NCBI GenBank assembly: GCA_004431415.1
Contig: QPMI01000005.1
Location: 1,054,001 to 1,118,000, forward strand
Source: Cyanophora paradoxa CCMP329
Lineage: Eukaryota > Plantae > Glaucophyta
DNA: 64,000 nucleotides
Reading direction: 5' to 3'
The notes below the pieces were generated by a model, which searched no databases, was not told the origin of the DNA, and saw nothing but the letters and a program-made list of their open reading frames with translations. Every line of letters starts with the position of its first letter. Positions within the stretch are counted from its first letter, which is position 1. Shown in pieces: positions 1-64,000 of this stretch. The translations under genes were made by a program, and so were the position numbers.

Positions 1-1410
1 GCGACGATTGCGCCGAACAGCGCCGGCGCCGAAGAGGACTCGTTTGATCCTCGACGACCCCTCAAGCCTAACGAGCCTCAAGCCGCGACAACTAGCGGTA
101 CCCCCGCGCACCGCAAATCGCCCGCGGCAAACCGGCACGCCCGGACGTATTGAAGCACTTTGCCCGGCTCTAATACCCTACGCGCACGCTTCGCCGTATG
201 AAGCAAAGGCCGCGCGGCGCTCTAATGTACTCGTCTTTCCGCGACGATCACAGCAAGCTCCAAGCCGCAAGCCGCCACTTCTTCCCCCCCGGCTTAGGTT
301 TGAGCCTCAAGCCGCAACTCCTTCCCCACCAACTTGGGCTCAAGCCGCCCAAGTCGCCTCCAAGCGCTAGCGCTAGCGCTAGCGCTCATATGTATGGTCA
401 GCGCGCGGCCGCGGCTCAGCGCCTAGCGCGCGCCAGCGCCAGCGGCGGCCGCATGCGCAGCGCCGGCGCGAATGATAAATGCGCGTACTCTTAGTCGCGA
501 CGCGCGCACATCGCGTCGACGGCGCGCGCGGCCCCGCACGCGCGCAGCGGCGCCGGCCGCGCGCGGCACCTTCCGAAGTTCGAAATTCAACTCGCCACTG
601 GGCCACTATAGCTACAACTACGTATACGTATACTACTATGATACGCGTACGCGTATACGTATACGTATACCACGGTCTCGAGCCTCATATGCATGATAAA
701 GCTCAAGAGGTAATTATAATCATGATCATGAATCGAACGGTACCGGTGAGCTCGTTCGTATACGTATATGTACGTATGCGTATACGCACGCTCGCGTCGT
801 ATACGTATACGCGTACGTATACGCGTACACACACCTCCGCATTTTTTCCTAGGCCTGCTTCGGAATTCTCACTCTTCATGATCAGTATACGTACGTACGC
901 GTAGAATTCGAATCCTTATTAGCTCCTAGCCTCCGATTCACTCCGCCGACCCGGCTTGGGTTGTTGATTTCCTAAGGCCTGGGGCCCGGGCCAATGGCCC
1001 TCCTCACTCTGCGAGCCTCATATGGCTGTCATGCAGATGAGACTGTCCGCTTTAGCGGCCTTCCTTTTCCAACGCAACTTAGGGCGCTGTACCCCCCTCG
1101 AATCAGCGTACCCCTGCGGGCGCGATTCGTGTACCCGGGCAGCAATCGTGTACCCCCCCGGCACACGGGGAGCGAAGAGATATCCTCCCCAACCACGCCC
1201 TCGAGGCAATACGTGGTCTTCCTTTTCCGGCTCCAGGCCCCCTCTGGGTCGGCCCTCCTTTGGAGCCGCGCTGCTGCTGAGCCGCGGCCCAATGAGGCGC
1301 TACCCCTTTCTCTATTTATTAGCGCCTCCTTCCTTGATTGCAAGAAAGGCCGGCGGCTGCAAGGCGAGCCTTGGCCGACCGCGCGGAGCGCGGCCCGGAG
1401 ATCCAAAGAA

Positions 1411-1672
1411 CCGTAGGGCACTTAAGTACCGCGGGCACTTAACTAACGCGGTACCAAATTAACGCGCCAAAAGTTTGTTAAAACGCGGTAATTTGGTGCC
1501 GCGGTAATTTGCTGCTGAGAAGTCGCCCCATACAGTACCCCATCAAAGTACTGCCCCATACAAGCCTCAAAGTTTTAAAACCGCGTTAGTTTGGTACCGC
1601 GGTATTTCGCTCAGAGGAGTGCCATTTTTGAAACCGCGTTAATTAACGCCGCAGTAATTTAGTGCCCGACGG
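1411..1672. mobile_element. Putative MITE (non-autonomous TIR element, Tc1/pogo-like ends)
   Basis: Left end ccgtagggcacttaagtaccgcgg matches the reverse complement of the right end (ccgtcgggcactaaattactgcgg). Internal repeated/inverted aaccgcgtta and gtaccgcgg motifs. Right end is followed by TA. No coding capacity. Confidence 0.55.
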
Positions 1673-1751
1673 TATATTCGCCAGACGTCGACCCTCGCGC
1701 TGTCGACTCAGTGTCGAGGGGCCCCGCGTCGACGTCGGCGGTCGGACGCGG

Positions 1752-1862
1752 TCAGGACTCAGGACTCGGGAGTCGGGAGTCGGGACTCGGGACTCGGGAG
1801 TCGGGACTCGGGAGTCGGGACTCGGGAGTCGGGACTCGCCGAGTCGGGAGTCAACTTGGGAG
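1752..1862 (+). repeat. 7-bp tandem repeat (GGGA[C/G]TC)n
   Basis: Directly visible gggactc/gggagtc array. Confidence 0.85.
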
Positions 1863-2164
1863 TAAGTAAACCGCGTTAATTAACTACGGTCCTGTCTACG
1901 GAACGGTAGAACTAGTTAAATTAGTACAGGAAAATAATTACTAAGTTAGTACTTCCCCAAAACTGCCACTTTAGCAGCTGGTAGATCTTTAGTAGGTCGG
2001 TCTTGAATATCGGTCGGATCATCGGATTTCGGTACGATTGAACGTCGACGTCGGAATTTCGCCCGAGCTTTTCTAGGTTTTACGGGCGGTAAATTATTAA
2101 AAATATTGAACAACTTAAGCAACCTTGATGAGGCTCTAATTTAGAACTCTAAGGCAAATTTTAA

Positions 2165-4875
2165 ACTTGATGAGGCTTTCACTGAGTTAATATCAGAGCG
2201 TCGCCCGCATGCATTCAGAGCGTCTCCGGGATCCGAGGCTCCAATTTCATTCCCTTGATTTCATTTGCTTCTGCAGCAGATCTAGAGCCAGGGGCGGCTC
2301 TCGGCAGAAATGTTAACGTCACGGCGTTAACGTTAACGCTCAGGGACCGTCTCTCACTGAGTCACAGAAAAGCTTGAGATCTAGATCGACGGAGATTATC
2401 AGAAGAAGTCGGGCCTAGCTACTGCCCGGCGCCGGGGGCGGGGCGGGGGTTTTCCCCGCAGCCAGCCCGGCCGGCCTCCCCCGCCTCCCCCGCCGCCTCT
2501 CCTGGCCCGCCGCGCGGGTGGTGGTCCCTCGGCCTCCCGTCCGGCCCCACCGGCCGCGAGTCCCCCCAGAACTCCACCTGGGTACGCGTATTTAGAGGGA
2601 TGGAGTGGGGGGGGAGAAGAAGGAGGGGGTACGCGGGCGCGCACGTCGAAGATCTCGACCTCCCGGTCTCCCACCACGCGGAACACGACGTTGAGGCCTG
2701 GCGGAGGGGGGGGGGTACGTGGGCAAGGGGTCGGGGGTGGGGGTGAAGGCGGGGGTGCACGATCAAAGGCCATGCCGTAGCGGCCGCCGGGCCCGTGCTT
2801 GCCGCGCGCTGGGTACAGGAATCAGAGGGAGGGGTAAGGGGAGGGGAGGTAGGGGTACGCGGCAGCGCACAGTGGGCCGAGCGGGGGTCGAGCCCGAGCG
2901 TCTGCTCCACCGCCTGCTCGAGAGGTGTGAGACGGGTACAGAGCGAGAGGGAGGGTAACGAGATTCGCCTCCTTTATGTCCTCGAAGCGGTCGTAGAACT
3001 TGAGGCGGGGTACGAGGGCCCGCAGCAGGCCCTCGGCCTCGCCCGTCCAGCGCACCGCCACCGGAACCATTTTCGGCGCAGCCATCCACTCCGCCGAGCG
3101 CTGGGGTTACGTGACTAAAAGCGGCGATGGGGAGGGGTACGACAACGGGGCCGACCGCTTCAGGGATCGAATCCGAGTAGGCGACCTGCGATGGGGGCGG
3201 GCTCGTCAACCGCCTTTCAGCCTCCGGGAGGGGTACAGATGGCTGACGTAGGGCTTGATGTCGAGGATGCTGCGCCACTCTTGTTCAGCCCGGAAAAGGG
3301 CGGCAACGGGGAGGGGTACGGGAGCGCGCACGGGGTACAGTCGACGAGGTCGACGCCCGAGAGGTAGAGCGTACCCGCCCGAGCGTCCACACGGTCCAGC
3401 TTGACGACGCTGGGGGTACGTCGGCAGAGAAGGGGATGGGGGTACGGGCCGAGGAGGCGCGGGGCACACCTCAGACCAACTGCCACAGGATTCGTCGGTG
3501 AGCAGGGGATTGAGGCGGAGGGGGGGGGGGGGGGTAAAGCAATTGGCTCACGGGGGTTGGGATGGTGAGGGGACCGGGAGCTGGGGGAAAGCTCGGATTA
3601 GCGAAGGGGGTACAGGAGGCTGCGCGGCGGACGCGGCAGGGTGGGGAACTCACGCGAAGACTCCGACCTGCGGGGTGCGGGGCGCGTGAGCGGCGCCGAC
3701 GCCAAGCCGATCGGGGGGTACGGCGCCGCGCCTTCTCGCCGTCCAGGCGGGGTAGGGCGATCTTCGTCTGGAGCCGGCGGTTGTCGTTCAGCTGCGGCGG
3801 GTAGAGGCGAAAGTCGGCGGGGCCCCGCGAGAAGCCGCGGGTTCGAGTCCGGGGGCGAACGTTAAAGACGAAGATGAGCCAGACGTGCGAGTACTCCTCG
3901 AGCCCTTCCAGGCAGTAGAGGGGCGAGATGTCCCTTCGCAGCTGGAGGCGCGCCCGCGTCTTGGGTACGAGGTTCGCCTGCCGCGGCGTCCCGTGCTGCG
4001 CATGCGCGGTGGACGCCGGTCGGATCGATTTCGAGATTTGATCCGAGGGGCGACTGGACCTTCTCAGGGAAGACAGACTCGATGAAGCCAATTGGCTCGA
4101 ACGTGACTCCCGCGTTGGCTCCAGAGACCGTGACGAGCCGCTTGAGCGATTCGATCGCGGGCGCGTGGGCGGGAAGGAAGACGGGCGGCGCGGCGGCGCT
4201 CCCCTCCGCCGCGGCCGCCCGCTCGCGCGCCAGCCGCTGCCGCGCCTTTCGGGACTTGGGCTTCTGCTGCTGCTTCTGCTGCTGGGAAGCGCCCGCGCTG
4301 GTCTCCGCCTCCTCGTCGCTCTCAAGCTCGTCCGCTACGCGGTCATCGGCCGCGGGCTGGGAGCCGCCAGCATCCATGCCGAGCGATCGGCGAGGAGCGA
4401 TAGCTAACGCTGGTCGATCGATTGGGAAGGCAGTCGCGCCACGAGCCGCCGCGTGGGCGATCGCACGACCGAGGAAGACGCCCCGCAGCGCGGGCGCGCA
4501 CGCGCGGGCTGCGGACCGACCGACGCGAAGCAGATCCAGCTAGCTCTCCTGCAAGCTGCCCAGCGTGGATCGGCGTGCTGTTTGACGAAGTCGATGTCGA
4601 ACGCTCGGCACTGGCAACCAGCAGGCGGGCCCGAATGGGAGCGCGCCCTGTGAGACTGTGAGGCGGCAGAATGCTACAGCCTGAGAGCTCTGTGCGGCTG
4701 GCTCGCCTGAAACTCTGATCTCGCGCGCCGCCCAGCTGCGGGGGGTATCTGCGCTTCGGCCCAACTTCGGGGTACAACAAGCTGAACCGAGGAGGGGTAC
4801 AGGGACTGGCTTCAAGTTTTGGTCTTGGCAAAATCCACACGCTGCGGCGCCCCGATCTGGACTAACGGCCCCCCT
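2165..4875. repeat. Segmental direct duplication, copy A (partner ~17715-20495)
   Basis: Near-identical sequence from gatgaggctttca...gagttaatatcagagcgtcgcccgc to gctgcggcgccccgatctggact at both loci. Confidence 0.9.
2419..4377 (-). CDS. TRMO: tRNA (adenine37-N6)-methyltransferase TrmO/TsaA (YaeB family), copy 1, multi-exon
   Basis: Spliced exons give FEPIGFIESVFPEK-HGTPRQANLVP...LEGLEEYSHVWLIFVF...PRLDGEK-VGVFASRSPHHPNPLGLSVVKL...SGVDLVDCTPILDIKPYV...TLGLDPRSAH, the canonical TrmO motifs. Confidence 0.9.
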
Positions 4876-4899
4876 TCGTCCCGGGATCTTCGAATTCTT

Positions 4900-7006
4900 C
4901 TGGGACCGCCGCGGCGCCGGCGGGATGCGCCCTGCCGCGGCCGGCGCATAAATACGGAAGCGACGAAATAAAATTAAAGGAAAGGTGACTGCCGCGGCCG
5001 CGGCCGCGGCCGCGGCCGCACCCGCCCAGATCTCGTCGGCCATGCGAGACCAGGTTCACGAGCCACTCGGTGTTCTCGGGGGGCAGATCCGGCGCCAGGT
5101 GCGCCCCGTCGGGGCTCGCCATCCCCGAGTAGTGCCTGGGCCGAGAGCGTGAGCGTGAGCGCCTGTGCACAAGCTTAAGAATCACGCCAGGGCCTTTGGT
5201 GCACCTGACTGGCTCGTCGTCGGCGGCGCTCTTCCGGCGCGCCGAGCTCGACTTTTCTTCGAACGTGTACCTGCAGATCGGTGAGAAAGCGGAATTCGAA
5301 GAAAGGCGAAAGAAGGGGAAGCATGCACGTCGCGAGGGCGGCGTGCAGCGGCGTCGCCATGCACGCGTCGTGGGCCGACGGGCGCGCCCCGAGCTGCGAC
5401 GTGCTCAGCAATAGACTCGTGCCAAGGGCAGAGGACGGCCGAGAAGCACCTCGAGGAGGAGCTGGACGCAGGCGGCGTGCCCGCCCGCGGCCGCGGCGTG
5501 CAGCGGGGCGCCCCCCTGCCCGCCCCTGAACTTGCTGCGCACGCTCACTCCCGCCGCCGCCAGCATTCTGCGTACAGTAATATCAGCAAGCAAAGGCCTA
5601 GGTAGCGGGGTACGGGACGGACCGGATCACGTCGAGGCGGCCCCGCTCCGCGGCTCGGTACATGCACTCGACTCGGACGGGCACCAGGTCCAGCCCCGAC
5701 GAGAGCAGCAGCTGGAGCACGTCGGCGTGCCCGCCGGCGGCGGCCGCCGCCAGCGGGCTCGGCCTCCCGTCCTCGTGCTGGAAGGCGCCGCCTCCGCCTC
5801 CGCCGAGGCGGACCAGCAGGTACCGGCACGCCTCCAGGTGCCCCCTCCCCGCGGCCGCCGCCAGCGCCGCCCTCCGAGCGGCCCCCGCGCCCTCGAGCTC
5901 GTCCGCGGCGATGCGCTCGTCCAGGTACCTGCCGTTTCATATATCAAAACAACGAGAAACGGGGCGCAAAGAAAGGGAAAGGGCCTCACTCACTTCAGGA
6001 CGTCGAGGTGCCCCCGCCGGGCGGCGCACTCGAGCGGCGTCCCCAGCCCCGCGCTCCCCGCCATCGGATCCTGCCCCGCCTCCACCAGCGCCCGTACGGA
6101 CTGGATCCGCCCCGCCAGCGCCGCGCCGTGCAGCGCCGTCTCCCCTCCCTTCTCCTCCTCCTCCTCCTCCTGCCGCCCGCGGGCCTTCTCCGCGGCCCAC
6201 TCCGAAGCGATTCGGAGCGACTCGGCGCTTCCGCCTTCCGCCGTGGCCCGCACGACGGCCCGCGCCTCCTTCGGCCCCGTCGGCGACCGGCTCTCGGGCC
6301 AGGCCTCCAGCAGGAGCTGGGGGGCGGGGTACATTTTAGTGCAAACTAGGAGAGTCGAGGGGCGGGGGTACACCTTTAGCAGCTGCGGTCCGCCGGATAG
6401 GGCGCCCGCCTCGACGGCCGCAGAGTAGCGGGCCAGGCCGCCCTTCCTGTCGCTGTACCCTGCGGGGCCGTCGGGGGGGGGGGGTACGGGACGAGGACGC
6501 AGCAGCTCACGTACCCGCCTTGTCCTGAATCAGGCGGCGGGCGGATTCGATGTCCCCGAGCTGTGCCGCCTGCTCGGGAGTCAGCGGGGCGCGAAGACAG
6601 GGGTACGGGGGCGGGGTAGGAGGGGTACCCGGTGCAGGGCGCGCCACGGGGCGGGGTGGAGGAGGACCTGCGCGGGGGGCGAGGGGGACTCTAGCAGACG
6701 CCTGCGGTGCGACAGTACTAGTGAGCGCTGCGTCGGATGGACGAGTGAAGGCTCGCACAGGGCGGCGTCCACATGGCCAGCCGAGAGGGCGTAGAACATT
6801 GCGGTGCAACCCGCGCGGTCCACGGCCGCGGGATCGGCGCCCCTGTCGAGGAGCTGCGCGCAGAGCCGCGCGTCGCCGGCCGCTGCCGCGGCCATGAGCC
6901 GCGTCCTCCCATCAGGCCCCCGCTCGTAGACGTCGGCGCCGGCCGCGGAGGCCGCGGGCTGCGCCGAGCGGATCGGGGGCAGCGGGCCGGACATTCGCGC
7001 CGCCAT
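4900..7006 (-). CDS. Ankyrin-repeat protein, multi-exon (3' end approximate)
   Basis: Multiple ANK motifs: GADVYERGPDGRTRLMAAAAAGD...LLDRGADPAAVDRAGCTAMFYA; GETALHGAALAGRIQSVRALVEAGQD; GTPLECAARRGHLDVLK; GAPLHAAAAGGHAACVQLLL. Confidence 0.85.
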
Positions 7007-7639
7007 AGCTGTGCACAGAGGGTCCGCGCGTCCAGGAACGCGTTCATCTGCGGCCGGGCGCGGACTCCGATCAAACTCAATTGCAAACTCCGATCAAACT
7101 CGAGATATCGATCGATATCCTGCGCATGCGGGCGCCGCGCGCACACACCCACCTGGCGAGCTCTCTCTCGCGTCGCCTCTCAGCGTGCGCGCATCTTCAG
7201 ACGCCCCCGGCCTGCGCTCGAAAGACCTAGGGCTAAGGCTCGAGCTCGCTGCGCCGGCTGGAATTCGAAGGGAGCGTACCGCACGTCGCTTGGGACTGAC
7301 CGCGGCGCTGCTCGTTAACGGAGCTAAGCTTCTGTTGTGCGCTCGCGATCGGCGCCACAGAGTCGAGCAGGCGAGAAGGCCGAGAGAGCGGCGACTTGTC
7401 CCCAGCGGCGCGGAAACTTGCCACTAAACCTCCAGAGTGCGCCGCTCGAGCCCTTGCCCGCTGCGATCCCGCCCTGGGCCGCTGGAGCGCGCCGAATCTT
7501 TCGGACAGCCCCGTCAGAGTGTACCCCCCCTGTTGGCTCCCCGGCCACGCTTCCGGGGAGGCACTGTCCTGGGTTTCATGGCTCGTACGTACGTACGTGC
7601 ATCCGAACATTTGCGCTCTAACTTGCCTTTAACGCGGCG

Positions 7640-9300
7640 CCGGCAGAAATCCTCGTTCCGCCGTGACCGCTCGCCTTTCCGCGCCGTGTCGGGGGAGGCG
7701 CGCGCCTGCAGCGGAGCAGAGCCGTCACGCGGGCCGTGAACCTGCTCGCCCGCACCGCCGTCCGCGCCCTCCGTTCGACGTTCCTCGCGTCCTCGAGCTC
7801 CTGTGGTCCGACGAGCTTGCCTCTGGTACGACGGAGGGCCGGGGCGTGCGCCCTTCGAGGCCCACGCCCCGACCCCACGCCCCGCCCCGCCCCGAGGCGC
7901 CGCTGCGCGAGCGCTGACACGGGGCGCGCGCGCGCGCGCGCGCTGGCGCTGCAGGCGGGGCGGAGTGGGGGCGGGCATCCCCCTCGTAGCCGCCGGCCTC
8001 GCCTCTGGCAAGCCCCGGTGCGCGCCCCCGTGCGCGCCTGCCGCTCCGCCCCGCGCCGCGGCCTGCAGCGTGGGGCGAGCGCCGGCAGCAGCTCCGCTCC
8101 GCTCCCGCCCCCGCCCCCGCCGCGCCTCGATTCCGCGGACGGCGCGCGCCGCTGGCGGTCGATTCGATTCGGCGCAGGGAAGATCACGTGGCAGGCGGAG
8201 ATCGAATTCGACGCGAAGCTCGCCGCGCGTGCGTACCCCGCCTCGCCGTCCCGTACCCCCTGAACCCGCAGCAGCAAATTAAATATCTACCGGCGGCAGC
8301 CGCCGGAGACATCCCCCTCCGGATCCCGTGCGTACCCCGCTGCTCCACGCCCCCCCCTGCGATTGAGCCGTACCCCCCAGGATGGCTTCGTGGCGGCGGC
8401 ACTCTCTCGCCTCCTCCCCCGCTATCATGGGCACGCTCTACTCCAACCTCGCAACCCCCCCCCCCCTCCCCCCCTCCCCCCGCTACGTACCCCAGACAAC
8501 ATCTGTGCGCGGAATCCGCGGCCGCCCTCGACGGCCTTGAACACCAACTGGGTCATCTACCAGGTACCGTCTCCCCACGGGTACCCCGCTCGCCGCGCAG
8601 CTGTACCCCCACCCCAGATCCTGTGCGAGGGCCTGAGGTGCGGCTGCCACACGGCATCATGATCATGATCATCCAGTTCGTCCCCGCCCCCGGCCCCCTC
8701 TTAGGCAACGTGCGCCCGGGCCGGCGCAACCCGCGTACCCCGCAGGTCTGCGACTCATCCCCCCTCCTCAGGCAGCACCGCAATGAAGCTGTACATGTCC
8801 AAGATGGCGCTCAGCGGCTCACCCCCCGTACCCCCAGCAGGTCGTGCCCCCTCCCTCCTGAATTTCGTAGCCCGTGGCGCAGGTGTACGAGAGCGCGGAC
8901 CCCGCGCAGGTCGCCGCCACTACCCCTCCGCTATGCATTGCCTTTGAGTACCAGGGTACCCGCCCCCCTCGCCCTCCGCCCCCTTTCTCTCTGAGCGCTG
9001 TACCCGTCAGGCCAGACGCGCTTGGCCCTCCTGCGCTTGTACTGCCGCAGTAACCTCTGGCCCGAAGTGAGAGTGCGCCGCATACCCCCCCCCCTACCCC
9101 CCCCCCCCCCGCTTCCCCACGCCTCGCCCCGCCGGCCCACTCCTTCCCCCTGGAACGGAAGAAGCTCGCAGAAGCCGCCCCTCTTCCCTTGCGCCACTCT
9201 GCCCTGCCTGCAATCCCGTACACCCCAGGCATCACATTCTTCATATCGAAGTGAGAGCTGCGCCGCGTACCCCCCCCCCCGGCCCACTTCTTCCCCCATG
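7640..9300 (+). CDS. Hypothetical multi-exon protein (possibly degenerate)
   Basis: Series of short open segments bounded by cag/gt with gtacccc-type introns (GKITWQAEIEFDAKLAA, NTNWVIYQ, STAMKLYMSKMALSG, LALLRLYCRSNLWPE). No recognised domain. Confidence 0.35.
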
Positions 9301-10159
9301 GTGACGCCCCGCCCCGCCCTAGGCGCCCGGCGGCCCTCTCTCTCCTCTCCCCTCTCCCTATAGAAAGCCCATCATGGCATCGATATGTGGGCTTTGTCCC
9401 ATTAATCTGAATCAAGTTTGAGCTTCGGACATCGCGCAGTGAAGGCTTGGGCGGGCCTGGCTACTGCGAGCTAGTTCTAGGGGAGGGTAAAGGAGGGGGG
9501 AGGGGGGGGGGAAGTGGGGGAGGGGGGAAGCGGGTAGCGAGGGGGAGCGAGGGGATAGTCGTTTTTACATAGGCCGTATCTATCTACATAGGGGGGAAAA
9601 GGGGGAAAGGGGAAAGGGGGAAAAGGGGGAAAGCGGGGAAAGCGGGGAAAGTTAATATATTTCTTTATTCCCTTTACTAAGTTATGATATTCCTCTTTAT
9701 CCCGACCTCTTTCTACTACGTATCTCACTCCTCCGAGGCTAGATCTCACTCCTCCGAGGCTCTCCTCTCCAGACTCTCTCTTTTTTCGCTCTAGATATAT
9801 ATCCTACATGGCTTCGGTCGAATAAGCCTGGAGGGCAAAAGCCTTCGGTCGAATAATCGCTTGGGCCCCCGGGCGCTTGGGAGAGCGCATTCTGGGCGGC
9901 GCGGCGCATTGATATTCTCGACGTCGCCCAACTTGGCAAGATGGCACCGTTGGAAATCGAAGGGTGCGTGTCGTGCGCGTGAACGCATGCCGCTGATCCT
10001 TGCAGGACTAATCAGATGGCAGGTCTCAGGGTTCGCGCGGATCGGCGCAGAACACCGCCGACCAGTGCGTAGACTCAGAATGCGTGCCGGGCCGCCTCGT
10101 GCCAACGCATGCCGAATTTCACCCTCTGGCCCGGCCGCACTGCGGCCGGGCACGCGCAG

Positions 10160-13100
10160 GGCTCCGAATTCGGCTGCGCATCTGCTGGACCGAGACTTGC
10201 GCCGCCGCCTCCAGCTTTTAAACGATCTTCGCGACATTGGCTTGGGAGATGTGCGGCATGAATATTCCACAGTCCCCCCATTGTCAAATTTCTGTATTTC
10301 CTGAACTCGTTCTCTTCAGGTCGTTAAAATCGACTTGCCGCGAATCGCTGTGGTCGGCGGGCAGAGCGCTGGCAAATCAAGCGTTCTGGAGAGTATCGTC
10401 AACCTCGATATATTTCCGCGCCACAAGGATATATGCACCCGGCGCCCGATCGAGCTGCGGCTCGTCCATGCCGGTGCACATCGAGTCATCCGTGCCGGTT
10501 TGCAAAACTCCGTGACTCGAGCGCAGACATCGATGGCATCCAAGCGACTTTCCGCCACCAAGGGGTCGCTTGCTCGAACTTGATGACCTCTGTTGCTGAC
10601 ATTCGGAATGAAATCGCGCGCCGGAACATGGACAAGGTCACCGATGATGCGGTGCGGCACTAGTACTGCCAGTACTAGTCTTTAACTTCAGAAGAATCCT
10701 TTCATTTAATTTGACGACTTGATTTACTCAGCCAATCTTTGAAGACCCGATCACGCTTGAGATCCGGAGCGCTCATGTTCCGGACCTCACCGTCATTGAT
10801 CTTCCTGGCATTGCTCGCGTGCGCTGCTGTGAATAATCTTCTTTGCAAGAGTGAATATCAAAGAAATTCATATGTACGCATAGAACACTGCAACTGGCAA
10901 CCAGCGTAATCAGAACATCGAGAAGCTGACGACGGCGCTCTCACGCAAGTGCGATTCGATTTAAAAATTTCATTTTCGAGCTAAATATATATAATTAAGA
11001 ATTCGACGAGTTATACATGTACAGGTACATTAAAGAGGAGAGAACAATCATCCTTGCTGTGTCCGCTGCGAATGCGGATCTTGCGGGGTCGGATGCCCTC
11101 ACGCTTGCCCGGATTGAAGACGAACACGGTATATATATCTTGAACAAGGTAGGCAAGGATAGCGTGGATGTCGTCGTAATCGTTCGCCTTTCATGACCAG
11201 GCGTTCGGACAACTGGAGTCATCACCAAGGTTGACATAATGGACGCTGTGCGTTACGTATATATAATTCCAGAGATTAATATTATAATAGATATCTGAAA
11301 TGCATATGCAAATCTCAGGGGACCGATGCCGCTGAAATCCTTCTCGGCAAAGTTCACAAGCTGAAAAAAGGATATTTCGGTGCATCTCATGTATGATATA
11401 GCTATAGCGTCGTAACATCCTTTCTTCCGCGAACCTGAGTGACGTCTCATTGCAGCCCTCAAAAATCGTTCACAAAAGGAGGTTGACGATAAGAAATCAG
11501 TGCAGGTCTTCCAGACGCACTTTGTTCAGGAAACTGCTATTGCAATTATGACAATTTCGACCAGGAGGCGATCATTACTGAGGACCAGTTCTTCAAGAGC
11601 CACCCCGTCTACTCAAAACTGCTCTCTCGATGCGGAACGCGGAGCCTCGTGTCTGCGCTCCAGCGGGTACGTATAAGTATACCTCTCCCGCAATTGTCTA
11701 ATATTTTGAAAACGTGCGGCCATCGCCCAGGACATTCTCGCTTTGTATGATGCACACATTCCAGACATCAAAGCTCAAGTAAGCAGCTATATTGTCGTTT
11801 ATGCAGCTGGAGAATTGATGTTGGTATCGTGATCATGTCAAAGATTTCGAATATGATCAAGCAGGAGGAGCAGGATTTAAAGGCTCTTGGAGCTGGAGTC
11901 CCGGAGGACGCGCCATCTCAGGCGCGCTCTTCCCGCCGTCAAGCTGCATTTTCGGAACACGTCGATTGATCGCGAAGATGCAGATGGAAGTGCTGCTCGA
12001 CACGATGTCGAGATTTCGTAAGCGCCTTTCTGGCCTCATCCTCGGAAACGACGTGTCGCGCACCGATACTCTGTGAGTATGAGTTTGCATCGATATCAAG
12101 ATACTAACGACTAATTATAATTACAAGCGTTGGAGGCGCATTCATCCGCAAGAGCGTCTTCGAGCCTTTCGAAAATCAGTTGAATCTCATCCCCTTCGCT
12201 GAAGCAAGCGAGACTGGTTAGCATCTTTCTCCTAACCACAATCATTACTATGATACAAATTCTGACTCTCATCAATTTAATTTAGATATCTACAACTTGA
12301 TATTGAACAATCAGGTGGCTTAATAATCATTGAATCTGGTACTGTTGTCTTCAATTACGACCGGCTGATATATTTACGACCAGGGCATCCGTCCGGACGA
12401 TTTCGTGCCTTTCGATGCTTTCTCCATTCTCGCGAAAGAAGCTATTGAGCGGTTTCACGGACCGGCAAGCGAGCTGATTGAGGCTGTCTTCATGAAGATG
12501 TTTGAGATGATTCGCACTGCTGCTGATGAGGTGCACCGAGGGCTTCGCGCTCATTCCTTCTCTGTTGTGAAGTCTTTTTCAGGCGTTTGGATCGTTCGAG
12601 ATTTTGCGGGCTGAAATCTGCACAAGCATCGTAGACCCTGAAGGCGAAGGGTCTTTGGTTATGGCGAAGACCACGGCCCACAACCTGGTCAAGGCGCTCA
12701 TCGATTGCAAGGGGGACCACATTTTCATACGGCGCAGCGACTTTAATGCCGCAGCTTCGAAGATGCCGAGCGAAAATTTGAAGGTGCGCCGGTGAACGAG
12801 ATCTAGATCTAGACCTGTGTGATTTCATCAGCAGTCGAAGGGACCTGGCGAGTTTATGCGGGCGGAGTTCGGCAACCTCCAGCCCAGCTCCGGCAGGCTG
12901 GTCGTCGTCAACCCGGCCACTGTGCGGTACGACGGCAACGACACCTCCGGAGCCCCTGGCCGGGCCGATATCATTCCGACTTTCATGCACGGCCGCCACG
13001 TCGTCGAGTTTGTCCTGGGCGCGCCGTCCGCAAAGGTTTCGCTGGACGTTTTCTTCGGGCCCGAGGGGAGGCCCGACGGCGATTCCGAGGTTGTTTGTGT

Positions 13101-14068
13101 TTCCTTCGCGAGTGTGAACACAACGGGTTTCGCTGTTTCGACTTCATCTGCGGGCATCATCGACAGCAACTTGAAGACGAACCCGGCTCCGGCCCTCAAG
13201 AACGGCAGCATGCTTCAGATGCAGGTTTTTGTTGAGCAAGACACAATGGCAGTGCAGCTGTTTGTTGACGGCGTCGCTGTTCTCCGCGATCCGTACACGG
13301 TCCAGAGTGCTCGCGAAAAAGCCGCAGCTGTGGAAGGTATTCAAACGGGGAAGATCGAGCTCGTTGCCAAGGCGCGCATTTCTCTCTTCACTCGGACGGA
13401 GCAGGTGCGCAGCGCTAAATCCCTATAGCTAGCTATAGGCCTCCTCCGCAACGCTAGCGCTTACTCCAAATTCCCAGATATCCATCACAAATTATCTCAA
13501 CGACCGCTACGCTGTGGCGATGACGAGTGCGCCGGGGCCCTGCAATTTCAATTCATGATCATAAAATCACCGACTTCTTCGACGCTTTGGGTTGCAGAGA
13601 AGCTGCTGCAAGAATTTGTTTCGCAGAACGTGGCGGCCCTCGCTAGCGACGTCCCCCAGGTGATAATTAAATCGCATTTTCTATCTGTGACGTAAGTTAT
13701 TCGACCAAATATAACGCAGGTCGTGGGTTCTGTGATGCTCAACAAGTTCGAGGTGACGCCCGACCAATTATATGCATTACAATACCGTTCGGGCCGCCTT
13801 GACGGCGTTTCGATGTTTCGCGTTTAAATTTCGCAGAAAAAGATGGAGGTCTGGTTGGAGAGGCAGCGGACGAAATGGCAGAGCGAAGGCCGGCCCCTGG
13901 CAGAGCTCCTGTCCGAGCCCCGCGACATCAAGGAGCACCGGTGAGCTCCGGACCATCAGCGACTCATTGACTGCTGCGCACGTGTCGTGACGCATGCGCA
14001 GGGCGGCGCTGGTGGCGCGGCTCAAGGTCCTGCGAGCCTCCCAGAGCAAGCTCGCCCTCCTCGGCTGA
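10160..14068 (+). CDS. Mx-like/dynamin-related GTPase with inserted beta-rich domain (start approximate)
   Basis: [12 protein letters not shown]...[21 protein letters not shown] (G1), [11 protein letters not shown] (G2), DLTVIDLPG (G3), GVITKVD (G4), NRSQKE, FFKSHP, middle domain, and C-terminal GED ([14 protein letters not shown]...[12 protein letters not shown]...LRASQSKL*). Confidence 0.9.
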
Positions 14069-14395
14069 TGCTTGGGCGCCGAGCACTCTAGATCTCTGTA
14101 ATAAATACCTCGGACGATTCAATTCAAAAAGCGATTTAAATTTGGAGCGGGTCCCGCGGCCGTGCATCGCGATCAACCAAGTAGCGACCCCGCCCCCCCA
14201 GCTGCTCTAGGGCGAATAAGCGTCCCCCAGCCCCCCGCTCCCCCGCTCCCCGCCCCCTCAAGCTCCCCCTTCCCCTTCAATTCTCAACCCGTCGACTCCA
14301 ATTGATAGCTGCCGTGGCCAGGCTGGTACCGCAGTGCATGCTGGCTACAATCTCAAGCTTAAGGGCCCGGGGAACGGCCGGCGGGGTTCTTCCCC

Positions 14396-14935
14396 TTATG
14401 ACTTGGCCAGGAGCTCGAGCACGGGGAGTTTTCCAGATCTCATTCCAAGGCTAGACAGAGGCTGCGGTAGCAGAGGCCGGGCGGGAATCTTTCCCATGGT
14501 CCCTCGGGTCAGCCCTGCCCGCCTCCGGATCCCCCGCCGCCCCGCCAGGCCCGCCCCGCGGGTGGTCGTCCTTCGGTGGTCCGGCCCCGCCGGCCGCGAG
14601 TCCCCCCAGAACTCCACCTGGGTACGCGTATTTAGAGGGAGAAGGAGGGGGGTACGCGGACATGCACGTCGAAGATCTCGACCTCGCGGTCGCCCACCAC
14701 GCGGAACACGACGTTGAGGCCTGGCGGGGGGGGGGGGGGTACGTGGGCAAGGGTCGGGGTGGGGGGGGTGGGGGGGGGGGAAAGCAGGGGTGCACGGTCA
14801 AAGGCCATGCCGTAGCGGCCGCCGGGCCCGTGCTTGCCGCGCGCTGGGTACAGGAATCAGCGAGGGAGGGTCCTTCGGCTTCCCGTCCGGCCCCACCGGC
14901 CACGAGCCCTCCCAGAACTCCACCTGGGTACGCAT
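14396..14935 (-). pseudogene. TrmO 3' fragment (last three exons) plus a second piece of the last exon
   Basis: RGKHGPGGRYGMAFDR-LNVVFRVVGDREVEIFD-VEFWGDSRP exons and introns match the 3' end of both TrmO copies. The 5' part is absent and the tail is frameshifted. Confidence 0.8.
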
Positions 14936-15218
14936 TTGATTTATGGGGGGAGGAGATTTAGAGAAGGGAGCTCCAGGGGGCGCGGGCGTGGGAGAAGCTT
15001 AAGCTTGAGGCCCGAGGCCTTGATCCTGAGAAACTGCGATCTCGAGAAATTTGAAGAGGGGGGGGGGGGGATTTCAACTTCGCTCGTACCCGCGGCCGGA
15101 GAAATTCGCTCAAAAATTCGATCGAAACTCATTTTAATTTTTTAGCGCGAAAAGCCGCTGAGCGCGACCGCGCCGATCCGATCGGCGCCGCGCGAGCGCA
15201 CGCAAGACGCTCGTTGGA

Positions 15219-17679
15219 ATGGAGACGCTCCCGCCGGAGATCGTGGCCCGCATCGCCGCGCCGCTCTCCAACATTGACCTGGCCCTCGCCGCGTCAGCCG
15301 GCCACGCCTGGCGCCGCGTCTTCTCCTCGCCGGAGCTCTGGGGGGACCGCGACTTCAGCATCCGGTGCGGATGCGCATATGCATGCGACCGATAACAAAT
15401 TAAAGCTTCGCTGGCGCGGCTGCGCCGCGGCGCGCGCTCATTCTTAATTATATATATAAGCTTGCGTGCAGCGTCGGGGTGCTGCAATTGCAATTCGACG
15501 TCGATCGATATCATGCACTCGGGCTTCAGCGAGAGCAGGTTCTCGCACAGATACCAGCGCTAGCTCCCGCCGGCGCCAGCGACGACAAATTCGCCGGCGT
15601 GCGCCTTCTGTCTGCGGAGGCGGCGACATCGATCTTCGGAAGCAGCACGTGCACTTCACTTGGTCGTGCACCTTATCTGTCCTCGAGGCGCATTTCGATC
15701 AGTCTAGAGCCGTACAGTGCATACGTGAACGACCGGCGGGATGCATGTGAGATCGATATTATGCATGCGCACTCGTGCTCTCTAAATCCGGAAGACGCTT
15801 CTGGTGCATGAATTTGATCTATGGATAGCTCGAATATTTATAGATACCTGCTTTCATGATCCGACCTGGGCGTAAATATCGTGAGCACGCAGGCCTCAAG
15901 AATCTCGTTTCGGTTATCCCGGCGTCTTTCCACGAACTGGAATTGCGCCTGTCCGCAATCGACCCCGAGAGTCGCGAAGCAGTCGCGCTCCTGGAGGCGA
16001 TGGATGTCTTCGGCGGCGTCCCGCAGCTGCGTTGCTTCGGCCTCTCGAAGGCAGATGCAGACTCGCTTCAAGAAATCCCTAAGCTCTCAATCCCAAGGTG
16101 GGTGGCAATCAATCCATTTCAGATCTCTAAGATCTCAAGAGAGCTCAATCCTAAGAAAACATATCTAGGGAAATCGGCGGGGAGCTCGAAGATACACCCG
16201 GAGATTCAAGCACGCGCACCGCGGCTGAAGAGCAAGCGAGATTAATTGAAGATATGCGACGGATGATCATCGCGGGAGCTGGAGCTCTGGCTGGTGCGCT
16301 GCAGCCGCTGAGCTGGTTATAATTACGTACAATTGCATAATTTAATTTGCGATTGCTTTGATAACTTCTGCAAATCAATTTATAACGTTTCTGCTGTTGT
16401 TCCGTCTAGGTATTGCTTCCGAGATACGCACACGCGTACGGCCGCCCTTTGTGCACCCTCTCGCAGCACGGCCGCGGCGGCTTGCTGCTGACGGACAGCC
16501 CAGCTGCAGCCAGATCGAGCGCCTCGAAGCGACCCTGACCCTCGGAGATTGGGTGTACGAGCGCCCCAATCACGGGGACGATATCGATTTTGATTCCGAA
16601 GCCGTGGCGGCGTTCAACATGCAGCTGCTGGAGTCCGTTCTGTCGGCCCACCCGCAGCTCAAGTTCATAAAGCAGGTCGTCGTGGGCGAGTTCTGCATGC
16701 GAATCGAGCTGAATGGAGTCGGGCCGTCACCGGTCGACCACGCGGCGCTTCTCAACAGAATGGCGGACGCTGGCATCGCTGTCGGCTGCCTGGTTGTAGA
16801 GGCGTGCAGCATCAACAGGGGCGTGGTCGCGGCAATCAAGCGGGTCGTCAAAACGGAGCCCCGCTGCACTGACGTGCGGCTCAAGTTCGTCGACATTGCA
16901 CCAGGCGTGCTGACTGGCGAATCAAATCTCGACATCTTTGCGGACGTTCGGCAGCTTGAAATTCTCATTGGGACCGTAAATGTGTCGAACTATGATGGTG
17001 GCGACTTTTACTGGGTCGGAGGGCCCGTCGAAGACGACTTTCTCGACTGGCTCCAAGGTGCGATCAACTTCTTCGACTCTAGATCTTTTAGATAGTGCAA
17101 TTAATTACATTATTAGTATTCAAGAAGGCAAGGTTCTGCAGCTGACTCTATGTTTGAGCAGCCGGAGCACACGCATCGACAGTGCAGGACCTCCTGCTTG
17201 GCTGCGAGTGGCCCGAATTCGCTGCGAGCGACGCGCCAGCGATTGCTTCTGCCGCCGACAAAATCGCTGCAGCCTTCTCCTCCATGACCCGACTCAACCG
17301 CCTCGGGCTAGACTTTGTCACTCAGTGGGGCCTCAACTTTGTCGACCAGTCTCGCCTCTCGCCAGTCGTTCCCTCCATCGTGTCGGCCCTTCCTCGAGCC
17401 TGCCCGTCGCTCCGGCGGATCTACTTCCCGCAGATGTGGCGCGACTTCCATCGCGGCGACGCCCCCACAGCGATCACGCTGATCATGACCGACGTCGTCG
17501 AGGCGTGCGGTCTCTTGCTGCTGCCGCGCGTCAACTGCAAGGAATCCATGCTCGTGGCCAGCGCTAGCGGATCAAATCTCTGGGTCGAGCTGCCGGCGGG
17601 GGTTGCCGACGATCGCGAGCTTGAGGGCCAGCTGCAGGCGGAGGCCGATCGCGAACCGGCAGCGATGGCGGAAACTTGA
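15219..17679 (+). CDS. F-box protein with divergent LRR-like C-terminus (multi-exon; could be two genes)
   Basis: N-terminal METLPPEIVARIAAPLSNIDLALAASAGHAWRRVFSSPELW is F-box-like. Downstream LRR-like segments (GVPQLRCFGLS, AHPQLKFIK, ACPSLRRIYF). Confidence 0.65.
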
Positions 17680-17714
17680 CAAGAAGGCCTCTAGATCTAA
17701 ACAAATTACTTTTT

Positions 17715-20495
17715 TAAATTCGATGAGGCTTTCAATGAGCTTGAGTTAATATCAGAGCGTCGCCCGCTTTCAGAGCGTCTCCAATTTTATTCTCCCGATT
17801 TCATCTGCTTCTGCAGAGCTCGAGCGTGCTGCATGCGCGCAGTGCAGCTGCAGGCCAGAGCGTGCTGCAGTGCACTTAATTGCTCGTGCACGCGCACAGT
17901 GCACGCGTACGTGGGGGGGCGTATGCGCATGCACGGCTCTTCAGAGGCAGCTCTCCGCAGGAAACTCAATGATTGATCAGCAAAAACATATTTCAAGATC
18001 GGCAAAGATAGGCGCTAGGCGCTAGGGCGCTAGATCAAGATCGGCAGCCTAGCTACTGCCCGGCGCTAGGGGCGGCGCTGGGATCTTCCCCACAGCCAGC
18101 CCCCCCGGCCTCCCCCGCCGCCCCGTCAGCTGCAGGCCCGCCCCGCGGGTGGTGGTCCCTCGGCCTCCCATCCGGCCCCGCCGGCCGCGAGTCCCCCCAG
18201 AACTCCACCTGGGTACGCGTATTTAGAGGGATGGAGTGGGGGGGGGGGAAGAAGGAGGGGGTACGCGGGCACGCACGTCGAAGATCTCGACCTCCCGGTC
18301 TCCCACCACGCGGAACACGACGTTGAGGCCTGGCGGGGGGTACGTGGGCAAGGGGTCGGGGGTCAGCGGGGGGGGGGGGGGGGGGGGGGTGGGAAGCAGG
18401 GGTGCACGGTCAAAGGCCATGCCGTAGCGGCCGCCGGGCCCGTGCTTGCCGCGCGCTGGGTACAGGAATCAGCGAGGGAGGGGGCAGGGGAGGTACGGGT
18501 ACGCGGCAGCGCACAGTGGGCCGAGCGGGGGTCGAGCCCGAGCGTTTGCTCGACCGCCTGCTCGAGAGGCGTGAGACGGGTACAGAGCAAGAGGGAGGGG
18601 TGCGCGATTCGCCTCCTTTATGTCCTCGAAGCGGTCGTAGAACTTGAGGCGGGGTACGAGGGCCCGCAGCAGGCCCTCGGCCTCCCCCGTCCAGCGCACC
18701 GCCACCGGAACCATTTTCGGCGCAGCCATCCACTCCGCCGAGCGCTGGGGGGTACGGGTTCGGAAGTAGTGGGGAGGGGTACGAAAACGGGGCGGACCGC
18801 TTCAGGGATCGAATCCGAGTAGGCGACCTGCGATGGGGGCGGGCTCGTCAGCCGCCTTTCAGCGTCCGGGAGGGGTACAGATAGCTGACGTAGGGCTTGA
18901 TGTCGAGGATGCTGCGCCACTCTTTTTCAGCCCAGAAAAGTGCGGCAACGGGGAGGGGTACGGGGGCGCGCACGGGGTACAGTCGACGAGGTCGATGCCC
19001 GAGAAGTAGAGCGTACCCGCCCGCGCGTCCACGCGGTCCAACTTGACGACGCTGGGGGTACGTGGGCAGAGAAGGGGATGGGGGTACGGGCCGAGGAGGC
19101 GCGGGGCACACCTCAGACCAACTGCCACAGAATGCTTCGATGAGCAGGGGATTGATACATAAGGGGTAGAAGAGTTTGCTCACGGGGGTTGGGGTGGTGA
19201 GGGGACCGGGACCTGGGGGGACGCTCGGATTACCGAAGGGGGTACAGGAGGCTGCGCGGCGGACGCGGCAGGGGCTGAGAACTCACGCGAAGACTCCGAC
19301 CTGCGGGGGTGCGGGGCGCGTGAGCGGCGCCGACGCCAGGCGGATCGGGGGGTACGGGGCCGCGCCTTCTCGCCGTCTAGGCGGGGTAGCGCGATCTTCG
19401 TTTGCAGCCGGCGGTTGTCGTTCAGCTGCGGAGGGTAGAGGCAAAAGTCGGCGGGGCCCCGCTCGAAGCCGCGGGTTCGAGTCCAGGGGCGAACGTTAAA
19501 GACAAAGATGAGCCAGACGTGCGAGTACTCCTCGAGCCCTTCGAGGCAGTAGAGGGGTGAGATGTCCCTTCGCAGCTGGAGGCGCGCCCGCGTCTTGGGC
19601 ACGAGGTTCGCCTGCCGTGGCGTCCCGTGCTGCGCATGCGCGGTGGACGCCGGTCGGATCGATTTCGAGATTTGATCCGAGGGGCGACTGGACCTTCTCA
19701 GGGAAGACAGAATCGATGAAGCCAATTGGCTCGAACATGACTCCCGCGTTGGCTCCAGAGACCGTGACGAGCCGCTTGAGCGATTCGATCGCGGGCGCGT
19801 GGGCGGGAAGGAAGACGGGCGGCGCGGCGGCGCTGCCCTCCGCCGCGGCCGCCCGCTCGCGCGCCAGCCGCTGCCGCGCCTTTCGGGACTTGGGCTTCTG
19901 CTGCTGCTTCTGCTGCTGGGAAGCGCCCGCGCTGGTCTCCGCCTCCTCGTCGCTCTCGTGCTCGTCCGCTACATCGGCCGCGGGCTGGGAGCCGCCAGCA
20001 TCCATGCCGAGCGATCGACGAGGAGCGATAGCTAACGCTGGTCGATCGATTGGGAAGGCAGTCGCGCCACGAGCCGCCGCGTGGGCGATCGCACGACCGA
20101 GGAAGACGCCCCGCAGCGCGGGCGCGCACGCGCGGGCTGCGGACCGACCGACGCGAAGCAGATCCAGCTAGCTCGCCTGCAAGCTGCCCAGCGTGGATCG
20201 GCGCTGCTGTTTGACGAAGTCGATGTCGAATGCTCGGCGCTGGCAACCAGCTGGCGGGCCCGAATGGGAGCGCGCCCTGTGAGACTGTGAGTCGTCAGAA
20301 TGCTACAGCCTGAGAGCTCTGTGCGGCTGGCTCGCCCGAATCTCTCGCCGCCCAGCTGCGGGGGGTATCTGCGCTTCGGCCGAACTTCGGGGTACAACAA
20401 GCTGAACCGAGGAGGGGTACAGGGACTGGCTTCAAGTTTTGGTCTTGGCAAAATCCACACGCTGCGGCGCCCCGATCTGGACTTACGGCCCCCCT
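17715..20495. repeat. Segmental direct duplication, copy B (partner ~2165-4875)
   Basis: See copy A. Confidence 0.9.
18053..20005 (-). CDS. TRMO: TrmO/TsaA tRNA methyltransferase, copy 2
   Basis: Same exon structure and motifs as copy 1. The exons checked, including the last one ending SAGQ*, stay in frame. Confidence 0.88.
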
Positions 20496-20632
20496 ACCCG
20501 CGATTCACAGATCGGATATCGCATTGACTTTCAAATTGGCCCAGTGGACAGCTCTCCAGTCTACGAGAGAGCGGCGCGGGATCTCGAAAGCCCACGCGAG
20601 AACGGCTCGGGCGCGGGCGCGGGCCCGTCCGT

Positions 20633-21395
20633 CTAGAACAGCTTCTTGAGGTCGGCCAGGTCGAGCTTGCCGCTGGACTTCTTGGCAGCCACCTTGCTCG
20701 CCTTGGCCTGGAGCTTCGTCTGGCCCTGCTTCCCGCCCTGCGTGCGGGGCGTGGCGGGGGCCGGTCGGCACGGGACGAGGCGGGGCGAGATATCCGAGAG
20801 ACGGCGGCGCGGGATGGGCACCTTCGCTGCGGCCTTTGCCGCCTTGCCCGCGGCCGCCTTCCCCTCCTTCGATTCACGCGGCCGCCACTCGTAGAACTTC
20901 GTCTTGATCTATCTCGCGCGTCGGCCGGGGGGGTACGAAGGCCGCGCGCCAAGGGGGGTACGGGCGCGCGCGCGCGCACGCGGTCGGGGTCGCCGGGGAA
21001 GACGCGGACGAGGACGTGGGAACGGCGGGCCCGCACGGCCGCGTCGTAGCGATCGCACTTGCGGAAGTGCTTGAGGTAGAACTTGCCGTTCAGCTGCGAA
21101 GGGCAGGCCTGGTCAGCGCGGGCGACGCGCAGGGGATCAAATTCGACCGGATTCGAAAAGCGCGCGCCTCGAAGACGTCAATCGGCGTCATCTTGCGGAT
21201 GGCGCCGGTTTCGAGCTTTCTGGCGAGTTCCACGACCTCGGGCTCCTCCTGGCGCCCCGGGAATCCGTGCGGCGCGATGACCTGCCTCAGGAGCACGGTC
21301 TTCCTGTTGCGGTCGCGCATCGACGCGAGCTTGTGCCGCAGGACGGGATCCTCGATCGTCCTCAGATCGACGTTCTTGTACTTCCGGATCGACAT
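20633..21395 (-). CDS. ParB/sulfiredoxin-like domain protein with Lys/Ala-rich tail
   Basis: Spliced EVVELARKLETGAIRKMTPIDVFE-LNGKFYLKHFRKCDRYDAAVRARRSHVLVRVF resembles the ParB/Srx core (PIDVxEVDGxYY...CHRYEA). C-terminal KAAKAAAK...LADLKKLF*. Confidence 0.55.
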
Positions 21396-22028
21396 GGGCC
21401 GGCCCGGCGGGGGACCCCGCTTGGCTGCGGAACGCGGCTCGGAACTCAGAGTCGGAACGGGCCGCAGATGGAAATGGATCCGGGAGGCAACCCGCACCAG
21501 GCGGCGCCGTCGCTTCCCCGTCGGCATTCAAAGAGTCGTTCCCGTCCGACTCCGCCGCCTCCGCGCTGCGCCCCGCCCGCAGCTAAGCGACCAGATCGCC
21601 CGAGCCGCGAGGCCGAGCGCACCTGTCGTCGGCGATGGCCAGGACCACCGGCGTGTGCTCCCACGCTCGGCGCGCCGCCGGAGCCGCCGCGGCGATCCAG
21701 CGGAACGGCGCGGGCTTCACGCCCACGAAGGCGGATCGCAGCATTGTCGCGGCCCTCGTGGCGGCCGCCGCCGGGCGCACGGGCCGGCCGCCATCGACCC
21801 GAGATGCCGCCGTGAAGGTCCATGTGCTGAGCAAGTGCCTGTTCGCGTTGAGCGACTCGGCCCGATGCTGCGCGACCAAGGCGTTAGTCGGTTGCTTGGA
21901 TCTTCGTGAGTGGCGCAGAGACGCACGCCAGCCGGCAGGCACGTCGCGAAGGCCGCCATAGCGAGCGGCCTCGACCCACGATTCTTTCTGACGCGTACCC
22001 GTGCGGGCCGACCAATTCGCCGAGCTCG

Positions 22029-23405
22029 ATGGCGGGCGCGGCCCTAACCCCCGAGCAGCGCTCTAGGAGCGTGTTCGGTGCGTGCCTTGCGGTCTCCGAT
22101 GACCGCAACGTGCCTCGCCGAGGTTTCGCCTTCGCAGTGGGCAACATCCCGTACGATGCGACGGAAGAGTCCATGAGCGAGCTCTTCGGGCGCGTTGGGC
22201 CCGTGGTCGCGTTTCGGTGCGTGCCGCGCCTCCGCGGGCTCTCCATTCGCCGGCCGCCAGTGCCCCGACCCGCGCCTCCAGCTAGCTCACGCCGGCGCGC
22301 AGAATGGTCACAGACAAGGACTCTGGCAGGCCAAAGGGCTTCGGCTTCTGCGAGTTCGCCGACCCGCAGACCGCAGAGTCCGCCGTCCGGAACAGTGCGC
22401 CCCGCCTCCCGCTCCGTGCGCCTCCGCCGACGCCCCGGCGCGCCCGCAGTGAACAACTTCGACATGAATGGGCGGGCGCTGAGGGTTGACTTCGCTGATG
22501 ACGCCCGATCGATGTCCCGCGCGGTGCGCCGAGCCCGCCCGCCCGCCCGCCCCGCGCTCAGCTTCCGCCCGCGCCCGCCCTCCGACAGGGCCCCAGCGGA
22601 TCCCACGTCTCGGTGCGCGGCCCGCTCCCGCTCGCGGAGCGCCGCGCTCACGCCCCTCGTCGCCGGCGCAGAACCCGCTGGATCTCATCGCCCAGCAGCT
22701 CTCCAACATGTCGAGCCACCAGATGTACGACATCATGGTCCAGATGAAGGTACCCCCCCTCCGTGCAGTACCCCCCTCGCGCTTCTCCCCCGCCCCCGAC
22801 GACGCGGTACCCAGGGACTGGTCGTCCAGCACCAGGAGCAGATGCGGCAGATCCTCGTCAACACGCCGCAGCTGGCGCACGCGCTCCTCCAGATGCAGGC
22901 CATGCTCGGAATGCTCAAGCCAGTGGCGCGTCCTTGTGTTCCCTCCGCTCCGCTCCGCTCCGGTCGCCGCTGACTCCGCTTCTGCTGCTGTGCAGGGCGC
23001 CGGGACTCTGGGCGTGCAAACCCCCGCGGCGCCCGTCGTCCCGGCGGCCGCCCCTGTACCCATGGCCATGCCCCCGCAGGCCGTCGCCCCCGGCTTCCCG
23101 GCCCAGCCGTTCCCCCCGCAGCCCCAGCCCGCCTTCCCCATGGCACCTCAGCCCGCCCCCGGATTCGCACCCTCCGTCCCCGGCTTCGCCCCCCCCGCCG
23201 CCGGCCCCGGCGTCGCCCCGGTCATGCAGGAGCAGCTCCTCCAGCAGGTACCCCCCTTCTTTTCCCTCGCCTTCGCGTACCCCCCGTCTTCCTCTGATTC
23301 GCGTACCCCCCGCAGGTCCTGAACCTCACGCCGCAGCAGATCGAAATGCTTCCGCCCATGCAGCGCGACCAGGTCAGGATGCTCCAGCAGCAGTACAGGA
23401 GATAG
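22029..23405 (+). CDS. CSTF2: Cleavage stimulation factor 64-kDa subunit (RRM, hinge, C-terminal domain)
   Basis: [15 protein letters not shown]...[17 protein letters not shown]...[11 protein letters not shown]; hinge (MYDIMVQMK...[16 protein letters not shown]); C-term [21 protein letters not shown]. Confidence 0.92.
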
Positions 23406-23627
23406 GCAGCAAGCAGCTAGGGGTACGGTATCGTATTGGAGCGTAGTGCATTTAGTAGAACAGGCGGGATTGGAGCGCGGAGGGGCGCGGGGGCGAGGGG
23501 CGTCAGCTGACGACGCAGCGGGAGGGGCGGGGCGCGGCGGGCTCCCCAGGACCCTCCTTGACCCGCCTGCACGGCACTGAATAAGCTTGATCTCTAAGCG
23601 AAAAATGCAAGCTTAGAGCGCTTTCGG

Positions 23628-25099
23628 CTAAGGGGGCCCGGACGGCGCACCGGCAGAGCCACTCGGTTGCCACCAGCGGCGTAGCCGACGCCCTCCGGCT
23701 CCAAGCCGCCACGGCCACCTGCCGGGGTACTCGATCAGGCGCCGGGCGGGGTACAGGCCGGGCGGGGCGGGGCGGGCCTGGACGAAGGGGGCGCCGGCGG
23801 GGCCGGGGCCGGCCGGGGGGAGAAGAGCGCGAGCCGCCACGCGGCGCCAGCAGCCGGCACCCGCGCCGTCTCCCGCGGACCCAGAGCCCGAGCCCGAGCC
23901 CGGCCCGGCGCTGCCGTCCTCCTCCGCGGGCTTCCGGGCCCCGCCGCCCCCCACGGCGCTCTCCGGGGTACCCTCGAGCTCGCTCGAGACGTCCTCCATC
24001 CGGAGCCGCTTCGCCGGCCGCGGGCTCTCCTCCTCGACTTCATCGTACCCCGGTCCCAGGGCGTCGCCCTGCACGGGTAGACCCGCCGGCCCGAGCCGCG
24101 GCTCCTCCACCCCTGCGCGGGACTGGGCCGCGGAAGGTAGGCGCAGGGGGGTACGGGCGCGCACGGGCGTAGCGGAGGCCCAGGACCTCGACGGGGGTAC
24201 GACCCCGGTTCGTGAGGGTCAGCTGGACGAGCCAGTCGTACCCCTCTCCGTCCTCGGCCGGGCCGACGAAAGTCGCCTCCGTGGAATGCGATACCCCCTC
24301 CACCGCCTCCGGCGCCTCCGTAGCCTTGCTCTTGCCCTCTGTAGGGCTGAGCGGAGGCAGGGACGGGACGGGAGGCAGCTCGGGCCCGGGTGAAAGGGGG
24401 GTACGCGAATCCGGCGCCGACGGGGAGGTGGACGGGGGGGAGGATAGGCCGGGGGAGGTCGAGCGGGTTACGAAGCCCGCGGGGCCGTGCGGGGGCAGCG
24501 CGGACTCCAGAAGGCTGCTGGTCGCCGCGTCGTCGGCCTGCGCCGCGAGCGCGACGCCGCCGCCGGCCTCGAGCGCGCGGAGCATCGACCGGAACGGGCG
24601 CAGGCGGTGCGCGGCCGCGGCCGCCTCGTCCACGGCCCGCTCCGCGTCGGCGAACGCCTCCGCTGCGGAGCGCGCGTCATTTCGCGGCGGCGGAGGCTGG
24701 CGGGGATTCCGAAGCTGGCGGGCCGGGATCGGGGGCCCTATCGAGGACGAGTGCCTCCTTGTGCCGATTGTACGCGGCGAGTGACGACCTCAGGAGCGCC
24801 GCCCACGGGCTCCATCTCCCGCGCACGAGCCGGGCAGTGATCGGCGCGAAGAGCTCGAGCTCCTCGAGACTGCAGGCGCGCGAGACGTCAGAACAGACAC
24901 GTATCCGCTTCGAATTGCTAGCAGCAATGCCCGCGCACCCTTGCAGGTCCCGCGCGAGCCGTAGGAGATCGTCCACCTCTGCAGCGACGGGGCAGGCGCG
25001 CGACGAGTGGAGCGCCGCGAGAGATCTCAGCAAGACGGGAGCCGAGTGCGGGGCAACCGGTTCGCCCCCGGGAGCCCGAAGCGGGAGCGCGCTCGCCAT
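23628..25099 (-). CDS. Hypothetical protein with a partial ApaG-like segment
   Basis: Exon chain MASALPL...; segment VSHSTEATFVG...YDWLVQLTLTNRGRTPVEVLGLRY resembles the ApaG N-terminal strands. Confidence 0.45.
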
Positions 25100-25152
25100 C
25101 GCACGTACCCCGACGTGGACTGGCTTCTTCTTGCTAGAGCTCAGCAGCGAAG

Positions 25153-25800
25153 ATGAGCGGCCGTCAGCCGCCAGCCGTCAATCGGCCTGCGATCCCGATG
25201 CTCAACAAGCGCCTCTCCCTAGGCCAGATAGGCACCAGCAACTCGCGCGAGGGCATCCAGCCGCCCTTGACGACCTCCAGCGGCGGCGTGCTGCACCCGC
25301 GCGGCGTATACTCCTCCCGCTCCACTGGTCGCGTGGCGGGCGCGGGCTCGGGCTCCATGCGCGGCAGCCAAATCAAGGACCTCGACCTTCTCGTCCAGGT
25401 CCGCCCCGCGCCCGTCCCGCTCGGCAGCCAGGACTGAGATCACGGCCTCGCCTGCAGTTCAAGCTGAAGGAGGCGGAGCTGGCCAACGCCATCATCCCGG
25501 CCTGCGCCCCGTTCCGCTGTCTTCCGCCCAATCGAGACGAGACAGCTCGGCCCCGCAGCGTGCGCCCTGCGCTCCCGGGAGCCCTCCGACCGTAGCTGAC
25601 GCGCACAGCAGCCCCGCACCGCTTCCGTTGGCCTGGTCCCCGCAGATGACGGGCAAGGCTTCCAGGCATGGCTGGGCGTGCGTGTTTTCCTTCCCGTCCG
25701 CGCGGGCGCGAGCGGGCCGCTCAGAGGCCCGGTGCAGGACATGAGCGCGAAGCTGGAGGCAAGGAAAGCGCGCTCGGCGGCCCCGCCTCCGGCGACGTAG
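25153..25800 (+). CDS. Small hypothetical multi-exon protein
   Basis: MSGRQPP...KDLDLLVQ|FKLKEAELANAIIP|...LEARKARSAAPPPAT* with consistent splice sites. Confidence 0.5.
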
Positions 25801-26205
25801 CCCGGCCGTCCGCTCTCAGAAACCTGAAACCCGCCGCGAGAGGTCTTCACCGAAACCTGGAGATTCGACGCGAAGGCTAGCGCCGTCCTCCGCTATGCTC
25901 TCCGTGATCCTGTTCAGCGGGCTGATCTCCGCCCCCCCGCAGCATCCTGATCTTGAATCGCACCGAACTCGGCTCTGGCCCTCCCACCGAAACCACAACC
26001 AAGGCCGTCGAAGCCCAACCGCGAAACCATCACACTGCGGAAGCGCAAACGCGCCGATCGGCGCTATAGCTGCCTGCCCGAGATGCTGATGCACACCGCC
26101 ACTTCGGCTGTAGGTCTCATACCATAGTATTCTCTTCAAACAAGCGCGTGCGTACGTAATCTAGCGGGGTCAGAGCCTCTTATCATCCAAGACCGCGCGC
26201 CACGG

Positions 26206-27894
26206 CTAGCGGGTGGGGGCGAGCTGGAGGATGGAGGGAGAGGGCGTGTTCGTGCCGCTGGGGGCGAGGTTCAGACCGGCCAGACCCTCCCACTGCGGGC
26301 GCGACGGGTCCGCCGGCCGCGACGTGGCGCCGTCGGCGCTGGCCCCGGCGGCCGCCTTGGCCGCGGGGTACGCCGGCCGGCCGTCCACGGCGCTGGGCGG
26401 CAGCCGCTGCATCTCGCCCAGCAGCGCCGCGACGCGCTCCGCCGCGTACATCAGCATCTGGGGGTACGGTGATTCGGGCGGCGGAGGGGGGTACGGGGGC
26501 GCGAGCTGGCGCGCCTGGCGGCCCTTGTTTGCGTCGGCGGCGCCGGCGTCGCCGCAGGCGCCCTCCGGATGGAGGTCCTGCGTCTGCCACGCGAAGCCGA
26601 TCTGGAGGGGGTACGCGTCTCGGAGGGGGTACGGTGGTAGAGAAGGGCCCGGGGGGGGGGGGGGGGGGAAGGACCTGGCCGTCCATCATGGAAGTGAGGA
26701 GGGGGTACTCCTTGTGCGCGGTGACCGTCTCGGGTACGAAGTTCTTCACCTCCTTGCTGCGGGGGTAGGGGATCAACGGCAGCGGGGGCGAAGGCTCCGG
26801 AGGGGTACGGCGCGCCTGCGGACGAGGTCGGGCCGCAGGTGCATCACGATGCTGGTCTCGACGGCGCCTCCGTGAATCCCGTGAGTCATCCTGGGGGGGG
26901 GGGGGCGGGAGATGAGGGGGGTACGGCGGAGGTCCAAGGCAGGGGTACGGTGCACTCTTCCTTGGGGAAGAGAAGGCCTAGTTGGAAGAAGAGCTTGGGG
27001 GCGAACACCGGCGCCACAATCATCCGCTCCCTGCTCAAAAGTGCGTTAGGGGTACGAACTTCGGAATACGCGGAAGCCAGGGGGTACGCGAACTTGGCGC
27101 GGAGTTCGAGGGCGGCCATGTTGACGACGGGGGGGTTGCCGCCGTGCCCGTCGAGAATGACGAGCTTCCGTACCCCCGCGCGCGCCACGGACGTACCCAG
27201 ATCCGTCAGGACGGAGCGGAGGGTCCCGGGGGAGAGCGTGAGCGTCCCAGCGAACGCGGACTGCGCAGCGCGGACGCGGGGGCGTCGGCGGCCGCCGGAC
27301 ACGCGAAGGCGCAGCGAAGACGACGCGCGCGCACGTGTTCGATCGAGAGGCCGTATGAGAGCGTTGGGAGGAAGAAGACGGGAGCCTCGGGGGGAAGGTA
27401 CTGAGCCACCTCGTCCATAAGGCCCTCCAGGATGAGCGTGTCGGTGGTGAGAGGCAGGTGCGGCCCGTGCTGCTCCGTCGACGCGATGGGGAGCACGGCC
27501 ACTGTGCGTCGCAAGCAGCGCGTCAGACGCTGAGCCAGGCAGGACGCTCCGCGAGCCGCGCTCAGGGCCCTTGCGTTGCGCGTACATCGACGGCGGTCAT
27601 CTCGCGCTCACCTGCATTCTTGTCGAGGCCAGCGGCAATCTCCTTCGTGGTCAGCTCGCTCCAGAAGCGGCGCTTCTTGCGGGGGCCAGGTGGCGGCGCA
27701 GGGATGACTACGGACGCGGGCGCTTGGACGGCCGGGGCTGGTGCTGGGGCCGGGGCAGGCATAGGCAGAGGAGTGGCTGCAGCCTGCACGGACGCTGCCG
27801 GCTGCCTCGTCGTCGTGGGCTGCGGCGGTGACGGCACGCGCGGCGTGGCCAGGCCGACGATCGCCGCGGCCATAGGGTTCATCTGCGGGTTCAT
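26206..27894 (-). CDS. Creatininase/creatinine amidohydrolase family protein (bacterial-like) with Pro/Ala-rich N-extension
   Basis: VAVLPIASTEQHGPHLPLTTD, YGLSIEH, FAGTLTLS, LVILDGHGGN, GIHGGAVETS, FAWQTQDLHPEGACGD. Confidence 0.9.
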
Positions 27895-28074
27895 TTCGAG
27901 CCTCCCGAGCTGCTGTGGAGCGCTCGGCTCGGCTCTAAGAAAGGGACTGGGAAGTTCAGAGGGGGTACAGACGCACTCAACGCACCAACATCTCTCTGCT
28001 TCCCGAGCCTCTTTCAGCCTCCTCCGGCTCATTTCTACCTTCTCGGGCCCGCTTCGGGCCCTATTGGAGCGAGC

Positions 28075-29656
28075 ATGGATGCCCAGATGAGCGAATTCTA
28101 CCGCGAGAGCTACGACCGCGAGGAGGCGGCCAGGCTCGCGCATGAGCGATATTGGCGGCAGCATCAGCAGCATGCAGGGGCCACCGAAACGTACGCCGCG
28201 GCGCCCCGCGACGAGATTCGGGCCCTCCGCGAGGATCTGAGCAAGCTGGCTCAGCTGGTCCAGGACGTGCGTTCTTTCGTCTTTCTGCATTAGCTATTGT
28301 CTTTCGGGACCCTTTTTGGCCCGCCCCCCTCCCTCGCCAATTCCGCTGACTGACTGGTGCCACGCTGGCGCTCCTCTCAGTGCATCGCCGGGCAGTCCGG
28401 CGGCGCCATCCGACCGAGGATCGTCCCCGCCGTGCGCAGCGTGACTCCGTCGCGGGCTCGTAGCCCGCCGGCGCCCGCGGCGGACGCGTTCGACTACGAC
28501 CCGGCGGCCAGCGCGCGGGCCGTCCTGCCCCGCGCCCCGGCCTACAGCTTCGGGGGTAGCCCCCGCAAGGTCCATGAGCCCGTCCACGCGCCCGTCTCGC
28601 GCCCCGCCCTCGTCGCCGAGGTACCCCCCTTCTTCTTCTTCTCGCGCCCTTCGGTCCGGAACTCTCCCCGAGACTCACGCGCCCGCCCCGGCAGTTCCGC
28701 CCGGCCGGAGCGACCCGCGCCTACGCACCGCCGCCGCCGCCGCCGCCGCCGGCCGCCTTCGAGCCGGAGGAGCGGTCGCCCTGGGGCGAGCCGGAGGACG
28801 AGTATCCCCCGGCGGACGAGTACCCCCCGGCGCCGGCGCCGGCCCCCGCTCCGGCCCGCCGAGTGAGCTTCGGGGCCGGGGCGGCCGAGGCGCCCGCCGC
28901 GACTTTCCGCGAAGTCCGCGCGGCCTCCAGCGGGCCGCAGGCGGGCTGGGAGCGCTCGGGCCAGGGCGCCCAGCGGCCACGCTCCGCCCCGCGCGCCCGC
29001 CCCGGCCCCCCCTCGTCGCCCCTCCGCGCCGCCGCCGCCGCCCGCGCCGACGAGGTACCCCCCGCCCCCCCCCGCTACTTCGCTGAACTTCGTTCGCAGA
29101 GCCGCGCCTTCGTCGCCGACTCCGTCGCCCGCCGCGCCGTCGAGACCGCCGCCTCCGCTTCCGCCCGCCTCGACCTCGGCCCCCGGTCCGCTATCTTTAC
29201 CCTTCGAATGAATCCTGTACCCCCCGACTTACTTGGGTACAGGGATCTCGCGCTGCTGGAGCGGCTCGAGAACGCGGCGCGGGGCCACGGGGGCGCGGCC
29301 CGGACCGCGATCTACGGGCCCCCCGACCCGGAGGCGGGGCCCAACGCCTACGGGCCGGCCGCAGGCGGCCACTGGCACCGCGACCCGTGCGCTCTTCCCG
29401 TTGTACCCCCGCAGGCCCCGACCCCGCCGCGCCCCCACGTGACGCGCTTCCGAAGGCTCCGCTGGTTCCCGAAGCTCGTGTACCCCTCCCGCCGCGAGGA
29501 CTGCCCCGTCTGCCGCACGCTGGAGGCGCAGGTACCCCCCCAAGCCCCCCACCCGCCCGCCCCGCGCCCATACCCACGCCCGCCCCCTCGCCCGGCCAGA
29601 TGGAGCCAATCTCGGCCGAGGAGCGCGCCGCGGCCGCCCCTGGCCTCTTCTACTGA
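28075..29656 (+). CDS. Hypothetical protein (short coiled coil; PRAPAYSFG motif reminiscent of ODF3/SHIPPO repeats)
   Basis: Exon chain from MDAQMSEFY to APGLFY*. Confidence 0.5.
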
Positions 29657-31718
29657 CAGGGACGCCGCGCCCGGGCCCGGCGCGCCTTAGATTAGAGGCC
29701 CGCTGGTAGTTTAAGTCTGCGGGCCCGAGATAAATTGGGCCCGAACTCGAACTTTACGTGGCTATCGTGCAATTACTGCAGGCAGGCATCCGATGACCTG
29801 CCCATGGGGTTGGCGCCGGCGTTGTTGAAGGCCGTGTGATCACCGAGCCTACGAATATTCTTAAAAGCTTTACATGTATTAGACTGAGCTTTACAAGCTA
29901 TGATCATGAATGCTATAGCCAGCTGCAGAGTGTTCCTCAAGGCGTGTGCGCGCGCCGCGCGCGCGTTGAAATGATGCCATCGCAACCCCGCGGCCCATCG
30001 GGCTCCGACCGTCGGACGCTCCCGGCCCGCCACCGCGGGCCGCCGGCAGGACGTACGTCTTCAAAATTCAGCCGGCGCGGCGGCGCCATGAAAAGCGGCA
30101 GGGGTCCGCCGCCCGGCGGCCGCGGCCGGCCGCGCCGGCCGCGGCGGCGCGGGCCGCGCGGCCCCGCGCGCGCGTCAGAATCGGTCAGATCTAAACATGC
30201 AGCCGGACCGGGTTGACGCGCATGAAGTGCCGTGAAATTGCCGATGACGAGCTCGAGCGTGGTGCTTTAAAAATTTAAATCGTTGCATTGCGCCAGCGCT
30301 CTGTACCCCCCCCGACCCCAAGAGCAATCTGCATCCAATTGTCTGACCCGCGCGCGCCGTGCGGAAAACAGCACAGCAGCACCCGCCCGGCCTCGGTGAA
30401 TTGCATGAGCATCACCCCGGGCTTCGCGCCTCGCCACAGCGCCACTTCGCCACCTAGATAGCGTACGCGCAGATCGTGCCGGTGGTGCCGGCCGATCCTC
30501 CCGCTTGAAAGTGCCTTAGTGACTCGTAAATGACTTCCAACAACGGCTCTGGCGTCCTGGTCGGCTACTACGACTGGGATCAGCTCGAGGAGCTACAGAC
30601 CGAGTCTTTCTTCACGATCAAGACGGCGGCCGCGGTCCAGAGTGAAGGACCGGAAGGATCCGTGAGGCCCGATTCCAACGAGCCCGTCCCCATGACGAGC
30701 AGGCCCGAGTGCGCGCCAGATCGTGCCTGCGCCCTTTCGCTTCGCCTAACCGGCAAGCCGCCCCCGGCAGCTTGAGCCCAGCGAGGAAGCTTTTGAAGCC
30801 TATTGCGAAGGTTCTTACTAGCTCCAAAGCCCCGCACTCGAACTCGGTGCGCCCGCATGCAATTTGATCGCCGAGTTAGGGGCTCTCTATATCGAACCGA
30901 GACTCAATCGCTTACCTCCGAGCGTGCGCAGCCATGCGCCTGAACTGTAAGCGCAGTGGCGCCGCACTCGTCCGGGATTGCGCCCCGGCCGTGGCCAGTG
31001 ATCAGTGATTCATGCGTCGATGAAGATTGCAGAATTCGGAAGTCCAGGCTGCTATGGTGCCTGTATGTAGCGAATGTACTTTTACATAGATAGGATGCTA
31101 CCAGTACCACATCCTCCACGCGATTCACCTCTATGCAGTATACTTTTATCGTACCAGTACCAGCTCCGCGTTCTCTTCACTGAGTCAGCCGCGGCCAGAC
31201 CACGCGTTTTTGATTGTCGTCTAGCTTTTCCCTTGAACTTCGCTTTTATGCTTTTGCTGTCTACAGGGTTCCTCGGTGTAGGTATGTAGCCTTATCTTCT
31301 TTCCTTCGTATTACGATAGTAGCAGATTATGATTATAATTTCTAAAGTTTTGTTGTCTCTATGGCCAGGTTCCGGAGTCCCATTGTGCACTATCTAGAGG
31401 CCCCGTAGCGGGCCACAGTAGGATCGGACTCCCACCACCAGTTCTGTCTGTATACAGCCAGAATTCGTTTGATTTTGCGTGCCTGTATATAGCTACTCGT
31501 GAGCTGTGAGCTTTACATTCGTGAATCGATACCTGTGCTCTGACCAGTTGTCCATCTAGATCTGACATTGCTGTGCAAGCTTAAGTGCTCTGTAATTGCA
31601 TATGAACGCAAGCCGTGAACCAGTGCATGTGTCCCACACGTTCCGAGCAGTTCAGTTTAAGCTTAAGACCAGGGAAATGCAGAGAAGAGAGGACAAGGAA
31701 GATCAAATTCTGATCAAA

Positions 31719-34207
31719 TCAGAAGTGGAAAGAGATCGCGGTGCCGTCGTCCCCGGATGCGACGAGGCGAGAGGGGAGGGCCTGGATGCACCGCACGGCC
31801 GCCCGGTTCGCCCCGAGGCCGTAGAGGCACCGCCCGGACTCGATGTCGTGCGCCAGGAGGGCCCCCGAGCCGTCCCCGGAGAAGGCGACCCGGCCGGCCA
31901 CGTGAAGGCTGAGATAAGAATAGATCGGTGATTCAGAGGAAAGAGAAGAGAGGGGGGCGCGCCTGTAGGGAAAGTCGCGGTGCTCCGTAAAGCGGTGGAG
32001 CACGCGAAAGTCCGAGGAGGGGTCCAGAACCTTCCCGCGGGGTTTCGAACCCGGGAGTTCGGGGGGGGGGAAGAGGGGGTACCTGGACGGTCTTGTCGGC
32101 GCCGCAGGTGACGACGGCGCCCGAGGGCGCGATCGCGATGCCCGTCACGGCGCCGCCCCCGTGGATGTTCATTGTGTGCGCGCAGAGCTGCGGGGGTACT
32201 GGGTTCGGCGAGCGGAGGGGGGTACGCGCGCGCGGCAACCTCACCTCGCTCCGGAGGTCCCACACGCGAAGGCACCCGTCCTAGGGAGCGAGCGGGGCGG
32301 GGCGGGGCGGGCTCGGCGAGGTACGCGCGCGCGGCAGGCGGGGAGGGGGGGGGGGGGGGGGGGGGATACGGTGCCCACCTGAGCGCCGGACAGGATCAGG
32401 TCCATCCCCTCCAGAATCGCCACCTGAGGGGGAAGGCGGGGTGAGCGGCGGGGTACAGAAAGAAAGAAGGACGAGGGGGGGAAGAGGGGGGGTACGCTCG
32501 CCTGCTCGACGTGGCCCTTGTGGCCCTTGAGGACGCGGACGCACTGGCCCGAGTCGGCGTCCCAGAGCCGGATCGTCGAGTCGCGCGAGCCGGAGACCAG
32601 TAGGCTGCCGGAAGAAGAGCTCAGGGGCTCTAAAGAGAGGCGGGGAGCTTAGATCTAGAGGTAGCTCAGGGGCTCTAAAGAGAGGCGGAGAGCTTAAAGC
32701 TAGCTTAAAGCTGGCTCAGAGCTTTAGGGGCGGAGGCTGCCGGAAGAAGAAGAGCTCACGGGCTCTAGAGAGAGGCGGAAAGCTAGCCCAGAGCTTATGT
32801 CAAGGGCTTAGGCTAGCTAGCTTAGGATCGGTCACGAGGGGCGTGGCGGCGCGCCCGCCGCCCCGGGCGATCTCGAGCTTGGAGCTAGCTTGGAGCTTAG
32901 GTACCTATCTAAGCTCTCCAAGCGGAGAGGCGGGGGCCCCCCAAGAGCTGGAGGCTTCTAAGAGCTTAGGCTAGCTCAAGATCGGCCACGGGTGGCGGGC
33001 CTCAGCGACGGAGGCCTAAGAAAGCGCGGCGGCGCACCTGCCGCCCCAGGCGATGTCGAGGACGGGCCCGGCGTGCCCCGGGAGCGCCTTCAGCTCCTGC
33101 CTCCGGCTCGTGTCCTGAGGCGCCGCGCCGCGTCAGGTGAAGTAGAGGGACAGGGAGAGAGAGCGGGGGCGCGCGCCCATATCCTGAGCGTCCTGTCGTA
33201 GGCGCCGGAGACGGCCCGGCCGGCCTCCATCGCCTTGACGCACGAGACGCTGCGGGAAGCTCAAGGTCAGCCGCGCGGTGGAGGCGCGAGCGGCTGCGCC
33301 GAGCGTGGACGTACCTCCCGCCGTGCCCCTTCAGGTCGCTGCAGCGGACGCCCCGCGCGTCCCACAGGCAGAGCCTGCGAGGGGCCGCCGCGGCGCGCCG
33401 GCCCGTCAGCTGGCGCGGCCAAGGCGCGGGCAAGGCGAGGGGGCGCGCTTCGAATCCATTCCGCCGGAGAGGATGCGTCCGTCGGGCAGGTGCGTAACTG
33501 CGCGCGCCAAGCGCGGGGCTCAGCGGGCGGCCGGGCGGAGCGCGGGCGTTCTCGTTCTAGATCTCCGCGGGGACGCACTGCACGTGACCCACTCAGAGTG
33601 CCCGTACTGCTTCGTGTACAGGTTACGCGTCTGCGATCCCGTGTCTGCGTCCCGTCAGCAAAGCGAAGCGGACACGGGCGGCGGCGCGGGAAGCAGGCGC
33701 GCCGATGTTAAAGCAGTTCACGCCGTGGTCCGAGCCGCCCAGCTGCGGCGCAGCGGGCGTTACGCGCGTCTGCGAGATGCGACACCGAAGAGCTCACCGC
33801 CGCCTCGTTTCCAAGGACGCTCATGCAGAGGATCGGGCGCTCGCTCGCCTCGAAGAGGATGCCCGCTGGATCCGCCGGCGGCGCCAGAAACTCGTCCCCG
33901 AACGTCCCGGGCCGCGGTACGGCTGCAGCGGCGCGTGCAGGCGCCGCTAGAGCTGTCCTGGTCGCCGGCGCGGGCCGGGAAGCTGCTGGCGCTCGCGGAG
34001 CAAGCGGTCCTGCCGTCGACGTCGGCGCTGGGGCTGCGGCTGCCGCGACGGGCCCTGCGCTCGCTAAAGGCTTGCCGCACATCCCGCAGAACTGTGTACG
34101 CGCAGCGCATCGCTCGAATCAGCGGTCGATGGCGCGTGAGCTGGCAGGCAACCCCGCACCCTCGCCGTTGACGCGGCGCTCGCTCCGCACTCTCTGCACT
34201 TCGGCAT
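31719..34207 (-). CDS. Zinc-ribbon + WD40-repeat protein
   Basis: MPKCRECGASAASTAR|FCGMCGKPL, then WD40 repeats: YGHSEWVTC, RILSGGMDSKLCLWD, VSGAYDRTLRIW, LVSGSRDSTIRLWD...LKGHKG, DGCLRVWD, LVASGDDG. Confidence 0.88.
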
Positions 34208-34556
34208 CGCGTCCCTGCACGGATGCGTTCGCTTCGCCGACGCGCTGTTCCTATGCGTGGATCGTGGACCAGGCCAACAGGTAGCTGAGGAGAAGGAGGA
34301 TCGGTGTTGTTGGAAGCGTGTCGCGATCGCGATATCTAAAGTCGCTCTTCTGCAAGCAGCTGCAGCTGCAGCTCACAGCTAGGTTGATTTGCGTGCTGTA
34401 CCCCTCACAGAGCGATTTCATCGCCGATTTGCGCGGCGCTCACCTCGCGGCTCGTAGATCAGCTCTCGTAGCTCTTGTAGTGGATAAGCTCCCGTCGCGC
34501 GGGTCGCATTCGACTTCAGCTCGGCCGCGCGCGGCCGCGCATTTGAGAGACCGGCG

Positions 34557-36789
34557 ATGGCTCGAGCGGAGAAGCGCGCGCGGTCGGAAGGCCCCTCAGA
34601 GGTCGCGATGGGCTCCGTAGAATCTCCTGCAGCTGCAGAGGCAAGCCCAGGCGGCGCGGCAGTGGAGAACCCGTTCGACCGGCTTCCAGACGAGCTCGTG
34701 CAGCGAATCTTCAGCGAGCTGGAGGCGACAGAAGCGTACGAGAAGAGCCAGCTGTGGTCTATCGATCGGCGGTTCCGGCGGCTAGTGCAGGGAGTGAACT
34801 GGAAGGAGTTGCGAGTTGATCATGAGCTTGCCCTGCTGCGGCAGGCTGTGAACCGCGGCGGACTGGACGGCATTCAGCTGTTTACGCGGCTGGCAAGGCG
34901 AGCGATCGCTCGGCTCAAAAGCGGCGCCCTCCTTGGCGCTCGGCGCGTGGGGGTTGGCGTTGGCCGCGGCATCCATGAGCACAATATCGACGCCGAGGAC
35001 TGCAGCGCGTATGGGAACTCAGACAAGTGCCAGGCCGCCGCATTTGCCGCGACGAGTGAGTACCGTACGATGGCATTCGTTCTCTTCGAATTCGTGCGCT
35101 GATCATGACTTTGAACCATGCATGCAGAGTTGCTTGGCGCCCTTGCGATTAGCCCCGCCCCGCCCGAAGAAGTCGAGCTGTACTGGTTCGAAGACACCTG
35201 GCCGAGCATTGAAGACCAGCTTGAGTACCAGCTATTGTACAGATACGTTCCCATGTCGCTGGAGCATCTCGCGCGGTCATTCCTCGTCGCCCTCAGTCCA
35301 GCGACAACCCTTCGCTCGCTCACTTGGTGCTTCTCCCCAAGTCTGCTGGCGAAAGCAGCCCTCCTAGGAGCCGTTCCTCCTCTACAGCGCCTTAAGATAC
35401 CCAGCGGCCCGCTCTCGCGAGAGGAAGTGGTGCGTATCCGTCCTCGATGCAATCCTTGGGCCATCGCCACTTGCAATTGTTTAAGAAGCTTGCGCTCACA
35501 GGTAGCTATCCGAGAAGCCTGGCCCGGTCTGCAACAGATCGACTTCGATTGCATTGCACGCGAAGCCCTGCGCGAATTCGCTGCTTTCGACAATCTGAGT
35601 GAGCTCGATGTGCGTTTTGATTCGCGGCCGGACGATGGCATCGAAATCGAAGCTGGTCTCCGCCGCCATCGCGGCCTCTCCATGTGCCCCTCGCATGCGA
35701 GTGCTCGAGCTGGGGCACCCTGCAGTGGGGCCGGAGGGTCTGAGCGCGATGCTTCGACTCCGCTGCCTCGAGCAGTTTTCGTTCGAGGTGTGCCATGCTT
35801 TTCACGCCCTCGTGCACTTAGCTTCCTCTGCCTGCTACTTTAGCTCATCGCACGTCGCTGCAATTCAATTTTTTTAAAAAAAGTTTAGCTTCCTCTGCCT
35901 TCAACGTTGACGTGAACTCATCGCTGGCTGTAGGTCGATTACAGGTCTGCAAAAGCGATCGGGGGTCTCGCTGACTTGCCGGAGCTTCGCCGCCTATCGA
36001 TCATGCTTTCCGTGTGCCCTTCAGCTTCGAAGCTTGTTCTCACGCCCGCTAGCGGATTTCTGACTAATCCTTGCAGAGTAAAAATGCACCGGACAGCGGG
36101 GTAGGCCTGTTGCGCGCAACGGCCGCCGCAATACAGCAGTGCCGGCGGCTGGAGGCGTCTATGATACATCTATTTCACATTGAACGCAGCACCGTTGAAG
36201 ATCTGAACGACTCGGCGCACCATGCAGCCGCTGCCCAGCTCGTCCGGGCTGCCCGCCCGTCTCTCACAGAACTCAGCATTGACACAACCTATCACGCTCT
36301 CTCTCCCGAGTTCCTTGAGGTGAGACCTGTCGACCCTCTAGAACTACTACTGCAGCCTTCCGACACCGCCACCTGACATAAATATCCGCCCGTCTAAATC
36401 TGCAGCATATATATAGGCCTGGCATGTACATGATCGGCTGATCGTGACCGCAGGAGGTCGCGCGCGGCGGGCCAAAGCTCGAGCAGGCTACTCTTCGCTA
36501 TGAGCTCCTGCAGGGCGCAGATGTAGAAAAGCTCCTACCCCTCCTTCGATTGCGCGGCTGCACACCACAAGGGCGCCCCGGACTTTCAATCGGCGTCACG
36601 ATCACAGTCCCAGCTGAAATCTGGAAGCTGGCGTGCAGCCTCGTGGGGTCGTGGCTCAGGCCCCATCGAGCTCGGGAGGGCGCTATTGCGGTGCGACTCA
36701 ACGCCATGACCACGGGGCCTGGCCCTGGTTCGACTTTGTATTTGTACTCGACATGTGATACCGATGACTCCGATGAGGAAATTTCGTAA
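34557..36789 (+). CDS. F-box/LRR-like protein (apparent +1 frameshift near 35660)
   Basis: ENPFDRLPDELVQRIFSEL...IDRRFRRLV F-box plus LRR-like repeats. Paralog at 50293-52394. Confidence 0.75.
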
Positions 36790-36800
36790 CGTGGCGCCAG

Positions 36801-39548
36801 TTAAACAGTCACGGAACATGCCTCGCCGGGGGTAAGAGGCGGGGGGAGGGGGGGCGGGGGGGCGGGGGGGGCGGGGGGGAGGGAGGGAGGAGGAGGCCGG
36901 AGATCGGTCCGCGGCCGCGGCCTGGGGCCGCTCGCGAGGCCAAAGAAGGCAAGGGCGGGGAACCCACAGAAAAATCTCACACAGAATCCACCGGGGGCCG
37001 GGGCCGGGGCGGCTCGGGGCCGGGGCCTGTTCCTCCGGGGAGCTCGAGGGCGGCGGCGAGGAGCTCGCGGAGGGCGCGAGCCCCGCGCCGGTTCTCCTCG
37101 TGCGCCACCAGCTGCCCGCCCCGTCGGCAGAGGCGGGGGGGCGGGGGCGGGGGGGGCGGGGGCGGGGGCGGGGGGCACCGCGAGGCCGGCCTCGGAGCGG
37201 AACTGCACGAGGCGCACGATCTCCCGCCTTTCCCCGACCCCTGTGCGCGCGCTCCGTCAGCTTCAGCGTCTGCCGGGCCGCCTGGCAGCCCGCCGCTCAC
37301 CCGAGTCGATGGTCGGGTCCGACGGGCGCGGCACCTGTGGCAGCGGTGGCGTCGGCGCCCGGCGGGGCGGGGCGGGGCGGGGTGGGGCGGGGCGGGGGCG
37401 GCGGGCCTTGGCGGGGTCCGACGCGATGCGGAGGATCACGAGCACCACGTGCATCGCCCCTGCCGGAGGGGTACGTGAGGAATGGAGGGAGGGGTACGGG
37501 GCGCGGCGGGCGGGCGCACCGCTCTCGCGCGCCGCGTCGACCGCCGCCTTCTCGGGCCTGCGGGGGCGGAGTGTTGGGAGGCGGAGAGGGGGAGGGGAAG
37601 GGGGGGGGGAAGGGAGGGGGGGAGGGGGAGGCGGGATGCAAGCGCGGGCAGGGCGGGGTGGGGGAGGCGGGGCGGGGCGTGGGGAGGGCGGGGCAGACAG
37701 CTAGGGCCGGCGGGGCGCGGGCGCGGGCGCGGGGCGGGGCCATGATCTAGGACCGGCGGGCGGTCGAGCCGGGTCGGGGCGGGGCGGGGCGGGCGGAAGC
37801 GGGCGAGGGAAGGGGGAGGAAGGGAGGGGGTTGGGGGGGGGGGGGGGGGGGGGGGGGAAGGAGCGCGGGGGGCGGCGAGCCGAGGACCGGGCAGGCTTAG
37901 GGGAGCAGGACCGCAGCGGAGGCGGAAGCTATGATCATGATCTAAGGCCGGCGGGCCGGGCGCGGGGCGGCGGGGCGGGGCGGACCGGTCGATGCGGTCG
38001 GAGGCGGCCTGTCCGACGACGACGGCGACCGGCGGGCGCAGCGCCGCCAGCTCCCCGGGCCCGCCCGCCGCAGCCGCAGCCGCAGCGCCGGGCCCTCGCC
38101 CTCGCCCTCGCCCGCGGCCGCCCACTCCGCCGCGAGCTGCTCCAGCAGCCCCTCCGGCGCCGTCGTCTGGCGCGCCCCGTCAAAGCCGGGGGGGGGGGGA
38201 AGGAGGGGGGTACGGGGGGTACCGAACCTTGTCGCCGCGGGCGTAGACGACGGGTACGACCTGGCCGGCCGCGTCGGCGGCGGGGGGCGCGTCGGGGCCC
38301 GCCGGGGGCCGGAGGGCCGCCTGCCGGGTTCCTCAGGAGGGGGGGTACGGCGCGAGAGGCGAAGGGGGGGTACCAGCTGGCGCTGGAGCTCCTGGATGAG
38401 GCGGCGGTCTTCGTCGCGCGCCGCCTTCAGCCGCCGCGTCTGCTCCTCGGCTTGCTCTGCGGGGCGAGGCGGGCGGGGTTGGCCCAGTGGGGCCTGAACG
38501 GCAGAACGAGGCGGAGCCGAGGCGAGGCGGGCGGGGTGGAAAGGGGGAGGGGCGGCAGCCTCCGACGCGCCGCTCTAAAGGGGCGAGGGCGAGCGGTGCG
38601 GGGCGGGGCGGGGCGGCGGGCACCGGCGCGGTCGCGGAGGGCGCGCTCGGCGGCGAGATTCTGGTCCGCCGCTTTCTCGAGGGCCGCCGCCGACGCCTCC
38701 AGGCGGTCCCGCGCCGCCTCCGCCCGCCCCCGCGCCGCATGCTGCGGCCGGGCGCACGCAACAACGCGTCAGAGGCGGCCGGCGCACGCGCAGGCCACGC
38801 GAGAACGGCCCGAGAACGCCACCCTACATACCTCCGCATGCAGCTGGACCTCGAGAGCCCGCTGCCGCCCCCCCGCCGCCCGCCGCTCGCCTTCGAACTC
38901 GTGCTTCGCCCGCTCGCGCGCCGCCCGCTGCGGAGCGTCAGCGTCGGAAGAAGCGAAGTTCTGGGAGAGGCACCTCCGATGCGAGCTGTGCCTCCAGCGC
39001 CTTGGCCCGCCCCTCCGCGGCCTCCAGCTGCCGCCGCAGATCCTGCGCCCTCGCCTCGGCCCCGCGCCGCCCGTCCTCGGCCTCATCCAGCCTCTCCTTC
39101 ATCGCTGCGAGCTGCTCCCCGGCGTTGATCGCGGCTGCCGCCTCGACGTCGTGCCACCACCGCTGCTGCTGCCAGAGCTGCTGCTGCTGCTGCTGCTGCT
39201 GTTGCACGTCGTGGTAGTGGTGCCAGAGCTGATGCTGCTGCTGATGCTGCTGCTGATGCCACGCGGGATGCGGCCAATGCTGCTGCGAAGTGTACAGTCT
39301 CTGCTGAGGCTCGTCGTCTAAGGCTGGAAGGATGTGGACGTAGCTCGGGTCGGCAAGCGCCGACGCCGTCCCGAAACCCGGCGGCGGGGCCGGCGGCCCC
39401 TGCGCAGCGTGGACGGCATGGGGCTGTAGCGGGGGACGGTACGGCCCCGTGGGCTGCTGGCGACAAGTGGAAGAAGGGGAGAGGGGCGGCGGCGCGGCTG
39501 GAGCCTGCTGCGACTGCGCCGCTGCTGCAGGGGGCTGCAGAGTCTGCC

Positions 39549-39580
<32 letters not shown>

Positions 39581-40400
39581 ACCGCCGCGGCGCCCGCCGC
39601 CGTTGCCCGCCCGCAACCCCAGCTGCGGCCGCCGGGATGGCCGCCGCCCCGCCACGCCATCCGCCGGCGCCGCCGCCGCCCCACCGTCCCCAACTCCGTC
39701 CGCCGACGCGCCCTTCGCGGCGGCAGGAGCCTCAGCCGCCGAACCGGCTGCGCCTGCCGGACCCGCCGCCTCCGTCGCCCCCGCCGCCCCCGCCGCTGTC
39801 CCCGCTGCCTCCGCCGGCACCGCTGCTTCCGTCGGCGCCGCTGCGCTCTTCGCGGCCTCCGGAGCCTCCGCTGCTTCCGCCTTCTTCGCCGCGGAACCGG
39901 CTGCGCCTGCAGGGCCCGCCGCCGCCTCCGCCGCTGCTCCCGCCACCTCCGCCGCTGCCCCGGCCGCCTCCGCTGCCCCCGCCGGCGCTGCTGCCTCTGC
40001 TGGCACCGCCGCTGCCTCCGCCGACACCGCCGCTTCCGTCGGTGCAACTGCTGCCTCCGCCGGGGCCGCGGCGGGTGCCGGGGACGCAACAGGCTGCAGC
40101 GACGCTGGGGCGGCTGCAGGCGCCGGCACAAGCTCTGTCGACGTATGCTCACGATCAGCAGCTCCGCTGTGCTGCTGCTGGTATGGCTGGTACGGCCGCT
40201 GCCGGCGCTGACCGTGGCCCCCGCGATCGCCACGTGGCCGCCGATCGCGCGCTGGCTCGTTGGAGGATCCCGTGTCGAGCTGGGGCGGCGCGTGCTGCGG
40301 CGCTGAGGCTGCGCCGGCGCCGGAGCTGGCGTTGACTACGATTGAAGGCCGGCCCAGGGCCCAAGCGCCCAAAGGAGCCGACGACCTGACAGCCGGCGAT
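36801..40400 (-). CDS. Hypothetical Ala-rich/poly-Q coiled-coil protein (5' structure uncertain)
   Basis: Ala/Glu/Pro repeats, Q/H/W tract, coiled-coil exons (QLAAMKERLDEAE..., AEQAEEQTRRLKAARDEDRRLIQELQRQL) and short C-terminal exons. Confidence 0.55.
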
Positions 40401-41403
40401 CCCGGTAGCGACTCATCCAGTACCGGGCGCTCTGCGTATACACGGCCATCGGACAGAGCAGGTCAAAGAGGCGGGAACGCACGTTGAGGTCGGTTGCGCT
40501 CGCCTCGCGATCGCAGAAGCCTGAGGAAGAAACCGACGGGGCTGTGAACGCCTTCACCACTACTCTGCTTCGCCCGCGCTTTCTGAATGACACGATGCAG
40601 AAACTCAACGGCATCATCCACAGATCTGAAGAGCGAACTTGCGAGACGGGAAGATCAACTCGTGCGCTAAGTCAAGGGTGTTGCATTCTAATCAAAAACT
40701 AAACGCACTCGAGCTCTCGGCGTGAAGCCGCGTCCAGCTGCCCGCCGGCTGCCTCCTCGTATTCGGCGATGAGCTCAGCGATGCCGGGCGCGCCGTGCGC
40801 GCTATCGCGGCGATTGCCTGTTGCTGCTAAGCGTCATCAGACGCGTACACGAGCTCGAGCCGCGCCTCGGGTCGGGCCGAGGCCGGCGTCGGGATGCTGC
40901 GCATGCACGGACCTTCTCTCGTGGGCGGCGCGGCGGCGGTGGACACATTGGAGCTCCCACTGTCTCCACCCATCTGCGCGAGAGGCCGATGAGCGCACGC
41001 ACGGTCGCTGAATGCTGGGTTGAGATACTGACCATTTGACGCAAGTTGGCGGCCGCGGGCGTCCGGTTGTCTCGGGCGAAGCCGCGCGGAACTGCGCGCG
41101 CCAAAGAAGTGCTCTTAGATACCTGAACGCGCCCGCGCGCGCCGAGAAGGCGCGGGATCCGAGCACTGCGATCGGCCGGGCCAGGCAACGCGCTCTGTGC
41201 GATGCGGCGCGGCGGCGCACGCGCTCGATCGGGTCGGATCGCTTGCGGATCGCGCAGGGGCTGAGCGGAGCTGCGCTCGCCGATAGATCGGCCGCCGCCG
41301 CTCTTTTTTTCGACCGAACTTCGATCGAGCTTTTCGCCGCAGCCCATCAGCGATCGGCTCCGCCGCACGCAATCTCGATCAACGCCCCCCAAAAGCGGGA
41401 ACG

Positions 41404-44400
41404 ATGTCGAACCAGGGCCCTGAGCTCTCGGCGTCCTCGCGCCCCGCGCCCGCGCCGCATCGCCGCGCGGAGCCACAGTTCGCGCGCCAGAACTTCGCCA
41501 AGACGTACCGCGGGCGCCCGTCTCCCTCGCCATCGTCCTCCTCCGGCTCCTCGTCGGGGCTGGACGTTGTTCTCGTGCGCGTCGTCGCGTCGCCCCCCCG
41601 CGCTGCCGCGCTCCGGACCGCATATGCATTCTCGGCGACGTACGCAGGTGATCGACGCCTCCGATCACATGCCGCCCTCGGCGCTCTCGGCCGCGCGCCA
41701 GGTCCGCTGCGCTCGCTTCGCGCCGGCGCATCTCGCGCACGTTCTGTTCGCAGGTCGCGTTCGAGGTCCTCGACCATCTCCCGCCCACGGCACGCGCCGC
41801 CGTCGTTCGCTTCGCTGGGGAAGCCGAGGCGCGTCGTCCTTCCGAGTGCCCTCGCGCCGTCCTGACTCGGCGCTCCGCAGATCCTGTGCCCGCTCTCGCC
41901 CGATCTCCAGTCCGCCGCGCTCGCTGTCCAAGGTTCGCTCTTCGCGTTTGAAGACGCGCCCGCTCCGTTCTTCACGCTCCTCCGCAGCGATCTCCTCGCC
42001 CGTGCTCGGCGTCGCCCGCCTCGCGGGCGCCCTCCACGCGGTCGCCGCCGACGTTCTCGTCACGAAGCACTCGCCCCGCAAGCGCCAGGCACGCCGCTTC
42101 GCCCCGAATTTGAATTCGAATTTGAATCCGCCCCGCAGGTCTGGATCCTCACGGCCGGAATGTTCCCCGCAGAGGCCCAGCAGGCCGCCGCCCGCGTCCT
42201 CAAGAGCGAGGCGAGAGCTCTTCCTTCCGCTGCTTATCTTTTAGCTTTCTGACGTTCTCGCAGTACCGTGTGACTGTCTTCGGGATTCTTTGCGGAAGCA
42301 AGGAAACCACCGCCGGCCTCGAGCCCGTCGCCAGCGTACGCCGTTTGACTCGCCGCTTGTACCCCCGTTCCGGCGCCGAATTCGATCCAGGTGGGGCGCG
42401 TGTACCCCCTGGACGGGCTCGAAGACGCTCTGGCCGTGGCTTTTCCGGAGTCGGAGGGGCGCACGGCGGCGGCGGCCGGCGAGCGGGGACCCCTCCCCGA
42501 GCGCTACGCCCGCGTGACGGGTACGCGTTCGCTCCGTCACGATCGTATCCCCTCAGCTTCGTTCGCAGTGAGCCGGATCTTCGCGGGGCGACCCCAGGTC
42601 CGCATCGGGCAGGACATCCACCTCGAAATCAAGGTACCCCTCTCGCCCCGATCCCGCTGTACCCCTCGTTAAACGGGTACTCTCCTCAGGTCGAAAACTT
42701 GGGACTGCAGTCCATCCCCGCCGGCTCCAAGGTACCCCCGCTTTCCCCCCTCCTCCCTCCCCCTGCCCGGACCCCGGTTCGAATCCGCGCAGGTCCTGAT
42801 CAAGGAGAACGCTTACTTCGGCTCTCTCATTGTACCCTTCGACCGTACGCTCGCTACAGGCGAGGCCGCCATGGGCCGGTGTGCCCGTACCCCCCGCCCT
42901 CTCCGTCCCAGGTCGCCGCGCGCTCACCTGTACCCTGCCGTAGGGGTACGCTCCCCTCGAAGGGCCGAGGCTCCCACGCCGCCCTCCACGAGTACCTCGA
43001 TCTCCTCCCCGAGGCGAGCCCGTATCCCCCTTATGCACATCTTGTGTATCCGTACCCCCCTTAAACCGGGTACCCCTCCAAAAGGTGGTCGAATACGCCC
43101 TCCTGAACGAGCACGGCGTCGTCGTACCCACCCAAGAAGACGCCTTCTGCCTCGAATTCCGTACCCCCTCTCCCTTTCTGCACCCCGCGCCTCCCGCCAA
43201 CGCCGTACCCCCCTCCAGAGGACTTCACGGGCGACCTTTTCGACTGGGAGCCGCCCTCGCCGCACGTCCCCCGGGCGAACGTTCTCCTCTTCGGTCCGAT
43301 GGGCAACGGCAAGAGCAGGCGCGTACCCCCTCCCCATCCCGGGGTACACCGTTTTCCAATTGATCCTTCGCAGCTTCTTCAACTCGCTCTGCACGAGCCT
43401 CAGCAGCCAGGTACCCCACTCTCCCGTACCCCCAACTCCCTCCCCTGTACCCCGACTCCCTCCGCCCCCAGGTCGTCCAACCGAGCATTGTGGGGGGCAC
43501 GGCCTCCCACGTCACGAACGAGTTCTTCGAGTTCAACCTGAACAGGCGCGTACCCCCCTCCCCCCTTCCCCTTTCCCCCTTCCGCCCCCCGCCCCCTTCT
43601 CGACCCTCTGAGCCTCGCGCAGCATGCGGGAGCTGCGGGACCTCAATTTCTCCGTTTATGACTCCTGGGGCCTCGACGACGAGAACTACGGGGGTACGCC
43701 CCGCGTTCTTGTACCCCCGAATGCAGCTAACTTCCTCTCCTTTTTCCCTTAGGCGACGAGATGGATCTGATCCTGCACGGGGCCATGCCCCTCCAGTTCA
43801 AGATGGACGTGCGCGGCCCCCTCCCGCTCGCTCGCGCCCTCCTACTCGCTCACGTCCCCTCGGCTGTGCCTGCGCGGCGCGGCGCTCGCCGGCGCCTCCT
43901 CCCTGCTGACGCCGGCCCCGGCAGAACACGGTGACGGAGAATCTGGTGCGGGAGCGCACGGGCGGCGCCGTCGTGACCTACAGCCCCGCCCGCAAGGCGC
44001 GCGCGCCCCTCCTACCGTAGTACCCGCCTCCTGCCACGTATCTGACGGGCGGGCGGGCGGGCAGATCCACTCGGTGGTCTTCATCGTGAGCGGCGAGTTC
44101 GTCGAGGTGCGGCGTGAGGCCCCACCAAGCCTCCTCCCCCCCTCCTCCTCTCCCTCGCCTCCCCCGCCCGACCCTCCTTGCCCTGCAGGCCGGGGGCGAG
44201 GACATGGGGCGGTTCGCGGAGCTCTACCGCAGGGCCACCCTCCACCTCCGTGCGCCCCCCTCTGCCGGTTTTGGACTAGAATCGTTAGCGAAGGCCCGGC
44301 TCCCGTGCGCCCAACTTGGCATCGCTGCCCTTGCTCGCCCGCCCGCCCGCCCGTCTTATACATCTCTGTGCCCATCTCTGCGTTCTTTCTACAACCTAGC

Positions 44401-45590
44401 ATCGGCAGCGAAGGCGCGAGCCGAAGTCAACTAAAGCGCGGGCGCGCGGGGGCAGGCCGGAAGGCGGTGGTGGCGATCTCGTACGCGGACCGCTTCGAGG
44501 GGGAGGCCGCCCGCGCCGCCCTCGTCCGCGCCGTGCGCCCCCGCCCCGCCTCCGCCCCCGATATCTTTCTTCGATCCCGAACTTTTTAGTCGATCCCGAA
44601 CTTTTAGTCGATCCCGAAGTGCTTAGGGCCGCCCTCGTCCGCGCCGTGCGCTCCCGCCCCGCCTCCGCCTCGCCCTTCCTGCCCTTCCCTGCCCCACTCC
44701 GTCGTCTGACATCTTAGAGATCCGCCTCGCCCTCCGACGCCGTGGCGGGCGGGGGGGCGGACGGGGGGGCGGGGATCTAGCTATAGAGGCTCTAAGAGTC
44801 TGAATCTTAGATCTGAGATCTGAGGCCTTTCCGTGCACTAGACGGGGCGATCCCTTCCCCGAATCCGCCGCCCCGCCCCGCCCCATCCTCAAAGCTCTGA
44901 CGCCGTGGCGGGTGGGCGGGGGCGCCAGGTGTGCGAGACGCTGCGGATACCCGCGGCGCAGGTCTACCTCCTCGAGAACTACACCGTTTCCAAGGTCCGG
45001 GCTAGTTAGAACAGCTTAGAATAGCTTAGGAGCAGCTGGAGCTTAAGAAGGAGCTGGCCTATATGTTATAAGCTTGAGGAAGAACTCAAGGCCTTAGCTA
45101 TTCTAGACCGTCCTCGTCGCTTTCTTGGAAGAGCAGAAGGTCCTAGCTATTTCTCAGCCGCCCCCGTCGCTTTCTTTCTCACCGCCCCGCCTCCTCGGCC
45201 CGGCGGGCGGCCTTCCTCCCACGCCTTTCCTTACCTCCTCGACGAGCCCCGCCCCCGCCCGCGCAGGACAAGTGCTTCCGGATCGACAAGAACGTGTACA
45301 GCATCGCGCACGCCGCTCTCCGCGCCGCGACCGACTTCATCGTCCAGGCGCGCTCTTGAACCTTTCTTTCAGCACTTTCTTGAGAGATTTAAGCTCATTC
45401 AAACTCTCCTGTCCCCTTTTCTCTAGAGCGCCTTCTTAGCCCCTAAGCTCCCCGTCTCACCGCCCCCCTAAGCTCTCCCGCCCCCCTCTCCCTTGGTCGC
45501 CTTCGAAAGCCCCCTCAAGTCCAGGCGCCCTTCTCGGCGCTCTCGCAAGAGATTTAGAATTCAAGCGCTCAAGGATTTGCCCATTCAAGC

Positions 45591-45625
<35 letters not shown>

Positions 45626-47581
45626 TCCTTATCCGCCCCCGCCCGCAGGACGAGATGGCGCCGGTGGCGTGCCCGTACGCCCTCGACCCCGCCTACGTCC
45701 CCCCGGCGCCGCGGGCGGCCCCGGGCCCGGGCGGCCGGTCCGGCGCCGTGGGGAGCCTGGCGGTCGAGGCCCGCGCCGACGTCCTGGGGCCCCAGGTTCG
45801 TGATTTCTCATATATTTAACGAGACATCTAGTGCCATCCCCGTCTAGACGTCTAGTTTAACTGATAGAATCTTTAACTTTAACTGTTAGGGAGAGCTTGA
45901 AGGGCAGCTTGGCAAAGAGCACGGAGGGAAGCTTCTAGCCTAGCCTAGCCTAGCGGGCGGGCGGGCGGACGTCCTGGGGCCACAGGTGCGGCCGCGCTTC
46001 AAAGGAAATCTGAACAGATTTAGAGAGCCTAGTCCGGACTCTCCTAGGCCTCCCCAAGTCTAGGACTTCAGTCGAGCCTGACACCTGGCCTGCGCAGTCG
46101 GCGGGCCTCTCGTCGCGCGTGTGCCCCTTCATGGCCAAGTCGGGCAGCTGCCCCGCCGGCACCTCCTGCGCCCTCCGCCACGGTCCGCCCCCGCCCCAGC
46201 ACCCCGTCCCTCCGTCCCTTGATCTTGAGCTAGAGCCTCCCCTCCGAATTGGCGCTTGAGCTTAAAGCTTAAGCCCCGACTCCGAATCCCCCTCCTAGAG
46301 CTTCCCTTTGACTTCAGCTAAGCTGGGTCAGCTTAAGCTCAGCTTACGCTTCTTAAGTCCTCCGCGTCTCTTGCGAGATCTTGAGCTAGAGCCTCCCTCC
46401 GGCTTGGCGCTTAAGCTTGAGCTTAAGCTCCTCAAGTCCTCCGTCTCCTAGCTTCAGTTTAGCTTCAGCTTAAACTCTTTGGCTTGGCTTAAGTGTAGCT
46501 TAGCTTAAGCTCAGCTGAGCTCTGACTCGGCGGCGGCGGGGGCGCAGACCTGGGGAGCCTGCCGTGCCGCCGCTGGTTCGGGCTCCCCGCGGACCACCCC
46601 CTCCGCTGCACCCGCGGCCCCCGCTGCCGCTTCTCCCACGACGACCGCTCCTGCCCCACCCCCGAGGACCGCGCCCGCGTCCGGGTACGCCATTCGTTTC
46701 CCGAAAGGATCGCGTACCCCGGGCCGGGCCGACGAGCCGGGACGTGGCGCAGGAGGAGGCGCGGCGCATGGGGCTCCTCAACAACCTTCACCAGCCGATC
46801 GCGACGCGCCCCGCGGCGGCGCCTGTGGCGGCGGCCGCCGCCGCCGCTCCGCCGCGCCGGAGCGGCTCCGGCGGGCGGGGCGGCCGTGCTTCCCTCCCCC
46901 TCCGCGGCCTCGGTCAGTGACCTGGCCCCGTTCTGTAACTGCCATGTACCCCGCAATCTGAACGAGCGAGCGGCACCGCGTGCAGGCGAAGAGGGTTTTG
47001 GCGGGGGCGGGGGCGAGGGGGGTAGCCTCCTCGCCGCGCTCCTCGGGGGCTTCCGGCTCTCGAGCCCGCCGCCGCCGCCGCCCCGCCCCGTCTCCTCCCC
47101 GCCGCCGCGCCGGCCGCGGGCGCCGGTGCATGCACCGGAGCCTGGCCTGACCCCAGCGGACATCCCCGACCGCTTCATCTGCCCCATCACCCTCAGCGTG
47201 ATGGAAGGCTCGCAAGCTAGCTCTAGATTCAGATCTGCCCCCGAGCCTCGGAGCCGGGCCGAGCCGGCCCAGCAGGGCTCTAGATCTCGTGATCACTCAC
47301 TACCGCCGTGGCAGACCCCGTGCTGCTGAACGACGGGAGCGGCCGGAGCTACGAGCGGGGGGCCCTCGCCCGCTGGCTCGCGGCCTCGGGCACCTCGCCC
47401 CTCACCCGCCGGCCTCTCGTGCGCCTAGGCCTTGGCCGAAGCCCTCATGATCAAGCCTGCTGAGCCGGGGCCGGGGGCGCAGCCGCGTCCGCAGCTGACG
47501 CCGAACCGGGAGCTGGCGGCCGCGATCGCGGCCTGGCGGGCCGGGGCGGGCGGCGGGGCCGCCGCATGTGCGACCCGGTAG
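41404..47581 (+). CDS. VWA domain + IFI44-like P-loop GTPase + two CCCH zinc fingers + U-box E3 ligase fusion protein
   Basis: VWA: LDVVL|VIDASDHM...AAVVRFAGEAE...RKRQ|VWILTAG...VTVFGI. GTPase: NVLLFGPMGNGKS|SFFNS, VYDSWGL, LILHG, IHSVVFIV, ISYAD, VYLLENY, ALRAATDF. CCCH: CPFMAKSGSCPAGTSCALRH and CRRWFG...CTRGPRCRFSH. U-box: IPDRFICPITLSVME|DPVLLNDGSGRSYERGALARWL...SPLT...LTPNRELAAAIAAW. Confidence 0.85.
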
Positions 47582-48060
47582 CCCTATGCGCACCTGGCCT
47601 CAAGCTAGCGCTGTTGGCCATGGGCCGCCGGGGCCCATAGCCAGTCGCTGAGGGATTCAGAGACTCTCTGCAATCGAAAGCGCCCGCAGCTGGGAAGCTT
47701 GAGCTCGAAGCCCGCAAGATACAGATCAATCGATGTCGATATCGAGAGCGCCGCGCGCGCGCGTAGCCGATATCTCTGCGGCCGCGTATATATACGCAGA
47801 CGTAAAGAGCTAGAGCGCGAGCTCGCGACGTCGACCGAGCATCGCCCGTGCAGGGCGATCTAGAATTATCGAATCCGCGAGCGCGCCCATCGCCGGGCAG
47901 GCCTAGGGGCCTGGCCCGGCGGCCATGGGCTGGGCTGCGGAGGACCGGTCGCCGAATTTCGACAACGAGGACGTACCCCCGCAATTGCGCTATCTCCCGC
48001 CAGCTTCGCAACAACAGCGCCTGTGGGCCCACACAAGCTCCCCAACCGCATTGCCGAGCC

Positions 48061-49130
48061 ATGGAGTCGACCAGCTTCTATCCCGGATACAGCTCGATCG
48101 GCGGCACGACGCTCGGGCAGTGGGGCAGCCCGAAGGCGAACTACGCCTCGACCGTGCGCCTCGGCGCCCGCTACCCGGTCTCGCCAGACTCCTCTTACAT
48201 CGTAAATACCGAAATGGGTGAGCGCGGCGCCCCCGCCGCGCCGCTGCGCTCACCCGGACGCTTGTGACGTCAATGACGCGCGCGCGTGCGCGGGCGCTTC
48301 GCCTCGCAGGCGACGCGGACGCAGCGAGCCGGGAGCGTCTCCAGATTGCACTCAACGCGTCGCGGGCCCGCCAGCGCCTCCGCTTCGCCGGTGCGTCGGA
48401 GGACCGGTCACAACGCAGCACGCGCTCGCCCTTTCATAGAGTCTAGACCTTCTTTCACGCTTCGTCTTCCGCTTACGCGTCGCGTCCCGCGCAGGCTCTG
48501 TCAAGGACGCGGACGCCGAGCGCGAATGGATCCACAAGGGCGGAGCGTCCGTCCAGGAGCTCGAGCCGGGCTACCTTCCCCCGCACGCCTTCGTCTTCCG
48601 CCCCGAGCTGGGCTCCCACCAGGCGCACTTCATTTTCGCGGCAGCCTCCACCGTGAGCTCCTTCTCGCCCGCCCCGAATTTGATCTGACTGCGCGAATTT
48701 GATCGACGTCGAAAAGGAACCCGAGCTCTTCGGTACGCGCGGCGCGGCGCGGATCCTGCGCTTCTCTGATGTCGCGAAGCCTCGCCGCTCACGCCATCCC
48801 TCCGCAGGCCTCGGCGTGGAGAAGAGCCTCGAGGACCTCGACCGCTCTGCCGCGGCCGCGGAGGGCGCGGAGGGCGGCGCCGGCGCCGCCGCGGGCGGGG
48901 ACGCCGTCTCTTCGTACATCCGCAGGCGCCGCGGGACGGCCATCGACTCGCTCGTCGCCGCCACGGCGGCCAAGCCGCGCCGGGAGGAGAAGGAGGGGGA
49001 GGAGAAGCCCTCGCTCCTCGGGGAGGCGGCGGGGGCGCTGGGCGGGGCGGCCACGTCCCTTGCGCAGAAGCTCGAGGCGGCCGGCGAGGCGGCCGCCCGC
49101 GCCACGGGCCTCTCCCAGCGCGACGAGTGA
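48061..49130 (+). CDS. Hypothetical 3-exon protein
   Basis: MESTSFYPG...NTEM|GSVKDADAEREW...|GLGVEKSLEDL...SQRDE* with canonical splice sites. Confidence 0.6.
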
Positions 49131-50292
49131 TGATATGATGTATGGGCGTTCTTCTTCGAATGTTAGGCCTAGCTAGGGCTTCCAGTAGCATCGATTCCTT
49201 TTCCGTAATTGCGAGTTTCCAGCTTTGATAATTAGAAGGGGCTTCGATATCAGACCTAGAGACAGTGGCCCCATGATCGGCCTGCCCTGAGATTTCCTTC
49301 GGAGGGCAGGCAGCCGTCACGGCGTTGTATAGCGCGACAGTGTACAGAATTCTGAGCTTCAATTATTAACTTCATTTTCAATTCTGCAGCTGACTTCAAT
49401 TATTAACTTCGTTTTCCGCAACTGTGTTGGGCGCAAACGCCCGACTCGCGTTCAAGTGTAGGGGCTTTAATTTCCACCTCCGCCCCCCCCTCCCCTCCGG
49501 ATCTCCTCCCCCCCTCCCCTCCCCCCCCTCCCTCCCCTCCCCCCTCCCCCCTCCCCTCCCTCCCGCCTCCCTCCCCCTTCGGGCCCCCTCCCTTCCCATT
49601 CCCCTTCCCCCACCCTGCATGACCCCGACGTACGTGGCCGTGGGCCCGAAGGCGGGTTGAAGGTAAGAGCTGTGCGTCCTCTGCAATTTCTCAGTGCCTC
49701 CGGATCCCCCGGGCCCTTCAATTTGTGCCTTCAATTTGCAAGCCATCTAGATCTGCAGTGCCTGGTTCGGCGTGCACGTGGGCCCGCCGGGCCGGCTTTC
49801 GTTGCGGTCTATGCATATGATCATGAATATATGATCATAATCATGATCAGCCGCTGAGCGGCTCCTGCTGCAGCTGCGGCGCAAGCAGCCGTACCGTAGT
49901 ACTGATACACTAGTACACTAGCACTAGTACTAGCTATAGTACTCCGGATCCGCCAGCCGATCGCGAGCCTCGGAGGCACCCACCCGGCCCATGGCCAGAT
50001 AGATAAATTAAATAATTCAATACCGGAACCCCACGCGTACGTACACATATATATGTATATACTGGTAGAACGTGCACATCACGTACACGGCGCCCCCCAC
50101 CCCCATGCCCCACGCTGCATGAATTTCGAAAGTTCAACGGTTCATGCATATGATCAGGTACAACCAATTGCAAGCCATTCATTGAGCAGAAAACACAAAT
50201 CCAGCCAAGCTACGAGGCAACAGCCAGGCCGATTATATCTCGGCAAGGCAAGGCAGGCCAAGTTATCTCTCGAGCTCAGAGTCTACCTATAG

Positions 50293-52394
50293 CTAGGCCG
50301 GAAATTTTCTACTATCGCGAGCCTCGGAGCTCGAGTAATGCATTCGAACTGGAATCGAGTTTTGCACCGTTGACGAGCTGATAGACACAACAACGGGGCC
50401 GTCTGCTCTAAACCAGCCCCCGATCACACTACAGGCTGGCTTCCACAACGTATCTGAAACTGTGAAAAACACGTTAATGCGAAGGCTTAGGCCGGGGACC
50501 GAGGTACAGTTGCGCAGTCGGAGCAGAGGGACAAGCGCGTCCATGTTGGCCCCCTCCAGATCTTGAAGATTATAAAAAAGATTTGCGCCTGTAAGCTTGG
50601 GACCGCCACGCGCAACCTCCTGCGGCCTCTTGAGAACAGTTGCAAGGGATGATTATATATATGTGCAACAAAGGCACGCACAGTAAGAAGCTCAGGAGAG
50701 GGATAGGCTTTGTCAGTTCCCAGCTGCAGATATCTGAGAGACGGAGAAGCAGCCCGAACAAGCATGGCGGCTGCGGATTGGTCGATAAAAGTGCGCTCCG
50801 TCACCACTTCAGCGCTGCTCCTTTTCTGGACTATCTGAATCTCACAAGACTCCAGTCGCTTGCACTGAAGCTGCTCGATCGCGGACGCCGTCGCCCCCAG
50901 GAGTCTCGCTCCACCGTCCATTGCGTTCAGAGTCTGCATACGTACAAACAAGTAAAAAAAGCAAAGAAAGGTCATGCCAGTGCAGTAAACGAATATATGC
51001 AAGGAAAATTAAAGTGAGGCGCACACTGAGAGCTATCCAGAGGTAGCGGAGGTCGGGAAGGTTGGCTAGACCACCAATGATGTCTGCTGACCTGGAATCG
51101 ACCTGCAGGCGGCGCGGTCAGGATCGAGGCCAGCTTGGAATCTTGAGGGCAGAGCTCGAGCGAGGTATAAAATTTGAAAGGACACACTGCAAGCGAGACT
51201 TGCTGAAGTGCGAGTAAACTGAGCATCGCCGACAGGCCCGCCGGCCCCACCCAGGGGTGGTGCACGTCGAAAACTCGAAGGCGTGTGGCGCAGGGAGAGG
51301 AAGCGATGTCGATGAGGGCAGCATCGATCTCTTCCGACTCAGAGAGACTCGTGTCCAGCTCGCGCAAGTCTTCGAATTTCGCGAAAATCTGCAGGCTCGC
51401 GGCTCCGCCAGAGATCTCGGTGCAAGAGAAGCTCTGCAGTCCGGGCCAAAGACGATGAATAGCGGCCTGCAAGCTTGTTAGCGGCCACAAGCAGTTGCGC
51501 AAAAGCAATACACACCACCTCCTCGTTGGAGAGAAATGCCCCGTCCAGCTCAAGGCGCTGCAGCGGCGGAACGGCCCCTGGAATGGCTGACTTCAACAAG
51601 AGATTTCCGAACGAGCATCCCGCGGGCGTTCGCACGACAGCTTCCCGTGACGTGAGGGACCGCATGGACGGCGCTGCACTGAGGGCCACCAGAAACGAGC
51701 ACGCGATGCGCTCTGGCGACAGAGGAGCAAAGCCGAGCCGGCGCTGCTCCTCATCGCTCGGCCATGGCGAGATCCCTCCAGACCATGGGCATCTGATCTC
51801 GACTTCCTCCAGAGGCACAGGGCTCACTGCAAGCGTGCCCAGCAACTCTGCGGGCACATGCATATGATCAAATTACAGAGCAGATGCCAGCAAACAGCAC
51901 TCACTTGTCGCAGCGGATGCGGCATCTTGGCAATTGCGAATTTCGACGCCTTTAGCGGCCAGGCCTAGGAGCAGCTGCAGCCGGATATCGATGCCGCACA
52001 CAAAGCGACGGGTACCGTGAAGCGCGCCGCATTTCAGAAGATGAACAGCTTGCTTAGCGAGTTGCGTGAAATGCTGCACGGCCTCCTCGGGCTCGCCGCC
52101 GCGGGGGGGCTGCACGACTCGCAGCTCCTTCCAGTGTACGCCCTGCACGAGCCGCCGGAACCGCCGATCGACAGCCCGCAGTCGACACTGTTTGAACGCC
52201 TCCAAGGCCTCAAGCTCGCTGAAGATGCGCTGCACAAGTTCGTCGGGAAGGAAGTCGAACGGATTCTCCGCCGTCGCGCCGCCCGTGCCGTTCTCAGTCG
52301 AAGATTCTCGAGGACCCGCAGCGACGTCTGACGGCCATTCTGATCGCGCAGGCGCCCCGGCTGTACATGTCAAGATCTCTCCGTAATCTCCCAT
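50293..52394 (-). CDS. F-box/LRR-like protein, paralog of 34557-36789
   Basis: ENPFDFLPDELVQRIFSEL...VDRRFRRLVQGVHWKELRV, with a similar exon layout to the paralog. Confidence 0.75.
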
Positions 52395-52729
52395 ATGGCC
52401 ATGGGAGGCGCGCAAGGCGTGATGCGAGCTTATCTACAAGTCGGTCGCCGCAAGAGGAGCTTCGCTCGCGACAAGCGGCAGGCGGCGGGGCGCTGGGCCA
52501 GCCTGGGCAGCTTTGCCGCAGCCTTTGCCGCGAGGCTTTGCGCCGGTGAGGGGTACAGTGCACACTTTGTGCGAGGCTGCACCTGTAGATACTGCGAGTC
52601 TGGAAACGCGTCCGACAACACCGATCACGCTACTCGACCGTGCTAGCTTAAGCTGCCTGTTGGCCTGGTCCACGATCCGCGCAGAGGAACAACGCGTCGG
52701 CGAAGCGAACGCACCCGTGCAGGGAAGCG

Positions 52730-53233
52730 ATGCCGAAGTGCAGAGAGCGCGGAGCGAGCGCCGCGTCAACGGCGAGGGTGCGGCGATTGCCTGCCAGCTC
52801 ACGCGCCATCGACCGCTGACCCGGGCGATGCGCTGCGCGTACACAGTTCTGCGGGATGTGCGGCAAGCCTTTAGCGAGCGCAGGGCCCGTCGCGGCAGCC
52901 GCAGCCCCAGCGCCGACGTCGACGGCAGGACCGCTTGCTCCGCGAGCGCCAGCAGCCTCCCGGCCCGCGCCGGCGACCAGGACTGCTCTCGCGGCGCCTG
53001 CACGTGCCGCTCCGGCCGTACCGCGGCCCGGGACGTTCGGGGACGAGTTTCTGGCGCCGCCGGCGGATCCAGCGGGCATCCTCTTCGAGGCGAGCGAGCG
53101 CCCGATCCTCTGCATGAGCGTCCTTGGAAACGAGGCGGCGGTGAGCGCTTCTTCTTCGCGTCTCGCAGACGCGCGTAACGCCCGCGGCGCGCAGCTGGGC
53201 GGCTCGGACCACGGCGTGAACTGTTTCAGCTGA
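52730..53233 (+). pseudogene. Truncated inverted copy of the 5' end of the Zn-ribbon/WD40 gene
   Basis: Closely matches the reverse complement of 33710-34207. Second Cys changed to Arg (MPKCRERG). Stops after SDHGVNCFS. Confidence 0.85.
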
Positions 53234-53242
53234 AGCATTCAG

Positions 53243-54874
53243 CTAGCGGCGCGGGAGCGGGCGGAGGAGTCGGCGGCGCGCCCTCCGCGACCGCGCCGGT
53301 ACCTCGCCCTGCAGAGCAAGCGGAGGAGCAGACGCGGCGGCTGAAGGGCGGCGCGCGACGAAGACCGCCGCCTCATCCGGGACCTCCAGCGCCAGCTGGT
53401 ACCCCCCCCCCTTCGCCTCCCGCGCTGTACCCCCCTCCTCACGCGCCTGGCAGGCGGCCCTCCGGCCCCCGGCGGGCCCCGACGCGCCCCCCGCCGCCGA
53501 CGCGGCCGGCCACGTCGTAACCGTCGTCTACGCCCGAGGCGACAAGTTCCGGTACCCCCTCCCCTCCCCTCCCCCCCCTGACGGGGCACGCCAGACGACG
53601 GCGCCGGAGGGGCTGCTGGAGCATCTCGCGGCGGAGTGGGCGGCCGCGGGCGAGGGCGAGGGCCCGGGCCCGGCGCTGCAGCTGCGGCTGCGGCTGCGGC
53701 GTGCGGGGCCCGGGGAGCTGGCGGCGCTGCGCCCGCCGGTCGCCGTCGTCATCGGACAGGCCGCCTCCGACCGCATCGACCGGTCCGCCCCGCCCCGCCG
53801 CCCCGCGCCCGGCCCGCCGGCCTTAGATCATGATCATAGCTTCCGCCTCCGCTGCTGTCCTGCTCCCCTAAGCCTGCCCCGGTCCTCGGCTCGCCGCCCC
53901 CCCCCCCTCCCCCCCACCCCTCTCCTCCTCCCCTCGCCAACCCCCTCCCTTCCCTCCCCCGCGCTCCCTCCCCCCACCTCCCCCCGCCCCCCCAGACCCA
54001 CCCCACTCCCCGGCTCCCGGCCCCGACCCGGCCCGCCCTCCCCTTCTCCTCCCCTTTCCTACGATCCTACTACGATCCTGATCATAGCTTCCGCTCCCAC
54101 CCCCGCCCCGGCGCCCGATCAGCCCCTGCCACGCCTCCTTAACCCGTTCCGTCCGCCCGTCCTGCCCTCCCCCCTCCCACCCCCTTCCCCTCCTCCCCCA
54201 CACACTCCCCTCCACACACACACACACCCCTCCCCTTCCCCCGCCTCTTCGCCTCCCCCCTCCCCCTCCCCCCTCCCCCCCCCCTTCCCCTTCCCCTTCC
54301 CCTCTCCGCCGCCCAACGCCGCTCCCCCCCCTCCCCCCCCCCCCGCAGGCCCGAGAAGGCGGCGGTCGACGCGGCCCGCGAGAGCGGTGCGCCCGCCCGC
54401 CGCGCCCCGTACCCCTCCCTCCATTCCTCACGTACCCCTCCGGCAGGGGCGATGCACGTGGTGCTCGTGATCCTCCGCATCGCGTCGGACCCCGCCAAGG
54501 CCCGCCGCCCCCGCTCCGCCCCTGCCCCGCCCCGCCGGGCGCCGACGCCACCGCTGCCACAGGTGCCGCGCCCGTCGGACCCGAGCATCGACTCAGGTGA
54601 GCCCGAGCGGCCCCGGCGGCCCGGCGGACGCTGAAGCTGACGGGGCGCGCGCTTAGGGGTCGGGGAGCGGCGGGAGATCGTGCGCCTCGTCCAGTTCCGC
54701 TCCAAGGCCGGCCTCGCGGTGCCCCCGCCCCCGCCCCCGCCCCCTCCGCCTCTGCCGACGGGGCGGGCAGCTGGTGGCGCACGCGGAGAACCGGCGCGGG
54801 GCGCGCGCCCTCCGCGAGCTCCTCGCCGCCGCCCTGGGGCTCGAGCTCGGAACAGGCCCCGGCCCCGAGCCGCC
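53243..54874 (+). pseudogene. Inverted partial copy of the coiled-coil gene (37008-38740)
   Basis: Matching exons and introns (MHVVLVILRIASDPAK, RLVQFRSKAGLA), with internal deletions and an extra G in ctgaagggcgg. Confidence 0.8.
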
Positions 54875-55202
54875 TTAAGCTTGGTCCCCGTAACCGCGCT
54901 GTTCGTGTCATTTTTCAAGTTTGAATCTTTAAGACGATGCATAGCGACCTTTAGCTAGGCGCGCCGGCCTGAGGCCACATGCACGTCGACGTCCATGCTC
55001 ATGAGAGCGTACCCGGCCCGGAGCATTTATAATTATACACGAATGGTTCTCGGACGTTCGTTGGTAATGCACACCATATTCATAAACTGATCGCGTTTGC
55101 CTGCGCATGCGTACACCCTGCGAATAAATAGAACGGCGACCGACCCTACAGATCTAGAAACAGTACTAGTGCGAAAGTAAAGAGAAACGCCGAAGGGGCT
55201 CC

Positions 55203-58200
55203 TCAAGCGGCCTCGCGGGCGAGGGTCGCGAGGCGCCGCGCGAGGCGCCCGAGGAACGCGTCGCCCGCCTCGCCCGCCGCGCCGGCCGCCCGCCCGCCGC
55301 CTCCGCCCGCTGCGCCGCCCCGCCGTGTGCGCCGCCTGCAGCGCCAGCGCCAGCGCCGCGCTCCGGTGCTGCCGCGCCGCCCCCGCCTCCGCCGCCGCCC
55401 GCTGGAACAGCCGCCTCGCGCCCGCCACGTCGCCCCGCGCCGCCCGCGCGATGCCGGCCGCCGTGGTCGAGAGGGAGGGGCGGCGGGGCAGCCCCAGAGG
55501 CCGGCCCGCAGCCGCCCGCAGGCCTCCTCCAGCGCCGCCCGCATCTCGGCGGCCGAGGGCGGGCCCTCGTCGTCGGCCGCGGAGCCGCCGCCGGCGGTGT
55601 CCTCGGAGATGGTCTGCAGGGCGCTGGCGCGCCGCCCATGGCCGAAGTTCTTGATGCTGCCGGGGAGGGCCGGCCGGGGCGGGGGCGGCCCGGCCGGCGC
55701 CGCGGCCGGCAGGAGCGCCGAGGCCGGGAGCAGCAGCGGGTGGGGCCGGAGGCGGCGCCGGCCGTCGCGTGCAGCAGGGCCGCGTAGAGCGCCACGGCGG
55801 CCCCGACGGCGAGCTCGCCGGCGATCGCCAGGCTCAGCTGCGGCCACAAGCGCCAGGGATCAAGAGCAGTTTGAATCAGAGATGGAGAGGAGGAGCGGGC
55901 GGACCCCTTCCTTGGGGTGGGCGGCGGCCGCGCGGGCGGCGTCGACGGCGACGCGGGCGGCGGGGCGCCCGTCGAGGGCCGTACCCCCCGGACCGAACGC
56001 ACGCCACAGCGCCTGCCGAGCGGGCGCGATCGCGGGCGTGAGCGAGATCCGAAGGTAGGCAAAGAGAGCGCGGAAAGATCTCCAGATCTTAAAAAATCAA
56101 ACCGTCTAGAGGAATCAAGAGTGTGCGTGAGCGGGAATGCCCACTTCAGCTTCTAAGCCGAATAAGCCTTCAAGCCACTAAGCCTTTAGAGCCGAATTCG
56201 GTACCATTTCTAAAAGCTTTAGGCGGAGCCTCTCGGCGCGGACCTCGGCGTGGACGAGGCCGACGACGGCGAAGAAGGGCGCCGCCCCCGAGGCCACCGC
56301 CCCCCTGCGCATCAAGGGTGAGCGGGCCAGGCCAGCAGGGGCCGGCTACGTGCACGGCGTAACGGCCGATTCGTAACGGCCCGATTCGAGCCCGATTCGG
56401 CCCGAGTCGAGAGAAGGGGGGGTCGGGTGGGGTGGGGGGGTGGGGGCGGGAGTGGGGGGGGACACGGACCCGAGGCGGCCGGCGAGCTGCGCCTCGAGCT
56501 CGTACAGCGCCTCCGCCGCCTCGTCCTGGGGGGGGGGGGAGGCCTCAGCGGGAGGATTCGGGCCCAGGATCGGAGCCGGAGCCGGAGCCTCTAAGCGCGC
56601 CTCGCGCGCGGCCGGGGGACCGAGGGGCGGGGGCGGGGCGGGACGGGGCGGGGCGGGGCGGGGCGGGCCTGGAGCATGCGGACGACGGCGACGGCGACGT
56701 GGCCCTTGGCCTGCGCGCGCGGGGGCGGGGGCGGCGCGGTGAGGGCGCCGCGCCGCGAAGACCGCAAGCGCGAGCAGACTGATAGATAGAAAGGAACAGG
56801 GCCGCTATATAGCTGGCCGATCCAGCCCAACCCCTCTCACTAGTCAATCAAACAAACGGGCGGGGCGCACGAGGTGGGCGTCGTCGAGGAGGTCGGGTTC
56901 GCGCCCGTGCGCCGCCAGCGCCGCCCGCAGCTCCGAAGCGAAGTGGCCCGCCCGCCCCGGCCCCGCCTCCACCTCCTTCTCCTGCGGCCGGTCGATCGGA
57001 GTTGGTTAGTCGCGCGGGCGCCGACGGCGTCGGAGCGGGCGCCGACGGCGTCGGATCAGGCGCCGACGTCAGACAAAACGAACTAGATAATTACGTGCAG
57101 AGAAAGCTATAGCTAAGGGCTCTGCGCCGAGATGCAGCGCCACTCTTCTATGGCGATCGAGAAGAAGAACTAGAAGAAATAGAAAGCCACCGTCCGGGAC
57201 TGTCCAACGATTTCGATTTTCTCTCGCGGATCGGGGAGGTTGCCCGAGAAGCCCCTAGGAGAATATCCCCCGGCTCGCTCGCTCGCTCGCCCGGGCCGCG
57301 CACCTCCTCGTCGTCGTCGGCTTCCGGGGGGAAGGCGGCGGCGGCGGAGCAGCGGAGGGCGACGCCGGCGCGGTGCAGGCCCGCGTTCACGTAGCAGTTC
57401 TTGTTCCGGAACTGCGGCGGGCGGGGCGGGGCGGAACGAATGAGAAATATACGAGAAGGGGTTTAATGATCAGTTTAAGGGATGGCGCTTTAATCTGAGG
57501 TTCCTTCTTAATCTCGAATGGGACTCTTATAGGGCTTTAGATTTAGACCTGGGCACCTTGAGCGCGCGGGCGGTCCACGAGGCGAGCGCCGCGCCCGCCA
57601 CCTCCATCTCTGCCCCCGCCCCCCCGCGATCAGATCTAGACCCCATCCGATTTGAGAACGAGGTCCCACGGTCCGTCCCTCCGAGCCGCTGGAGACAGCG
57701 GCGCGTGGGGAGGGGTGGCAGCCTATATATATATCCGAGCAAATGCTTCTTAGAAAGAGGGCCTCCGATTTCCGCACCCGAAGTCCTCAGGAAGGCGTCG
57801 CAGAGGGTCGGGAGCACGGCCTCCCAGGCCGACTGCCGCCCCAGCGCCCCCGCCACCGCCACCGCCAGCCCCGCCCTGCCGCGAGCGCGAGCGCGTGAGC
57901 CGCGATAGATCACTCCCATCCAAGAGATAGGAAAGCGCTCGTAGTATCGATCGAACAAGCTATCGTCCTCGAGAATTTTAGTTTCTTTCAGAGATTTGAT
58001 CCAGGCCTCTTGCAGCAGCGCAGCGAAAGTGCGGATCCAACGCACCAGCGAAGAGCCGCCTCGTCGCGGCCCTGGGCGGCGCAGAGGCGCGCCACGCTCG
58101 CGTAGCCGATCGCCTTCGATTTCAAAGGCGCGCGTCAGATGATGGCGGGGACGGGACAAAAGATTCTCGCGTTTAGAGGTATCTAAATGGTAATGATGAT

Positions 58201-59473
58201 ATGATATGGATTGTTTGGGCGGGGGGCCGGCCGACCGTCGGCTCGTCCATGCCGGGGTACCGCAGCGCCAGCCGCGCCTGCTTCGAGACGCTGCGCGAGC
58301 GAGCGAGCGCGCCCGTCAAGCGAGCCTCGCCTCCGACTTCGAAACCGTTCCGCGAGCGCGCGGCTTGGGCGCACCAGTAGGGCCCGACGGAGGCGCCGCG
58401 CACGCCGGCGGCGCCGCTCTGCTGCGCGCTGTGGCCCAGCACCCGCAGCAGGCGGATCGTCTCCAGCGAGGCGGCCTGCGCGAACGCAGCGGGCGCGGGC
58501 GCTTCTCGGTCAGAGGAGAGAGGGAGAAATTAAACCTTGAGAGGAAAGGGCGGCCCGGGGCGCCGCGCCTTCCGCCTGAATCGTATAAGCTTCTTCTAAG
58601 GTTCTTCTTCTAATTCAGGTCTCCTAAGCTTCCTCTTATAATTCAGATCTCCTAAGCTTCCTCTTATAATTCAGGTCTCCTAAGCTTCATCTAATATATC
58701 CGGGGAGCCGCGCCTTCTGCCTGGAGGCCTCGGCTCTGCGCTCCGCCGCCGACAGGCGCGCCACGGCGTCCTGAGAAGGAAGCCGGCGTGAGCGGCAAGT
58801 GCAGGGAAGAAGCTTAAGATGAACCAGAGTCCTGTTTGTGTACTCTAGAAGGGATTGCAGCACCTCGGGGGGCAGGGGGCGGAACTTGTTGAGGAACGCG
58901 CCCCACGCGGAGGAGAGCCGCCGCGCCAGCCCCGACCTGCGGTGCGCGGGGCGGAGCCGAGGGGGCGGCCGTTAGCCAAAAGGCGACGCGGAAAGGGCCA
59001 GGGCAGCGGGTCGGACCTGGGGACGGGGCGGCCGAGGGCCTCGAGACCGCGCAGGCAGAACCCCACCGCGTCTCCGTGCATCCTGCCGGCAAGGGTAATG
59101 TGAGCGTCGGCCAAGGTAGAGTGATGTAGATAAGTTAATTGGGGCAAGGAAAACGTGAGCGCCGGGCAGGGTAAGTGTAGGATCAAGGTAGATCAAGGTA
59201 ATGTAACGCAATGTAACGTAAATAAATGCAGCGTGCAAGGCAATGCAGCGTGGAATAGTTAGGGAGGGGCGCGCGCACTCGAGGCGTGCGGCGGTCTCTC
59301 CGCGGAGCCGCAGCCAGCGGGCGCGGTCCACGGGGGGCGCCTACGGCGCGAAAGGCGCGTCGAAATTCGGTCGGAAATTCGGAAATTCAGGAATTGCGGG
59401 GGCGCGCCTGGGGGTTCATGCGGAGCAGGTCCTCGTAGAGGCGCGCGGCCTGCCGACCGGAGTGAGGGGCGGC

Positions 59474-59504
<31 letters not shown>

Positions 59505-62500
59505 GAAACGGCCGCTAACGGAACGTTGTGCGCACCTCGAGGTTCGCGTGGGCCTCGTGCGCCGCCGCCGCGCAGACCTGCGCGCAGCAATCCAAGGTTC
59601 GAACCCGGGTACGCGATCTCGCCCCGGGGGAGGGGCCGCCGCGGGCCTCGAGGTAGGGGCGGGAGCGCTCCAGATTAAGGGTTAAGCTTAAGATTCCTAA
59701 ATTAGGTTTAGCTTAAGAATCCTAGATTCCTAAGATTACGCCTAGGGAGGTCGGGTAGGAGAGGCGGGCCTCGAGGTAGGGCCGGGAGCGCGCGGCGTCG
59801 CCGGCCAGGACGAAGTGGTGCGCCAGGACCGCCGCCCCCTCCGCGTCCACCTGCGGGCGCGTGGCGCTCAGCTTGGGAAGGCAATGCGGTTGGCCCTTGT
59901 TAGACCGGCGTGGTTGCGCTTAGAAGGTGCCAAAGCCCATGTGGTCGGCCCTCGTTAGAAAGACAGATGGATGGATAGGGCACCTTCTCGCCGGAGCCGT
60001 CGGGGTCGAGGCGGCGGGCGTGGAGGCGCCCCAGCGCCGCGTGCAGCTCCCGCCGCTGCGTCACCGGCAGCAGGCTGTAGCACACCTCCTGCGGGGCACC
60101 AAGGGGAGTCAGAGAGGGGAGTCAGAGAGGCAGGGAGGGAGGCGGGGGAGACTAGACTAGCTAGGACACGCTTCAATTTAGACTCGATTTAGACTAGGAA
60201 ATTTTAGATTGGGTTTAGACTAGGGCGGCCGGCTGGCTCGCTCGCTCGCTCGCTGGCGCGGGAGCAGGGGGAGGGGGGAGTCAGGGGGGGAGGGGGAGAT
60301 TGGATTTAGATTGGATTCAGAGAGGCGGGAGAGACTAGACTAGGACACGCTTCAATTTAGACTGGATTATGACTAGGACATGCTTCAATTTAGAATGGAT
60401 TATGAGTAGGACACGCTTCAATTTAGGCTGGATTTAGATTAGGAAGCGCTTGAATTTATATTGGATTTAGATTGGGGCGGCCGCTCGCTCGCTCGCTCGC
60501 CTGCATGAGGCTGGACTGGAGTTCATAGATTTAGATTTAGATAGGGACAAGCTTCAATGTAGATTGGATTCAGAGAAGGACTTGCTCTAATTTATATCGG
60601 ATTCAGATTAAGGCGGCGCTTTAATTTATATCGGATTCAGATTAAGGCGGCCGGGCTCACCTGCATGAGGCTGGACTGGAACTCGTAGGCCACGCCCCCG
60701 CCCTCCCCGCCCCCGCCCTCCTCCTCCTCCTCCTCGCCGGCGTCGTCCTCCGAGGCCACAAGGACCTGTCGACGTCGGCGCGTCAGATGCATATGCATAT
60801 GCATAAGACGGCGCGCTTAAGCGAAAGCATGCTTTCTAGCATCTTAGCTAGGTAGCTGGCGGCGCACCAGCTAGCTTCTAGCTAGCTTTTAGACAGCTTT
60901 TAAACAGCTTTCTAAATGTTACGCGTAACGTTCTAACATATGCGTCTCGGTAACAGAGAACAGAGATTCGAAGCTCTACGTCTGGGGATGCCCAGAGGGC
61001 GCGCCCGCGCACCAGGCACTGGGCAGTCTAGATCACAGCTTTTAGAGCAGTCTTTAAAAATATAACAATATAACAGTTATAACAGAGCTTTTAGCCTCTA
61101 AAAGTCTAACAGTTATAAATGCGCACCAGGCACTGGGCGGCGACGAGGGAGGAGAGCTCGCCGTCCACCGTCTTCGCGTCCACCTGCCCGCCGCCGCCCC
61201 CGCCGCTCGGGTCAGACTAGTACTCGAGGGGACAAGCTTGGAGGGCGGAGGGAGGTTAAGGGCCAGACTTAGAGATGAATCAGGACGGATTAGATCTCGA
61301 TAGATTAGATGCAGGTTCGATTGAATGGGGCCGGGGTGCGCTCGCCTGGGGCCGGAGGGCGAGGACCTCTCGCGCGGAGAAGCGCACGCCGGAGACCGAC
61401 GCGAGCTTCAGCGTCGCCGCCTGCGCGTTTTCGGGATCGACGAAAAGTTCGGGATCGAAGAAAAGTTCGGGATCGTCCAAAAGTTCGGGATCGAAGAAAG
61501 ATATCGGGGGCGGGGCGGGCGGGGCGGAGCAGAGAGTCACGTCAAGGTAGAAAAAGGCAGGAGATTATTCGAATTCCGAAGAAGCGATTCATTTCAATTC
61601 ATCGAACCTGGGCGGGGGCGAGGCGGTCGAGGCGGGCGACGAGGGAGGAGCGCGCCGCGTCCGACGGCTTCTGCCGCCGCAGCGCCTTGTTCACCTTCAC
61701 CTGCCCGTCCGCACCCACCTGTCCGCCGCGATCAGATAGGAAGGAAGGAGGAAGGGTGCCAAGGAAAGCGAGCTGGCTCTAGAAAGCATCGGGATCGATC
61801 AAACATTCGGGATCGATCGAACGTTCGGGATCGATCGAACGTTCGGGATCGATCGAATGTTCGGGATCGGCGCACCTCGACGGAGTGGTCCTCGAGGAGG
61901 GCCCGCGCCGTGTCCACCACCAGGAACGGCAGCGAGTCGCTCTGCCCGCCCCGCCCCGCTCGCGTTAGTTAACGTTGGCAGCTAAGACGGGACGGCTACG
62001 GCTACTAGACATAGCTGAGCCGCTACAGCTACAGCTAAGCATGTTTAGATTCTAGATTAGATGTGCACCTGGGAGGCGACGAGTTTTAGATTTTACTAGC
62101 ATAGCATAGCATTTTTAGATTCTAGATTCGATGAATACCTAGATTTCTTCTAGATACCGCTACCGTTCTTTGGATTTTACTAGCATAGCATATTCACATA
62201 GCATACTTTACTAGATTTAATAGCTAAGCATGTTTAGATTCTAGATTAGATATATATGCACCTGGGAGGCGACGAAGTCCCGCAGCGCGCGGGGCGCCCG
62301 CGCCGCTTTGAGCGTGTCGCAGATCAGCGCCTCCACGTCGTCCTAACATATTAAAGCAAAAAGGAGTTAGAGGGCGCCGAAAAGTAGGATAGATTCTATT
62401 ACGAAAGCGCGCCTCGGAGAGTGCGCCGAGGGTGAGGCGGTGGCAGGCGGCGCGGCCGCGGCCCTCGAGCAGGTCGGCCATGGCGGCGGCCGCGGGGGAG

Positions 62501-64000
62501 CCCGGGGCCGGTGGGCGCCACGCCGCCAGCAGCGCCACGTTTCTGGGCGGGGGCGAGGGTTCGGGATCGACCGATTTTCGGGATCGATCGATCGATTTTC
62601 GGGATCGAACGATTGATTTTCGGGATCGATCGAAGGCGGACCTGAGCGGGGGCGAGGAAGAGGCGCGGAGGTGCCTCGCCAGGGCCCCCAGCGTCGCCCA
62701 GCTCCTACGGCAAGCGCGCGTAAGAAGGAACGAAAGGAAGCTTCAAATCGAATTAAAACGAAAGGAGAGTGGATCGATCGATTTTCGGGATCGATCGATT
62801 TTCGGGATCGATCGATCGTTCGGGATCGATCGATCGTTCGGGATCGAACGCACTGGCTGTCGGCGAGGTGGAGGTCGTCAAGGACAATGAGGAGGTGCCT
62901 GCTCGCGCGCACGCACGCACGCACGCCCCGCCCAGTAAGCAAACGAACAAACAACAGATCGAAGATCTAGTCTAGAATTTAGAATCAAGATTTGTCTGTG
63001 TCCAACAGCCTCAAGGGAAAGGGCGCGCGCGCTCGAGCTCGCCTGCCGGAGGCGGCGAGGCCGGAGACGAGGGCGACGATGAGGCCCCTCAGCATCCCCG
63101 GGATGTCCAGCGCCGCCTCTGCGAACGAAGCGAAGGCGAAGTTAGATGGAAGTAAAGTTAAACGCTCGCAACTGAAGCCTAAGAGGAAGCTAGATGTAAA
63201 GTGAGCTTTACCCTTAAAGAAGCTTAGAGAACGTTAAGCTAAGGTGAAGACGAAGGAGGTGAAGTTAGATGCAAGCGATGCTGAAAGAGCTCGAAGCTCG
63301 AAGGAGCAAAGCTAGAAGCTTGAAGCTAAGCTATATGTCCAGTGCCACCTCTGCAAGAGAAACGCCCAGAGAAGCGCAGGAGCGCACAGGGGCCCTGGGC
63401 GTGGCCATGGGCCGCTGGAAGGCTTAAAGGGCTTAAAGGCTAAAGGGCTTAAGAGAGCTAAAAGAAGCTTTGTTGAGGGTTTTCTAAAAAGGCTTTCATT
63501 GAAGAAAAGGAGCGCACCGGGGCCGTGGGCGTGGGCCGCGTCCGCGCCCTGGAGGGCGGCGAGGAGCCCCCCGAAGCGGCTCTTCTTGGCCAGCGCGGCG
63601 AACGTCCGCCCCTTGAGCATCCCGGAGCCCCCCAGCTGGCCCAGCAAGGCGCCCCACCCTCCTCCGCCCACGCTCGGCCGCGGCGCTGGCGCCGCTGCTG
63701 CCTCGTCCCCGACGCCGTTGCCGTTGCCGTTGCCGGCCGCCATGGCCAGCGCTTTGCTGTTCAATGTGGCGAGGCCTCCGCCGCCGCCGCCGTTGCCGCT
63801 GCCGTTCAAGGGCGCGGGGGAGCCAGCGGACGACCCGGATCCGGAGAGGGCCCGCCCCTCGAGGGCGAGGGGCGCGATGCGGCTGCGGAGCGCGGCCCAT
63901 CCCTTCTTGCCGCCGGTTGGGCCTAGGCCCTTGGCGGCGCCCGGGCCCGCGCTCGCGTCAGGCGCCGTGGAAGGGGTCGGAGCCGGCGAGGCGGGGGCGG
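55203..64000 (-). CDS. ADCY10-like STAND/AAA ATPase with TPR-like helical C-terminus (5' end outside window)
   Basis: Walker B HLLIVLDDLHLADSQ|SW, LTLGALSE|DDVEALI, RLDRL...QAATLKLASVSGVRFS, YEFQSSLMQ|EVCYSLLPVTQRRELH, VLAHHF. These match the adenylate-cyclase-associated NTPase/winged-helix/TPR architecture. Confidence 0.75.
60150..60655. repeat. Intronic tandem repeat (gactaggacacgcttcaatttagactggatt-like)
   Basis: Several degenerate copies visible. Confidence 0.7.
61430..62850. repeat. Intronic minisatellite arrays of TCGGGATCGA-core units (also 44571-44618 in reverse)
   Basis: Repeated ttcgggatcgatcgaacg-like units at ~61430, ~61790, ~62560 and ~62770. Confidence 0.8.

Follow-up and report, generated by a model that had tools for sequence, protein, structure and literature searches.

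The forward strand of Cyanophora paradoxa at positions 41404..47581 of the window (the whole 64,000-nucleotide stretch analysed) raises the question of whether one polypeptide joins a VWA domain, an IFI44-like GTPase, two CCCH fingers and a U-box, as a preliminary description had proposed, and what such a protein would do. The locus was modelled as a predicted 31-exon gene with a long form of 918 aa, in the order VWA, Ig-like sandwich, IFI44-type GTPase, two CCCH fingers, RG/Pro linker and U-box. The ATG at 41404 opens a continuous spliced frame through the VWA, the GTPase and both CCCH fingers, with GT/GC-AG introns. The features are as follows.

41404..47581, + strand: whole gene, 31-exon model, colinear with paralog P0013
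41563..42426, + strand: VWA domain (aa 54-211), from late exon 1 into the beginning of exon 8 (family VWA HMM, E 1e-45)
42569..43160, + strand: Ig-like beta-sandwich, exons 9-13 (HMM, aa 252-347)
43219..45347, + strand: IFI44-type TRAFAC GTPase domain, exons 14-24, aa 357-601
45649..45795, + strand: exon 25, Pro/Ala linker after the GTPase, joined in RNA, 70% identical to P0013
46098..46182, + strand: CCCH finger 1, C-x8-C-x5-C-x3-H, exon 26, joined in RNA
46548..46684, + strand: CCCH finger 2, C-x13-C-x5-C-x3-H, exon 27, joined in RNA
46753..46912, + strand: exon 28, Ala/Pro and Gly/Arg-rich linker, RNA joint 46684>46753
46913-46985, + strand: predicted intron 28 of 73 nt; its donor, GTCAGT, is weak, and 46886 is an alternative
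46986-47207, 47315-47418 and 47483-47581, + strand: exons 29-31, Pro-rich linker and U-box with a DGSGRSYER insert

The gene is real, and its domains, their order, the intact G1-G3 motifs and the splice joints that link the GTPase end with the fingers are established. The existing annotation (tig00000042_g15614.t1; P0012) ends early, at 532 aa and without the U-box, and this truncated model is corrected by the 31-exon model. Identity to P0013 is 62% in the VWA, 75% in the Ig-like domain, 77% in the GTPase, 62% in the CCCH region and 65% in the U-box (46/71 residues). The VWA, IFI44-like GTPase, two CCCH fingers and U-box listed beforehand were all recovered, but the Ig-like sandwich between VWA and GTPase had been overlooked. 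The proposed fusion is borne out in part by the spliced VWA-GTPase-CCCH frame and by the colinearity with P0013; a single transcript that includes the U-box was not confirmed.

RNA evidence consisted of contigs assembled from eight runs (contig depth 2-7), which are not on record as RNA and were taken as such from their spliced GT/GC-AG joints. Splicing was seen for 14 of the 30 introns: joints were present for introns 12 and 13 in the Ig-like region and for introns 14 and 17-23 among the GTPase exons, exon 25 was joined to exons 24 and 26, and the joint between exons 27 and 28 was present in four runs. The GTPase end is thereby joined to both fingers. Introns 1-11, 15, 16 and 28-30 had a joint in no contig of the eight runs, and the VWA and U-box exons had no contig cover; since depth was low and GC content reaches about 80% in the U-box region, this missing cover counts neither way. 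Run X12 gave no match at the locus, and X10 and X11 gave short chance matches only. The spliced model was thus upheld by RNA over these 14 introns, while the U-box joints and the VWA exons went unseen; the GTPase end and the CCCH fingers thus share one transcript, but the VWA and U-box parts were not linked to them by RNA.

The motif order first taken as IFI44-type was found as described (LLFGPMGNGKSSFFNS, DSWGL, ILHG, IHSVVFIV, ENY and LRAATDF). The G motifs were read as GPMGNGKS (G1), HVT (G2), DSWG (G3) and SYAD (G4). The G1 Gly and the G3 Asp/Gly are invariant in 133/133 family domains; compared with [NT]KxD, G4 keeps the Asp (119/133) and has the Lys replaced (Lys in 52/133). Kinship with IFI44 was supported concordantly by three comparisons. 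Named IFI44-like proteins were matched end to end by blastp at 53.5 and 51.2 bits (maximum of 200 shuffles, 25), an HMM built from three IFI44-like domains of animals scored 48.8 bits over positions 6-242, and the family profile matched the animal profile at 99.9% (E 3e-34), one of the 33 family rows (P0159) being itself in the animal group. An IFI44-type G domain was present in all of the best 150 library matches.

The G domain is homologous over its full length (about 245 residues, 23-25% identity) to those of the IFI44/IFI44L-like proteins P0001-P0005 of amphioxus and Actinia, with which it shares the extra motifs ILxG and NY and the closing helix. The Cyanophora protein differs in having SYAD at G4 in place of TKVD/TKID, a VWA plus Ig where IFI44 has TLDc, a CCCH and U-box tail, and no interferon system around it. 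Assignment to AIG1, septin or MMR_HSR1, which had been named as the alternative, was not favoured: MMR_HSR1 reached 13.7 bits in P0012, below the Pfam cut-off of 21.9, and was not matched in P0013, and AIG1 and septin had no Pfam match in either protein at E 0.5. Named IFI44-like proteins are likewise weak on these three Pfam models. NCBIfam gave no match at cut-off. No IFI44 structure was found in PDB searches; among solved structures, a family member came closest in fold to Toc33 (Z 15.7, rmsd 3.3, 206 aligned), EngB (15.2), GIMAP7 (13.8) and septin (13.3), with profile matches to septins (41 bits) and IRG (32). Toc33/34, GIMAP/AIG1, septin and IRG GTPases are thus the closest solved relatives in fold and profile, but these matches are much weaker and partial (12-17% identity). 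On sequence, the Cyanophora G domain can be called IFI44-like; orthology to IFI44 is not established.

The degenerate MIDAS noted earlier was confirmed, DASDH and TAG being read in the spliced VWA and DVSEH and TAG in P0013. The canonical metal site DxSxS...T...D is therefore absent from this domain, although the VWA fold is present; the canonical form (DxSxS plus TD) was found in 13/16 non-Cyanophora family rows with an intact N-terminus. In P0013, Pfam VWA matched at E 1e-14, Foldseek VWA matches to the predicted structure lay at about 2 A, and the Ig-like segment was predicted as all-beta with high pLDDT. TLDc was detected in the N-terminus neither by Pfam nor by a purpose-built HMM, the VWA and Ig standing there instead; P0004, though named IFI44-like, is likewise without TLDc. 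The top Foldseek match of the P0013 model was the ANTXR1/2 ectodomain, in which a VWA is followed by an Ig-like domain (E 7e-11, 312 columns), but with an rmsd of 12.9 A and 11% identity only the domain order is in common. ANTXR proteins are extracellular and have an intact MIDAS.

The two CCCH fingers and the U-box first recognised by eye were matched by Pfam, finger 1 below cut-off (best E 2e-4) and finger 2 above it (zf-CCCH_4, 26.1 bits; cut-off 24.6). The spacing of finger 1 is canonical, the first loop of finger 2 has 13 residues, and all ligands are kept in P0013; by sequence the fingers are likely to bind RNA. A query with exon 27 against proteins of at least 467 aa gave no match. For the U-box, exon 30 alone scored 22.1 bits (cut-off 21.4) and P0013 53.7 bits. 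Exons 29-31 are stop-free and have good splice sites, and their GC3 (0.88, 0.97 and 0.91, against 0.91 in the core) is of the coding type. The open frame 46526-47329 has no in-frame ATG ahead of the U-box, so that the U-box exons need this gene. In all four U-boxes of the family the stretch DG[ST]GxSYER recurs; three plant U-box structures are two residues shorter at this point.

Access to the U-box depends on intron 28, which holds an in-frame TGA at 46918-46920; its retention yields a 779-aa form without the U-box. Both spliced contigs that reach it, from two studies (X2 record 7 and X3 record 11), retain it and read past the stop, to 46966 and 46974. The donor scored 1.4 bits (known donors 0.0-9.9, two of 27 lower) and the acceptor 7.3; alignment to P0013 does not separate the donors at 46886 and 46913. 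A TGTAA at 46934, inside the intron, is at most a candidate poly(A) signal, and a literature search found no published signal for Cyanophora paradoxa. Reaching the U-box through an unspliced intron 27 (within 46526-47329) was rejected because RNA splices intron 27 and the P0013 alignment is worse (396 against 468 and 477).

Since inclusion of the U-box depends on removal of this weak intron, the copy may yield mostly the ligase-free form. It would then be a duplicate with an uncoupled U-box, its main 779-aa product (VWA-Ig-GTPase-CCCH2) serving as an RNA-binding switch or as a competitor of the full-length paralog. The contigs running through the stop, the donor among the weakest, the putative TGTAA signal and the existing annotation without a U-box all point this way. 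The U-box exons are, however, intact, with good splice sites, coding GC3 and no ATG of their own, and in the same libraries, whose contig depth is only 2-7, retention also affects introns that other contigs lack, such as intron 13 (removed in X1 record 1, kept in X4 record 18). We regard such uncoupling as possible, but on the unlikely side.

At least five paralogs are present in the Cyanophora genome, with very variable tails; three are near-consecutive by gene number on one contig. Every architecture in the family comes from gene prediction, and the authors of the genome paper themselves state that its gene models need curation (PMC6704402). The P0013 model (tig00001000_g6184) is a single VWA-Ig-G-CCCH2-U-box chain, P0014 has three LOTUS-like repeats ahead of its U-box, and P0015 and P0016 have CCCH and LOTUS-like repeats (Pfam OST-HTH in P0015, E 3e-8). 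The gene model of P0028 (KAJ3341444.1), from the fungus Gonapodya, reads VWA-Ig-G-LOTUS-like-U-box (U-box E 1.5e-13), its LOTUS-like segment scoring 17.1 bits (best of 500 shuffles, 4.3). Two types of RNA-binding module thus stand between GTPase and U-box, and a tail of this kind is predicted in three Cyanophora genes and in Gonapodya. The U-box fusion is therefore backed by the models of a paralog and of a fungal relative, while local RNA shows only the form without it.

The VWA was found in 23/150 and the U-box in 3/150 of the best matches, and the CCCH pattern only in four Cyanophora paralogs among 163 proteins compared, so the VWA-Ig-GTPase core usually works without such a tail. In an IQ-TREE analysis of 49/133 G domains (midpoint root, no outgroup), eight TLDc or named IFI44 rows fell on one side (99/96) and the Cyanophora protein in a separate 13-row VWA-Ig-GTPase group with P0028, P0029 and the metagenomic P0018 (99/96), not inside the TLDc/animal IFI44 clade. 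Gonapodya lies closer to proteins without a U-box than to Cyanophora, and a common U-box origin would need losses or transfer. The order of the three core domains is identical in Physarum P0029, Phalansterium P0033, Gonapodya P0028 and P0018, but most of these relatives have a canonical MIDAS and other tails, and CCCH was found only in Cyanophora. The architecture had been called unfamiliar, and no description of the family was found in the literature (most subscription journals and bioRxiv supplements lay outside the search); it is, however, a variant of a widespread family rather than a one-off.

The most likely function of the VWA-Ig-GTPase core with two CCCH fingers and a predicted long-form U-box is that of an RNA-tethered ubiquitin ligase gated by GTP (probability about 0.5). 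Anchoring to an RNA-protein particle would fall to the two CCCH fingers together with the Gly/Arg-rich linker. By fold, the G domain belongs among the Toc33, EngB, GIMAP and septin GTPases, in which pairing is a switch mode; it would turn the protein on and off, possibly also by pairing. The U-box would recruit a charged E2 and tag particle proteins or the protein itself, and the VWA-Ig end, with its altered metal site, may dock a partner or substrate. Proteins in which LOTUS/OST-HTH is fused with CCCH, and with U-box or RING domains, likewise hold an RNA-binding module and an E3 domain in one chain, and ubiquitination of RNA-bound proteins has been suggested as their task (PMC2848206). LOTUS or LOTUS-like repeats occur in paralogs P0014-P0016 and in Gonapodya P0028, but the gene at this locus has none. 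The words 'GTPase' and 'vWA' are absent from the main text of that paper. A GTP-gated ligase is favoured by the one-chain model of P0013, the two types of RNA-binding module next to a U-box in the family, the common U-box stretch and the intact U-box exons. The retention of intron 28 in 2/2 contigs and the missing G4 lysine (SYAD) count against it, as do the purely predicted architectures, the rarity of U-box and CCCH in the family and the position of Gonapodya in the tree.

The same biochemistry might be aimed at foreign RNA, a single chain serving as antiviral or anti-transposon sensor and as E3. Relatedness to a family of interferon-stimulated genes would agree with this, as would the clustered, variable-tailed paralogs, a common pattern in defence genes; the position of the G domain outside the TLDc/IFI44 group speaks against it, and fusions of RNA-binding and E3 domains are also employed in routine RNA turnover. 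Mx GTPases are described as older than interferon and present across eukaryotes (PMC11789081), and OST-HTH particles are connected with defence against transposons (PMC2848206), but human IFI44 is reported to restrict RSV independently of its GTP-binding region (PMC7459546) and, in another study, to dampen interferon and support viruses (PMC6712396). We consider a defence role doubtful, and virus sensing by the Cyanophora protein has no support. Quite improbable is a housekeeping role, in which a Toc34/GIMAP/septin-like GTPase that uses its VWA as an adaptor would act on membranes or protein complexes, the tails being interchangeable and RNA incidental. It would fit the nearest solved folds, the septin and IRG profile matches, the EF-hand, SH3, RING, zinc-ribbon or kinase domains of other family members and the signal-peptide-like starts of P0024 and P0033 (read by eye). 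It fits poorly with CCCH or LOTUS-like modules in the tails of this gene and all four paralogs, with fingers 62% identical to P0013 and complete in their ligands, and with a protein that has no evident membrane segment.

Human IFI44 and IFI44L, both common markers of interferon, act by a mechanism that is under dispute (PMC7459546; PMC6712396). What appears to be new here is the predicted RNA-binding and U-box tail on a VWA-Ig-GTPase core, with a common U-box insert; in a glaucophyte and a zoosporic fungus alike the tail of such a G domain would combine an RNA-binding module with a ubiquitin ligase, which offers a testable hint, and P0013 and Gonapodya P0028 are predicted single-chain cases of the GTPase/RNA module/U-box fusion. 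IFI44-type GTPases might be ancient in eukaryotes, one branch being an interferon-free defence enzyme that finds and ubiquitinates foreign RNA particles; this extension is improbable as it stands and, if true, would suggest that the family of human IFI44 originally targeted RNA. Three scans of viral contigs gave unrelated NTPases only. A metagenome motif scan gave two IFI44-like loci among the at least 119 listed, nearly all others being ABC ATPases.

The window sequence is eukaryotic and rich in introns and in GC. A search with exon words (1,720 candidates) led to two proteins, both from the glaucophyte Cyanophora paradoxa: P0012 (tig00000042_g15614.t1, 532 aa), the gene's own annotation, and P0013 (tig00001000_g6184.t1, 894 aa), a paralog. 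In P0012, pieces of the VWA exons are skipped and the chain stops in exon 22. The C. paradoxa genome has 9.2 introns per gene, of mean length 86 bp, and its gene models require manual curation, as stated in the genome paper (PMC6704402). A model was assembled from a three-frame view of the window, and the residues missing from P0012 were recovered:

41404–46920 (+): 28-exon model, ATG to TGA, 779 aa, no internal stops
46913–46985 (+): intron 28, with an in-frame TGA at 46918–46920, spliced out in the 31-exon model of 918 aa
46986–47207, 47315–47418 and 47483–47581 (+): the U-box exons added in the 31-exon model

All donors are GT or GC. Aligned with P0013 over the full length, using an alternative donor at 46886, the model was identical at 100/161 positions in the VWA domain, 91/121 in the Ig-like domain, 186/243 in the GTPase, 34/55 in the CCCH region, 42/93 in the linker and 46/71 in the U-box. 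The gene is real. GC replaces GT at the start of 10 of the 30 modelled introns (window 41404–47581), and introns 21–26 measure 206–396 nt as against 48–116 nt for the others. Two exon ends, each including the donor, are duplicated within the following intron: that of exon 22 (44515–44556) at 44628–44669 (42 nt, 98%) and that of exon 25 (45772–45800) at 45962–45990 (29 nt, 86%).

RNA data were available from eight runs, all as contigs, with a depth on the gene of 2–7. Joints were found for 14 of the 30 introns (12, 13, 14 and 17–27); at intron 23 the short side of the contig is only 25–28 letters. The last GTPase exon is joined to both CCCH fingers in single contigs (run X2 record 6 and run X5 record 13).

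A motif scan led to two exons of animal type and through them to four named IFI44-like proteins (amphioxus and Actinia). In end-to-end alignments the spliced GTPase domain scored 53.5 bits (23% identity) with P0004 and 51.2 bits (25%) with P0003, both animal proteins, against a maximum of 25 bits in 200 shuffles. An HMM built from three animal IFI44-like domains matched it at 48.8 bits (positions 6–242). Motifs G1–G3 are intact, and G4 reads SYAD. The Pfam cut-offs for AIG1, septin and MMR_HSR1 were reached by neither P0012 nor P0013. The IFI44-like call of the preliminary description was upheld. The family profile, which includes one row of the animal group among its 33, matched the animal IFI44 profile with a probability of 99.9% (E 3e-34); in the PDB it matched septins (40.9 bits) and IRG (31.9) best. 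The predicted model of the family member P0025 (pLDDT 86) is closest to Toc33 (Z 15.7; rmsd 3.3 over 206 aligned positions), with EngB and RagD level with it.

A phmmer search with P0012 against 1.84 billion proteins gave 334 matches at E ≤0.001. In the best 150 of these, HMMs built for this analysis detected the G domain in 150, VWA in 23, TLDc in 7 and U-box in 3. Applied to 56 of the longer matches, Pfam confirmed VWA in 14 and revealed other tails, including RING, zinc ribbons, SH3, EF-hands, kinase and Myb. Ten matches checked for source came from Cyanophora (three), the monoblepharid fungus Gonapodya, Physarum and Phalansterium (one each), and four others, including metagenomic ones. The three from Cyanophora are additional genes (g12366, g12367 and g12369) that lie on one contig. 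The VWA-Ig-GTPase family was confirmed in further taxa. An IQ-TREE tree of 49 hand-picked domains out of 133 (midpoint root, no outgroup) placed the protein with its paralogs (100/99) inside a group of 13 rows (99/96) to which Gonapodya and Physarum also belong, and the eight TLDc or named IFI44 rows on another side (99/96). Being homologous yet apart from those rows, the protein is classed from its sequence as IFI44-like, short of an assignment as IFI44 ortholog. Eight matches (P0036, P0045, P0093, P0110, P0111, P0133, P0147 and P0038) carry at least two tandem IFI44-type G domains. Four VWA-Ig-GTPase relatives (P0024, P0033, P0163 and P0085) have, as judged by eye, signal-peptide-like starts or hydrophobic segments after the GTPase; their G domain would then lie in a lumen or outside the cell.

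In an AlphaFold model of the paralog P0013 (89 rows; pTM 0.70; pLDDT mostly >90 over residues 61–620; low-confidence tail), the VWA domain, beta-sandwich and G domain are each predicted to be well formed. Foldseek matched VWA domains at about 2 Å; the top match was the ANTXR2 VWA-Ig ectodomain (rmsd 12.9). The degenerate metal site described earlier was found again: DASDH and TAG in the gene, altered likewise in P0013 (DVSEH, TAG). DxSxS and TD are kept in 13 of 16 complete non-Cyanophora rows.

The tail of P0013 comprises two CCCH fingers and a U-box; that of its fellow paralog P0014, two fingers, three LOTUS-like repeats and a U-box; those of P0015 and P0016, fingers with five or eight repeats (Pfam OST-HTH in P0015, E 3e-8). 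These last three are neighbours on tig00020629 with near-identical GTPase domains; their 3, 5 and 8 repeats are only partly detected by Pfam. In Gonapodya P0028, a U-box (E 1.5e-13) follows one segment that a LOTUS-like HMM seeded from Cyanophora scores at 17.1 bits, where 500 shuffles reach 4.3 at most. All four family U-boxes share the stretch DG[ST]GxSYER, which is two residues longer than its counterpart in three plant U-box structures.

Intron 28 and its TGA are kept in both spliced contigs that reach it (X2 record 7, to 46974; X3 record 11, to 46966), from two studies. This read-through counts against the single chain of the preliminary description. The argument is weakened because the same data also retain a real intron: X1 record 1 shows intron 13 removed, and X4 record 18 keeps it. 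Donor 46913 scored 1.4 bits (matrix from the gene's 27 other donors; leave-one-out range 0.0–9.9), and the acceptor 7.3 bits. The splice sites of the U-box exons are good; these exons are free of stops, have a GC3 of 0.88–0.97 (core 0.91, intron 28 0.71) and lack an in-frame ATG of their own. We read them as belonging to this gene and probably reached through an inefficient intron. The U-box link rests on the relatives' gene models, not on RNA of this locus.

The domains, their order, the motifs and the splicing of GTPase to fingers are established. Fingers and linker would tether the protein to RNA, the G domain would act as a GTP switch, the U-box would transfer ubiquitin and VWA-Ig would serve docking. 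We give even odds (about 0.5) to this branch of the family being a GTP-gated, RNA-tethered E3. Compatible with it, and tentatively possible given the kept TGA, is a product of this copy mainly lacking the U-box. Fusions of RNA-binding and E3 domains are a known theme; GTPase and vWA are absent from the main text of that source (PMC2848206).

The putative defence role is unlikely. RSV restriction by IFI44 is reported as independent of its GTP-binding region (PMC7459546), and another paper gives IFI44 a proviral, interferon-dampening role (PMC6712396). In favour of such a role, Mx illustrates that interferon-stimulated GTPases can be older than interferon (PMC11789081). A housekeeping GTPase with incidental tails seems more improbable still. 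Among 163 proteins examined, the CCCH pattern is confined to the four Cyanophora paralogs, and Gonapodya's closest tree neighbours are without a U-box, which counts against generality of the tail.

Neither non-animal IFI44-type GTPases nor this architecture were found in the open-access literature searched; in the one match for IFI44 and EukProt (10.1101/2024.09.18.613514), IFI44L is merely a read-out. Our verdict is an undescribed variant of the IFI44-type family. Upstream, at window 39083–40462 (−), lie long frames of low complexity, rich in Ala/Glu/Pro/Gln; both strands are open there, and no Pfam match reached the cut-off. A divergent gene at 41033–41286 (−), with a GT-AG intron (41092–41220) spliced in RNA contig X3 record 8, starts about 120 bases from the studied ATG, leaving a very short shared promoter.
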